Shown in pieces: positions 1 to 64,000 of a stretch of DNA of 64,000 nt. The notes under the pieces were generated by a model. That model worked only from the letters and a program-made list of their open reading frames with translations, had not been told where the DNA came from and searched no databases. Numbering within the stretch: position 1 is the first letter of the stretch; every line of letters begins with the position of its first letter. This DNA comes from Paramoeba atlantica (Eukaryota > Protista > Discosea), in the NCBI GenBank assembly GCA_977017575.1, contig CDRNVI010000025.1, positions 1 to 64,000 of the forward strand, read 5' to 3'. Made by a program: the position numbers and the translations under genes.

Positions 1-1984
1 TGGGGGGGGGTCTAAAATTCGTAAAATTTGTCCAATTTTGGAAAATAATAGCGCGTTCGAGAGCTCTCGCAGAGTTGTATGTTTTAAGATAGGCAGTTTG
101 CGGGGGTTAGGGGGGTACCCCCCTTTGATGGAAGGGTCAAAAACACGATTTGCAAATTTTAAAAACTGTAAAAAATGGTCAAAAATTACCCTTAATACCC
201 ACAGGAAGACCCGTTTCGCTCAATAACGATGCGACAACGCTTGCGGAAACTGCTCATCGTGTTAATTTTCTTTTTTAGGCTCTTCGTTAAACGCGGTGGT
301 TGCTTTCAACTTAGAAGTCACTCATGCTGCGCGCTTCGCGTTGAAAACTACCACCGCGTTTAACGAAGACCCTAAAAAAGAAAATTTAGCCTGGAAAACG
401 GAAAGAATATAGCCGAAAATAGCCGAATTTCGGGTAAAAATGGGGTGATTTTCGCGTATTTTTGCTGTCAGAGCACTAAATCCGACATTTGCGCGTGGGA
501 AATCACTCGCAGGCATGAATGAAAGCCTACCGAACGTATTGGGTAGAGAATACGACTCCAACCATACCATTCTTTCGACACAAAAATGCCCCTTTAGGTC
601 CGAAAAATACTTTTTCACCTTTTTTAGTCAAAATTGGGCCATTTTGAGGGGCGCACCACGGTTCGAAGAAGTGATACCTTGCGAAAACAACTGCGGAGAA
701 AGCTAGTGTAGGTCCCAAACTATCAAAATACAATAGGGGAAACGATTTTGGAAAACTATTTTTTTTGTCATTTTTTTCGCCAAGTTGAATTTTTTTTCAA
801 AATTTTTTTTCCGAAAAAATCCGAACTTGGCGGACCCGTCCTGCGGATACGCGGGGGGGTCACCCCCGGGTGGGGGGGTGGAAAATGCGCGCCAAGACCC
901 CGGCTACCCTTTCTGCGGTTTTTTTTCGAAAACTAATTTTTTCGAAAAAATTTGCTCGACCATGCCCCCCCCCCTGGACCCCCCCCTGGACCCCCCCCAT
1001 GGACCCCCCATTTTTTTCAAATTTTTTTTTCAGTTTTGGTCCACCGGAGCCCCCTTTTATATTTTTTTCTTCTATTATATCACTGTGTTCCCCTTTATAT
1101 TTTCACTGTTTTTGTTCACTTTTTTTCAATAATCGAGTGTAGAGCGGTAGTTTTACAACCACCGCAATACATTCTTACTTGCGTTCTGATTGTAATCTTT
1201 CGAACGCTGTCTCAATGGCCGATACTAATTCAGCCCGATTCTTGGGTCGAAGATCATTTTTGATCCTGTCCATGGTCCCCCAAAGGTTTTCAATGGTTTA
1301 AATCGGGGGATTCTGCAGGCCAAGAGAGTACATTAATACCTTCGTTGCGAAAGGTTGTTCGCGCAGAATTATGAACAGGACAATTATCCATTGCAACGAC
1401 CCCAGATGGGTGGCGCCTCAAATAATTTAAAAGTCCTTTGCGCTTCTTCATGGCATCATTGAAAACATCCCCTGTTACAGTTACTTTTCGGCCGGAAGGG
1501 TCGTGGGAGGGAAAAATGTGTAGATGAAATCCATGATTTTAACTGACCCCCATCCACACCATGACGCCGTTCCCTCCATATCAAGGTTCTAGCTCTCCCT
1601 GCTGTTCCTTGGCGGGGTCAGTCTTCCGGCAAAGGTAAGTAATTTTGTTTCGTCCCCTACCGCAAGTGAACTTCTTCTCATCGCAGAAAACAATTTGTCT
1701 CAGTTGGGTATCTGACCAAGTGAGCATCTCAGAACAAAAATGCACTCGTTTCCTCTTGTGTTCATTGGTCAGTGCGGGCTTTCTTTTTAAAGTTCGCATG
1801 ATCATACCATGGCTCTTCATGGCGTTAACCAAAGTTGGTCTTGAACACTGAAATCCAAGAGAAAGCACAACTCTATGGAGCACACCAGTTCTCAATCCCG
1901 TACGGGAGGTCACGGTATCCCTCATCAATTATAAATCATTTTTACGAATTTTAGACCCCCCCCACCACGAGTTTTTCACCCCTG
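1..1984 (-). mobile_element. Tc1/mariner-type DNA transposon, copy 1 (defective; left end just outside window)
   Basis: TIR CAGGGGTGAAAA..GGGGGGGTCTAAAATTCGTAAAA ends at 1984, followed by TA (1985-86); position 1 starts inside the other TIR. Minus strand encodes FCDEKKF, GGNGVMVW, MDNCPVH and WPAESPDLN-like motifs with in-frame stops. N-terminus is deleted; near-identical to 42489-43860; interrupted by the 267-1165 insertion. Confidence 0.9.
267..1165. mobile_element. Non-autonomous 'hairpin-terminus' element, family B copy 1
   Basis: Interrupts Tc1 copy 1 exactly: the intact copy reads GTGTT-AAT-ACATTC, and AAT is present on both sides (264-266, 1166-1168). 47-bp inverted arms (264-310/340-386) surround a 29-nt loop; small hairpin GCGGTAGTTTTACAACCACCGC at the other end. 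Confidence 0.8.
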
Positions 1985-4297
1985 TATGTCAGGGCCTCGA
2001 CCGTTGTCGAACCTGGGTTCGCAAAGATCTGGGGAGAAACCATAGTTGATTAGGAGGTTTCGGAAGGTTTCCTTAACTACTTTATGTCGAGAGGCTTGGG
2101 TCTTGCCCCTGACCTTCTTGCAGTCCAGCGCTTGGACGCAAAAATCCTCGTTCCTGAGGGTGGCGCCGCACACGCAGTGTAGTTCAGGTTCGGAGGTCGG
2201 GGAGACCAAGTACCGAAGGCGGGCCGCTGTTTCCCACTCGGGGTCCCGCATGTAGTACTCCGGCCTGTTCGGCCACGCATTCATCCATTCGGTAGAGTGG
2301 ATGTTTTGAATCTGTCTCATACAGACCAAATGCGTGGCCGAGGGGGCCTTCTGGATGGCCGCCTCACAGAAGCTGCGTCTCAGCTCCTTGGCTGGCGTAC
2401 CCTGAGTGAGTCCTTGGAGGGCGTTTTTGGCTTTGCCCTGCATGTCCCCACCTTTGTGCTCGAAAGGAATGGTTCCTAGGAAGTCCGCCGTAAAAAGGGG
2501 ATTTGAGAACGGCGACTTTCCAGGGGGGCCCATCCCTCCGAGTAAGGCTTCAGAGAACGCCTTGATGGCACAATCAATTTGTTTATTGGCCATCTTGGTG
2601 ACCGGGGGTTCGTGCGTCCGCACAATATAATTCCAGTGCGGGCTGCCGCATAGCCGCAGGAGGGGTAGGGCGCATTGCCTGGGGAGGTCCTTCAGTTTCC
2701 CCAGGAAGGAGGCCACCTTGGGTGCCTTGGAGAGCACCCATTCCTCCTCAACCGACTCCGAAGCTCCAATGTAAGCTCCAAGGAGCTTAACCCCGCCCGG
2801 AGAGTGCACCATTCTGGTACCTTTGAAAGCCGAGTATAGGTCATCCCGGCGGGTGGCGACCTTACTCTTGGCAGTGTTTAGCTTCAACCCAAGGAATTTG
2901 ATTTCTCCTTGGAGGGCATCGAGGGCCTCCCCGCACACCATGGGCTCCCCAGCGAGGGTGACGTCATCGAGGTAAGCCCATAATTTCAAGGAGCTGGGGA
3001 ATTTGGCCGCCACTCGAGAGATGGCCCCCTGTACCCCGATCGCGAACAGGATAGGGGCGAGCGGGTCTCCCTGTTTGACCCCCCTGGTGCTCATGAGGAC
3101 ATTGCCCTCGCCCAGGTGAAGAGCGCTGGGTTTCCCGTATCCGAGGAGGGTAATGCCCTCGAGGGGGAGAAGCTTGGGGTTCCCCCGTATGGCCCTGAAA
3201 ATAGCTGACCTCGAGATGCTGTTAAAGGCATTCTCGAGGTCCGCCGCGACAATAACCTCGTCGGGCCTGTCTCGGAAGTGATCGCGTACCTCGTACACGA
3301 TGTGTTCACACCCTTGGGTGTATTGGGCCCCGAATTGGAGCCCTTGGAAGACGTTTGGGAGGTGTTCGCGCACCCTTTCAAGGGCGAGGAGTCCCGCCAG
3401 TTTCAGGAACACTTCGCCCATGGTAATTGGGCGACAGGTCGAGTGATGCCCCGCGGGGGCACCCGGTTTGGAAAACAGTTTAAGGGTGGCCCCCGTTATT
3501 ATCTCCATCATGGAGTTAGGGAGGGTGTTCGTAATGATACCGTGGACAATCCACCTCACACATTCCCGGGGATCATCCTCCATAAGGGCCGGGGCCAGTA
3601 GCTCCTTGGTCCACCCGGACGGTCCCGGGGCACAAAGCAGAGCCAAGCCTCGGACCTTCCGGGCCACATCCGCCGGGGACGGGAGCGCCCCGTGGACGTC
3701 TTGGTCGTAGCGATACAGGCCGGAGGTATATGGGCCCCCGGTCGGATGGAGGCGTCTTGCGTAGTATGAGGCCGCATAAGGGTTAGCGGGGGGATCCAAA
3801 GGGGCTTCGAGGATTTTCGCTGCTCTGGAGAAAGAGCCCACTCTAACCAGTTCCTCAGCGCGCTTGAGCGCCGAGGTGGGTGAACCGTTAGCTTGTATAG
3901 GCATGGGGGACATGCTCTCTGACCCCTCGAGGAACGCGCGCTGGCGTAGTTCCCTGGCCATTTGCTTCTGAGAGAGCTTCTCCTCCGGGAAGAACAGGAA
4001 GCGTTTTACCGAGAGAATGAGGTTCCAAGCGGTCACAATCTTCTGGTCAGGGGATTTAGATGGGAACCTACGGCAAACATGTGCTAAGTGTTCTCTCCAC
4101 GCAGGGGTCTGGACTGCATAAAGTTTGCGCAAAGAGCCCCTTCCCAACAGTTCCGCCAGGTTTTCGGGGGACGGGGCGTGGTCGGTTCCTTCTGTATACG
4201 CGCTCTGTGTGCATGGGGGCGTAACGGACACAGGTTCGGACGGGATTCCGGCCGTGTGTGCGGGCTCCGGCCGTAATGGCCGCCGCCGCGATCTCTA
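1976..4297 (-). pseudogene. Reverse transcriptase + zinc knuckle + truncated restriction-like endonuclease of the CRE-type element
   Basis: CRPITMGEVFLKL, QFG, ADLENAFNSISR, GVKQGDPLAPILF, AYLDDV, KLLGAYIG; CxC..C knuckle with His replaced by Gln; RH; RFDNGRGPD. Upstream in-frame TAG at 4295-4297 and no ATG near the start. Confidence 0.9.
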
Positions 4298-4434
4298 GTA
4301 TCGTCCCGCTGACGAGCGGGGTGGGCTCCCCCATAAGGACCGGCGCGAGGCTGCCATCCTCGGAGTGTGGCTCACCGGCGTGCTGGTTGCCCTCCCCCTG
4401 ACGAGGGAAGTTGGGTTCAGAACCTTTCGGGAGG

Positions 4435-5034
4435 TTACCGGCCTTTGCGGGAATGCCGCGGGGTTGCGGGGGGGGCCCTAGCCTTAGGAGGGGATGTTAC
4501 GTAAGGGCCTGAAGGGAGGCTGCGCGCGACAGACCGAGTATTGCGAGTCTTGCGGTGAGGTCCCGGGTTAGCCTCGATGCAGCCCCGTCTCAGGTTGCAT
4601 CGCACCAGTTCCGCCGACCACCCCGAGTCGGCGATTAAACCCTCAGAAGGGAGGAAACACCAGTATACGGACCCGTCTTCCGCCTCGAAAGGGGTCCATG
4701 CACATGCGAAGTCGTGAGTTAGTGCCAACGTGTAGCAAAGGAAGAAGGGAATATTTTCTGCGGGGAGGGGCGCTTTCGTGTTGATACATGAGCCGTGTGT
4801 TGTTCCGTCGAACACCCTGACATGGTGTCCGTGTGGCGAATCGTTGAAAGGTACGAGCAGGGTGGCCCAAATGTTGGGCGAGGCGCCCACGTCCTCGTCT
4901 GTCTCCAGGTAGGGGTCTCTCTGGTCGGTGGTGAGACATACGCGGTCCGACGGGACCCCTAGCGTGAGGCCAACTGTGTGAGCTAAGCCTTGGAGTGGGC
5001 ATCCGGGTGGGACCGGAACCATGGTGTGCCCCAT
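4435..5034 (-). CDS. Intermediate ORF of the CRE-type element (probably the frameshifted N-terminus of ORF2)
   Basis: ATG 11 nt after the ORF1 stop; 199 aa; different frame from the RT ORF; no motif recognised. Confidence 0.45.
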   Translation of the reverse strand: MGHTMVPVPPGCPLQGLAHTVGLTLGVPSDRVCLTTDQRDPYLETDEDVGASPNIWATLLVPFNDSPHGHHVRVFDGTTHGSCINTKAPLPAENIPFFLCYTLALTHDFACAWTPFEAEDGSVYWCFLPSEGLIADSGWSAELVRCNLRRGCIEANPGPHRKTRNTRSVARSLPSGPYVTSPPKARAPPATPRHSRKGR

Positions 5035-5045
5035 AGCGTGGGGCC

Positions 5046-6323
5046 CTAGATGCAGGTTAACCTTGGTCCAGACCTCCTCATGGAGTTCCGGAGGGGGGGC
5101 GTCCCCGGTGGGCCGTGCGCTCCCCCCGACTGGCGGCGAAATCGAGGGGCGTCAGCCATAGGGGGCGGCGGAGAGTCTACTTCAATGTGCCCACTCGACG
5201 GGGTTGTCGGGGCCCTGTTTAATAAGGCGATGCGCTGCAGTTCCCCGAGCCACACGTTGTGAAGTTCGGAGGTTGAGGCCCACTGGAGGTCTGAGATATC
5301 TGAAGCCCCCCACCGGTGTTCCTTGAGAAGGTGGGCTGCGGTCGCGCGGACAGCGGCCTGTTCGTGGACGAGCTTATGGTCCGCCAACTTCCGCTGATCG
5401 AGGAAGACCCGCCCACAAGTATGGCAAAGATGTGCTCGATCCTCGACCAGTTTGCGTTCCCTATGCTCCTGCCCCGCGTCCTGGCAGAGTAGGGCGAGCC
5501 ACTCTGAGATGATGTCGTCCCGCGCCCTCGCGAAGTCGGCCTCCAGAGCTCGGGCAGCGCTCGCTAGACGATGCTCTTCGACTTCGTGTCCGAGGTCCGA
5601 GGACGCTCCATCCTTGCGTCCCCTATTGAAGAGAGCCCTCATAATTTCGGCATTCTTAGATGCTATGATCGCAAGTTGGTCCTGGAGCGGGGGTGCTTTG
5701 CCAGTTACGGTGCCGGAGGGGGGTTCTGTACCTTGGGTTGATAGGTGCGGAGGGATGGGTGAGAGCAATCTGGCCTTGTCCGCGTAGGAGTGGATCAAAT
5801 GGGTGGGCGTCGGCCGAGGGGCGGAGACCCGGGAGGAGGAGCGGGTGCGGGGGCCCTCGGCTTGGAGGCTCGGCTTGCGGGGAGCCGACCGGCCCCTGGA
5901 GGTGGCGCGCGTAGGGGTAGAGAGACGTGAACGAGAGCGTGTTCTACGGCCTGGGGATGTGTCCCGTCCCGGGGAGATTCTGGCGGGTGATGAGTGGCTA
6001 CCAGCGCTCTGGCGTTCGGCTCGGAGTTCGATGCATTCCAGGCATAGAAGGTGAAAAGGTCGCCTCGGGGAGAAGGTCTGCGCGCAGAAACCACACGGCC
6101 GGTTGTCGAGGGAGGGGGAGGCCCCCGTGTGAGGACGGGGGGAGGTCTGCTTGGGTCCACCGTGGGCGGGCCCGAGAGAAGAGGAGTGGTCCCGCGGAGA
6201 TCGGGACAATCGTCGAGATGAATCAGCGCACGGCTGGCACATCCGATGGGAGGGGGAGAGTGGTTCATACTTCGAACCACAAGTTGCGCAAAACAAGATT
6301 CCCTGGAGCGGGGGTTTTGCCAT
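5046..6323 (-). CDS. ORF1 of the CRE-type element: two CX2CX13CX2C motifs, Arg/Ser-rich linker, one C2H2 finger
   Basis: CATC-x13-CQPC, CGFC-x13-CLEC, CHTCGRVFLDQRKLADHKLVH; ATG at 6323 (MAKPPLQG). Confidence 0.75.
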   Translation of the reverse strand: MAKPPLQGILFCATCGSKYEPLSPSHRMCQPCADSSRRLSRSPRDHSSSLGPAHGGPKQTSPRPHTGASPSLDNRPCGFCAQTFSPRRPFHLLCLECIELRAERQSAGSHSSPARISPGRDTSPGRRTRSRSRLSTPTRATSRGRSAPRKPSLQAEGPRTRSSSRVSAPRPTPTHLIHSYADKARLLSPIPPHLSTQGTEPPSGTVTGKAPPLQDQLAIIASKNAEIMRALFNRGRKDGASSDLGHEVEEHRLASAARALEADFARARDDIISEWLALLCQDAGQEHRERKLVEDRAHLCHTCGRVFLDQRKLADHKLVHEQAAVRATAAHLLKEHRWGASDISDLQWASTSELHNVWLGELQRIALLNRAPTTPSSGHIEVDSPPPPMADAPRFRRQSGGAHGPPGTPPLRNSMRRSGPRLTCI

Positions 6324-6356
6324 GGGGGTAAAGTAACGAAGAAAGAGGAAGTAAAT

Positions 6357-6390
6357 CAACAGGGTACAGAAACTGTATCTTTATCGTTAA
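6357..6390 (-). other. Spliced-leader (mini-exon)-like sequence
   Basis: Minus strand reads TTAACGATAAAGATACAGTTTCTGTACCCTGTTG. It contains the conserved kinetoplastid SL core ACAGTTTCTGTAC and ends in TTG, 33 nt upstream of the ORF1 ATG. Confidence 0.7.
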
Positions 6391-6413
6391 ATCATTATTA
6401 TTATATCCTTATT

Positions 6414-7368
6414 GCGGTGGTTGTAAAACTACCGCTCTACCCTCGATTATCGAAAAAAAAGTGAACAAAAACAGTGAAAATATAAAGGGGAACACAGTAA
6501 TATTATAGAAGAAAAAAATATAAAAGGGGGCCCCGGTGGTCCAAAATAGAAAAAAAAATTGAAAAAAATGGGGGGTCTAGGAGGGGGGGCATACGTCGTT
6601 TTTTGAAATTTTCAAAATCTTGATTTTCGAAATCAAGCGCAGGGAAGTGGTAGAGTAGGCCGCGGCGATAATCCCCCCCCCCTGGTACGCGCAGGAGGGG
6701 TCCAGCAAGGTCAAAATTTCCGAAATTTTTGGGGTCATCAAAAAAAAAATTTGACCCCAAAAAAATATTGTTTTTCCAAAATCGACTCCCAAAACGTATT
6801 TTAAGAGTTTGGGATCTCAGCTACCATTTTACGACGTTTTTTTCGACAGATTCGCCTCCTACCCCTACTGGTAAGGTTTCAAAAGCAGCCGAAATTCGGG
6901 TTAAAATATCGAATTTTTAGCCTGAAAATCATGCTTTTTTGTCGAAAATTATGTAGTTTTCTTGAATTTTTCTTTTTTTAGTCTGTTGGGGTGATAAATG
7001 TAAATGGGGTAAATCAATAAAAGGGGGCGTTGAATAAAATTGTGGTGATCAATAGAAAGGGGTGATCAATGAAATGAGGGACTGAAATCCCGGTTGGTCG
7101 ACTAGGGCTATGGTGTCGTAACAGTTACATGGAAACCTCTACTCTTAGTTAAGCGCGGAGGTAGTTTTCAATATAGTATTTGTAAAGTTCGGAACCTCAG
7201 CTACCTTTTTGCGACTTCGATTCCTACAATACGATTTCAGTAATCATGTTAATACGTATTTTCTTTTTTAGGCTTTTCGTTAAACGCGGTGGTTGTTTTC
7301 AACTTAGAAGTCACTCATGCTGCGCGCTTCGCGTTGAAAACTACTACCGCGTTTAACGAAGAGCCTAA
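6414..7368. mobile_element. Family B copy 2 (opposite orientation to copy 1; terminal palindrome flipped)
   Basis: 6414-6840 is the reverse complement of the copy-1 end (ATT-GCGGTGGTTGTAAAACTACCGC...). Full palindrome at 7268-7368; extra partial arm at about 7146-7172. Confidence 0.7.
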
Positions 7369-7369
7369 T

Positions 7370-7867
7370 AATTTCAGGCTGTAAAACATCTCTTGATCAG
7401 GGGCGTTATACCCTCAGACACGACACCGCGCTAACTGAACTCGCCAAACACATCCAAGAATCCCCGCATACAAAATATCAGCATTTTGACCTACTAGGTC
7501 ACCGAAATCCACCACATTGGCTACACAACAATCCGAATCATCAACGTCCAGACGGATTCGTTGCACTGACTGACGGTACAGAATACATCGTTGAGCTCAC
7601 TGTCCCCTGGTAAGAGAACTCAAGTACAACGCTCTATTACACGAACGACGAATAGTGCACCCGAACACGTACCTCCTCGTATTCGAAATTGGAGCACGAG
7701 GTGGTCTGATATCCTCAGCGGATATTAATCGGTTGTTTGGAGGGGGCAAGGATTTGGGGGCTAAATGTCGGGCGACGCTCTCCCGAGCTGTTATCCGTTC
7801 CAGCTTCATATTATGGCACAAGCGTGATTCCCCGCAATGGAGCGATGCAGGGACACTGTCCGCATAA
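7370..7867 (+). pseudogene. 5'-truncated REL-type non-LTR retrotransposon remnant (HERO/NeSL-like)
   Basis: My translation gives ISGCKTSLDQGRYTLRHD...QRPDGFVALTDGTEYIVELTVPW*EN, then (frameshifted) FEIGARG...SFILWHKRDSPQW. Confidence 0.75.
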
Positions 7868-8009
7868 GGGATGCAACTAACAGCGTCATATGCGCAAGTT
7901 AGTTACATCCTAAAAATCCTCTATCTTAAAAGGTATGATATCATCATATCGTACCTTAGATTGTACCTTGTTGCCTTTTTCTTTATACCTTGTTGATCTA
8001 CCCCATGTA

Positions 8010-8325
8010 CCCCTTCACCCCCCTTCGCCGCGCCTTTCGCCGTCTCCCCGCCGTGCTTCCCACATCCCTCCATGCCGTTCTCCCTGCCTTGCTCCCCGGC
8101 ATGCTCGCTCCCGTGCTCCCCGCGCCTTTCGCCGTCTCCCCGCCGTGCTCCTCGCCGCCCTCCTCGCCGTGCTCCCCGCCGTGCTTCCCTCGCCTTTCAC
8201 CATCTCTCCGCCGCGCTCCCCGCCGCCCTCCTCGCCGTACTCCCCACCGTGCTCCCCGCTGCGCTCCCTGCCGCCCTCCCCGCTGTCCAACCGCCCAACT
8301 CCCCGCCTCTCTCCGCCGCGCTCAT
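8010..8325. repeat. Degenerate GC-rich tandem repeat (CTCCCCGCCGTG-like units)
   Basis: Recurrent ctccccgccgtgct / ctcctcgccg units; overlapping Pro-rich ORFs in several frames. Confidence 0.6.
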
Positions 8326-8400
8326 GATGTGGAGCTACCCGGCGTCAACACAACAAGACGTCAAGAAACTAGGGTAGCATCAATACAAAAAATTTAAGGC

Positions 8401-8449
8401 AGGGTCGTGGATTAACTTGTTAAGCCACGCTGAGGAGTAGCGAATCCCT
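8401..8449 (+). ncRNA. Possible degenerate type III hammerhead ribozyme
   Basis: AGGG-U-C, hairpin GUGG..CCAC, CUGAGGA, G(UAG)C, GAA-U-CCCU. Two deviations from consensus: extra G8429 and U at position 15.1. Confidence 0.25.
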
Positions 8450-9109
8450 CCTACCCTGGAGCTGTAATTATTGGCTTCCTTTTATAGGAGGATAAGTCGC
8501 GTGTGTGCCTTCTATGGTTGAGATTACTCCTGTGTTAGCACAGATGCTTCGAGCTTCAGCATCCGCACAGCGGACCTAGGCTGGAACTAGGGGGGCATAT
8601 CTCCTCGGAGACAAACGGCTCTGTGATACATCCATCCATACCTTAGATTACCCAATCTCGTTTAGCAGTGCCACATTCATCCTTTGTTATATTTTCTCCT
8701 GAATGCCGAAAGTACAGGTGAACTGGTCGTGCGAACTGTGTGATGATTTTTCATGCGTTAGCAATATGTTATTTACTTCGATAGCCGAGTCCACTGAACA
8801 AGAGCTCCGGTTATGGCTTAAAAACCACAAACCAGTGGTACAGCAGGCATGGTGTGCCAAGGAAAAGTATCATGAGGAGCCTGTGGCCTGTGACCGCACT
8901 GAAACTTGTTGGTTGTGCCCGATGGAGGGCAACGGTTCCTGTCGAGGCCATGACTACTCGACTTCATGACTACGGCCGAAAATTTGGCTGATGGATGGAG
9001 TAGAAATGCTTTTGGAACTTGGCGATTGGGCGTGGAACGAGCGAATGGGTGGACGCGGGCTACCCACTCGCCCATAAGATTAAGCCCATAAGCCACGTAG
9101 GCAAGCAAG

Positions 9110-9385
9110 TACAGTAAACGTCATTATTCTGAGAGTTGCTAAAAATGAGAATTGGGCTGTCAACGTACAACTGACTAAAATGAGAATGTACCTTGGAAAA
9201 TGAGAATGGAGCTTCGGTCATGTGTCACCGTTCAATTCAATTTTACACTGAAGAATGAGAATTGAAAAAAAACTCTTTTGTTCTCTCACTGCTTAACTCA
9301 CTGCTTCATCTTCACTCACTGGAGAGTATGTGAGAGATCGGTGGAAATGACTGCGGATACCGTATACCCCCCCAGTAATGGACCC
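9110..9385. mobile_element. Dispersed repeat family A (TA-CAGTAAACG start; AAAATGAGAAT sub-repeats)
   Basis: Highly similar to 26213-26480; starts with TA+CAGT like Tc1/mariner ends. Confidence 0.7.
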
Positions 9386-9842
9386 CAGGAAACTGTCACA
9401 CCCGCTGGGCTTGGGCGTCTCTTGGATAGCAGCAACTTCGTGCATCACTAATCATTGTTCTTCCGTGTGATAGCTGTGTGGTAGAATTTCTGGGAGTTAG
9501 ACCTCCACCTAGTACCGTAATCTCAGTAAGAGAGAATTGGTCCTTTTTGGGCTGACCCCTGTAAGCGAGATTTGGTTCGAGGGGCTGAGCCATCGGGGTG
9601 GCTGGATGGGGGAGGGTGGCTGGGCGGGGTGACGGTAGTTGGACGGGCGGTGATGTCTTTTTTAGACGCTTAAAATGTATCTATGAACCTGCAAATGTCA
9701 TAAAAACGTTTAAGAGGAAATTTGAGTCATTTTTGAAAAAAATCTATTTTTTGTCAAATATTTGTCCCTACCGTCCAACGGACGCTTGGCCGAAAAGGTA
9801 GGGGAGGGGGTGACTTTTCGCTGTGGGGCGATTATTAAGATA

Positions 9843-10789
9843 CTGTCACCCCCCCTTTATACTTCCGCCGGTTTCGGTACTTTTGGAAGTATAAAGGGGG
9901 GGGGTCTGATTTTTTGAAAAATCCGCGAAACAAATACTTTTGAAATCCTATTATTTATTTTTGAAATCCTATTATTCTAGCTAAAAATCAATCATCTAAT
10001 CTCCAAACATGCAGGGCATAATGTTTGCTTCCGTGTTCCTCTTGCACACAATCAACATACGCTGTATATTACGCTGCAGTGAATACGTGTCGGGACGATC
10101 TACCATTAGAAGCTTCATGGGACAGTCTTTGAAACGAGGTACATTCGCCTTTGCTGCAGCAGGCGCATGTCCGCGCTGGCTGTCATCCCGTCCAGTTCGC
10201 TAAGGAGGAGTTCGTCAATTTTTTCGCATCTCGACATGTTTGTCCTTGTGCAAACCCCATCGCGCTTGCGACTACGATAGATTTACTTTTTTCTGGAAAA
10301 ATCCGACACCATTTTTCCGGAGGGAGCGGATGGTTCGAGATCAGACGCCGCACTTCTCGCTGATTTGTGGAGCACTGCTACTCGAATGACACACATTCAA
10401 CTTCTCCTACATTTTTGGGTTCTTTCCTCCCTGGGGTGAACCGACGGACACTGGTAATGTCGCAGGCTCCGCGCTTGAAACCATTATTTCGTTGGGAGGC
10501 CGAACGCGATGAAGAGGGGGATAAAGCTTAACCCACTGTGAGTATTGACATGGGAAAAAATGCGGCAAATAATTTAAATGTATATCTAGCAATATCTCTA
10601 CACACATCTCTAACGTTTAATAAAAAAAATGTAGAAAATTGTTAAAAAAAAATTTTTTTAACCCATTTTTAACCCCATTTTTTTGGGACCGGAAGTATAA
10701 AGGGGGGGTGCTGATTTTTCATCTGGATGAAAACGGAAGTATAAAGGGGGGGGGGTTGACCCCCCTGAAGGATAAAGGGGGGGTGACAG
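9843..10789. mobile_element. MITE family C1 (TA-flanked, IR/DR-type ends)
   Basis: TA-CTGTCACCCCCC ... GGGGGGTGACAG-TA; internal GGAAGTATAAAGGGGGGG repeats near 9886, 10691 and 10737. Confidence 0.8.
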
Positions 10790-10884
10790 TAATAAATAAT
10801 GAAAATCGTTTCTAATACTGTACCCCTAATTCTCCACAAATTAATTACCAGTGCGCAAGGTCGCGTTAAGATTTAGTGAATCAG

Positions 10885-12861
10885 TCAGGATGCTCCAAGA
10901 TGGAGAGAGGAACGTTCACGACGCGCAAGCTTCTTTCCTGCTTCGGTTAATGTGAGATAGACGTTCGTTGTATATGACTTGGCTTCGCGTTCCGTATTTA
11001 TAATGTCACCGAAATTTGCCGCAACGCGCAAGGCACCCCCATACGAATATAACGCCTTCACTGCCAACCGAGGCAGGAGAGCGTACAATAATGTGGGACA
11101 TATTCGTTTCTCTTTTGCCTGAAGCACACACTCAGCAATGGCGGCCTTAAGGTTGTGGGGATCCATATAGGGATTTGGTTCAGAGGTTTGAGTGTGAGGC
11201 GCCCGTATAGGAGCCGTCGATGCTTCACATTCCGATGCGCTACGCAGTGCGACATGAAGGTCGTATCGGATCCCACGGTCGTGCGGCATATGGACTGTCT
11301 CTTCCTCTAGTCGAAATATGTCCGATCGCGCCTCAAGAAATTTATCCAAACTCGCGTGGCGCGTCGATTTATGTCCCGCTCTTTTTCTCTGGTGCGGTAT
11401 GCCGCACCGATATCCGGCTTTGAAACGGGCCCAATCCTCGCTGCTAAGTGCTTGTTGAATCTTAGAAATCAATTGCGAAACTAAAATCAAATGAGAGATG
11501 GATAAATGGCCTTTTAGAATGGTGATCACTTCGTCCGAACTCATGGGTACCAATTCCTTCGAATCGAGAGTAGCTTGCTCTCTTTTCAGGATTTCAAATG
11601 AAGGTTTACTAATATAGCTGAACAGTTTATTTGTAAACTCTGTGTGTACTTCTGAATATAGAAGATACACGAGTCTATTCTCCTCACTTTGGTCAAACTT
11701 ATCCCTGACTACACCAAACCGCTTCACCACATCACTTGAAAATTTGGAAACAATGTTACAGGAACAGCAGTCAGAGGAGTCGAGCGCGGGTTCCTTGCCA
11801 TGGTACGCGAAAAGCTTCGAATACCCAGACACCCACATACCCGAGGAGTGCCTTGAGCGAACTAGGAACTCACGCACCGTCGGGAAGTTCTTCCGATGCG
11901 CCATTGACATCGTGCGTGGCCACACGACACTGAAAGCAAGCAGTGCCACCACCAGCAACGGGAGGCCGTACTCGAGCGCATACGTCACATCGGGCTGAGA
12001 AATCACCCGTTCCCAGGGCTGTTGCGGACACGCAGAGTCTCTCCCGAGTGCGTAGAGCACTTCCGCGGTAATCTCGCTGGCATCTGCCTCCGGAAGCTGT
12101 CGTATCCCACGCACCCACACCTTGGACTTTGGGTGGTTATCAAACTGCGTCACCATTGCCTCTCTTTTGGGGTCCAGCATCTCCGCAAATCGCCGGGCAC
12201 CAAGCCTACCAATACCTACTTGCAAGTCTACCGGTACATGCCCGAGAACCTGATGCAGCGGGACATAGTAACTTGGAAGATACTTCGCGAACAGCGATTT
12301 ATATAAACATGCCAATAGCATTTCTAAGATTTTACCATGGTGGTGCGGGGAGGCGTAGGCTGTCACCCACACCCGGCGTCCAACTAGAAAATGTTCGACG
12401 CGGTGAGGTTGGGGTTGGCCATCCGGGTTGCGGGCGAAATGGTAAGTCGCAAACATCTGGGATAGTAATTCCGAGGACTCCAACACGGAGAGTAGTTTCC
12501 GGAGGGAGTAGTCCCCAAAATGCATAGAGATACAGGAGAGAGGGAACAGCCCTTGGGCGGGGACCAGTTTGTTAAATGCGGTCCCAAGCTCGGTTTCAGA
12601 CACCGCGTCGGGTGCCTTCACCTCATATCCTTCTAAGAGGTGCTGCTGGGTAGGGTTTCGCCGGACGTAGCACTCGTGTTCTTTGAGAAATAAGTCTACG
12701 TCTTTCCAGACGAGTTGAATAACCTGGACGGGGCGATCACCAAGGATTCTTTCCAGCCCTAGGGTCAGGGAATTGCAGAGCTTGAAGGGTCCATGGGTAT
12801 CACACCAATTTCGAATACGTTGTATAAGGTGTAGTCCAATCGCTCTTTTCGCACGCCCCAT
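10885..12861 (-). CDS. Hypothetical protein (~658 aa)
   Basis: Long open frame in the cluster orientation, first ATG at 12861; no motif recognised. Confidence 0.75.
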   Translation of the reverse strand: MGRAKRAIGLHLIQRIRNWCDTHGPFKLCNSLTLGLERILGDRPVQVIQLVWKDVDLFLKEHECYVRRNPTQQHLLEGYEVKAPDAVSETELGTAFNKLVPAQGLFPLSCISMHFGDYSLRKLLSVLESSELLSQMFATYHFARNPDGQPQPHRVEHFLVGRRVWVTAYASPHHHGKILEMLLACLYKSLFAKYLPSYYVPLHQVLGHVPVDLQVGIGRLGARRFAEMLDPKREAMVTQFDNHPKSKVWVRGIRQLPEADASEITAEVLYALGRDSACPQQPWERVISQPDVTYALEYGLPLLVVALLAFSVVWPRTMSMAHRKNFPTVREFLVRSRHSSGMWVSGYSKLFAYHGKEPALDSSDCCSCNIVSKFSSDVVKRFGVVRDKFDQSEENRLVYLLYSEVHTEFTNKLFSYISKPSFEILKREQATLDSKELVPMSSDEVITILKGHLSISHLILVSQLISKIQQALSSEDWARFKAGYRCGIPHQRKRAGHKSTRHASLDKFLEARSDIFRLEEETVHMPHDRGIRYDLHVALRSASECEASTAPIRAPHTQTSEPNPYMDPHNLKAAIAECVLQAKEKRICPTLLYALLPRLAVKALYSYGGALRVAANFGDIINTEREAKSYTTNVYLTLTEAGKKLARRERSSLHLGAS

Positions 12862-13135
12862 TACGCTGGCCAAGACTTACGTAGGCTTCTGCCGGTCATG
12901 CACAAAACATGAATGAGTTACTCATCTTGCGGTTTCAGGGGGTATGACATACCAAAGTTTTCGTTGATCTCATAAGAATAACAATTCGAAAAAAACTTTA
13001 GTTTCAGATAAAAAAGGCAATGTACGACAAGTCGACAAGTGAAAAAATTCTTCATTTCGATAAATAATGAACGGCACTTAGACGCAGGTAGACGAACTCG
13101 ACTGGTGACTTTCTGGAACTTTAAAAAATTCTTAT

Positions 13136-14929
13136 TTAAAATGTAACTATTTTTTGGGGAGTCGGCAAAGCATCATTGTGTGTAGCTGGGCGCCTACGAA
13201 TATAGTCAGCCATCCGGGCAGGGTCAGACAAAAGTGTATCCTCTAGCGTCCGAGTGGGATAATCTCCCACCGCAGTCTCTGTGAAATAAGCAGAATCTCG
13301 CTCCGCCATTGTGCCCGTGGAGGGAGCGCAATTGTTTTGAACATTTTCTGCCCCTTCTGCCATGGAGCCGGGGGCCTCACCATTTTCAGTGTTTGTAACT
13401 TTTTCGTTCGTATCTGTGAATATACTCTCCGCGTGGGAATCGGAGGCATGCGATTGAATTATGTACGACAATTCCTCCATACTGTACTCATTCAGCTCAT
13501 TCAGCTCCTCCGAGGAAAGGGCTTTAACTTTTGATAACGCACGAAGCCGTCGCAGACGACGGGAACGAAAATATGGCCAGTCGCGTTGAATAAAAGGCCG
13601 CCAAAGTGGGTTCACATGCTCCAGATAAATTTGCGGAACGCTCACTGCACGAAGAGTTCCGGACACCATATCTCGTATACTGTATGGGCCGATGCTCACC
13701 CGCGTCACACGGGAGCATTTGCGACCCAATTTTTCCATGAGAAGCGGGACACGCATCGGAAGCGATCCTCGAACACTAACACGTACGTAATTTTTACATT
13801 CGTCCCATGGTACATGTGCGACATTGAATGTTATATTGTTGTACACGACCCCATCCAGTCGCACCCCTTTCGTATTAAATGCCTCCGCGAGAACCGGGTC
13901 TATTTTCGGAACAACTTTCGCAATGTACGTTCGTTGGATTTGACTACTGGGATGCATCATAAACTGAGCCAAATCCCCGTCATTGGTTAACAAAATAAGC
14001 CCTCGGTCCTCATGTGAGAGGGTACCCATCGGCACTACATGCGAGAGTCCATAAATGGCCGAGAGCCATGACCACAGTGTTCGTCGTCCCCTCGACTCGG
14101 ACATCGCAGGCCCACAGGACATGTTCCGTGGCTTGTAGAACGCCCACAGCTGGGGGGCCTGGAACCGTAGCCTTCCTCGGTGTCCCTTTACATTAATCAC
14201 GTCCTCGGGGGTTACCGTCGCGAACGGATTGCGCTCGGGAGATCCGTTTAGAAATACTTCCCCCTCCGTGATTAACTTTTGCGAGACCTCTCGGGTCGTG
14301 AGCCCCGCGCGTGGGAGACAACGGTGAAGGGTAATCGCACGGGGGGCACTTTCCAAACCGTGAGCCGGGGGAAATGCATCACCCATCTCTGAGAGATCGG
14401 GTACGGGGGAGGGGGACATCCCCGGGGTGAAGTCCCGTCGAAGCCTTGCCCCAATGAGATCCTCCTCCACCACCCCGTCGAGCTCACGTAGTCTCTCCTC
14501 CAGCATGGAGTGAGAGAGCTCTTGGGAATCTTTTGTGCTCGTGTCTGATTGATTCCGTGTTTTGGTGCTTTCGGTCTCGCTCTCAATAAGCGGTATGGGA
14601 TCGAGACGTGATTCTGGGAGAGTGGGATCTGAAGTGGTAGGGGAGGAAGAATTCCTCTCCCCAGGTAACGAGGATCGATCACTACGCACTAGGTCGGGTG
14701 TTTGTGGTGTTCCAAGATGGGCAGCAACGGTGTGAAATGCCAGCGAGATTGCCGCAGAGTCGTCAGCATATTCTGGTTTTTGGTCGTAAGGAGATTCTGA
14801 GACATTTGCTCTCGACAACAAGACCTCCGTGGGAGATGCAGCTCTCATCCTTCGCCTACAACAGCAAAACAGTTCACTAAGTGAATTAACTCTTCTGCTC
14901 AAAAAGAAGGTTGCGCTTTTAGACCTCAT
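13136..14929 (-). CDS. RsuA/RluB-family pseudouridine synthase-like protein with S4 domain, catalytic Asp apparently lost
   Basis: S4-like LHRCLPRAGLTTREVSQKLITEGEVFLNG; YKPRNM; GTLSHEDRGLILLTNDG aligns to GRLDxxTSGLLLLTNDG; TYIAKV. Confidence 0.8.
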   Translation of the reverse strand: MRSKSATFFLSRRVNSLSELFCCCRRRMRAASPTEVLLSRANVSESPYDQKPEYADDSAAISLAFHTVAAHLGTPQTPDLVRSDRSSLPGERNSSSPTTSDPTLPESRLDPIPLIESETESTKTRNQSDTSTKDSQELSHSMLEERLRELDGVVEEDLIGARLRRDFTPGMSPSPVPDLSEMGDAFPPAHGLESAPRAITLHRCLPRAGLTTREVSQKLITEGEVFLNGSPERNPFATVTPEDVINVKGHRGRLRFQAPQLWAFYKPRNMSCGPAMSESRGRRTLWSWLSAIYGLSHVVPMGTLSHEDRGLILLTNDGDLAQFMMHPSSQIQRTYIAKVVPKIDPVLAEAFNTKGVRLDGVVYNNITFNVAHVPWDECKNYVRVSVRGSLPMRVPLLMEKLGRKCSRVTRVSIGPYSIRDMVSGTLRAVSVPQIYLEHVNPLWRPFIQRDWPYFRSRRLRRLRALSKVKALSSEELNELNEYSMEELSYIIQSHASDSHAESIFTDTNEKVTNTENGEAPGSMAEGAENVQNNCAPSTGTMAERDSAYFTETAVGDYPTRTLEDTLLSDPARMADYIRRRPATHNDALPTPQKIVTF

Positions 14930-15321
14930 GGCATCGGTTATGTCAACAGATTTCAAACTTGAATGTCTTGAAATAATCAATAGCCTCTAATTCAAAAGTA
15001 CTGATAATACCGAATATAAAGTTTATATGACCCAATGAAAAGTGACCCACCACTTTTAGTACGCATAGTACTGTGACTCTATGTCACCCACTTTACACTA
15101 AGGAACTTGGACAAATACAAGCTGTGAAAATATGTATTTTTAACACTGCAAACTTGTGATAGTAGATAGAATACATTGCGGGGGTTGTTAACAAGCTCTG
15201 CCTCTTTCTTCTTTATGGTGGCCGGGTGGGGGTGAATTGAGGGGGGTGATAAAATCGCGAAAAAAAGGGGGGGGTATGGTCGATGAAAGGAATACTGATG
15301 ATTTTCATTTTCGCCAGGGGG

Positions 15322-15397
15322 TGTGATTAGCCAAGTCGTTAGGTCCAGTGACTCTACATCTGAGATAGTTGGGTTCGATTCCCACTAACGTATTTTT
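15322..15397 (+). pseudogene. tRNA-like relic / Pol III A-box and B-box head
   Basis: TAGCCAAGTCGTTAGG (A-box-like), GGGTTCGATTCCC T-arm, TTTTT terminator; anticodon and acceptor stems imperfect. Confidence 0.45.
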
Positions 15398-15493
15398 CGT
15401 TCGGCTACACAGGGATTAGCTAAGAAGCTTGGGTCCACGATGTCTGCACGGATTAGTCCATTTGCCAATCCCACCCATTAGCATTCGCGTTGG

Positions 15494-15560
15494 AAGGGGG
15501 TTCGAACCCGCTACTCGTAGCTTTTGCACAAACTACATGCAGCACGAACGTCGTTAATGG
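15494..15560 (-). pseudogene. Second, convergent tRNA-like relic
   Basis: Minus strand GCGGGTTCGAACCCCC (B-box/T-arm), preceded by hairpin GTAGT..TGCA..GCTAC; D-arm not recognisable. Confidence 0.3.
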
Positions 15561-15699
15561 AAAGCAATTCGCGAAGCCCCGTTTTACAACAACCACCGCT
15601 TTTTAACGAAGCAGCTAGAACACCGACATGATAGTATAGAATACATCAATTGAATTATTGAAATGGGACGGCAAACGTTAGTGAGTTTAACCCTAGGGA

Positions 15700-15830
15700 C
15701 ATGAATAAGTCACCCCCCCCCCTGTTTTTTTTCCTGAAGGAGCCTAGGGAGATCATGATACCATTTTTTCGTTCAGAATTTCGAGATCTACACGTTCCCG
15801 CTATTTTTAGCTGCCTTTAAAAAAATAAAA
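15700..15830. mobile_element. Fragment of family D transposon end
   Basis: GAATAAGTCACCCCCC and CATTTTTTCGTTCAGAATTTCGAGATCTACACGTTCCCGCT are shared with 50613-50740 and (reversed) 54950-55010. Confidence 0.6.
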
Positions 15831-16096
15831 AAAAAGCTAAATTAAAAAAAAATTAATTCGCGATTTGCGAGCCTCCCCAGAATTCGGACTTCTTTCTACG
15901 TTTAAACCCTGTTTTGGGGTTTTATTGGGTCCCCAGCGCAATGGAGTTTCCCTAGTCAGCATAATCTCATTACTTAACACCTGAGAGAAAACGGATGATC
16001 ACAATATTTGTTGACTGAGATCTCATGACTGATCTATTTTCCAACGCTTTTGTTGCACATACAATATTGTATACTTGTATGTCATGCTCTTACGTG

Positions 16097-16387
16097 CTAG
16101 TACTCCTTCGTTCTCACATGACGTGGTTCACGTTGGATGGATATTTTATGATGATTCACGCTGTCGGCTCGACATTTATGAGACTTCCACATGTTTTTGG
16201 ACATTAGCATAATATCATTCATTTTTTCCAAAGAATCAAGATGCTGTTTGCTAGATTCGTGTTCGACAGCGTGATGGTCGGGAAATACATCACAGCAGAG
16301 CTTGCACCAATGCTTCGATTTAGTTGATCGCCTGTAAAACAATTTTAATGCTCGACGAGGACCCCGTAGTAATAACGACACATGCAT
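16097..16387 (-). CDS. Small U1/matrin-type zinc-finger protein, possibly mitochondrial
   Basis: WCKLCCDVFPDHHAVEHESSKQH (CX2C..HX5H); basic, Arg-rich N-terminus. Confidence 0.5.
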   Translation of the reverse strand: MHVSLLLRGPRRALKLFYRRSTKSKHWCKLCCDVFPDHHAVEHESSKQHLDSLEKMNDIMLMSKNMWKSHKCRADSVNHHKISIQREPRHVRTKEY

Positions 16388-16394
16388 CAACTAG

Positions 16395-16925
16395 AATTAA
16401 GGCAATTTTTTTAAAGTCTGGAATGTATGCCAAATAATCTAAGGGGGGGGTGCGGATTTTTTTTGGTAATATACCTGTGAAACGGTTATTAAGGATAAAA
16501 GCAATTAAGGCAGAATGAATTTAAAAATTAATTACTGCCTTAATTAAAGTATTAAAAAAAGTATTAAATTTGGAACATTGGCAAAGATAAAATCATGGTT
16601 TTATTGTAACCTGCACCTCTAACGAAGACTTTATTATATTGAAGGAGATACTACTCCCTCGCTACCGTAGGTTATTTCGTCGTGCCCGATTTCGTGCCCG
16701 ATGTGTGGCCGGATTTCGTGCCCGATATCGTTTCAGGTGAGTTTTCGAAAAAAAAAATGTTTACAAAGACGTATGAATTGAGTGACAAAATCACTAGTTT
16801 TTCAACAATTCCGATGGGTACCCTCTGCCCCCATCCCCTCCTCACCAGGGTGGTCATAGCAATCTTTGAAATTTTGAAAAATTGATTATTGCCTTAATTA
16901 AATTGCCTTAATTACCCTTAATTGA
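16395..16925. repeat. MITE-like repeat with TTGCCTTAATT sub-terminal motifs and an internal 12-bp tandem (GTGCCCGATTTC)
   Basis: AATTAAGGCA at ~16395 and ~16502, TGCCTTAATT at ~16535, ~16890 and ~16903; tandem at 16682-16730. Confidence 0.5.
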
Positions 16926-17116
16926 GGTTTCGACGATAAATCTGTTTGGTACTGTTTTGTAATATAAATCTGCGAATACAAAACGAGTGTTTTGTCCCCT
17001 TTCACTCTGCTTGACCAGACCCCCCATATTCTATTTATCTGATCGACGCTCCTGTAAATATATCATCCTGTAGACGCTAAATCTGTTAAAACTTATTCGC
17101 ATCCGATAATGAAGTG

Positions 17117-17809
17117 TCAAGTCACACACCGCTTTGCAAGCTTTTCCTTCAGTGTATTGACTTCGCTTTGAAGTTTGCTGCATTTCTCGGAAAGTTCTTC
17201 GAGTTCAACGCTTTTGTTTGCTAATGTTTCATTTAGCTCCGTGTGCTCGGCGCTGTTTACAACTATGTTTCTTAAATTATTTTTCAATTTTCCGATTTCC
17301 AATTTCGTTATCTCATAATTTTCACGCTCAAGGCCCAAATGAAATTCATATTCCTCTACGTTTTCACGCAATTGTTCGAGGTTGTGCTTTTCTGCCACCG
17401 CCCAAATGTTGTCTGAATTTTTATTGGTGCTGGTAACACTGCTGAGTAATTGACCGAGCTCTGCTCTCTTAGTACGTAGCTTTTGATGTTTTGCCTTCAA
17501 TTCGTATTCGTTCATGATATCGGTCATTTCGGGAGAAGGATACACGCCGAGTACCTTCTTGTGAGCCACTGCATTCTCCGCGGTTTGATACGCTTTCCAG
17601 AGCTCGTTTAATAGCTTCGAATCTCCGCTGGATTCTGCTCTAGAAAAGAGACACGCGGGACACCGTGTAAATGATCTACATCGCGTGTTGAAGAGCATTT
17701 TGCTCTTAAAAAACGAATGTATCCCAGTTTGTGTAACATATTGGCGTCGAAGCATTGTCTGAGTATGCCAAAGATATGAAGCTGTATAACTCATCGTCGG
17801 GCATGCCAT
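17117..17809 (-). CDS. Coiled-coil hypothetical protein
   Basis: 230-aa ATG-initiated ORF with a heptad-rich C-terminal half. Confidence 0.65.
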   Translation of the reverse strand: MACPTMSYTASYLWHTQTMLRRQYVTQTGIHSFFKSKMLFNTRCRSFTRCPACLFSRAESSGDSKLLNELWKAYQTAENAVAHKKVLGVYPSPEMTDIMNEYELKAKHQKLRTKRAELGQLLSSVTSTNKNSDNIWAVAEKHNLEQLRENVEEYEFHLGLERENYEITKLEIGKLKNNLRNIVVNSAEHTELNETLANKSVELEELSEKCSKLQSEVNTLKEKLAKRCVT

Positions 17810-18067
17810 TTTTTCCCGTTTCTTATAGCATGACGAATAGTATCGTAAAATTTTAAAATAGAATCCGTAGAACTTACGATAAGAAAAAGTCAGCTTTTGT
17901 TTTAAGCACCAAAATACGACTACAGCCCTTCAAAATCAACGAATACTTCAAAGAAAAGTCGTTTTCTGGAAGCGAATTCGAAATTTGAACTTCACGCAAG
18001 GTCACTAAACACAAAATTACAGTTAACATTTTTTCCCGAGAAAACACGGTGCCTATCTCAATTTTTT

Positions 18068-20119
18068 TCAGTTCGTGCTCGGATCCTTTTCAACTATCGG
18101 TACACAGCATAGCCAACGCACGGACTGCGTCTCGTCCTCCGGATCCTCACAAAACGGAATATGCCACATTCGTTTTCCCCCTTTCCGTTGAAACTGCATA
18201 TACGGCGGATCCTCCGTACTGATTTTCATAAAACAACGAAGGCACAGCACCTTTTTCTCCTGCTTTTCAAACACCACCTCCTCCACCGCATGGGGAAACA
18301 TTTTCCTCACCACCCCCTCCACCAGCTCCGTTGAGGCTATATCCTGCGCCCCCTGCATGTGAAACCCCAGCAGCGCCCTCTCCGCCTCCTCCCCCATCCC
18401 CCGATGCTGGTACACCCGCATCATGGCCTCATAACTCCCCGCGGTGAACCGCACCCCCACATTCCCCGCAAACGTCCGTAGCTGCTGGATCTGCTCCAGC
18501 GCACTGGTGGCCGCGAGGGCACGGAAGATGGGCTCGAAGCACCGCCCCTTCATGTAGCGCAGTGGACGGGAGCGTAGGAACGCAATGGCGTCGTGTACGC
18601 GGCCATCCTCACAGAGTACCGCAACGGCGGCGAGCGTAACCTCGGGGGTCCAGGTGAAGGCGGGGCCTGCGGCATAGGCACGGTCGAGTACGGTGAAGGC
18701 GTGGGCCCTGTGTTCGTTGCGAATACGACTTGCCTCCGTGCTGTTGTTCGTGTTGTCGCTGTTCGGATTCGCGATGACTCTGCGACAGTGCTGGAGGACG
18801 GTGGCGGTGGTGGCGGGGGTGTCGGGGAGGTGGGGGTTGGACTGTAGGGTGTGGAGGAGGGCGGCGATACGGGAGGGGAGGGTGGTGAGGTCGGGGGTGG
18901 GGAGAGGGGGGAGGGAGGGGGGAGGGAGAGGGGGGTGACCGATGGGGTCGAGGAGGGGGGAGGGGAGGGAGGGGGGTTGTGTTGGTTGTGGTGGTGTTGG
19001 GGGTTCTGATGGTTGTTGTACTTGTTGTTGCTGCTGGCATTCTTGTTGTTGTTGTTGTACATGCTGCTGCTGCTGCTGCCATTCTTGTTGTTGTTGTGAC
19101 AATTGTTGTTGTTGTGACAATTGTTGTTGTTGTGACAATTGTTGTTGTTGTGATAATTGTTGTTGTTGTGATAATTGTTGTTGTTGTTGTTGTGATAATT
19201 GTTGTTGTTGCCATTCTTGTTGTTGTTGTTGTTGTTGTACATGCTGCTGCTGCTGCCATTCTTGTTGTTGTTGTACATGCTGCTGCTGCTGCTGCCATTC
19301 TTGTTGTTGTTGTGACAATTGTTGTTGTTGTGACAATTGTTGTTGTTGTGACAATTGTTGTTGTTGTGATAATTGTTGTTGTTGTGATAATTGTTGTTGT
19401 TGTTGTTGTGATAATTGTTGTTGTTGCCATTCTTGTTGTTGTTGTTGTTGTTGTACATGCTGCTGCTGCTGCCATTCTTGTTGTTGTTGTTGCTGCCATT
19501 GTTCAGGTTGTTGTTGTGTAGACGGGTGGTGAGGGTTATCAAAACCCGTGAGTGAGGCGGGTGTTGATGTTTGGGCGTATTCCATCGATACAGTTGTTGT
19601 TGTGGCCGTTGTTGTTGTATGGAGGGGTGGAGTGGGGGATGAGGAAGAGGAAGGGGTGTAGGGGGGAGAGGGTGAGTCGGAGGTGAAGGGGTTGATTACG
19701 TAAGGAGGGTCTTGGATTTGCTCTCCTGCATGGGGTATGTTGGAAAGGGTAGAGTTGTTTGGAGGGGTGGAAGGGGATGACTGGTCGGGGGATGGAGCAC
19801 TCTCATGGGGGTCACGTGTGGCTCCGTCTTGGTCCTTAAATGATGACTCGTCAGGGCATTCAGTGAATGTGGTGTTTACCATGGTGGCGGAGAATCCTTT
19901 CTGCATGTGAAGCTGATGAATTTGCTCACTGGAAAGCGGGGGTGAAGCTGTAAAGCTTTCACCTTGAGAAGAGAGCTCAGCCGCTACATGCGGACTAAAA
20001 TCTGAAAACCCAGTTTGCGGGTTTGTGTGTACACGACGTGTAAAATGAGCGAAAGTTTGGGAGAAAGAATAAAGCCCTGACGTAGAGCCTCGAAACCCAC
20101 GAAGAGTGTACATGTGCAT
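18068..20119 (-). CDS. PPR-like helical-repeat protein with a Gln-rich insertion
   Basis: PPR-like segments (CFEPIFRALAATS..., SYEAMMRVYQHRGMGEEAERAL); mitochondrial-type N-terminus; long Q-rich tract. Confidence 0.7.
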   Translation of the reverse strand: MHMYTLRGFRGSTSGLYSFSQTFAHFTRRVHTNPQTGFSDFSPHVAAELSSQGESFTASPPLSSEQIHQLHMQKGFSATMVNTTFTECPDESSFKDQDGATRDPHESAPSPDQSSPSTPPNNSTLSNIPHAGEQIQDPPYVINPFTSDSPSPPYTPSSSSSPTPPLHTTTTATTTTVSMEYAQTSTPASLTGFDNPHHPSTQQQPEQWQQQQQQEWQQQQHVQQQQQQQEWQQQQLSQQQQQQLSQQQQLSQQQQLSQQQQLSQQQQLSQQQQEWQQQQQHVQQQQEWQQQQHVQQQQQQQEWQQQQLSQQQQQQLSQQQQLSQQQQLSQQQQLSQQQQLSQQQQEWQQQQQHVQQQQQECQQQQQVQQPSEPPTPPQPTQPPSLPSPLLDPIGHPPLPPPSLPPLPTPDLTTLPSRIAALLHTLQSNPHLPDTPATTATVLQHCRRVIANPNSDNTNNSTEASRIRNEHRAHAFTVLDRAYAAGPAFTWTPEVTLAAVAVLCEDGRVHDAIAFLRSRPLRYMKGRCFEPIFRALAATSALEQIQQLRTFAGNVGVRFTAGSYEAMMRVYQHRGMGEEAERALLGFHMQGAQDIASTELVEGVVRKMFPHAVEEVVFEKQEKKVLCLRCFMKISTEDPPYMQFQRKGGKRMWHIPFCEDPEDETQSVRWLCCVPIVEKDPSTN
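19030..19500. repeat. Coding tandem repeat: 18-bp LSQQQQ units inside a 216-bp duplication
   Basis: GTAC landmarks at 19057/19273 and 19237/19453 are each 216 bp apart. Confidence 0.9.
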
Positions 20120-20263
20120 AGAAGAAGTATGAAAAATCAGATTAATTCTCTAAATCAGATACTGCTAGATTGGCGAAGTAAATAATTATGATTATCAAAA
20201 GTCAAGGAAAGAAAAAGGAATGCAGCACGCAAAAAGACGTCCTCCACAGTAGTCATTCATCCA

Positions 20264-21643
20264 TTATACCGAATCTGGGTACATTTCCAGAATCATCGTG
20301 CGAACAGGATCATCTTTACTTTTGAGAAGCGTAGCGCACTGAAATACAATAATTTCAGTGTCCACAACATTGAACATACGACTGTTGTTTTCTGTGTTAA
20401 AATACGCGTATTGTGATTTAGGGATGTGCAGGTGAAGATTAACGCAAGTGTTGTTCGAGATGGACGATACCCATGTAGAGAGAACCGTCGGAGGCCGAGA
20501 TAAATAGCTGGAGAGATCCGTCGCACCTCCCCCTATTCGCTTCTCGTGTGTGAATCGAATATTCCACCAATAAGGAATTACGGAGACATAATGAACAGAG
20601 AGCCCGTTGACGCCTTCAAATGGGCGAAGCAGCGAACGCTCAAGAAAAGAGTCCCCGAACAGCGCCTCTGCAAAGTCTTCGTCATAGGGAATGTCGAGGG
20701 TGAACACCCACTTGGGCCTACAGCTCTGCGTCACACGATGCAGAAGCTCATTTCCAAGTTCAGCACGCAACACGCTGCCGAAACTACCGAAAAATCTGTC
20801 GGTTTCGTAGAATGCCGAACCGAACACCATCGGGGCACCGGGACTGTTTTCGGTAAAAGCATTGAGGGGCGACGCACATAAGTCAATAACAGTGTAGCCG
20901 GACTGCACGAGCCTTTCCTTCAGTCGAAGATCGGCACACAGCTGTAACGATCCACTTCGCAGAATGCGTATGTATCGAATTAAAACCGTAGCAATGCGGT
21001 AAAGAATCTCTTCGGGCGCCTGAGGGGAGTTTGTCCGGTAAAGCCGCCGAAGTCGTTCGTAGGTAGCGGCGGGAACAGAAATGGAGAAAGCATAGGGCTC
21101 GGCATTCACGACAACCGCAACTTGCAGATGCACGGAATGCCCAATACAGGAAGGGAGAGTGGGTTTTTTGGAAGCTGTCCTCGGTAAGTAGTCTTCGCGG
21201 ACCAGTCGCAAGGTAGAAAGTTGTGTTACTCCCTTTAAAGTGCAAATCTCGTTCCATGTTTTTTGACATTTCACAATTAAGGAAAAGTTTTGGAGAAAGC
21301 TTCGTAATCGATCAATGTCTTCGGAGTGGTGCAGATCTAGCAGGAGCGCTGTATCACGTAGGAGTTGTGCATCGTAGGTGGGACCAGCAAGAGGAAGGAA
21401 TGCCATGGCAGGTGGAAACTGTCCTGATTTCTGAACTCGAAAAGGTGAGGATTGACTCAGAATCCACTTTGCTAAGGCCTCCCACAGCTTGCGCTCTGCT
21501 CTGGCGTGTTGCAATACTTTGCGTACCGGGAAAGCTTGCTTTAGCGCCACATGGAACTCAACGTTTATTGAAGTCCAGGCTCGTTCAAGCAATACTTCGG
21601 AAACAAGCGCTTCGAGGGCGCCTGATTGATCCTCCAGCTGCAT
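20264..21643 (-). CDS. PCIF1: PCIF1/CAPAM-like cap-adenosine N6-methyltransferase domain protein (no WW domain)
   Basis: RLRRLY..LIRY..LQ, CASPLN, FGSAFYETDRFFGSFGS, DIPY at the NPPF position, VIPYW, DTEIIVFQ. Confidence 0.7.
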   Translation of the reverse strand: MQLEDQSGALEALVSEVLLERAWTSINVEFHVALKQAFPVRKVLQHARAERKLWEALAKWILSQSSPFRVQKSGQFPPAMAFLPLAGPTYDAQLLRDTALLLDLHHSEDIDRLRSFLQNFSLIVKCQKTWNEICTLKGVTQLSTLRLVREDYLPRTASKKPTLPSCIGHSVHLQVAVVVNAEPYAFSISVPAATYERLRRLYRTNSPQAPEEILYRIATVLIRYIRILRSGSLQLCADLRLKERLVQSGYTVIDLCASPLNAFTENSPGAPMVFGSAFYETDRFFGSFGSVLRAELGNELLHRVTQSCRPKWVFTLDIPYDEDFAEALFGDSFLERSLLRPFEGVNGLSVHYVSVIPYWWNIRFTHEKRIGGGATDLSSYLSRPPTVLSTWVSSISNNTCVNLHLHIPKSQYAYFNTENNSRMFNVVDTEIIVFQCATLLKSKDDPVRTMILEMYPDSV

Positions 21644-21900
21644 TCTATCCGATTATAACGGTGTGCAAATCAAAAGAGTCAGAAAAAGCCATACGACTTT
21701 TAGCTTTTGACATGTGAAATTAGATCTTCAAGGGCGAAAGGTGCTTACATAGACTAGGAGAATTAAAGGAACGTCAAAGGATTTGTACGCCTGTAAAAAG
21801 GTGACGTCGCATAAAATGCTATCATTATCACTATTGCAGAAAGGAATTACAATAGTAAAAAATATACATAAACGCATGTACATGAACGTTCGACCAACTT

Positions 21901-23235
21901 TTATTCATCTGATTTTCCCCAGACAGCTTTTCGTTTTTTCCATGGCTCTTTCTTCACCCTTTCCCGTCGCTTTTCATTAGTACGATCGATGTTAAGTGTG
22001 CCCTCATCGTAATCCTGAGGCAAGACCCCTTCCGTTTTCCACTGCTTGACTCTTTCCTTCAGTAGATCGCGAGCGCCAATCTTTTTCTGGGACAACTCGC
22101 TGACACTGCTTGAAGGTACATAATCAAAGTACTCTCGTCGTGGCAGGAAGTGCATGGGATTACGTATCTTAAAATGCCAATGCACATGGTAAAACATCTT
22201 ATCATTTTGCGGAATCGACTCCGCCACGCGCATTCGGACATATCGGTGTCGAATCGCGGTAATCAGTCGACTGGAGAAATCGAACAGCAACGGCTTCACC
22301 TGCTCATAATACTTCTCGCTGTGCACCGCATTCAGCGCCCGTACATACGGCTCACACGGTACCGCATGTAAATTCGTACGGGTCGCAATCATCTCCCGCA
22401 ACACCTGTACCACCCCCTCCTCATCCTTTGTCATCCCTGCGGCATCCAACACGTGACCCCATAACGCAATCGGGAAATGCGGAGACGTGTTCCATCGTTC
22501 CTTCTTTGAGAATTCAAACAAATCTTTCCACATTGGGTCTTCAAATTTACTCGCCGCATACATAAGAGCGAGAGCGAGACACAGCGGTGGGTTACGTCGA
22601 GATCCCATCGCATGTTGCAATGCATTTGACGCAGCCTCTGGACACGAGGTCGCGGATTCCGTGTCCGGGTTATTCCCACTATGGTACGTACGCATTGCAT
22701 TAAGGTTACGAAAATCCGCTTTCCAGGTCTCCGAGGCACTCGGGAGTGTACTCGGCAGGGCGCCCGCCGCAAGCCAGGGCTCGATGTACTGAGGCGAGCC
22801 ATCCCGCTCCCAGATCTCCCGGAGTTGTGCAAACACCGAAGCGCTCGGGCACATCTCGACCAGCTTAGAAAACAAAACATGCCGCTGGGTCTCGGGGAGC
22901 ACACGAGCGATACGGCAGTACTGCGTGAGGAGGGTAGAGGAAGACTCGATGGATTCCGGGGACGCTGTGCTTTGCTGACACACGTGGTCAAGAAAAGGAC
23001 GGAGCGCGATTTGTAGCGCCGGGTGGAGCTCGTGGTGGAGACTTAGACGAAAGGAGTTGTCCCCACGACGGGAGTGGTTGTGCCAGACCAGCCCGAGGTT
23101 GCGGTTGTGTAGCCGTGGGCGGTCAATTCCTCCCGGGTTAAGGTAGTGCCACCCGAAGGGACTGTAGGAGGCGTTCGGACAGTTGTCGGGATCGGTTTGG
23201 TGATGTAGACGTCGTAGGCGGGTGCGGCGAAGCAT
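21901..23235 (-). CDS. Conserved mitochondrial-type protein, possibly a kinetoplastid mitoribosomal protein
   Basis: MLRRTRLRR presequence; Trp/His-rich conserved-looking blocks; the specific identity is inference. Confidence 0.65.
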   Translation of the reverse strand: MLRRTRLRRLHHQTDPDNCPNASYSPFGWHYLNPGGIDRPRLHNRNLGLVWHNHSRRGDNSFRLSLHHELHPALQIALRPFLDHVCQQSTASPESIESSSTLLTQYCRIARVLPETQRHVLFSKLVEMCPSASVFAQLREIWERDGSPQYIEPWLAAGALPSTLPSASETWKADFRNLNAMRTYHSGNNPDTESATSCPEAASNALQHAMGSRRNPPLCLALALMYAASKFEDPMWKDLFEFSKKERWNTSPHFPIALWGHVLDAAGMTKDEEGVVQVLREMIATRTNLHAVPCEPYVRALNAVHSEKYYEQVKPLLFDFSSRLITAIRHRYVRMRVAESIPQNDKMFYHVHWHFKIRNPMHFLPRREYFDYVPSSSVSELSQKKIGARDLLKERVKQWKTEGVLPQDYDEGTLNIDRTNEKRRERVKKEPWKKRKAVWGKSDE

Positions 23236-23388
23236 TGGGATAGGAGAAGGGAAGGGTGAAGTAAGAAATCCGTGAAGGAAGATGTAAAACAATGAATAAA
23301 GTGCAAAGAAGATTTTTGTAAATACAGTGAAGAATTTTTTTTACGCTAAGAAAATAGTATGGTGTGCCAAGCAAATACGGTAAGTAGT

Positions 23389-24339
23389 TCAGCAGGATTC
23401 AGCTGATGAACTGTATTCATCATCTTCGTCGTCGGTATCAGTCTGTCCTTTAAAACGTATTTTCGTACCGTACGTCATAAAGGTAGTGGACAAAGACTCT
23501 GGGAGCATAGACACATCAATTTCACCTTGGAGATTCTGGTTGTCTTCGAGGTCCAATGTTTCCAATCGTGCGGGAAGATGAACAAAGCGCACTAACCCAG
23601 AAAACAAATTATTGGCACAGTAAAGATCTATCAATGACGAGGGTAAATGTTGTAACTCTAGAGAGCCGGTAAAACAATTACACGATAAATTGAGATATTG
23701 AAGTTTTTTCGGTAAGTTTAGAAGATTCAATTCTCCCTGTAAAAGATTTTTATGAAGGCGAAGATGAGTCAAACTCATTGAAAGTGTTGCTAACTCAATA
23801 TGTCCATCGAACTGATTGGATTCGGCATCCAACTCGTCTAGAGTGTTGGGCAAGTGAACTAAATCCAAAGGTCCTGTAAATTTGTTTGTAGAGAGCCCAA
23901 GGTAAAAAATGTTTGTGGGTAATCTGCCCAACTCTGCACTTCCCGTTATGTTGTTTCTCCACACGTTGAATTCTCGTAGTGTTTCCGGTAGCCATTCCAA
24001 TCGTAATAACCCAGTAAGATTAATGTCAAGCAAAGAAATTCTCGTGACCCGCAGATCAGCGTCACACATGACGCTTTTCCATCCACATGCTGGTGTCGAA
24101 GTCGTCCAAGACATTGGCGGGTTATCAATGGCTTGAAAGAGTCGTGCAAGCTCGTATTCCTGTGGCAAGTTTGCCCCTCGTATTTTTCCTAAACCGGAAG
24201 ACAAAACAGAGCCGTGTACACGTTCGTTCACTTTTAGGATACTACAGTCCTTCTTTTGCCGCTTAGTCGGTGGCCGTAAATCACTACATTGGCATGCTCG
24301 AAAGCGGATCACATGAAAAGATATCGGTGGAAAAGTCAT
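23389..24339 (-). CDS. Leucine-rich repeat protein (LRRNT-type cap, 22-aa LPxxLxxLxLxxNxFxG repeats)
   Basis: GANLPQEYELARLF, CGWKSVMC cap, about 8 LRRs, acidic tail. Confidence 0.85.
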   Translation of the reverse strand: MTFPPISFHVIRFRACQCSDLRPPTKRQKKDCSILKVNERVHGSVLSSGLGKIRGANLPQEYELARLFQAIDNPPMSWTTSTPACGWKSVMCDADLRVTRISLLDINLTGLLRLEWLPETLREFNVWRNNITGSAELGRLPTNIFYLGLSTNKFTGPLDLVHLPNTLDELDAESNQFDGHIELATLSMSLTHLRLHKNLLQGELNLLNLPKKLQYLNLSCNCFTGSLELQHLPSSLIDLYCANNLFSGLVRFVHLPARLETLDLEDNQNLQGEIDVSMLPESLSTTFMTYGTKIRFKGQTDTDDEDDEYSSSAESC

Positions 24340-24402
24340 GAAAAAAGGTTGTGATAAAGGCAGTGAAAATATAATCAAAAGGATCATTTGAGGTCGCAGA
24401 TA

Positions 24403-25176
24403 CAGGGGTGAACAGAAATCTTGCCCCCCCCCCCCCGCGGAAATTTGACTTTTTTTTATCCGCTTTTGCTCATCTTTGCAGCATTCGAGGGATCTCGTTT
24501 TCCTAGCGAAGGGCTTTGCCGCCTTTTTTTCATAGGGACCCCCTGGGGCTCATACGGCGACCCGAAAATCGACCTGAAACAAGATTTTAGAAAACTCAAA
24601 TTTTGAAAATTAAGTGAGAAAATGCAGAAAATGCCGATCAGTAAGAACTACTATACGTGATTTAAACTTATTTTAAACTACTAACTTCTATACGTGATTT
24701 AAACTTTGTAGATTAGTGCCCAGAATGTCCGCCGTCATTTTCTAATACTATTCGGAGTCTTTTGGGTTTAGGGTTTGTAGATCTCGTTTTCACAGTTTCA
24801 CATAAGGGAAAAATGTACGTGAGGGATACAAATTTGCTAAAAATCATGTTTTTTATTCCATGAGAGCTCTAGGGAGCCATTATGAAAGAAATGCAGCAAG
24901 ACTATTCGCTATGAGAACGAGATTCATCAAACGCGATTAAAACGAGCAAAAATGTGAAGGACATAATTTCATAAAACTTAAAAAAGGCGTAAAAAAATAG
25001 GTGCGTTCCAGAAAAATGGTATCAAAAAACCATGTGTTTTGGACCTAGGAGGTCCCTATGAAAAAAAGCCCCTCGCTGGGAAAACGAGATTTTTCCAATG
25101 CTGCAAAGATGAGCAAAAACGGATAAAAAAAGTCAAATTTCCGATGGGGGGGGGGCAAGATTTCTGTTCACCCCTG
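24403..25176. mobile_element. Non-autonomous Tc1-like element with long (~150-bp) TIRs
   Basis: TA-CAGGGGTGAACAGAAATCTTGCCCCCC... at both ends in inverted orientation; TA at 24401-02 and 25177-78. Confidence 0.85.
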
Positions 25177-25372
25177 TATCTGCGACTTAATTAAAGCGAA
25201 AATTTTATAGTTAAACTAATTCACCGAAACTTACTGTTTTTTAGGCATTCTGAATGCCTCTTTAGTTGAGTATAGTGCTTTGTTTAACTAATAATCTACA
25301 TACATGTAGATTTTACACAAGATGTATTTTTATCGTAATCGATGACTAGGTTGTTCAGCATTTTCATGTCTC

Positions 25373-25850
25373 TTGGTTGTTACGTCGATCTTAAGCGTCA
25401 CGGAAGAAAATATCGTTTCTCGGCTTCGTTCTCATTCTTTCGGTTCACACACGCCTTGTCTCCGACTTAATGCAGCACTTCAAGGGAAGGTTTGCTACAA
25501 GAAGCTGCCGGATGGCACTCAATGCCGAAGAAAATTATCAGAATTTGATCTTTTTTTACGCCGTGTAAAAGGCCTAGGAAGTACTTTTCGTACTTGGATG
25601 CTGGTAGCGGGAGGCAATTTACCACATGTTATTGCTTTACTAATTGGTAGATCCTTGCGTGCAGTGACAAGCTATCTTGCTAACATCGAATAGGTTTTCT
25701 TAATTGACCGAGCCCCTCAAAATCTCATAATTTTTCTAATGGTAGATGAAACGTACATCGAGAAGCGGCTTGCTTCGGAAAAGAGATTTTTCGAATCCAA
25801 GAACGTTCAAGCCGGAGAAGCTGTGCCAGTATAAATACTTTCAGAGGTTT
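25373..25850 (+). pseudogene. Merlin/IS1595-like transposase remnant
   Basis: DGTQCRRKLSE.., HTH-like IALLIGRSLRAVTSYL; reading through TAG 25691 gives MVDETYIEKR (first catalytic motif). Confidence 0.5.
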
Positions 25851-25991
25851 TCGAAGAAGGATGACCATTTACAAAACACCGCCGGGGCCATGTACGAAAC
25901 GTATAAAAAACAAGGATAGAGTTAAACGAATTGCTCATCGGTAGCGTGTATACCATGAGGTTTGTACCCCGTATAAACTTCTTCTTACAAT

Positions 25992-27298
25992 GGAGACTGT
26001 GCAGCTAACAGGTGCCATCTCGTGCCGTCTTGTGCCAATTCATGCCAACTCATGCCAATTCGTGCCAATTCATGCCAACCAGAACTGGGAATAATGAGAG
26101 TTTTTTTAGGGATACAGAAATCACATGCATTTTTTCATACCCTGTACCTCAATGCCCCCTCCACGGAATATCCATAATAATTAGGCCTTGGTGACATCGC
26201 GCGGGCCCTCACTACAGTAAACGTCACTATTCTGAGAGTCGCTAAAAATGAGAATTGGGCTGTCAACGTACAACTGGCTAAAATGAGAATGCACCTTGAA
26301 AAATGAGAATGGAGCTTCGGTCATGTGTCAACGTTCAATTCAATTTTACACTCAAAACTGAGAATTGAAAAAAAAAGCGCTTTCGTTCTCTCAATGATTA
26401 ACTCACTGCTTCATCTTCACTCACTGGAGAGTATGCGAGAGATAAGTGGAGATTACTGGGGATACTATACCCCCCACAGTAATAGAATCGATTTTGGACC
26501 CAAACGGCCTAATCTCTGTTACTGGGGGGTATGCTTTTTTGGTGGGAAAAAACCTTTTTTACTCATGAGTTCGTTGATTTTCTGCCCTGACAACCCCGCA
26601 ACTACGCCATTCGCTCCAGCGCAACCACCCTCACCCAGCCCGGCGACCCCCACCCGCCCAAACACCCCCTCCCCCCTCCAATCACCCTCCCGTGCCAAAT
26701 CTCTGTTACTGGGGGTCAGCCGAAAAATCGTCCAATCTCTGTTGCGGGGGGGGTCTATCACTGGGGGGGGGGTATCGTATACCGTGGGTGGCATACACCC
26801 CCCCAGTAACAAGGATTTGGCATTTATGGTCCAACATTGATTCCATTACTGAGGGAGTATAGGTAGGTGGAGATAGATGGGGGTCACAGGGAATCACTGG
26901 AGATCATTTTTATCGTTGTCTCATTCAGCTGGCTACGTGTAATGAAACTTTGTTTTTCTGAAAGCAAAACGTTATTACACAAAAGGAAAACTGGCGCTGT
27001 TCGACTGCGCGGTGGTCTACTGATAGAGCGGCGACTCCGTAAACCGAGGAGATACTCCCCCTTTCATAATTCTTTATAAATATAAACTATAAGTGTTTCG
27101 GCGATTTATATTTATATTATATAAAGCTTTATAAGTGTTTGGTACCGAGGTGGATTTACTTATAAAAGAACGCATCGAAAAAAGATTTAAATTGGCTGAT
27201 AAAACAAAAATATGGCTACTCATGCCAACTTATGCCAATTCATGCCAACTTGTGCCAATTCATGCCAACTCATGCCAACCAAGACTTGCACAGTCTCC
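25992..27298. mobile_element. Non-autonomous DNA transposon with 12-bp TIR GGAGACTGTGCA and AAT duplication
   Basis: AAT at 25989-91 and 27299-301; decamer TGCCAAYTCR arrays at 26034-26080 and 27221-27280. Confidence 0.75.
26213..26859. mobile_element. Family A copy nested in the AAT element
   Basis: First ~270 bp match 9110-9385; repeated CCCCCCAGTAA / TTACTGGGGGG motifs; ends GAGGGAGTA. Confidence 0.65.
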
Positions 27299-27505
27299 AA
27301 TGGAACACATCTTGTGATACTGATTCTTCCCATGTGAAATCGTATATCGAATACACCCCCTCATAAAAGATCCTATCAACTCAACCTTTCTTTACAAAGA
27401 GACCCCTCAATAGTGAAAAGTTTTAAATTCTTGTATCCCTTCCTCAAACCAACCCTTTTTTTCATTCCCCCCAACCCCTTAGGCTACCCCCCCGCCTCCC
27501 CTCCC

Positions 27506-28502
<997 letters not shown>

Positions 28503-28824
28503 TGTGAAAGGGAGGAGAGGCGAATAAAAATGGGGTTAAAAAGTGGTGTCGTTTGGATTAGGAGACACAGTGTATAAAGCTAGCCCCCGATAGGATACAC
28601 TTCTGCTATACCACAACGTTTAAAGCCTCGTTGTTATAAAATTGGCGTACACTCCCGATCACTCCTCTCTCTTCTGTTTCAATACCTTAAATGATTTCCG
28701 CATATCGGGCCTACCATCACATGCCAGTTTTAATACCGCGCAGTATGTTTCAACAGTGTATGTTTCAACAGTATATTTCAACAAAATATCGTTCTCTTCC
28801 TATACTAAAACCACCCCACCCACC

Positions 28825-30567
28825 TTATGCTTTCACCCGCAACGCACCCGCAATCGTCTCCACGGCCTTTATATCCCGTATCAGATGCCCAATCGCATCC
28901 TGCATCATCTTACTCGGATCCGACGTCCGGTCCCGTGACACCGTATGAATCGTACTCCCCTCAATATAAAAATCCAACCCATCCGGAGAGGCCATCCTCC
29001 GTGGCCCCGACAACCCACGTCCGGGGCCTCCTTTCCCCCCCCCACCCCCTGTCTCCTTCCTCCCCCGTGTCCCCACCGCACCCGAAGAAGAAGGAGACTT
29101 TGTCTTTTTCTGTGTCGCCCCCTCTCCTTTCGACGTTGCCTTTCCCCCCCCCTCCCCCTCCCCCTGCGGCTGCTGCTGCTGGAACCCCTTATGCTTCCAA
29201 CACAGCAGGTGGGCCGTCATCTCCCCCCCGCCCACTTCGGGGGCCCCGTGCAGCCCCGCGAGCCGGTCCACCCCCATCCCCCCGTACAGCCCCAGGTACG
29301 ACCGCAGCACCGGCACCCACGCCTGCTGCTGCACCTCCCGGTACAGCATCACCGCGTGGGAGGCCATCCGCACGAACGGGGAGTGGGCGTAGACGGAGTC
29401 CGCGTCCTCGGGGCGCCCCGCGGGCGTGAGGAACTTCGGGCAGGCCCTGCGGAAGGCGTGCCGGAAGGTGTCCTCCTCGTAGGTGAGCGCGAGGAGCTCC
29501 TCCGGGGGGGCGGGGAGGGCGGCCTTCAACGAGTCCTCCACGGGGGCGGGGTACAGCGTGAGCACGAGGGCGAGGGCGGCGGTGGAGTGGCGGCGGAGGG
29601 TCGCGAGGGTCTGCTGGGGGTCGGGGAGGGCGGCGTAGGTGTTGGCCCAGCGCAGGGCACGGAGGAGGAGGTGGTGGGCGTCGGGGTAGCGCCGGAGCAT
29701 GAGGGCGGAGAAGCCGGCGTGGTAGTGGAGGGTGAGGCAGCAGGGGGGGAGGGCGTGGCAGGGGGCGTCGAGGCGGTCGAGGGTGGCGGGGAGGAGGAGG
29801 GGGGTGCCCTCGAGGGTGCGGAGGGCGGTGTAGTAGTCCCCGAGCTGGGTGTGGAGACGGAGGAGTTGGATGAGGGCGTAGTACCCGGTGAGGGGGAGGG
29901 GGTGGGTGAGCTCGGGGGCGTCGCAGGCGAGTAGCGCGCGGATGTTGCTGCGCTCGACGAGGTCGGTGAGGTGCTGGATGACACTTGCGGGGTTGCACAC
30001 CTCCGTGGGGGGTTGGTGAAGACGGGTGGCGAGGTTGTCCCCCTCACGGTACCGTGCGTGGCAGTAGGTTTGGGTTTGGTAGACGAACTCGTTGAGGAGG
30101 TCCCAGCTCCACTTGTTGGGGAGGGCGAGCGTAAACGTGCCCTCTTTGAGCATACGGAAATAGTCGCGGTAGTTCTCCCAGGCCTCGATGCGGACAGCGA
30201 TGGGTACGTCACGCTGCTCATGGAGGTAGCGGAAGTAGAGCTCTTTGTACAGAAAGCACGCCACGGGGTCGGTCCCGAGATGGGACTGAATGGAGGACAG
30301 CGCGGGCCACTGACGTCCCGCGATACGCTGTGCGTTCCGCTGGTTGCTGCGCGTCCCGGCACGGTTTTTGTCGGCGCCTTTGCGGGCGGCGTTAGTCTTT
30401 TCTTCACGGGTGATGCTCGCCTCGCTTTTGTAGTGCTCCTCGGTAAGGTGAGGATAGGTGACATCGTAGAGACGAGTAATGTCTTTGATTTTCTTTTCGC
30501 GAGCAGCCGTCGAGAGATCACGTAGGAATTGTTTCACATTCTCCGGTATGGAGTCCTGTGCGGGCAT
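28825..30567 (-). CDS. EIF3L: Translation initiation factor 3 subunit L (Paf67 family)
   Basis: LYKELYFRY, WENYRDYF, LPNKWSWDLLNEFVYQ, GYYALIQLLRLHTQLGDY, YHAGFSALMLRRYPDA. Confidence 0.9.
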   Translation of the reverse strand: MPAQDSIPENVKQFLRDLSTAAREKKIKDITRLYDVTYPHLTEEHYKSEASITREEKTNAARKGADKNRAGTRSNQRNAQRIAGRQWPALSSIQSHLGTDPVACFLYKELYFRYLHEQRDVPIAVRIEAWENYRDYFRMLKEGTFTLALPNKWSWDLLNEFVYQTQTYCHARYREGDNLATRLHQPPTEVCNPASVIQHLTDLVERSNIRALLACDAPELTHPLPLTGYYALIQLLRLHTQLGDYYTALRTLEGTPLLLPATLDRLDAPCHALPPCCLTLHYHAGFSALMLRRYPDAHHLLLRALRWANTYAALPDPQQTLATLRRHSTAALALVLTLYPAPVEDSLKAALPAPPEELLALTYEEDTFRHAFRRACPKFLTPAGRPEDADSVYAHSPFVRMASHAVMLYREVQQQAWVPVLRSYLGLYGGMGVDRLAGLHGAPEVGGGEMTAHLLCWKHKGFQQQQPQGEGEGGGKATSKGEGATQKKTKSPSSSGAVGTRGRKETGGGGGKGGPGRGLSGPRRMASPDGLDFYIEGSTIHTVSRDRTSDPSKMMQDAIGHLIRDIKAVETIAGALRVKA

Positions 30568-30762
30568 TGTGGTTTGCTACAAGATAAAATAAATAAAAGT
30601 GCACTATCTGATCGTTTTTTCACACAAAATACTTACAATATGCGTATCCTTGAAAGCTTCCCCATGAGTACTATTTTTTTTATATTAAAGACATCTCGTT
30701 CCCACACGTTTTGCATACACATGTACGAACAAAATAATCCCCGCTCACGTACCCCCTGTTCC

Positions 30763-32202
30763 TTAAAACAAGTACCGTTTGCTATTTGGCATACCATGTA
30801 CATAGGCGCTCTTCTCGTTTTTATAATACGCGGGCCACAGCGAAGTGGCACTTTGACGTCGCGGGCGGCGATACACATCCGGCAACCCCAATTGGTGACG
30901 TTCGGCAGCAAACTCCTCCGCGGATCCAATAGCCTCAGTACGTGGCAGTGTCCGAGATTGGGCTCGGGTCGGACGTCCGTGCTCGTCTTTGGTCCCATGT
31001 AAAACTGCGGACCAGCGTCGCTGGAAAGTCCAGCGAGAGAGGCGGTAGGAGGGACGGGTGGCATCCTGTTCCTCCCGGTCCCGCTCCATTGTGCGTAGTG
31101 TGTCCTCGAAATTCGGACCCACAGTGGACTGCAGCGCACGGCTGCGGGAGACGAACGCGGAGAGGCGCTGATCTCTTTGTTTCGCCTCCAGAGCGCGCTC
31201 GGCGGCGACCGGGTCCAGCGGCCACCTGCCCTCGGTGGGGAGCCCACCAAGGATGTGCTTCGCTGTGGTATTGAGGTCTTCCGTGAGATCACGGCAGGAC
31301 TCGGGCCACTCCCCAGGTGGAGTACCATCGTGAAGCTCCACGACGCGAATCTGACTCAGGCGCTCCATGCGCCGGATCAGATTCCACTTGTAGGGGTGGC
31401 GGCAACCAGCGATAAGGGATTTCTCCCGTTTCGAGAGCGGGAAGGTCTCGGTGCCATCCCGCTCCCTTCTTTTATTCTTGTGAGCCTCCCACGCCACACG
31501 ACGTCGGTCTGGGGGAAGCCGGAGAAGTGAGGTGCGCAGGAGCTCGTCGTACTCGGTGAGCCCGATGGCACCATAGAGCACACGGTCCCGCAGCCGCCGT
31601 GGGAGGTTGCGTGCCCACAGGGGGAACACCTGCTCGTCCCCCAGCATGTACGCATCCAGCCGGTCCTCCGGGACCATCCCGGTCTCGGACTCTATCTTCT
31701 CCCGGTACTGTGCAATCTCCCGCTCGTCGCGCTCCGCTACCCGGAGTGAGGCTTTGGCTTGCCTATAGGCCGCCCGGGTAGGGGGAGAGAGGGACTTGAT
31801 GCGACGCTTTAAAGTGCGAATACGCTCATTTGGCAGTCGAGTGTGATGTCCGCGAGGCAGGGAGGGTATACCCGTATTGGACTCCGCCATCACCCCTCCA
31901 AGATCCATATCGGTGGCAATCTCCTCCTCGGCACGGGTGGTGGGGGAGGCGCCGTGACGCAGGGCCTCGTAGGCGTCAGAGGAGACCTGGGCGGAGCGCA
32001 ATCGCTGGGACATACGCTCCTGGTGGCGTTCTTTGTTTTGCTCCTGCACACCACGAAGATAATTCCCCGGGTTCTTCGATTTGTAGCCCTCAAGGTAGTC
32101 ATGACGGGGGAAGGTTCGCGGCCGACTGGTGTAGTCGTGTATTTCCGTTCGCTGCGGGTAATAAATATGATGGCGTCGGAAATGCGAGACGCTGCGTCTC
32201 AT
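30763..32202 (-). CDS. Mitochondrial-type Arg-rich protein, possibly mitoribosomal
   Basis: MRRSVSHFRR presequence; 479-aa ORF; identity is inference. Confidence 0.7.
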   Translation of the reverse strand: MRRSVSHFRRHHIYYPQRTEIHDYTSRPRTFPRHDYLEGYKSKNPGNYLRGVQEQNKERHQERMSQRLRSAQVSSDAYEALRHGASPTTRAEEEIATDMDLGGVMAESNTGIPSLPRGHHTRLPNERIRTLKRRIKSLSPPTRAAYRQAKASLRVAERDEREIAQYREKIESETGMVPEDRLDAYMLGDEQVFPLWARNLPRRLRDRVLYGAIGLTEYDELLRTSLLRLPPDRRRVAWEAHKNKRRERDGTETFPLSKREKSLIAGCRHPYKWNLIRRMERLSQIRVVELHDGTPPGEWPESCRDLTEDLNTTAKHILGGLPTEGRWPLDPVAAERALEAKQRDQRLSAFVSRSRALQSTVGPNFEDTLRTMERDREEQDATRPSYRLSRWTFQRRWSAVLHGTKDEHGRPTRAQSRTLPRTEAIGSAEEFAAERHQLGLPDVYRRPRRQSATSLWPAYYKNEKSAYVHGMPNSKRYLF

Positions 32203-32569
32203 AAGGGTGACATTTTAGATAGGAACAAAGAGTGAGTTGATTTTCTATACAGTTGTGAAAGAAAATGATTGGGCGAAGCAAATAAAAACTAATATCAAAG
32301 TCAGCTAATAAGAGCTTGAAAGTACATTACTGGGTGATTCAAAATAGCGCTACACGTGATCGTTTAATATCATCATGGTTATTTACTATAATAGTATCAT
32401 CAATTTCTATTCTACTCTAGAAGAATTACACTCGTGTCCTACTTTTCGTTTAAAGGTAGTACTATTTCATTTATAAAATGATTGCCCAAAAATAAATCGA
32501 ATAGAGTAAGTTATGTTGTATAAAGTGCCTTATCAGCACGAACACCTCTGGATATTTCGGTTCCTTCAT

Positions 32570-35155
32570 TCACTGAGTCTTACAGAAACAACAAATGATC
32601 CTAAAGAAAAAATACAGTATTCGGTGTAAAAAGGATACCCCGGGACCATTCTCATGTCCCGGATCCTCTACTTCATCCTCCGGCTCCCTGTGCGTCCTTC
32701 GCACGGGAGTGACAAATTTTTGGGGTGGGATCCTCACTTTCTCTTGTTCCTCTCTAAAGGAACTTCCAAGCAGCGTGGAGGCCGTAGCCTTCTCCCTTGG
32801 GTGTGCTCGATCCGTCCCGGGGGTATCCGGTACCGAAACGGGCATCCGCTCCGGGGAAGCGAGCAGCGAGGGTCTGGAACTCTCCGAGAATTCTCCCGCC
32901 ATGTGCTCCATCGGGTTTAAATTTCCAGAGGAGGTAAGAGTGCCTGAGGCACTCCCCGAGAGCGGGCGGCGAGCGCTGGGTGCGTGCGGGGTGGTGGGGA
33001 TCAACGAGTCCATGGGAAGGAAGAAAGGGCTATCGGCGGGGGACTCGCGCGGAAGTGAAGAGCCCAGTCGCCACCGTTGTGGGGTACTCGGCGCTAGACG
33101 TTCCGGGTGGCCTGGGACCACACTTTGTGAGGAGGAGAAGAACGTCGCATCGGTTATCTGATTCTCGCGCAGGTCGAGCATTTGTATCGAACCATGGGTG
33201 ATACGCTGACGCTGCTGGAAGAGCTTGCCGTCCCCCGTTAACAAGTTATCGCTGAGATCCAGGTAGTCGAGTTTCGCGGGAAGTGGTGCCATGGCCTCGA
33301 CACGACCCACCAGTTCGTTGCCTCTGAGGTCAGCGTGTTGTAGACGTGAAGGCAGCACGAGCGTCTCCTGAGAACCTCTGGAAGATGCAGCCGCACCCCT
33401 ACCATAATCTCTTGTTCTCTTTTCCTGGCCAGAGACTCGTAATGAGGTTTCGGGTGAACGAAGGACACTATGCGATTTGACGCTTCGTTCCGAGACTCGA
33501 CTTAGTTCTCCTTCGATGGACCCACTCATAAGATTGTCGCTAAGATCCAGATAGACCAGTGTTTGCGGAAAAGTTACTTGAGATAAGACTCCACTTAACG
33601 CATTTTCACCCAAGTCTAACTCCACCAGCCGTTGAGGAAGAGGTAAGCAGCTCAGATCACCCTCAATCTCATTCTCATGTGCCACAATTGACTGCAGGCT
33701 TTGGGGTAACAGATGCATCCGCTCTACACTACCCAGTATAGCGTTGTCACTAAGATTCACATGTTGCAGATTCGGGGGAAAGCGTAATTTCTCCACATTT
33801 CCTTGAATACGGTTATGTGCTACAACGAGTGTCGTCAAAGCACGAGGAAGCACGAGATCGTGTAGACTGCCACTCAATCGGTTATCACGTACATCCAGTC
33901 GAGTGAGTCCCAGGGGCAGGCGCGTACGCTCGATATTTCCTGTCATCTGATTATAACTTAAGTCCAGCTCCTCTAGGGTGTCTGGTAAAGTGAGCGAAGG
34001 GAAGACACCATGAAATTGGTTTTCACTGAGTGCCAAAGTGGAAAGTCTTGGCGGAAGCTGCACAGCTGAAAAATTGTTGCAGGAAATTGTATTCTGACTG
34101 AGATCAAGAAAGGTCAGGTGGGAAGGGAATTTTGCTTCCTCGAGTTGTCCGCTCACTTGATTATTGCTTAAATCAACTTCAGCCAGTGAGGACGGAAAGA
34201 TCAAATCATGGATACGACCCCACAAAGCATTGCCTCTGAGGTCTAAAAAGCGCAACGCTGGTGTCCTGGTGATGTAAAGGAACTGTAGATCACCCTCCAT
34301 ACCCGTGTCACTCAGATCAAGATACGTTAAACCAGGTGGAAGACGCAAGTCTTTGACTTCGCCATGTAGTGAGTTTGCGCCCAAGTCCAGCTCTAGAAGT
34401 TCACGAGGCAGACTAAGGCTACGGACGTCAACCGAAATCATGTTATCGCTAAGGTCAAGGAGCTTCAATGACTCTGGTAGAACGATCTTCGCTAAGTCAC
34501 CATACAGCTCGTTCTGGTTTAGATTTAGTACCCGAAGATGAGGGGGCAAATTTTTGCCCGAAATGGAGGATGCCAGCGTCCCACGTAATTCGCGAGCGGA
34601 CCACACAATACTAGTCACACGGCGGGAAGGGCTGCGGGATTCTCCAGAAAAGAGAGACATTAGCTTTTGTGCCCCCGAAGTGTCGGCGACTACGCTACAC
34701 TCTACGCCGCTCCAATCACATGGAGGGGTTTCCGCGATCCAGCTCGGGTGTGGATTCTCTATTCCACAAATAAGACTCTGAAGTGCCTCCAAGTCCTCGC
34801 GTTCATCCGGATTCAGCGATCGAACGGGAGGTTTCGATAATTTCGTGGATAAGGCTTCTGGTATTTTACCACGTCGTCGGTGATGCGATCTCGGACTCGG
34901 GGCGTGAGAAGAAGCTCGACTCACAGCTCCCGTAGATTTCACTACAGGGTTATCCAATCTCAGTCGCGGATTCCTTAATTGATCTTTTTGCAAATTCCGC
35001 GAACGAGTCTGTTGGGAGATGTCAGTTCCACGCATGTGTGTGGGTGCCCCGCCTAAGAAAAGACACAAGTATGGGATGATGACATGAAGAATCCTGTAGG
35101 GTACGGAATAATCGCGATAGCAGCGGGTGAATTGATTACGACAAAGGCTGCTCAT
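32570..35155 (-). CDS. Large LRR protein (~19 repeats, Ser/Pro-rich tail, FCC-containing C-terminus)
   Basis: PCDWSGVEC cap; LPxxLxxLDLSxNxxxG repeats; ends FFRIICCFCKTQ (possible lipidation/membrane anchor). Confidence 0.88.
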   Translation of the reverse strand: MSSLCRNQFTRCYRDYSVPYRILHVIIPYLCLFLGGAPTHMRGTDISQQTRSRNLQKDQLRNPRLRLDNPVVKSTGAVSRASSHAPSPRSHHRRRGKIPEALSTKLSKPPVRSLNPDEREDLEALQSLICGIENPHPSWIAETPPCDWSGVECSVVADTSGAQKLMSLFSGESRSPSRRVTSIVWSARELRGTLASSISGKNLPPHLRVLNLNQNELYGDLAKIVLPESLKLLDLSDNMISVDVRSLSLPRELLELDLGANSLHGEVKDLRLPPGLTYLDLSDTGMEGDLQFLYITRTPALRFLDLRGNALWGRIHDLIFPSSLAEVDLSNNQVSGQLEEAKFPSHLTFLDLSQNTISCNNFSAVQLPPRLSTLALSENQFHGVFPSLTLPDTLEELDLSYNQMTGNIERTRLPLGLTRLDVRDNRLSGSLHDLVLPRALTTLVVAHNRIQGNVEKLRFPPNLQHVNLSDNAILGSVERMHLLPQSLQSIVAHENEIEGDLSCLPLPQRLVELDLGENALSGVLSQVTFPQTLVYLDLSDNLMSGSIEGELSRVSERSVKSHSVLRSPETSLRVSGQEKRTRDYGRGAAASSRGSQETLVLPSRLQHADLRGNELVGRVEAMAPLPAKLDYLDLSDNLLTGDGKLFQQRQRITHGSIQMLDLRENQITDATFFSSSQSVVPGHPERLAPSTPQRWRLGSSLPRESPADSPFFLPMDSLIPTTPHAPSARRPLSGSASGTLTSSGNLNPMEHMAGEFSESSRPSLLASPERMPVSVPDTPGTDRAHPREKATASTLLGSSFREEQEKVRIPPQKFVTPVRRTHREPEDEVEDPGHENGPGVSFLHRILYFFFRIICCFCKTQ

Positions 35156-36132
35156 CCGACCTCCATAGTTAGCTGTGTAAAAAATAATAAAATTATAGAA
35201 AGAAATGTTTTAAAATAAAATACTGTATAAAATCCTTAGTGTAAGTAATGTGATGGTAGTCTTAATGTGATGGTTTTCGAACTGTTTCGCCTACTTTTAC
35301 GGTCTTCAACCAGTTCAGCGCGTGAGAGAAAAGCTAAAACGATCATTGATAAAAAATTGAACAAAAAAAAAAAATGGCGCCGCTTCGCGTCGCCGTATTC
35401 GTTGATGCCGAAACTACTCTCGAAAACTTTCGAAACGAACCAGCTGATGACTCACCTACAGCTAAGCCTCATGTTTATTAAATTACTGAAACGTGTTTTA
35501 TCCTGACACTACGCGCGAGCATTTCCATTATCCTGCTTCAAAAATTTGTACTTTGAGTTCTATTTCTGTTCTCCGCGTTTCGACCTCCATGAAATCCTCC
35601 ACACTCTTAGTTCCACGCTTTTCAAGAGTTCTAACCTTTCGTTTAGTCTTGCAGAGTTTGTTATGCAGCCTCTTGATAATTGCATCTTTGGCATTGACTT
35701 TTTTCTCCAAGGACTTCAATTGTTCGTCACTTGGACCTGAAATTAATTGTGGAACGGGTGCTTCCTTTTCAGGAGACAAAGAGCCAAGGCTAGTATCGTC
35801 ATCAGCTCCACGCGATACATCGGAGTTAATACCCTTTATTTCCCCTACCGCTTCTAAAAGCTTTGCGTCTAACCCAGGGGACAATGTTCCTTGCGCTTCG
35901 GCACTATTTTTCCGGTGTTCTCTGTGATAATCTGAGTATGCCTGAAAAAAATTGACTAAAAACAAGTCTCAAAGATCTTTGCATAATCTTAGATTATGCA
36001 AAAAGCAGGCGTATTACCCCCTGGTTAGCCTTATCAAATGTTTTTTTTCTGTTTCATTCTTTTCTTCCCAAAAAAATTATTTTGAGGAGAAAATCATGAA
36101 CCTCGGAGGTACACACGAGGTGTCTAGAGGTC

Positions 36133-36471
36133 TACTCCCCCTCTGATTAATTTTGATAATGATAAATGATAAATGAGATTGGCTATTATTATCATTATCA
36201 TTTATCAAAAAAAAAACGAGAACAGCTTTCGGGCGAAAATACCTCATTTCTAGGCGAAAAAGACAATTTTTTAGCCCAGATTTGGGGCATTTTGGGTGTT
36301 CAAATTGAAAAATTTGTGACTTCGCTGTTCTAGAGAACGCAATATATTGCAACAAGGAAAAAATTTGATTATCATTTATCAAAAATAGAATCTTTTGATA
36401 AATCATTATCAAAATAATGGGAGATAAAATTTAAAAAGAAACTCATTCGTCAAAATTATCAGAGGGCAGTA
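36133..36471. mobile_element. Small TA-flanked MITE
   Basis: TACTCCCCCTCTGATTAATTTTGAT versus inverted TACTGCCCTCTGATAATTTTGAC; internal TTATCAAAA repeats. Confidence 0.55.
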
Positions 36472-36589
36472 TAAGTCCTTTAGTCCTTTCAGATCATTCA
36501 TCTGTAACAAATGAAACAAATACGTGAAGTACGTTATTTTTTTCCAGTTGTATCGAATGCCAAAGGAAGATTAAGCCGAAGAAAGGTTA

Positions 36590-37719
36590 CTGTGACCCCC
36601 CCTTTAATACGGACAGATTTTTAGACTTTACCCGTATTAAAGGGGGGGCACTAAAGATGAGAAAATGACCCTGTTTTTACGCTAAAAAATGCGACAAAAA
36701 AAAGTTTGGCGCCGCTTCGCGGTGCCTGTTTCTTTTGATGAAATTGGTTAAAGGGGGTGATCTGTAGGGGAAGTAAATTTTACGAGCACACCCCAGACTA
36801 AAGTGGACGAGGGAGATACTAAACCGCAGTCCGGTTTAACATTCCGGGGGAATGCTAAGTAGCTACAGGAAGGATAACTTTTTTTTGAGTTTGTAAATCA
36901 TCTTCTTCAAAAAAAGGATGACATAAAAGTTAACATACCTGTAACAAGATAACGTACCGGGGGGGGTATGTTATCCTATAACACCGCTTACAGGATAAGG
37001 ACTGCGTACGGGATAAAGAGACGTTTCCTTCAGGAAGTAAAACGTTCAATTATTTGCGCGCGTCGCCTTTTTCCGATATACCGCAGATCCACCAGTAATA
37101 GACCCCTCATTAACAAGGATTTCGCTCGGGAGGGTGGCTCAAGGGGGGAGGGGGATTTGGGAGGGGTAAGGGTGGTTGCGCGGGAGCGAGTGTTCTTCTT
37201 TTACCCTGAATGGGGTACCCGGGCGGCTCCGATTTTTCATGCACTGATAAGTGGTCCTATACTTTGCTTTGTATGCCAACGGAAGGCAGTATCATATTCC
37301 GGATTAAAAATCATGCTCTTATGCATGAGGCCACTACTTGTTCGAAAGGTCATGAGCCACGGGGACGTACTCTTAAGGAAGGGCATTGGTTATGCTCCGA
37401 TAGAAAGTGCCTCGGTAAACCTTATTTTTTGGAACCTCTTCTTACGGCCGCACGTGGGCGCACCGGAAACCAGGTTTTTAAAGTCTTATACGGTATCACT
37501 TCTGCAGCCGGCTACAGATCTCAAAGGTAAACGGACTTGGGGCAAAAGCGATCACTCCGCTGACAAACATCCCTTTGAGTCGTGCTCTCGAACAATGAAA
37601 ATCGAAGAAACGAAAAAATGAAAATCGAAACTTTTTCCAATTTCCTTCCAAAAAAATTCAAAAAAATCCGCATTAAAGGGGGGGATCAGGGGGGTCCGTA
37701 TTAAAGGGGGGGGTCACAG
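36590..37719. mobile_element. MITE family C2
   Basis: TA-CTGTGACCCCCCCTTTAATACGGAC at both ends inverted; extra CCGTATTAAAGGGGGG copies near 36632 and 37670. Confidence 0.85.
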
Positions 37720-38405
37720 TAAGTGGCTTGGTTAGATTATCGTGGCCTGTACTATAGTACAGTATGTAAAAAAGTATAGAAGTAAAAAAATGGTAATCAC
37801 CTACTGTATTCGTATTTAAAATAATTTTACAAGGTGTACAAAGTCCATTCACTCAGATCTACAGTGTCACAAGAATTCGCTCAAACGGACTTACTATACT
37901 AATTTTAGAGGGGGTGTCTTATCTTGTCGAAGGGTTTACATGTATGGAGAGTAGCGATATAAACGATAAAAACAATCCTCAAAAAAAAATCGCACCGCTT
38001 CGCGGCGCGGTGTTCGTCATGCCTCAATATTGCGCTTAAGTAGCCGTGTCAAACGGTTGCGCATAAGTGGGGGGACAGTAACTATCCGGAGTAACGAGTC
38101 ACACGATTTCAGTTTTAGTATCTTTCCAATGAAAGGGAACCCAAAGAAGAAATATGAAAACAAAGGAATTATCAGAACGGTCTTGAAACAGTTTGACTTC
38201 AAGGAAACGTTTTTCAATTGGAATTCAGAGAGCTGGGTTTGGATATCATCATATCAAATGAAGCTAACATAATTTTTAAGAAATTATTTATTATTTAGCA
38301 ATTTATCTTTCACGATTTCAGAACATGAAAATAATTGAGGGAAAGCTACTGGGGTGTGCCGTTAACGCAGCTAGAAAAGTATTCAAAAATAATATTCTAC
38401 TGTAG

Positions 38406-39218
38406 TTAGAAAACGGGGGAAGAAAACGTTCTGTCATAAGAATAAAGGAATTTGAACACTTGCTCCACTTTATTATCAATATTATTGCCTAAAAGCGGAA
38501 CGTGAACAAGTTTGGGATCACCAAAAGATCTTCCGAGGCAGAGCTTTTCGCTTGCTGTCAAGGGCTCGTACTCAGAAATAAAATTTCTAAGTACGCGACG
38601 TGATATTATAGGATCATACGGCAACGTTTCGTGATCGCTTCGATGACGAATGCGATGCAAACAAATCTCTTTTACTGACTTATTGATAGGTTCCAGATCC
38701 CATTGTAAGAAAACGTTATGCAGATGTGCGGAACGAAAGTGGTCTTTTCCCTTAAAATGTATTTTACAAGGAGTCAAAGTCGAAAATATGTTTCTGAAAG
38801 TAGAATTCAAAAAGGAGAGTATACGCCATCTTATACAAGAATTGTGAAAGTTTTTGTCCAGAATAATACAAAACCATGGATTTTTATCCGGAGTATTCCC
38901 CACGCTGACTTTGTTAAATCTAGAAAAAGAAACAAAGGCATTTCTCACTTCCTTTTCGAAAATCTCTTTGATGCCAAAGCAAGTGTCTTGAGACAACACA
39001 CAAAACCCCATGAGAGATGATAAAGAATCTTCGTTCTGAAATAACACGTCGTTTCCGGACAAAAAAGCGTTTGATTGACGTGACTCTGATTCGGTTGAAG
39101 ATTTCGTCGTAGTTTTCATTATTCTTTTCACAATTTCACTTATTAAAGTTGTTTTTCCGCATCCAGGAATCCCAATTGGGAGAACGCAGAGCACTCGCGT
39201 AATTTTATTCAGTGACAT
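38406..39218 (-). CDS. P-loop kinase resembling the polynucleotide-kinase module of Trl1-type tRNA ligases
   Basis: LPIGIPGCGKTTL, LSQD, IILDKNFH, CLHRIRHRSDHETL. Confidence 0.7.
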   Translation of the reverse strand: MSLNKITRVLCVLPIGIPGCGKTTLISEIVKRIMKTTTKSSTESESRQSNAFLSGNDVLFQNEDSLSSLMGFCVLSQDTCFGIKEIFEKEVRNAFVSFSRFNKVSVGNTPDKNPWFCIILDKNFHNSCIRWRILSFLNSTFRNIFSTLTPCKIHFKGKDHFRSAHLHNVFLQWDLEPINKSVKEICLHRIRHRSDHETLPYDPIISRRVLRNFISEYEPLTASEKLCLGRSFGDPKLVHVPLLGNNIDNKVEQVFKFLYSYDRTFSSPVF

Positions 39219-40349
39219 GTATACTAGGTTCGCGTGTTGAAGTAAAATCTATAATCTAAGAGGATTGTTTTGTTAATCTAAACGTTCTCATTTTCTTTGA
39301 GGGATGGATTTAAAATTCTTTGAGGTCTACGCCACGGTATCTAAAACGAATAACAGAGCTTTATGACTGGAGTTTCTCTGAGCTCGATTTCCAATACAGT
39401 CAATCTCAGTATTTCCACAATTCTTATATTACTATACCCCCCCCCCCCTACTTAATGGTCACTCTTCGCGTAACTCCATGGTTAAGAGGCGTCTGAAGCG
39501 GGACAGCAATTCTCTAAGCCGGAAAAGAGGGGGGGGGAATACAAGCATAGGCAGAGGTATGCACCGGAAGTTTGAAGTGCAATAGGGGTGATGCATTGCT
39601 GGAAGTTTTAATAAATTTGAAGGATTTTTTTTAAACCGTTATGATTTTCCTACTTCTTTTCCTAATTTTCCCACACCTTACCCACTTTTTCCCCCTTAAC
39701 GATTTTCCGCTTAACCGTTTTCCCTTGCCTTTTTTCACAACTTCCTTCTTTCTTTTTACTTCCTTTACTTCCCTTTCTTTACCTCCCTTTGCTTTTCCTT
39801 TCCTTTCCGTTCCTTTACTTCCCTTCCCTTTCCTCACTCGACTTTCAAACTCATTGGGGAGGTTGAGGACTCCCGGCGCTTTTACTAGGAGTCGGCCCAG
39901 GGAAAACTTTCCTCATGTGTTCTGGACCGGGTCTTTCGACCTCTCCCAGCTTGCCTTGGTAACCCTGCTCTTGTTGTACGAGAGGGCGCAAGAAATGGGC
40001 CTCCGCCGGCAGCGGAACATTCACAGAACCAGGTTGTGGCCGACGGGGAGGGGCAGGGTCCCCAGCCCAGGCACTACCTCACTTGGGGGTACCTAGTCGA
40101 CGGGGGCTAGGTGTGAGTATAGGTCCTGCCGACTCGACCAACACCCGACGGGTTCAGGCTGGTGAATGGGGGGGGCGATAATCACGTTCTCAAAGCTTTT
40201 TTTTGTCATCCCCCGAGCCCATTAGCGCACGCCCCTGCGGTACCAGTTTTGTACCGCGGCATGCGCTATCTGGGCGTTCCCCTTTAAGGAATACTGTGTA
40301 TGCGTTCATTTGTAAGATGTAAGCATGTACAAGTGGAGAAAAATCTAAA

Positions 40350-40485
40350 GTAAACCCCGCCCAGCGAAAAGTCAGCCCCCTCTAGCTTTTCAGCCACCCC
40401 AACTGTCCAGCCAGTGTCCTTTTGAGATCATTTTTGTTGCATTTTGCAGATCCTAACACAAAGACTTTGCGCGTTAAAGCATGGA
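40350..40485. mobile_element. Family D end fragment
   Basis: TAAACCCCGCCCAGCGAAAAGTCAGCCCCC and TTGTTGCATTTTGCAGATC..ACACAA.GACTTTGCGCGT shared with 54145-54260. Confidence 0.6.
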
Positions 40486-40653
40486 ACCAAAACTCTCGAA
40501 TGAGTGCATCCGATAGACGGATTATCACATTCACACTTTCTTCACACTTTTCAATCGAACAATTTCTCACTTTTCAAGTAAGTAATGGCTGTATATTGTA
40601 ATGGCTGTATACAACATTGGAGTTTTTTGCTTCCTGTATACTAATCGAATGTG

Positions 40654-40995
40654 TTACTCGGCCCATTTAAAAAATGTACAATTCCCTGTTCCGCAAGTCA
40701 AGAATCTACGATTTTTATTAGGTGACGCTTTTGTTACTTCACGAAGCGAGGCAGCCTTCCCGCAAAAGCATTCATCCGGATCTGTATTCAATTCTCTTTT
40801 CCAATGATTTGTTTTCTTTTGATAATTCGATGTTGTTGATGCTGCAGCGGCATTCAGAGGTACTTCGTCACTTGACGCAATATTTTCAAAGTTTAATAAT
40901 GAGAACCACTTCGTCGAACACTGCGTTGCTCTTGAGGGGAGCCTGCTTTCTTCAAGATTATTGATCACACAAAAAAGAACGAGGAGGCTTAGCAT
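40654..40995 (-). CDS. Small GRF-type zinc-finger protein
   Basis: CFCGKAASLREVTKASPNKNRRFLTCGTGNCTFFKWAE matches the zf-GRF pattern. Confidence 0.65.
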   Translation of the reverse strand: MLSLLVLFCVINNLEESRLPSRATQCSTKWFSLLNFENIASSDEVPLNAAAASTTSNYQKKTNHWKRELNTDPDECFCGKAASLREVTKASPNKNRRFLTCGTGNCTFFKWAE

Positions 40996-41566
40996 GGAAA
41001 ATTAATAGTAAATAATATGGACGAATATTTTTTAGAGTGACAAGATAAAACAGAACGCAATGGGTCCGTATTGTAAGTTCCGGGGCCGAGATAAATGCTT
41101 TGTCATAAAAACGAAACTGCAGAATGTGTACTTTAATTAGTAAGCTGCATGATACCAGTTTACCACCATTGAAACTTGGCGGCGAAAACGATTTGGGCGT
41201 CGCCACGTTTTATGGCGATGCCAATGACCATTATATAGCACGGTGTAGGAAGCCGTGGGTGTCCGAGGTGCACCCTCCACACTACCGTAGAAATGTCAGG
41301 GTCATAGTTCCGGGAACGACGAGTGTAGTAAAGGCTAATGGGAAGTGTTTCATCCTGCGTGCTGCTTCGAGAGTGTCATAGGCCTTGTGTTTAGTGGCCT
41401 CTGCCCAGGCAAGAGTAAGGAGTGACCAGGACAAGCAAACTGCATGATCCTTTGGAAATAATGCTTCATTGAAACAATAAGCGCAAATGCAACAAATAAT
41501 GGTGGTTGTAAAACTGTTGTCCTTCCTTCAGAGAGTCGTCCACTTCAATAGATACAGACAGTGCTA

Positions 41567-42235
41567 TCAGAAGGCGCGTCGCATGTGCTTTTGTAACAAC
41601 GATAAATTGTTTTGCATGAATGACGCAATCTCGTCTTGTGGTGTTCCTCTTAGTTGCAGCTCTCCACGCTTTGTAACCAAGTACTTAAGACATAACTCCT
41701 CAAGTTGCGCGTACACAGAGTCTACGACAATTCCCACCTTACCATACGCGTCTAAAACTTTTAAGCATGACTCGGCGGAAAGAGTTTGTTTGCAGGAGGA
41801 CCGATTTATCAGTTCGGGTACAATACATCTCCAAAAAACTTCTTCAGCATAGTTGTACTCGGCTAGTAAAGCAATGCATGCTAAAGTGGAGCTCTCAATC
41901 CCTGCAGCATTTCGAATATGAGCTGCCACCATATCTAATAAATGACGGGAACGCAATTTGTGGGATAACATGTTTGTTAAAAGTGTGGCATTAAAAGACA
42001 TATGCGTACCTTTCTCACAGTGTATGCAATTCTTACCAACTTTATCGTGAGCAATGTAACTCTGACAAAGTTGGGAAAGCAACCTTTGATTTTCAGGCAG
42101 CACTGGAGACGTTGACTCCCAGTACAAGTATTTTAGTTGCAGTAAACTTGCGTGTATGTCTTCTGCATCGGCAAATCCAAGTGATAACGAACTTTGAACT
42201 CTGCCCAACAAGTTCGACAAAACAGGTTTCTGCAT
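41567..42235 (-). CDS. Hypothetical helical protein
   Basis: 222-aa ORF in the cluster orientation. Confidence 0.6.
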   Translation of the reverse strand: MQKPVLSNLLGRVQSSLSLGFADAEDIHASLLQLKYLYWESTSPVLPENQRLLSQLCQSYIAHDKVGKNCIHCEKGTHMSFNATLLTNMLSHKLRSRHLLDMVAAHIRNAAGIESSTLACIALLAEYNYAEEVFWRCIVPELINRSSCKQTLSAESCLKVLDAYGKVGIVVDSVYAQLEELCLKYLVTKRGELQLRGTPQDEIASFMQNNLSLLQKHMRRAF

Positions 42236-42288
42236 GCTCACCTCGTTAAGACACTATGAAACAATATTTGGATCCTATTACAGTGTTA

Positions 42289-44044
42289 TAAAGGGGGGGT
42301 ACGTCTATTGTTGGCAAACTAATAAAATCACCTATTGTTGGCAATCGGTTATTGTTGACATTTAATTAGTTTTTTTTGACCCATTGCCATGTATGACGGA
42401 TAAACTCCTGGAATCTGCTAAAGTAAAAATTTCCACTTTTTTCGAAACTTTTCGAAAATTTCCTCTTTTTCGAGGATACGTATACGTACAGGGGTGAAAA
42501 TCTCGTGGTGGGGGGGGTCTAAAATTCGTAAAAATTATCCAATTTTGGAAAGTAATAGCGCATTCGAGAGATCTCACAGAGTTGTATGTTTTAGCACTAT
42601 TTGCGGCCTGTGACTCAACATGAAACGATGAGACAAAAAAATCATGATTTTGTTTCTTGCCCAAATTTACGTTTTTTCAGTTTTTAGCTGTTTTTCAGTC
42701 AATATTAGCACTATATGCCCCAGAAACGGATTCGTTCCCGAACCTCACGTGGCGTACTCAGCGACAGGTCCTATTCCTCCCCCGCACGGGTGATACCAAG
42801 TCACCGTATGCTTCTTGTCTCAGATTATCTTGAGACAGGGTCCTATTCTCGGACAGCCCAAAACTTCGGCGTCCACGAAAATACAGTAAAACGTCTTGTG
42901 ATACGCTATGAGAACACTGGAGACGTGGAAAGCTCTCCTATTTCACGCCCATCTCCTGTCAGTACCCCTGCGCTGCACGAAGCAGCTATCCGCCTCATTG
43001 ATGAGGGATACCGTGACCTCCCGTACGGGATTGAGAACTGGTGTGCACTCCATAGAGTTGTGCTTTCTCTTGGATTTCAGTGTTCAAGACCAACTTTGGT
43101 TAACGCCATGAAGAGCCATGGTATGATCATGCGAACTTTAAAAAGAAAGCCCGCACTGACCGATGAACACAAGAGGAAACGAGTGCATTTTTGTTCTGAG
43201 ATGCTCACTTGGTCAGATACCCAACTGAGACAAATTGTTTTCTGCGATGAGAAGAAGTTCACTTGCGGTAGGGGACGAAACAAAATTACTTACCTTTGCC
43301 GGAAGACTGACCCCGCCAAGGAACAGCAGGGAGAGCTAGAACCTTGGTATCCTTGATAATTGTCCTGTTCATAATTCTGCGCGAACAACCTTTCGCAACG
43401 AAGGTATTAATGTACTCTCTTGGCCTGCAAAATCCCCCGATTTAAACACCATTGAAAACCTTTGGGGGACCATGGACAGGATCAAAAATGATCTTCGACC
43501 CAAGAATTGGGCTGAATTAGTATCGGCCATTGAGACAGCGTTCGAAAGATTACAATCAGAACGCAAGCAAGAATGTATTAACACGATGAGCAGTTTCCGC
43601 AAGCGTTGTCGCATCGTTATTGAGCGAAACGGGTCTTCCTGTGGGTATTAAGGGTAATTTTTGACCATTTTTTACAGTTTTTCAAATTTGCAAATCGTGT
43701 TTTTGACCCTTTCATCAAAGGGGGGTACCCCCCTAACCCCCGCAAACTGCCTATCTTAAAACATACAACTCTGCGAGAGCTCTCGAACGCGCTATTATTT
43801 TCCAAAATTGGACAAATTTTACGAATTTTAGACCCCCCCACCATGGGATTTTCACCCCTGTATGTATCCTCGTGTATGTGAGGGGGAGGTGATGGTAGTG
43901 TAGGTGATAAAAGTAGCGTAAGTTACCTTGATAGCCAACAATAGATGATTTTATTGCCGTTCCATCTATTGTTGGTTAAGGTGGGTATTGTATCATCTAT
44001 TGTTGGCAAAAAAAGTTGCCAACAATAGACGAGCCCCCCCTTTA
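42289..44044. mobile_element. TIR element hosting Tc1 copy 2
   Basis: TAAAGGGGGGG(TA/CT)CGTCTATTGTTGGCAA inverted at both ends; several CTATTGTTGG sub-terminal repeats. Confidence 0.75.
42489..43860 (+). mobile_element. Tc1-like transposon copy 2 (~104-bp TIRs, TA duplication), internally deleted transposase 42715-43651
   Basis: HTH N-terminus, FCDEKKF, frameshifting deletion, then DNCPVH..WPAKSPDLNTIENLW (D 43355, E 43454). Confidence 0.93.
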
Positions 44045-44644
44045 TTTAATTACGGTATTATTTAATTACGCTTTTAAGGTTATTTTTGGCTAAAATTAAT
44101 CTTAATTAAATTAACCATAATATAATACACTCGTAAATTAATAATTTTTGAACACACTTTTTGAATAACTTTTATGCGCCCAAGACATTGGATTCGTCTG
44201 TGATCATTTTGTAAGGGCTTGTGTTTCGTATGAAAGCGAGGTCGATGGTGATAGACATGAAAAAAAGTATTTTTGTTCGGGGCTAAAAATAATCTTAATT
44301 AAAAATAACGTAATTAAAAATAACCGTAATATAATCCACCCGTATTTGAATACTTCACTGTATTTCTATATATTCGTTAATTTTATGACCAGTTGACCAT
44401 TGACGAGTTGCAAATTAACCTTAGCACGTGGGACCTTAGATACTTAGAAGTCCCCCAATAGTCTTTTTTACTACTGTTTGTAACACAGGATTGTACACAG
44501 ATTTGTACTAACAGAATAGTATTGTTTCATTGGATGTGAACTTGTAAAAAAGGTAAGACCAATATTTTTACCAAAGCGACAACAAAGACAATTTGTATTT
44601 GCATGCTTACTATAGTAAAGCGTCTCATTAGAATGCAAAGACCA

Positions 44645-45409
44645 TTAGTTTCGGCGAGCGCTCGGACACAAATCGAACAACGGACAGTTTTGGCACTTTG
44701 GTCTTTGACTAGTGCACAATGTTTGACCGAACCCCACGACCAATGGGTTTATTTGGGCCCAATGCTCTCTCGGCAACCATTGCTGAAGTTCTTCTGCTGT
44801 TTTCTGCGGTGTATTCGCTCGTGCAGAGACCCATCTCCACCGTTGAAATATGCGCTCCATATGTACATCCACGCTAATGCCCTCTACAATGTTGTGACAA
44901 CATTGTAAAAAGAGATGTGCCATCTTTGAACCCACCCCGGGAAAGGAACATAGCTGTTGAAAGTTGGCTGGGATTCGACCTTGATGCTGCGTGAGGATTT
45001 GTTCAGTTGTCTTTTTAATGTAATCCGTCTTCTTATTGTGAAACCCTACTCCGGAAAGAAGCTCATTTAATGTGGAGCGGGGTAGCTGATGAATAGATTC
45101 CGGGGTAAGTCCGTTATGTTGCACTAACTTCTGAACAGTCAGAGAAGTTACTTCATCTTTGGTTTGACTACTTAGCATGAGAGAAATCAGTGTGCGGTAT
45201 TCCCTTACCTTTTTAAGGTCAGCAGTTTCAATAGAGTCCATGCAACGAGTACGCTTCCTTCCACTTCGAGATAGTCTCACCTGTTTTTCAGACGCCCATT
45301 GGTCAAAAAGTGCTCCAGCGCCCATAGAATCTACTGGGGCTCTATTCGTCTTTCGATACTGGATTAACCTTGTCAGGAGCTGACTCCAATCTTTTGGCGC
45401 TTTGGTCAT
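44645..45409 (-). CDS. NTH1: Endonuclease III-like DNA glycosylase/lyase
   Basis: LISLMLSSQTKD, HhH FPGVGSKMA, VDVH, [4Fe-4S] motif CTSQRPKCQNCPLFDLC. Confidence 0.95.
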   Translation of the reverse strand: MTKAPKDWSQLLTRLIQYRKTNRAPVDSMGAGALFDQWASEKQVRLSRSGRKRTRCMDSIETADLKKVREYRTLISLMLSSQTKDEVTSLTVQKLVQHNGLTPESIHQLPRSTLNELLSGVGFHNKKTDYIKKTTEQILTQHQGRIPANFQQLCSFPGVGSKMAHLFLQCCHNIVEGISVDVHMERIFQRWRWVSARANTPQKTAEELQQWLPREHWAQINPLVVGFGQTLCTSQRPKCQNCPLFDLCPSARRN

Positions 45410-45683
45410 GTGAAACTTCAAGAAAAGCGAAAAAAAAGTAAGAGGAAATGTACGTCATGCACATGTATCCTATGAAATGGAGTTTTTTGATTTTTTGTAC
45501 ACCTATTTATACCCTTCATTAAAATGTGCACTTCTGTAGGAGACTGAGTCTTGCTGACTTGCTCACTGACAAAACGCGTCCGCCGAACTGTACGGACGTT
45601 AACATGACGTGCCCCCCTAGACCCCCTGGAAAAAGACCCCCCTAGAAGTATATTGCAAAATGGCTTGTAATTTTATTTCTTGC

Positions 45684-46214
45684 TCATTCGTCCGAGTCCT
45701 CGAACTTCGTACTCCGCACACTATCATTCAGCTCTACCGCATAGACTTTATTTTTGTTTTTTTGCTTTTCCTTGGTAAAGTTTTTGCCCCGGACTGTGAC
45801 CAACTTACGGTTTAGGGGATGCTGCATATCTCGCATAAACGCACTATTATCGCGCACCTCGTCGTGGTCGAATGTCACGCGTTCGGCATCAATACGACAA
45901 AAAGGGCGAGAAGGGTTGTGTCTCGCCTGTTTCTGTGGTGGATAGACTGTATTTATCTGAGCTTGCTCGTCCGGTGGGGTTTCCATTCGGTTAGTTGTTT
46001 TCTTTTCGGAATAGACTGGAGAGACACCCTTAGAAGAAACTGTGTTCTGTACGATAGCTTCTTTTTTTATGACTTTGTCCGTTAACTTTCGCTTAAATTG
46101 CTTGTATAATTGCTTTCCTTCGACTTCGTCGTGAAGAATAAGTTTCAAGTACTTTAAGACTAAACTCTCTACGTTCGTCCCAAGCAATCCATTTTTCGGG
46201 AAATCATTCATCAT
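45684..46214 (-). CDS. SRP40: SRP40/Nopp140 C-terminal domain nucleolar protein (short form)
   Basis: PFCRID, VRGKNFTKEKQKNK, STKFEDSD. Confidence 0.8.
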   Translation of the reverse strand: MMNDFPKNGLLGTNVESLVLKYLKLILHDEVEGKQLYKQFKRKLTDKVIKKEAIVQNTVSSKGVSPVYSEKKTTNRMETPPDEQAQINTVYPPQKQARHNPSRPFCRIDAERVTFDHDEVRDNSAFMRDMQHPLNRKLVTVRGKNFTKEKQKNKNKVYAVELNDSVRSTKFEDSDE

Positions 46215-46414
46215 ACGTTTTTTCCTAGCCCAAATATTAGGAAAAAAATAGCTTTTCGTTGGCAAGAAACAAATGCATGACTTGCATCTTGTGCTACAAG
46301 ATTAATAACAGTACTACAAGACCATAAGAGTAAACTTACAAGCTTATTTCAATATGCAGAGACGTGTGTGTTCTAAAAGTCTCAGAACAAAGGGCCAATT
46401 TCCAACCCACCCCC

Positions 46415-47305
46415 TCACTCCCCACCCTCCTCTCTACTCCAATACCTCCTCTCCGACAGAAACGGCGCCAACGCAAAGATCACCCCATGGCGATACGTCT
46501 CCGCCCGCGGCAACTGCCCCCCCGTCAACACCCCCATCGCCCCCAACCCCTCCCGTACCCCCTCCACCCCCGACACCTCCTCCAGCACCTCCCCCAGCTC
46601 CCTCCCCTGCTCCAGGATCGGTCTCATCAACACCTCCCCTAGGGCGTACCGTCCACTACTCCCCACCCCCTCCACCCCGGTCTCACGGTGTACGATCACC
46701 ACCCACCCGGACTCATAGTAGTGACGCCCACTACTACTGCTACCCCCACTCCCACTCCCCCCGACACGCTCTATCCCCCCCTCTATCCCCACACCGTAGT
46801 CCACGGGGCCGTTGTGTGCGGCCGCCGCGGCGTGCAGGGCGCCCACGGCCCGGTTACGTGCGCCTTGGATCGTGGCGGCCACGTCCAGGGGCTGGGGCGG
46901 GACCCCGGTGGGTACGGCGTGGGGGGTGATGCGGTGGGTGTGGGAGGGGAAGCACTGGGTGAGGGCGGCGTGGACCGCGGAGAGCTTGGCCGGGTTGGTG
47001 GTGCCGACAGCCCAGCGGAGGGTGGGGGAGGGGGAAGAAGGAGGTGATGATGACGGGGATGAGGAAACGGAAACAAAGGAAGGGGAAGCAGAAGAAGAAG
47101 AAGAGGAAGCAGAAGAAGAGGGAGATGGTGAAGGGGAAGAAGCTGAAGCTGAAGATGATGAAGAGGGGGAGGAGGAAGGGGGGGAAGACATGGAGGGCTT
47201 GATGTCTTGGGGAGAGATGGAAGGGAAGGAGTGGAGAAGGAGGAGGAGGAGGAAGAGGGGAAGGAGGGGAGAAAGGGGAAGGGGTCGTTGGGGGTGGTGG
47301 GACAT
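46415..47305 (-). CDS. yjjX: Non-canonical purine NTP phosphatase (ITPase/XTPase, YjjX family) with Ser/Pro-rich N-terminal extension
   Basis: VGTTNPAKLSAV, GVPPQP, GARNRA, GVGIEGGI, GAMGVLT. Confidence 0.88.
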   Translation of the reverse strand: MSHHPQRPLPLSPLLPLFLLLLLLHSFPSISPQDIKPSMSSPPSSSPSSSSSASASSPSPSPSSSASSSSSSASPSFVSVSSSPSSSPPSSPSPTLRWAVGTTNPAKLSAVHAALTQCFPSHTHRITPHAVPTGVPPQPLDVAATIQGARNRAVGALHAAAAAHNGPVDYGVGIEGGIERVGGSGSGGSSSSGRHYYESGWVVIVHRETGVEGVGSSGRYALGEVLMRPILEQGRELGEVLEEVSGVEGVREGLGAMGVLTGGQLPRAETYRHGVIFALAPFLSERRYWSREEGGE

Positions 47306-47939
47306 GGGAGATGGGGGAGAGAGGGTAGGGAGGGTTGTGGATAGGGATGAGAAAAAGATCCTAGGGAAAACATGTGGGATGGGGTGTGTATACGGAACGC
47401 ACTACAGTGCTTTTGAGGGGCCGAAACCTCACCGAAACTTCGACTCGCAACCCCTCATGTACATGCTGGAACTAACGGATGAATGAAAACGCCGAGGAAT
47501 CGAGTTCTCTTTCTAAATTAACGTATCAACACCAACTTCACTGGGTGATGACCAAGATTGGGCTTTAAAGTAATATTTCGGTGGATATTCAGTAGTTGGG
47601 GTGAAAGAGTCTGTATTGCAACATCCGATACGAACATTTTCAAGCTAATTATGATCTCTGACACCAGAGGTTCTTCAGATAGACCATCGGATGAGAAATC
47701 GTCACCACATGCGAAAGAATTAGTAAGCTACAAAGTGCTATGACGGGTTTCTGATCTGCATAATCATCCACGGGTAATTCTTCGATATTTATGATACACA
47801 CTAAGCGATGCACACTCTTCGAGTCTTGTAGACGGGAATTAGCTAAGTTCTTTATGTGCATCCCTTTGTGTGTCAATCTGCCTTCACTGGATGAACGTAT
47901 TGAAGCCATCGGTTACTTTCCAGATAGACAATTTTTGGC

Positions 47940-48513
47940 TGGTGACATGCGTCGAAACAACGGCAACGTTTGGGTTCTTTTTCATTGTGTTAATTCACTG
48001 TTGTTTGCGTCCAGATCGTACTACAATCTGTTATGAGCTCCTTCGACACTCTCAGTATGCATTTCGACCTCCCGGGGATGCGCAGCCCCCTGATTGGCTT
48101 CTCGAGGCCGAAACCTTACAACACCCTGATGCCGTAGTGTCTCTCCGCGACGGCTCTGAGTTTATCATTGAGCTCACCAGCCCGTGGGAAGACAACATAC
48201 CGGCTGTTTTTGAGCGAAAGCTACATAAATAGCTACATAAAAGCTACATAAATAGCACTTCTTCTTTTTCTTCTTCGGTTCTTCCGCACTTCTTCACCAC
48301 CGTAAGTTGCGGCATCCGAACGAAATAGGAGCGCGCGGAAGTCTTCATCACTCGTCACGAGCCCTAAATATTTTGTTCCCGAACGACAAAACAAAAGCTA
48401 GCAAATGTCGCGAGGAAATAGTCACCAGAGCGCAGAGAGGAAGCTTCATGCTTTTTCAGAACCGTGACTCCCCGCTCTGGAACCCAAGTGACGTGGCGGT
48501 CAATGATGGGTAA
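47940..48513 (+). pseudogene. Second HERO-like REL retrotransposon remnant
   Basis: QHPDAVVSLRDGSEFIIELTSPWEDN and EIGARG..SFMLFQNRDSPLW, paralogous to 7370-7867; broken by an AGCTACATAAA(T) triplication at ~48220-48255. Confidence 0.7.
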
Positions 48514-48574
48514 TGACCGTTCGGAAGGCGCGTTGTGTGCGCGCTTACTGTGACATAATCACTTTTCCGAAATA

Positions 48575-50395
48575 GTCTTGCCCGAAATGGCAAAAAAAAT
48601 ATTTTTCCAAAATCGTTTCCCCTATTGTATTTTGATAGTTTGGGGCCTGTACTAGCTTTCTACGACGTTGTCTTCGCAGCACACCCTTTCTCGGAGCCGT
48701 GGTATGCCCTCGAAAATGACCCATTTTTGACTAAACGAGGGTGAAAAAGTATTTTTCGGACCCCAAGGGGCCTTTTTGTGTCGAAAGAATTGTATGGTTG
48801 GAGTCGCATTCTCTATCCAATACGTTCGGTAGGACTTCATTCATGCCTACGAGTGATTTCCCACGCGCACATGTCGGATTTAATGCTCTGAGAGCAAACA
48901 TTTAAGCAAAAAAATGATCCCTTTTTTACCCGAAAATCGGCTATTTTTGGGTATAATATTTCCGTTTTCTTTAGTTTTCCAGGCCAAATTTTCTTTTTTA
49001 GGCTCTTCGTTAAACGCGGTGGTAGTTTTCAACGCGAAGCGCGCAGCATGAGTGACTTCTGGTGGGCACGAAAATGTGGGGGGGGGTCAAAATTTCAATA
49101 GCTTGGCCAATTTTGGAAAGTAATACCGCATTCGAGAGCTCTCGCAGAGTTACGTGACATGTGATAAAGCGTTTCCCGCGTTTTTAATTTTTTTAAAAAT
49201 TTAAAAAAAAATTATTTTTCAAAGTGCAAAATTCTGCACTTAGGCCACTTTTTCGTTTTTTCTTCTTTCTGCCCTCCTTTTTGTTCTATGGCCCAGAAAA
49301 GAGCATTTTCAAACAACAAGAACGTACAGAAACGTGACAGGGGCTGTTACAGTCCTTGTGGACAAATAAAGGCCTCGCATAGGATCCTTCTTGTGAAGAA
49401 ATACGAGGAAACTGGTTCTTTTTCCGCCGCCGCACGCGAAGCAGGTTGTCACGAGAACACTGCGAAGCGTTGGATCCAGCGATACGAGGAGACAGGGGAC
49501 GTGGATAGGTCTCCTTACAAGGAGCGTCAATCAATCGTCATGACTCCAGAGCTAATAACCCGGGCTATAACCCTCATTGATGAAGGTACAGGAGATTTGC
49601 CTTGCGGGATTCCGTCATGGTCGAACCTCGTGTCAACCCTTCAGTCCGAAGGGTTTTATTGTTCCCGGCGCTCTATCACGCGCACTTTAAAGCGTGAAGG
49701 CATCATTTTGCGCACTGTCCCCCGTCGTCCAGCTCTTACGGCTGCCCACAAGCAAAAACGAGTTGAGCTGTGCCGCGAGCTGTCGGAGTGGACCCCTCGT
49801 GATCTCGAGTCCATTATTTGGACTCGATTATTGTTCCCCAATTTTCTGAAGAGACATTCAGGCGCTGTTGTGGTGATGGATAACTGTCCTATCCACAATA
49901 CTGCACGTTGTCATTTTGATGAAAATAGTGTCACAATGCTAGCTTGGCCCCCCATGTCTCCTGATCTCAACCCCATCGAAAATATTTGGGGACAAATTGA
50001 ATCACTCAAAAATACTAAATATCCTAAAAATAGGGGGGAATTGTGTGATGCAATACATTCAGGGATTGAATTGTTGAAAAGAGAACAACATGGCGTGTTT
50101 GTAAGTACTTTACAGAGCATGCCTAGACGAAAATGGGGGTCATTGTGGATATTAGTCAGTTTTTTTACTTTTTTTTGCAGCTGCAGTTGTCATTTTTACC
50201 CCCTTTGGCATATGGACCCACCCCCCTGGATGCGGGAAACGCATTATCACATGACACGCAACTCTGCGAGAGCTCTCGAATGCGGTGCTATTTTCCAAAA
50301 TTGGCCAAGTTACACAAATTTTGACCCCCCCCCCCACATTTTCGAGCCCACCCCTGTATGTTGAAAACGACCACCGCGTTTAACGAAGAGCCTAA
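48575..50395. mobile_element. Family B copy 3, palindrome loop interrupted by Tc1 copy 3
   Basis: 48590-49060 is the reverse complement of 311-770; the second arm resumes at 50360-50395 after the Tc1. Confidence 0.8.
49061..50356 (+). mobile_element. Tc1-like transposon copy 3 (divergent subfamily; first catalytic Asp deleted in frame)
   Basis: Related TIRs, TA at 50357-58, left end clipped; ORF 49288 onward with HTH, IIW joined directly to ..VVMDNCPIH..WPPMSPDLNPIENIW. Confidence 0.88.
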
Positions 50396-50612
50396 TAAAC
50401 CAAGCCATTCAGGGACATTTATAGAAAATCAAAGTTCTAGTGCTCTAATACTGGCACACCAGGGCGACAAAAGGTGTGACACATTTATTGAGTTCGGTAG
50501 CGTATCGATACTGTATGGTATGATACACATGAACGTTCCCGTTAGAGTCTTCTGTATTCAGTGGGAACTCGGCAGCATCCAAGGGCCCCTCCGCAAAGTT
50601 CCGCAGAGGACA

Positions 50613-50800
50613 TAAACCCCCCACAGCGAATAAGTCACCCCCCTCTTTTTTTTGTACAACGAGGCTTAGGGGGGTTGCGGCACCATTTTTTCGTTCAAAA
50701 TTTTGAGTTCTTCACGTTCCCGCTGTTTTTAGACCTTTTCACAAATAAAAAATCAAAACGCATTTTTTTAATGATGTTTTTACATATTGACTGTATGTAA
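50613..50800. mobile_element. Family D end fragment
   Basis: TAAACCCCCCACAGCGAATAAGTCACCCCC plus a block shared with 15700-15830. Confidence 0.6.
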
Positions 50801-51597
50801 AAACTTCATTAAAAAAATGCGTTTTGATTTTTGTCATGCCAATATTACCTGAAAAATCTCATGTTCCTCGACACGATCCTCGGCGCCCCCTGGCCGCCCT
50901 CCTCGTCAGCCGTCTTCGCCTGCCCTCTGTGCCGCGCTCCTCGCCTGCCTTCTTCGCTCTCACTCTTGACTAGCGTCCTGGCCACTCAATTCGACCCTCT
51001 ACCCCGCCCTCTTCGCCCCCCTCCTTCATCCATGCGCCACCCGCCTGACCGCCCGTGAGGAAAGTCCGGTGCTTTCTTGTATGATCGAGCATTTCGACGC
51101 TCTCATGTTAGAAGATCACGCTTTCGCGTGGAGCACCGGCAAGGCGACGCACGCGTGAAGTAGGAAGCCACAGCTCTTAGGAGCCAAATGGCTTGAATAA
51201 CAACAATAACAATTATTTCTATAATGGACGAAAAGACTTCTGAAATGTGGAAGCTAAACAAATGTGATGTATTCTCGAACTCATATAACGCTTCGACTAC
51301 CGCAAATATTGCATGTTCCTGGTCTGCTGCAGTGCCGAAAACTGCCGAGAGACTCCATAAAAAACAATAAAAGTGGTCGTTCCAACTTGTGCCCCCCCGG
51401 TACAACAACTGGCTATAGGCACATTAACCCAGAACAGGGTTTAAAAAGAAAAGTACCTATTGAAAAGACCCATGCTACAAAGAACAGGGCCTTCAAAGTA
51501 CGCATATTCATCAACTGTGTATGGCCACTCTCTTACACGACTCGCAAAGCTTCATTAGGAAAGGATGACTGGAGAATAGGTCGGTCGCGCTGCCAAG

Positions 51598-52950
51598 CTA
51601 GTGTATCTGGCCGTTTATTTTCTCTGGATCGTAGGGTGCTCCATGTACTTTCTCAAAGATTGTGAAAATATTATCTGCGTTGCTTTCGAAATGAGATGCG
51701 GAGCTGAGCGACTCGGTAATGTGAATCCCTGGTGTATTCGAGCGGTGGTGCGGGACAGCGAATTCACACACGCGGACGAAGTCTTGTATACTGTGCATCC
51801 CTAAAACAGACCGGACGGGTTCTATCTCACGCGCTGCATCCCCACTCTCCAATACGCTAGATATAAGAACGAGGTAGTGCCCTGGGGGAACAACCCCTTG
51901 CTCCGAACTCAACTGCAAGACGTACACGTCGTGCTTTCGATTCAACTCAGCTGCAGGAAATATAATTTGGCACGAACCACCAGCCTTGTCGCGCAGGACA
52001 GGCTCCGCACACACACTCAGACTGCGAACTATGCGTGACTTTACTTCACAAAGCGAGGGGAAGTAGGAGGGGTCCGCGATGACATGCTTTGCTCGAGCTG
52101 TGAATGGTTTCGGGGTGGCCTCCGGGTTCTCTTCTACACAAAACGCCACGTGATGCGAACACGTCCTGGGGTAGTGAGATTTAAACGCTATATCACGAGC
52201 CCGTAGCACCGTGGTCCCGCCATGGACTGCACACCAGCGACTAAACGCAGCGGGTAACTCCCCGATACCATGCATGGGGTAGAGATAGGGACTGCGGCCG
52301 AAGCAGTGGATCGAGCGGTGGTAGAGCTGTACCCGGTGGAGCAAGTGCACAGCGGGCTGATTGAGGTACGTGTCGTTTTCATATAACCCCACCGCGTGTC
52401 CAATCACGTCAATGGTATGGTGGTCCAAGTGGTAGGACGCCATCCACTCACGTGCGGTGAGGGAGGCAAGCGCGGAGGCTTGCATGGGGTCACATGTCTC
52501 ACAGAAGGCAAAAAACTTTGCCACACGCCGTTTCTCAAGAAACCCCATGAGATTGGATGACAGCGCTTCCTTGGCACTGCTGGGGACTTTGTGGATATGT
52601 TTTCGAGAATAGACAAAACTGTTTTCTACGAGAGTGAATGCCATGTCGTATCGCTCGGCAACCGTGTGCTGTAGGATGGATGTCAGCTCTCCACTCGCGA
52701 TTAAGAGTTTTGGCGCCAAATCAATATTATACATCGTGAAATCGCCGAGTCGAGGCGAAAACGGCAAGGAATAGGGAATATGACACACACGATGGAGGTC
52801 GGTGAGGTTGAGCGATGCAGATTCTGCACCGAAGTACTCATTTCGATCTAATAGTAACACTCTGTGGCCGTGAGCGGCAAGCAAACCACTGAGTGCGGAC
52901 TCTGATAAGCCTGTTCCACACACTATGACATCAAATTCAGTGTTTTCCAT
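51598..52950 (-). CDS. GDI1: Rab GDP-dissociation inhibitor
   Basis: DVIVCGTGLSESALSGLL, DRNEYFGAESASLNL, YNIDLAPK, SPYLYPMHGIGELP. Confidence 0.95.
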   Translation of the reverse strand: MENTEFDVIVCGTGLSESALSGLLAAHGHRVLLLDRNEYFGAESASLNLTDLHRVCHIPYSLPFSPRLGDFTMYNIDLAPKLLIASGELTSILQHTVAERYDMAFTLVENSFVYSRKHIHKVPSSAKEALSSNLMGFLEKRRVAKFFAFCETCDPMQASALASLTAREWMASYHLDHHTIDVIGHAVGLYENDTYLNQPAVHLLHRVQLYHRSIHCFGRSPYLYPMHGIGELPAAFSRWCAVHGGTTVLRARDIAFKSHYPRTCSHHVAFCVEENPEATPKPFTARAKHVIADPSYFPSLCEVKSRIVRSLSVCAEPVLRDKAGGSCQIIFPAAELNRKHDVYVLQLSSEQGVVPPGHYLVLISSVLESGDAAREIEPVRSVLGMHSIQDFVRVCEFAVPHHRSNTPGIHITESLSSASHFESNADNIFTIFEKVHGAPYDPEKINGQIH

Positions 52951-53452
52951 TAGTAAGACTATGCATAGAAAAGATGATAGTACATGCTTTAGAAAAATTA
53001 ATAATGATTTTTTATTTTAGAAACGACCAGAATCAATCTTCAGATTTGATGAGTACATACAATTCCAAAAGGTATAAAAGGAACCATAGAAATAAAATGC
53101 CCCTATTCTAAATGATAACATTTTTTAGTTCAAATTTCTTGTTTTTGCTAGTCACAGGTTTTTTCGTATCAAGTCAACAATGTATGGAAGAGAAATACTA
53201 TTCCACCACAAAACAAGCATTAGTTGATTCGTTTTAATTAATTTTTCGATTCAAATTTTCATTTTCAGTACAAAAGGATTTATTGAAATTCAATCCTTTT
53301 TGAAGAAAACCCTTTTAAGTACAATGTGTATGTACAATGCATTTGATTTGGTTGTGACAATGTACGACGCATAAGACATTCAAAGTTCAATGCTTCTTAC
53401 GGGGCAATTCTGTGCTCAAAAAATTTATCTTTTCAAATCGATTCTTAACGTT

Positions 53453-53860
53453 TTATTCAAAATCCTTGTCTTCGTTATCACTAAGGAAATGCTTGTATAG
53501 GCCATTCGCAGCACTGGACAAACCCGCTGCTAACGCCTCGCTACTTGTTTTACCTTGACTAAAGTGCTTCAGAGCATCTTGCACTCCCCCAGTAATCGCG
53601 TTCTGTGCCCCTTCCTTGATGTAGCTCATTTCAGATGACGAGAGGAAGCTTTTGCGGCGAGCCGATCGGCGCGAGTTCTTTGAGCGATGCGGGACGGCTA
53701 CATCCATCTCACAATCCTCACCATCCAAGCAACGGTCCCGAGAATAAGTCAATTTCGGGTTTGTGGTCCGGGGATTCGCAACTCCAGGACGCTCGACGTG
53801 ACGGGCCTCCGTCACCCAGAGGGCGAAGAGAACAAGAAATATCAGGCGGGACACACGCAT
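53453..53860 (-). CDS. Small predicted secreted protein
   Basis: Signal-peptide-like MRVSRLIFLVLFALWVTEA; 135 aa. Confidence 0.55.
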   Translation of the reverse strand: MRVSRLIFLVLFALWVTEARHVERPGVANPRTTNPKLTYSRDRCLDGEDCEMDVAVPHRSKNSRRSARRKSFLSSSEMSYIKEGAQNAITGGVQDALKHFSQGKTSSEALAAGLSSAANGLYKHFLSDNEDKDFE

Positions 53861-54144
53861 CAAAAAGAAAGTAGAAAATAGCAGAAAATATTCTGTTTAG
53901 AAGGGGACAAAAACAGGGCACCTGTAAATTGATAGGAAATTTTTCTGTTTTGACCGATGTTATGCATGTATAGTTTAAATACATGTATGATTACCATTTC
54001 ACTTCTGTGATTGACCCTAGAGAAATTTTGGGGCACACAAGTTTATTGTACCCGCTTTCAAAAATATTTTCTTTGTGTGCAGAAATAGAACATCCCCCAG
54101 TAAGCGATCTTTTCATATTGCAGTTCTATTTACATGTGCGTAAT

Positions 54145-55127
54145 TATAAACCCCCGCTCACGAAAAGTGACCCCCCTCTTTTTTTTCGTACAAATGTCCG
54201 TTTGAGCTGTTTTTTGTTGCATTTTGCAGATCTCAACACAAGGACTTTGCGCGTGAAGAAATGAGACAAAAAGAAACGAATACGCACAATTTAGAGAAGA
54301 ATTACCATTTTGTCACTTTTTCGCCCTTCAGTCTTATACACTCCTTAAGTCGAGAATCAAAACTTAATACTGTTTTGTCGATCACTTTTTGAGGCAAAGA
54401 AGACCATGCTTTACGTACACATCGGATAAGTGAAGGTGTCCGATGACGTTTGTTCGTCTACCGCCTCTTGGACCATAGACCAGACGTTTTCTATGGGGGA
54501 AGGGTCGGGCGAGTTGGGGGGCCAGTTTCTTAGAACATCACTCATTCGATTCTCAATATACTCTTTGGAGGCACGGGCAGTATGTGCCGGTGCCCCATCC
54601 TGTTGAAATACACTATTAGAGGGGAAATCTACCTGTTTTAATGTTTCTATGTACGTCTCACTTGTAATAGATGTGTCATTGTAGATGTCTCACTTGTAAT
54701 AGATGGTCACAGGACTCAAAGTGTATTCCCCGCTAGATTTTTTTTCGTTCAGATATTTTTTGATTATCCTTCTAGAGACGGGATAATTGTTTTATCGGAA
54801 CACCTTCTGCCTGTTTCATATTCAAAAGAACCTTACCACTATCTGTAGGCCCCCCTTTTGGGAGCCGATACGTGATTTGGTCATTTTTGGAAAAAAAAGT
54901 TGAAAAACCAATAATGTTTTTTTGACTAAATTTTAAAAAATTTAAATGAGCTAAAAACAGCGGGAACGTACAGATCTCGAAATTTTGAACGAAAAAGTGG
55001 TACAAAAAGTGTACGATAATTGTTTGACAGCTTTCCTTGTAGCTCAGAATATGAATGAGATAACCCACCCACGCCCCCCTGCGCTAAAAATAAGGGGGGG
55101 TCAGTTATTCGTGAGCAGGGGTTTATA
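54145..55127 (-). mobile_element. Family D Tc1/IS630-like element with DD35E transposase remnant (~54320-54660)
   Basis: TIR TATAAACCCC(C/T)GCTCACGAA; minus strand FQQDGAPAHTARASKEYIENRMSDVLRNWPPNSPDPSPIENVW. Confidence 0.8.
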
Positions 55128-55177
55128 AGGGAATGGGGCATTACTAACACAAGCTTACATAACTATAAGTAAGTAGT

Positions 55178-56032
55178 CTACACGATTTCTATCATTGTAT
55201 TAATCGTGTTAAAACAATATTTTTTAAAATCAGCTTGCATCACGCGACCATGCAAATTAGGATTGTTATCTAAGCGGCAGGACGCCGTTTCTTTTACCCA
55301 GCACTCTGCGTTAACCAACAGATCGAAATTATTGTCTTGTGCATAGAACTCATCAAAAGAGTCTGGAAGATGGCGAAAATCAAGATTCCCACTAAACAGG
55401 TTGTTCGAAATATCCAAGACTCGCAGACTCAATGGCAAACGGCACAAATCTATTGCCCCTTCAAACTTATTACCTTCCAACCACATGACGGTTAAATTAG
55501 GAGGCAGGTTCGTGAAGTTGATGTGTCCGGTAAACTTGTTGTTGTTTAAGTAAAGGTGCTCAATGAGAGGAGGCAAAAATCGCGAATCGAACTTGCCGAA
55601 AAAGCAATTAGAACTAAGATCGCATATTTTCAAAGATTGCGGAAGACAACGAAATTCAACCTCGCCTGTCAAGTCACCATTGTCCAGATTCAGCTCGATG
55701 AGTGTCAGTGGAAGATACTTCCAAGCAACCGAGCCGCGCGCTCCATGTTCTCTTGGAACATGATCTGGATTGGTCCAGTCTAATGCTGTGACTTCACCCT
55801 TATCATTACATTTCACACCTGCCCACTCACATGCTGTCACGTTCGTACACCATGTGGGATGCAGACCTTCCATATTTTCAACGAAACGAGCTAAATCGTA
55901 TTCTTGTGGTAATGCGGCACCACGAATTCTACCCGGCGCTCGTGATGTGGAGTGAGATGGTACAGAACCTGGTAATGGTACCGTTGCCTGAATTCGAGTG
56001 GGTGCGTCGTCAGCTGACGTTACTGAAGACAT
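55178..56032 (-). CDS. LRR protein (same family)
   Basis: PGRIRGAALPQEYDLARF, CEWAGVKC, LPxxL repeats. Confidence 0.85.
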   Translation of the reverse strand: MSSVTSADDAPTRIQATVPLPGSVPSHSTSRAPGRIRGAALPQEYDLARFVENMEGLHPTWCTNVTACEWAGVKCNDKGEVTALDWTNPDHVPREHGARGSVAWKYLPLTLIELNLDNGDLTGEVEFRCLPQSLKICDLSSNCFFGKFDSRFLPPLIEHLYLNNNKFTGHINFTNLPPNLTVMWLEGNKFEGAIDLCRLPLSLRVLDISNNLFSGNLDFRHLPDSFDEFYAQDNNFDLLVNAECWVKETASCRLDNNPNLHGRVMQADFKKYCFNTINTMIEIV

Positions 56033-56345
56033 GAAGTAAAGATTTACATGTGGCCTGTATTTTTTGTTTTATAAGTTATACATTGGGACTGTATACTGCC
56101 CCTCTTATTATCATTTTTTTTAAAGGACATGGAATCCATTAACTGAAATCTCCCCAAAATGTTTTCAAGGCTATCTAAAGTACAGGGATCCATGGGGCAG
56201 CATGCCCGAACTATTCTACGAATGCTACCACGATTGACTCAAAAACTACTGCGCGCCTTCACCGAGCTCCTAATTGAAAGCCCTCTTTTATGACGCTTCA
56301 TCCAATCAGGTCATAAATAAAGAACGTTTTACATGATTTCTTTGT

Positions 56346-57965
56346 TCAGGGGAGCGTACCATCACAGGTCAGTAGTTCGGCTTCGACAGCGCGAATTCTG
56401 GGTAGTAACTCCTCGGCAACCTCTTTCCTGCGACTTGTCACACACTTTGCGCTGTGAATACACACCTCCGAAAGGTTTTGGGCATTCCATGGGGATGTTA
56501 ATCGTGTCTCCCTCTGTGTACCCTTTGAAGACATGTGGATTGTGGTACGCCCCTGTACCACATGCGAAAGGAGGTTCTCTACTTCCCCCACACCTGCACG
56601 CAGGTCCGTGTCTGAGATCGCCCACGGGACCTGTTCCGCGATACGCCAAAACGCAACCACGGCCTCCACCGACACCCCCTTGCTTCGGAGGACACCGCGG
56701 AGGAGCTTTGAGACCGCGTGGTCCTCCGGGGGGAGCATCCCGGGCACCAGCGCCACGGCGGCTACCAAATCACCCAGCGTGGCCTCATTCGTGTACGCCC
56801 CATCATTCTCACTGCGCACCGCCTGGGTGTACAGCCTACGGAGTAGGGGCTGGAGCAGGGGCACGATGGCATGGTGCACGGCGGCCTCGGAGAGGTACAC
56901 GAGCACGGCGGCCGCGCTGTGGAGGTCCAGCCCGGCCTCGGTGTGCTCCGTGGCATGCACGAGGGCGAGCAGGGGGCCCGGGGCGTAGTGCCGCAGCCGA
57001 CGCAGGGCGGTGCAGTACACCGCGGTGGCCTCCGGACCACACGGGGCCCCGGGGGTGTAGTCCTCGGGGCGCTCCGAGGCGGTGCTGGTGATTACCCCGG
57101 TGAGCGGTCGGGCCCTTGGGGGGTTGTGCCGGGTGGCTTCGTGTGAGGTGCCGTGGCGCACCCACTTGTCAAGGGTGGGGCCGTGGGTGGCGGGGGTGAA
57201 GTAGCGAAGGGTGGCCATCGCACACAGCACGTGGGCCACCTCCAGGGAGCTCATGTGGGGGAGAAGGTCGTGGGTGCGTTGCTCCAGTACACGTAGGACA
57301 GGGTGGAGGTCCGGGGAGAGGGGAAGGCGGGAGAGACACTGACAGAGGGCCGCGTGTTGGGGTGGGGGAAGGTGGACCGCAAGGGCACGGCGTGCGATAG
57401 GGAGCAGCAGCTCCTCACTATGACTCTTCATGTAAGCTAGGACGTCGATAAAGCCGCAGAGTTCGTGCACTGTGGCCTGGTCCAGTTTCTTTAGTATTTC
57501 TCCCGAAATTGCCTCAACCAGAGGTAAATGGAGTTTATTGAGGGTTGCCAAAGCGCTGAGGGTGCGGTCCATGTCCGAGCTGGTGAGCAATGAAGTTCGA
57601 TGGGACAACTCCTTAATCACCTCATCCAAAATTCTTGTCGGAAAAAACCCAAAGTACGCAAAGTTTTGAAGCAATGAGACCAGTTCCGGTATATCTGCCA
57701 AATCGTAATGAATCTTTTTGCCACTGAAGTATTTGTATTCTCCTTGAAGTAACTGTTGTTCCAGACGGTCTTCGCAGGACATGTGCCGAAGTCGTACTTT
57801 CGTCATACGACGTGCAATCTCGTCAGCAGAATAATATACGTGGGTGTTATCCGTCGGATCTTTCGGCAACATGGCCTCTACACTGCGAACTGCAATATAC
57901 CCTCTTTCGTATGGCGTTTTCTTTCCTCCCTGCGGCAAATAACACAGAATCTTACTGTTTCTCAT
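56346..57965 (-). CDS. Helical-repeat (FASTK/OPR-like) protein, probably mitochondrial RNA-binding
   Basis: Repeated helical units such as LSALATLNKLHLPL and EVAHVLCAMATLRY; family call is inference. Confidence 0.65.
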   Translation of the reverse strand: MRNSKILCYLPQGGKKTPYERGYIAVRSVEAMLPKDPTDNTHVYYSADEIARRMTKVRLRHMSCEDRLEQQLLQGEYKYFSGKKIHYDLADIPELVSLLQNFAYFGFFPTRILDEVIKELSHRTSLLTSSDMDRTLSALATLNKLHLPLVEAISGEILKKLDQATVHELCGFIDVLAYMKSHSEELLLPIARRALAVHLPPPQHAALCQCLSRLPLSPDLHPVLRVLEQRTHDLLPHMSSLEVAHVLCAMATLRYFTPATHGPTLDKWVRHGTSHEATRHNPPRARPLTGVITSTASERPEDYTPGAPCGPEATAVYCTALRRLRHYAPGPLLALVHATEHTEAGLDLHSAAAVLVYLSEAAVHHAIVPLLQPLLRRLYTQAVRSENDGAYTNEATLGDLVAAVALVPGMLPPEDHAVSKLLRGVLRSKGVSVEAVVAFWRIAEQVPWAISDTDLRAGVGEVENLLSHVVQGRTTIHMSSKGTQRETRLTSPWNAQNLSEVCIHSAKCVTSRRKEVAEELLPRIRAVEAELLTCDGTLP

Positions 57966-58208
57966 AAGGGAAGCAATTCAGTCCAATATTTTCCGTGGAC
58001 GTCGCAATTGGATACCATCTGTGTCATGTACCTCACATATTCGAATTTTTATGTACAAATTTAAATTTCTCTACTACCATACGACCAAAAAAGGTATCAC
58101 ATAGCTAGTGTGAAGCATTGACACAAAAAAACGATTGTTTTGGTAGTCTAGCAAAAATGTCAAGTTCAGTTCCAGCCGTTCATACTGCTATACCAGCTTG
58201 GAAATGCT

Positions 58209-58832
58209 TTACGGTACTTCAGATAATTTCGTGTAAGAGTTGTACTTGCGCCAGGAAAAAGACGAGTCGTTCAGTTTCAAAAACTTCGGCAATGTACTTC
58301 TCGAAACAGTGCCAGACAAGTGTGCATTAGACGACAAATCCAAATTTTCCAGTCCCTCAGGAAGCAGGGAGAGATCTATCTTTCCACCAAAATTGTTATC
58401 ATTTAGGTAGAGCTTTTTTAACGTTGCTGGTAAAGTTCGAAGATTAATCTTTCCCGAAAACCCGTTTCGGGCAAGATTTAACTCCTCAAGTCTTCTAGGC
58501 AAGTCGCTCAAGTCAACCTTTCCCGATAAAGAATTCACATTCAACAGTACGTGAGTTACGAAGCGTGGGAGATGTGCCCATTCCAAGGTTCCAAATAGCT
58601 CTTTTGCTGTCCAGTTTATTTTAATAATGTTATCTGTATTGTCACAGATAACTCCGCGCCATTTACAGCATGGAATACGTAGGCTCCAAGAATGGTGAGG
58701 ATTCGTGATCCCCGAAACGAACCTTGTGAGGTCGTACTCTGGGGGTATGAGAGACCGGTGAACTTTGCCGGGCAAACGGGGTGCATCGGCAGTCTTCCCG
58801 AGCATCATGAATGTCAACTGTACCATTTGCAT
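58209..58832 (-). CDS. LRR protein (same family)
   Basis: PGKVHRSLIPPEYDLTRF, CCKWRGVIC. Confidence 0.85.
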   Translation of the reverse strand: MQMVQLTFMMLGKTADAPRLPGKVHRSLIPPEYDLTRFVSGITNPHHSWSLRIPCCKWRGVICDNTDNIIKINWTAKELFGTLEWAHLPRFVTHVLLNVNSLSGKVDLSDLPRRLEELNLARNGFSGKINLRTLPATLKKLYLNDNNFGGKIDLSLLPEGLENLDLSSNAHLSGTVSRSTLPKFLKLNDSSFSWRKYNSYTKLSEVP

Positions 58833-59103
58833 GGCCAATCAGTAGCAAAAAATCAACTTGCTATTCGACAAAGGGCTATTCACTATTGGACAGTGGTTTA
58901 CTAAGTGCTCAAATAGAAGTAAACTTTACTTACATTTGATTGAAGGTACTTATTCAGAGCACTTATGAAAAATCATCTTTGGAATACTACCGAATTTTTG
59001 TACGTTCTTTTGTTATTAAATGAATGTTTAGTAGTACCTAGTAAAGTATATGAAGTCTCTTTATATCGTGTATTAGCGATAACGACTCTGACCCATTCGC
59101 TTA

Positions 59104-59678
59104 TGTGCACCCCCACTTATAGTGCCGCGGTTTTCGACCAAACGGCACTATAAGTGGGGGGGGTAGTATGTTTCAGATCGAGGGTGAAAATTTTTCCACT
59201 TTCAAAAAAAAAAGAAAGTATCTGTCACCTTTTCGCGAAAAGTAGTGACAGATAAGTAGGGGGGGTACAGTACCTTCGTCACTGCATGCTTACCATTAAT
59301 TTCTTGGAGGAATTTAAGGTGCACCTTCCATAAAATTGCCTTTGAAAAGCAATTTTCGCTCTTTGTTAAACCTTCTCTGGCGCTTTCTTCCTTTGAGAAC
59401 GCGATTGATGCGTGATTGATAAATCGACTCCTAAAACGTATTTTAGTGGCTTCGTTAAACGCGGAGGTAGTTTTCAACGCTAAGCGCGCAGCATGAGTGA
59501 CTTCTAAGTTGAAAACAACCACCACGTTTAACGAAGTCACTCAATATTAGAAATTTCCACCATGTTTACTGTACTTTTTGGTCAAAAAAAATAGTTATTT
59601 TTTTTCGGACAATTTTTTTTTCAAAACGGCACTATAAGTAGGGGGGTACCCCGCGGCACTATAAGTGGGGGGGCACAG
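59104..59678. mobile_element. MITE family C3 containing family B palindrome copy 4 (59445-59541)
   Basis: GTGC(A/C)CCCCCACTTATAGTGCCGCGG inverted ends; CGGCACTATAAGTGGGGG internal repeats. Confidence 0.8.
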
Positions 59679-59891
59679 TAATAAATCAAGCAACAGATAG
59701 AAACACTCTATTATGAGGTAAAAAAAGCTTCACTTTCGAAGAGAGGAAACTCAACTCAAACCATGTTTAAAAAGATTGCGTGCTGAGAGGTAGCACTGCT
59801 CAGTGCGGAACTGAAAAAAGTCAAGAGGAATTCGTAAAAGACGTTAAGAGGATAGTTGGCCCCATATTCTGTTGTCTATTCCACACTTGGT

Positions 59892-60521
59892 CTAAAGGAC
59901 TGTAATTGCGGTCCTAGTCAAATTAATGTAATTACTGTTCCACGGAATAAACTCACCGACGGACTGAATGATATTCTGTAACTGCGCTGGTAGTTCGCCT
60001 TTTGTCACAGTGCCCGATAGCAGAGTGTTGTGAGCCAAGCTGAGACACTTCAATCCCACAGGAAGCATAGAAAAATCTGCAGGCCCGCTAAAAAAGTTCT
60101 TACCCAATAGAAGTTCTTTTAAATCTGTCGGTAGACGTTGGAGATCAATTGACCCCGATAACCCGTTTTTTTCAAGATTGAGTATTTGGAGTCCGTACGG
60201 CAAGCGAGATAGGTCAATTTCCCCCGTAAGGTGGTTTGACTGCAACATTACGACTGTCAAGGAGTCAGGAAGGTGGAGCCAGTCTGGGGCCCCGGAGAGC
60301 TCCCGCCCTGCCCACCATAGTTCTTTGATCGTTGCTCCTTTACAAATCACCCCAGCCCACTTGCTGAACTTGAAATCGGAACCACAATGAGTTCCCCACG
60401 AGCAATCCTGGTTGGTAATCCCTGCAACAAACCTAATAAGGTCGCCTTGTGGGGGAAGTAACGAGCGGTGCACTTTTCCTGGACGGCGACGTTCTTCAGC
60501 ACAGTTTCCCAATGGACACAT
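59892..60521 (-). CDS. LRR protein (same family; close paralogue of 58209-58832)
   Basis: PGKVHRSLLPPQGDLIRF, KWAGVIC. Confidence 0.85.
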   Translation of the reverse strand: MCPLGNCAEERRRPGKVHRSLLPPQGDLIRFVAGITNQDCSWGTHCGSDFKFSKWAGVICKGATIKELWWAGRELSGAPDWLHLPDSLTVVMLQSNHLTGEIDLSRLPYGLQILNLEKNGLSGSIDLQRLPTDLKELLLGKNFFSGPADFSMLPVGLKCLSLAHNTLLSGTVTKGELPAQLQNIIQSVGEFIPWNSNYINLTRTAITVL

Positions 60522-60775
60522 GATTAGCTGTCGTCAAAAAATACGAAAAAAATCAAGATAATGACTAGAAGGGAAAGGGGTTATCAGAAAAGGAAATCAA
60601 GAAACGTGTTGATTTGTTTGTTGTGTTCTTGGGCATTATACCACATCTACCTAGCACTTCTACACTACTTCTACGTACTTCTACACTACCACTTCTACTT
60701 GTGTCCGAAAAACAATTTAGTGTCCAATTTAGTAAAACAGTCTAGTATGGGGCACAATTGTGATTCAACGGAGGT

Positions 60776-62044
60776 CTATTCAGAATCGCGCCTTCTCTTG
60801 GACACCTTGGTTGAGCTCGTACAAAATTCAGGTATCTCCCCAGAGGCAAAAAGTCGTCGCGGTGGAGTTGTGAGCGATAACTTTTGAGGGGGTGGGGTGA
60901 AGGGAATGACATTGGGATCTCGGTCCCCTAGAGGTGTTGAGCTGTTTGGGTTTCGTTTAGCAACACCAAAGAAGTGCAGCACGTCCGTCGGGGGTAATGG
61001 CATTGGCAACCGTCGGGGTAGAAAAGGCTCCGAAAAAACAGAGTGCGAAAGACACTGTCCCGCCGTGGGACGTTGAAATGGATCTAGGGATAATAATTCT
61101 TGTATAAAACGAAAGGTGTCCGGTCGAATGAAAGAGGAAATTTTATTATTCGGCGTAGAAGAAGCTTCAATCTTTGAGTCTCTCACACATAGTAGTTTCT
61201 CAAGTCCGTACCCAATTCCTTCCGATTCTCTGAATCTTATATCCCGACGAGGATACTGTAGACTTTTGGTAAATAGTGAAGGCCAAGTTTTGTTTGTAGG
61301 GTTTCCAAGAAGATTAAAAATCGACCTCAAACTGTGGAGTGACGAATCATGCGCAAAAAGAGGGTCTCCTTGGCGTAGAATTTCAACTAGCAAACATCCT
61401 ATACCCCATATGTCAGCTGCATGGGGTACAACACACGCGTCAAAACCAAGAAATGATTCCGGAGGTTGATATCCACATGTTCCAATATCTCCATGCCTAC
61501 ACTTGCATTCCGATTGTGTTGATTCACTTTCAGGTTTGTAAACATTCTCCCATGAATGTGTCAGTTTTTGCGCTGTTCCAAAATCGCTAAGTTTTGCTAT
61601 GCACCCTCGATTAGGGTCCGGTGAAAGTAACACATTTGAGGGTTTCACATCTCGATGAACAATTGAATGTTTATGTAAGTGATGGACAGCTTCTAGTACG
61701 TCGTGGATATACGCCAATGCGTCCTTTTCCGTTAGCGCTGAAACCCCATAGGGGCTATCCATCCGTCGCACACAGTGTAAGTACTGTTTCAAATGGGTTG
61801 GGATGTATTCCAACACTAAGTAGACAGCAGTTTCAGTAATAATGGCATCTTTAACGCCGACCACATTGGGGTGCGATTTCAAGGACTGTAACAACTTTGC
61901 TTCGCTCTTTGCCCTTTCATACGCTGATTTTGGACAGCAGTACGTTTTTTTAATCGCAACGTATTCATGGGGGCTTCGATACAATTGAACCACCCCGTGG
62001 CCTCCGCGACCAAGTATAATGTTACAATTTTCATATGCATCCAT
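60776..62044 (-). CDS. CMGC/CDK-like Ser/Thr protein kinase
   Basis: LGRGGHGVV, VAIKK, HRDVKPSNVLL, DFG, GTCGYQPPE, DIWGIGC. Confidence 0.92.
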   Translation of the reverse strand: MDAYENCNIILGRGGHGVVQLYRSPHEYVAIKKTYCCPKSAYERAKSEAKLLQSLKSHPNVVGVKDAIITETAVYLVLEYIPTHLKQYLHCVRRMDSPYGVSALTEKDALAYIHDVLEAVHHLHKHSIVHRDVKPSNVLLSPDPNRGCIAKLSDFGTAQKLTHSWENVYKPESESTQSECKCRHGDIGTCGYQPPESFLGFDACVVPHAADIWGIGCLLVEILRQGDPLFAHDSSLHSLRSIFNLLGNPTNKTWPSLFTKSLQYPRRDIRFRESEGIGYGLEKLLCVRDSKIEASSTPNNKISSFIRPDTFRFIQELLSLDPFQRPTAGQCLSHSVFSEPFLPRRLPMPLPPTDVLHFFGVAKRNPNSSTPLGDRDPNVIPFTPPPQKLSLTTPPRRLFASGEIPEFCTSSTKVSKRRRDSE

Positions 62045-62569
62045 CGCTCGCAACAAAATTGAGACTCTAGCAGGTCGAGTACAGGGATCAGTGACGTATC
62101 CTGCAGTCTTTATAAAGTTTCATAAGGTTCATCCCCAGTTAATACGTATAATATAGTGTAAATAGTATTATGATGAGTAAACTTCTCTAACAATACACGA
62201 AGATACCATTACGGAAAAGGAAAACGTTAAAATTGTAAGCAAGACAAGAACATAAAGATAAAAAACTCTAGTGCTGCGAGAAGTCTTAATGAGATGAAAC
62301 CTCCGTTTCGATCTTTTAAGTCATTGTTTCAAAAAGAACGAAGCAGGAGGGACAGCTACATGCTGTATTGGGCTTTACCTAAGTACTAGACCTGTCTAAC
62401 GTTGGCTAATCCCTTTTTTGACCCAGTATTTCAGATACAACTTGTACATGTCACGTTCAGTACTTTCTTTAGGTAAACGGACGAGATCTGTGAGCTCTTC
62501 TCTGGGAACTCGAAGGTAAATAATGCACTACCTCACAAGAGAATATCCCGTACAGAAAAGTCTGAAAAT

Positions 62570-63181
62570 TCAAACAAGTGATTTGAAAAGAAAACTTAAA
62601 TGTGGTGCTGAAAAATAGCGCGTCTGCTCCTGTGACTTCTGCGCTTGAGGATTAATACATACCAATTTCTTTACGTAGGGTTCTAGATAATCCAAAACAG
62701 AGAGATCCGAGTCAATGTAAAGCGAAGGAGTAAGGTGACGCATCATCGCCTGTTTTCCCACATCGGTTTTATAACACAATATATTTTTTCTGGGTGTAGC
62801 TCCTTTAAGCGTGGTCATCCACTTGTCCTCAACATTTCCACGTTCTTCTTCCGAGGAGACACGTACTAAAAGTATGCAATTGCAGTGTGAAGATAGATAC
62901 TGTAGAGCTTTCTGAGAAGCTTCATCCGGGATATTGTTGTCAAAGATTAAGCAACTCACTGCGACAGTTTCTCCGAAATAATCTTTTGGATCCCACACGC
63001 TTTTTGATTTAGTGTTCAAACGTGTCTGAGAAATTTTCTTGGGGAAGCCTGGCACTCGGAATCCATTTGCATTACACGCATATTTGCAGAGGTACGAACA
63101 AGTGACGGCGACACACAGGGCAAAAAACATCCCTGTGTGTGTGAATAAATTTGCGATCACATTAAAAAAAGACGTGTACAT
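62570..63181 (-). CDS. PEX22: Peroxin 22-like membrane protein
   Basis: N-terminal TM segment; C-terminal ILCYKTDVGKQAMMRHLTPSLYID resembles plant-type PEX22. Confidence 0.6.
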   Translation of the reverse strand: MYTSFFNVIANLFTHTGMFFALCVAVTCSYLCKYACNANGFRVPGFPKKISQTRLNTKSKSVWDPKDYFGETVAVSCLIFDNNIPDEASQKALQYLSSHCNCILLVRVSSEEERGNVEDKWMTTLKGATPRKNILCYKTDVGKQAMMRHLTPSLYIDSDLSVLDYLEPYVKKLVCINPQAQKSQEQTRYFSAPHLSFLFKSLV

Positions 63182-63478
63182 GGCAAATTTACAAATACAA
63201 AGTATAAAGGATTAAATAATGTCTGAACCAGAAAGCTAAAGTGTGAAAGCCAGAACGATAATAGCAGGGGGTCTTCCAAGGAAAATAACATTTGTTAAAA
63301 AGCCCGTCACTCGCACGTTCTCCCCTTTTATGATCTTTCAAAAACGAGACATAAGATTAGATACAAATTTCGAACAAAATAAAAGACAGATCCTGTTGTG
63401 CTGCAGTACCATACACGCTACAACACGCTACCCCTTTCGAGGAGAACAACGGGGTCGCTAAAAAACCGAAACCCCTCC

Positions 63479-64000
63479 TCACAACCCTTTATTAAAATAC
63501 AACTTATCCACAGGCGTCCCATCCCGCATCCGTGCCCCATGAAACCGCGACTCCAACACCCCCGGCACCACACTCGCCCGTTGCGGAAACAACCCCAACG
63601 CACACGGAACCCCGACCAAAATCCCCACCGTCATCAACCCCAGCTCCGTCACCGCACGGTTCCTTTTCACCACCCCCACCCTTGCCAACGGCACCATCGC
63701 CAGCAACGGCAGCGTCATAATCGGCACATTCCACGCCAGTCGCGTCACACAGCACTGGGCAATCCCCTGTCGTCCCGCCACCCTACTCCTCCCGTGCTCC
63801 CCCCCCTCGCTGTCCACCACCCCCACGCCCTCATCCCACCACTCCAGCCGTCGCATCAGCGCGACGTTCGCCATCCCGGCCAGAGAGACCGCCAGCATGG
63901 GGAGCGTGGCACGGACGGCGGTGGCGCGTAGGGACCCGCGGGGGAGTTGGTTCATCGCAGCTGTCGTGGCATAGGCAATGGAGAGCGAGAGGGCGCAGGC
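63479..64000 (-). CDS. SFXN: Sideroflexin / tricarboxylate carrier, C-terminal part (5' end beyond window)
   Basis: ANVALMR, SRVAG, PCALGLFPQ, terminal YFNKGL; frame stays open to position 64000. Confidence 0.92.
   Translation of the reverse strand, partial: ACALSLSIAYATTAAMNQLPRGSLRATAVRATLPMLAVSLAGMANVALMRRLEWWDEGVGVVDSEGGEHGRSRVAGRQGIAQCCVTRLAWNVPIMTLPLLAMVPLARVGVVKRNRAVTELGLMTVGILVGVPCALGLFPQRASVVPGVLESRFHGARMRDGTPVDKLYFNKGL

Follow-up and report, generated by a model that had tools for sequence, protein, structure and literature searches.

The long palindrome that recurs in a 64,000-nucleotide stretch of Paramoeba atlantica DNA (hereafter the window, meaning the whole of the stretch analyzed) is very probably the 3' terminal hairpin of young Helitron2-type rolling-circle transposons, with an orientation that is fixed relative to the element body. 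A previous reading of the same DNA, made from the sequence alone, had proposed that this palindrome occurs in flip and flop isomers and that its carriers move by rolling-hairpin replication. Parvovirus-like end replication in a cellular transposon would have been remarkable, but a direct census of orientations fails it. The system described here is of Helitron2 type, very young and present in many copies; its autonomous partner is intact, and its 3' hairpin is several-fold longer than in published descriptions (PMC3627910, PMC4067079). Its fixed polarity, conserved mismatch and structured loop make this hairpin a good substrate to test how a Helitron transposase recognizes the 3' end.

As the sequence-only reading had reported, the same palindrome is present at four sites in the window. 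The 29-nt loop motif matches at 311-339 (+), 7304-7332 (+), 49034-49062 (-) and 59479-59507 (-), with no match expected in shuffled sequences, and the arm motif matches eight times. Arms are 47 nt long at 264-386, where the full unit spans 123 nt, and about 34-36 nt, on at least one side, at the other three sites. When folded as DNA, the 264-386 palindrome reaches -51.3 kcal/mol on one strand and -45.8 kcal/mol on the other (z = -14.6 and -11.6), and the two other intact palindromes of the window range from -29 to -36 kcal/mol (z = -7 to -9). Dozens of sequences 98-100% identical to 264-386 are present in the assembly (45.7 Mb, 248 contigs), which contains about 825 occurrences of the loop motif alone. 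Metagenome contigs were also scanned for exact patterns, but neither the loop plus arm nor the unique left flank of the second window copy had a match.

We compared 41 distinct palindromes. Loop positions are mostly invariant or nearly so, an A.A mismatch in the stem is kept on the sense strand, 92% of the aligned cells are paired, and compensatory changes occur at 10 pairs. The conserved mismatch, together with the structured loop, is a directional structure that has been faithfully copied.

The palindrome forms one terminus of non-coding elements of about 0.7-1 kb, which belong to two families, B and C. For family B (about 0.9-1.0 kb; 906 bp in the window), we aligned 33 distinct copies with their flanks. 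These copies are 96-98% identical and have exact ends in common, and flanking sequences begin to diverge exactly at these ends. The terminus opposite the palindrome bears a short hairpin, with a 9-bp stem (GCGGTGGTT/AACTACCGC), 2 nt from the end; the 5' end of the element reads TT followed by GCGGTGGTT/AACTACCGC. The element termini are 5'-TTGCGG and ...GAAAA-3', each end having its hairpin. A short terminal hairpin containing GCGGTGGTTG is found in the window at 1144-1167 (-) and 6412-6435 (+), which confirms the earlier observation that a short hairpin matching the palindrome arm lies at the other terminus. The complement of this 5' GCGGTGGTTG, CAACCACCGC, sits 27 nt from the 3' end, within the outer arm of the long hairpin and not upstream of it. 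Family C (about 0.7 kb) and several variants have different bodies between the same two ends. Elements also occur in head-to-tail arrays, one of which (L006) displays a precise tail-to-head junction.

Insertion sites, which the sequence-only reading had suggested defining, proved to be AT-rich A|T sites. Considering the element in Helitron sense, the host base on the 5' side is an A in 44 of 45 distinct flanks and the host base on the 3' side is a T in 28 of 31; the AT-rich sequence around the site has a consensus of about ATTA|TTAT. A search for target site duplications (TSDs) in the flanks of more than 30 copies found no direct repeat common to both sides. At L012, the one locus where the empty site can be reconstructed, the element lies within a 20-bp tandem repeat and its removal restores the host unit exactly, which demonstrates an insertion without TSD. 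The exact boundary is ambiguous over one or two bases: A|T, T|T and T|A all fit the L012 site, A|T being the most parsimonious choice. We also considered that the palindrome might be a TA- or TTA-flanked MITE of the Stowaway or Tourist type; this candidate was rejected, since flanks are not duplicated and the L012 repeat is restored without TSD.

A genome search for a Rep/helicase gene carrying the same ends, another check proposed in the initial reading, was successful. The Pfam domain Helitron_like_N (PF14214) has 29 matches in the genome. The C43 element contains an intact 2975-aa ORF with DUF6570, Helitron_like_N (PF14214) and PIF1 (PF05970) domains. The HUH motif is present in this protein, and its helicase region matches Pif1 structures and that of Helraiser (7lcc). 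No endonuclease domain was detected in a Pfam scan of the whole 2975-aa ORF. A second autonomous copy (C41) is 99.76% identical to the C43 copy over 10 kb. Their homology is bounded precisely by the short hairpin at one extremity and by the outer edge of the palindrome at the other, beyond which the flanks differ, and these limits define an autonomous element of 12.86 kb.

Read in the direction of the autonomous ORF, the element has the short hairpin as its 5' end (A|TTGCGG...) and the palindrome as its 3' end (...CCTAAAA|T). This 3' end belongs to a short class of terminus, seen as CCTAA|T in the window, that recurs in further copies. The reverse assignment, with the palindrome as the 5' end, was rejected because both the direction of the autonomous ORF and the Helitron2 rule of a 5' hairpin place the palindrome 3'. 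Families B and C, which measure about 0.9 and 0.7 kb respectively, are very probably non-coding derivatives of the 12.9-kb Rep (HUH)/PIF1-helicase element.

To score polarity, we recorded the orientation of the loop relative to a 12-nt exact anchor in the body. As the arms are symmetric, a flip preserves the geometry and counts of exact patterns are unbiased. In family B, the loop in (+) orientation is followed by the body anchor at 218 places and the loop in (-) orientation by the same anchor at five. Four of these five inverted hits are actually canonical: the full body is on its usual side (scores of 264-283, versus 35-36 on the other side), and the outer arm is extended by 22-30 nt corresponding to the inverted start of the body, so that the anchor is found on both sides. 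This leaves a single true flip, L034 at C59:425936, in which the centre of the palindrome and its arm variants are reversed with respect to a full body. With one flip in 219, a 1:1 expectation is excluded (P ~3e-64). Family C shows 36 canonical copies; its three inverted-pattern hits are all double-sided, coinciding with usual hits on the other strand, and none is a true flip. A random sample of 20 loop sites not belonging to family B comprises 18 with a recognizable body in the canonical position and two that are unscorable, and it includes no flip. A local tally of 75 distinct palindromes gives about 60 canonical cases, one flip and one symmetric case.

Overall, about 99% of the copies that can be scored have canonical polarity; scoring with exact B or C anchors covered about 31% (254) of the roughly 825 palindromes, and older copies may behave differently. 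In some copies, among them L031 (with arms of at least 300 nt), L040 and the fourth window copy, body-like sequence is present on both sides and polarity rests on the longer side; a symmetric B-palindrome-B unit is located on C8. For the sequence-only reading, a flip-to-flop ratio near 50:50 relative to the body would have supported hairpin transfer; the counts obtained, 218:1 in family B and 36:0 in family C, are far from it.

The single flip is located 1 kb from an oppositely oriented copy, and the two have in common three otherwise rare variants, which suggests that it results from ectopic conversion with this neighbour. L034 keeps its arm asymmetry in swapped positions, and this indicates an inversion and not a fold-back resynthesis. 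More generally, ectopic conversion or recombination involving two copies of opposite orientation best accounts for the rare true inversions. Arms being near-identical in both directions, copies on opposite strands may pair arm-to-arm in direct register, and a conversion across the loop in such a pairing would flip one palindrome relative to its own body.

In the window, copy 1 is a full-length family B element of 906 bp (264-1169, on the minus strand in Helitron sense), 96-97% identical over its whole length to the reference copy L014, with a host A before 5' TTGCGG and a host T after 3' GAAAA. Its 3' palindrome (264-386, -), with 47-nt arms and a 29-nt loop, is canonical, the body extending from 387 onwards. 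Its 5' short hairpin (1144-1167, -; -8 kcal/mol, z = -6.3) has a 9-bp stem and includes, at 2 nt from the end, the sub-terminal inverted repeat GCGGTGGTTG. Copy 3 lies on the plus strand and is also canonical. Its first part (48585-49059) comprises a 5'-truncated, family-B-like body (48585-48986; 87% identity to B positions 50-510), an inner arm (48987-49033) and most of the loop. The loop is then split by a Tc1/mariner-type transposon of about 1.3 kb (49060-50359, +) with inverted ends and a 358-aa ORF bearing DDE_3 (partial) and HTH_Tnp_Tc3_2 domains, an interruption already recognized in the first reading. The outer arm follows (50360-50395, +; 36 nt) and has a short-class 3' terminus ending CCTAA|T, of the same class as in other copies. 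Copies 1 and 3 look mutually inverted on the plus strand because they are carried by opposite strands; their polarity is the same.

Copy 4 (59271-59683, +) is a family-C-type derivative made of a body remnant (59271-59444), a palindrome (59445-59541) and a 140-nt tail (59544-59683). The end of the remnant (59421-59444, 24 nt) is 100% identical to the family C (L036) body 183 nt upstream of the palindrome; from this match, a 183-nt internal deletion seems to have joined a C body in sense orientation to the palindrome. The left flank recurs upstream of other palindromes at varying distances, and the right flank (59544-59683) has at least 40 genomic copies. Positions 59542-59600 match the C body in reverse orientation, with 66-68% identity across alignments in which the palindrome is included as well. 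We read the tail as a probable inverted, diverged copy of the body adjoining the inner arm, that is, an old fold-back extension of the outer arm, and under this reading the polarity of copy 4 is canonical. The recurrence of the right flank at 40 or more loci led us to consider copy 4 as a member of a flipped family; this was rejected, as the left flank corresponds to the sense C body and the right flank to the inverted body.

Copy 2 (7258-7368, -) is an orphan palindrome, 95-96% identical to the consensus, with a full left arm of 47 nt and a right arm of 34 nt. The left arm has the canonical long-class terminus and adjoins DNA for which BLAST finds a single copy. On the right, an unrelated repeat, here called repeat X (7371-7900, +), begins 2 nt beyond the arm; it has about 12 counterparts in the genome, 89-90% identical, and each of them starts at the point corresponding to 7371. 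Repeat X carries the C-terminal end of an ORF that, by motif only, resembles a restriction-like endonuclease; a Pfam scan of this ORF fragment gave no match. To the left lies an old family-C-type element (6412-6985, +; 84% identity to the family C copy L036) that retains its 5' hairpin (6412-6435) and its body, followed by a decayed inner arm broken into two pieces, 6966-6985 and 7141-7172. The left flank of copy 2 has a patchy similarity to the family C body, and a segment at 7175-7233 is weakly C-body-like in plus sense (Smith-Waterman score of 27, against a null maximum of 18). Copy 2 is located between old family-C debris and an unrelated retroposon, and may be read in either polarity. Measured against this debris it would be a flip; with a palindrome 95-96% identical to the consensus versus about 75-82% for the debris, however, it would fit a younger 3' end lying within old debris.

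The notion that copies 2 and 3 are flip and flop forms on a shared body is not upheld by these observations, copy 3 being canonical and copy 2 having no assignable body. As for the flanks that the two copies were thought to share, the T-run is part of the palindrome itself (it mirrors the A-run of full-length copies) and TAATA is just 5 nt.

We may also hypothesize that the C-type element starting at 6412 had its 3' palindrome inverted in place, as a genuine local event, and that copy 2 is this palindrome, the inversion being produced by conversion or recombination among oppositely oriented copies and not by transposition. The 5' hairpin and body at 6412-6985 are in plus sense, as is the C-like segment at 7175-7233; the right arm ends CCTAA|T, as in short-class 3' termini; and the proven flip L034 likewise has an inverted neighbour at a distance of 1 kb, the two having three rare variants in common. 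We nevertheless consider this scenario unlikely, in view of the age mismatch between the palindrome (95-96% to consensus) and both the C arm remnant (7141-7172) and the C-like fragment (about 75-82%). Furthermore, the 6412 element has an inner arm of its own, separate from copy 2, and the left arm of copy 2 ends at a canonical long-class terminus beside single-copy DNA. A different view is that the palindrome is a stand-alone foldback or MITE-like element that inserts alone in either orientation, its association with bodies being secondary. That about 825 loops are found versus 254 with exact B or C anchors would agree with this, as would copy 2 and L053, which have no recognizable body, and L040, a short symmetric unit. 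However, 18 of the 20 randomly sampled non-B palindromes have a recognizable body on the same side, no TSD surrounds the palindromes, homology between autonomous copies ends exactly at the palindrome outer edge, and solo 3' ends are expected from Helitron2, for which 5' truncation is described (PMC3627910). We therefore judge a stand-alone palindrome very unlikely. The sequence-only reading itself had named a palindrome occurring mostly as a stand-alone TA-flanked MITE as the case that would overturn it, and this is not what is seen.

In rolling-hairpin, parvovirus-like replication, hairpin transfer inverts the terminal palindrome at each round and thereby generates flip and flop forms. Three observations speak in its favor: on the plus strand, copies 2 (loop +) and 3 (loop -) both have the T-run to the left and CCTAATA to the right; one true flip is known (C59:425936); and outer arms are sometimes extended by self-complementary copying, which requires a folded hairpin with a free 3' end. 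The census, however, including the absence of flips among the 18 scorable sites of the random sample, excludes a 50:50 ratio. Besides, 41 distinct copies have kept the same stem mismatch and loop, the arm asymmetry of the flipped copy is swapped in place, as in an inversion and not a resynthesis, and the autonomous element has unlike ends and a Helitron-type Rep/PIF1 protein. Rolling-hairpin replication thus appears extremely improbable. Of the proposal of an undescribed non-autonomous family moving through a single-stranded hairpin intermediate, the non-autonomous nature and the combination of sub-terminal inverted repeats with hairpin ends are retained, while the rolling-hairpin component is abandoned.

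The presence of an intact Rep/helicase element with the same ends makes a single-stranded rolling-circle intermediate the expected mechanism. In our preferred reading, that of a Helitron2-type 3' hairpin with fixed orientation, the transposase would nick the 5' end (host A | TTGCGG...), beside the short hairpin, and unwind one strand. The long palindrome, with its A.A mismatch and 29-nt loop, would fold in the displaced strand and mark the cut ...AAAA | T, thus acting as a putative terminator, and the single strand would then be pasted into an AT-rich A|T site without target duplication. As one defined strand is faithfully copied, new copies inherit the loop orientation and the arm asymmetry without change. 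Four classes of apparent flips can be distinguished: elements on the other strand, arms extended by an inverted body, orphans in repeat nests such as copy 2, and very rare true inversions. A more speculative and quite unlikely extension would have the giant 3' palindrome as the orientation-specific terminator of an undescribed Helitron2-like lineage; rare flips (C59:425936, perhaps copy 2), extended arms and symmetric body-palindrome-body units would then be footprints of a folded 3' end that occasionally primes synthesis or switches strands in the single-stranded intermediate.

Several known systems resemble parts of this anatomy. Parvoviruses and AAV also have a long imperfect terminal palindrome with an asymmetric center and, as in our autonomous form, an HUH-type Rep. 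However, the orientation is about 1:1 in these viruses and fixed here (218:1), our elements have two unlike ends and are integrated and multi-copy, and the helicase is of the PIF1 type (SF1), whereas theirs is SF3. The bacterial IS200/IS605 and IS91 elements have in common with ours HUH chemistry, sub-terminal hairpins at both ends as recognition structures, absence of TSD and strand-specific copying, but they use a small Y1 or Y2 transposase without fused helicase and their hairpins are about 20 nt long. Canonical Helitrons (Helitron1) have 5'-TC...CTRR-3' termini and a single 3' sub-terminal hairpin, in contrast to the TTGCGG...GAAAA termini and two hairpins found here.

Helentrons and the related HINE/DINE-1 elements (Thomas et al. 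2014, PMC4067079) are closer: their boundaries are T-rich, they have inverted repeats in sub-terminal position, 2-4 nt from the 5' end, and a palindrome close to the 3' end, and their non-coding derivatives are abundant. The 3' palindromes of HINEs, however, measure only 5-10 bp (PMC4067079). Helentrons and HINEs insert within a TT dinucleotide; at L012 T|T fits, as does A|T, which is the most parsimonious boundary here. In addition, a Helentron combines Rep/helicase with an apurinic-like endonuclease, a domain that we did not detect in the 2975-aa protein; the present element is therefore not a Helentron in the strict sense.

Helitron2 transposons have hairpins at both ends, the 5' hairpin lying 0-2 nt from the 5'-T, and a short inverted repeat with one copy at the 5' end and the other 20-30 nt before the 3' end (Bao & Jurka 2013, PMC3627910). 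The present elements resemble Helitron2, including the non-canonical fungal FoHeli (PMC5148889), in both hairpins and in the distance of the 5' one from the 5'-T, in a short inverted repeat between the 5' end and a site near the 3' end (27 nt in our case), and in inserting without TSD; they likewise form tandem arrays and comprise short non-autonomous derivatives alongside a RepHel autonomous partner. By the features tested (ends, domains, absence of TSD), the element appears to belong with the Helitron2-type rolling-circle transposons. Kinetoplastids are reported to have no Helitron transposases (PMC8788227), which would be of note if the host were a kinetoplastid-like protist; a database search with a protein encoded in the window gave no taxonomic signal. 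In its structure and target, the element differs from Helitron2 in three respects. The 3' hairpin has arms of 34-47 bp, reaching hundreds of bp in some copies, and a conserved structured loop of 29 nt, whereas in Helitron2 the 3'-ATIR and hairpin are within 20-30 bp of the end. The 3' inverted repeat is inside the outer arm of that hairpin, and not upstream of the hairpin as in Helitron2. Finally, the target is (T)TA|TT, as opposed to TTTT|T/C or TNAT|A in Helitron2 and FoHeli.

The loop of the terminal palindrome, the 3' hairpin of these Helitron2-type elements, is itself structured. In the copy at 264-386, the sense-strand loop (window 311-339, with the minus strand as sense) starts with GCGAAGC, a motif that forms a very stable mini-hairpin in DNA. 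An internal 9-pair helix lies within the loop and is kept in 41 copies, with 97.6% of cells paired.

Partial and rearranged forms of the palindrome are found elsewhere in the genome. In the 12.9-kb autonomous element on contig G000:C43, a 'half palindrome' (L066:4706-4790 and L067:9764-9850), made of the inner arm and loop without the outer arm, lies immediately upstream of the start of the RepHel ORF, which encodes the Rep/PIF1-helicase protein, and is itself preceded by two partial family-B-like bodies. At locus L031 (G000:C8:153317-156402), a single minus-strand palindrome (L031:561-683), whose loop variant is also present in locus L020, is flanked on each side by at least 297 nt of family B body, with a mutual score of 283; such an arrangement represents either an inverted dimer of giant size or a fold-back arm of great length. 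At locus L044 (G000:C3:239016-242034, around 1450-1572), the palindrome inner arm is joined directly to the second half of a 5' hairpin, and the junction is the common AAAACTACC motif. The terminal inverted repeat may have mediated this fusion, either by recombination or as a product of joined ends.

Several stretches of the window recur in the same order on contig G000:C69 at 99-100% identity: 264-386 (C69:218895), 6900-7900 (C69:225533-226533) and 59271-60100 (C69:275010-275838). The likely origin of this second copy is a large duplication of recent date, or else the contig is a haplotig.

Other repeats and insertions adjoin the window palindromes. The palindrome loop of copy 3 is interrupted at a TA by an internally deleted Tc1/mariner-type transposon (49060-50359), whose 358-aa ORF carries a partial DDE_3 domain. 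Copy 4 (59445-59541) is flanked by two short, high-copy repeats of at least 40 copies each, one at 59544-59683, terminating ...GGGGCACAG|TA, and the other at 59100-59214, containing an internal inverted repeat. Beside copy 2 (7258-7368), the repeat at 7371-7900 has about 12 copies of 89-90% identity, all with the identical start base. The end of an ORF (…RPDGFVALTDGTEYIVELTVPW) is encoded in this repeat; a Pfam search returned no match for the fragment, which by motif resembles the tail of an R2-type retroelement with its restriction-like endonuclease.
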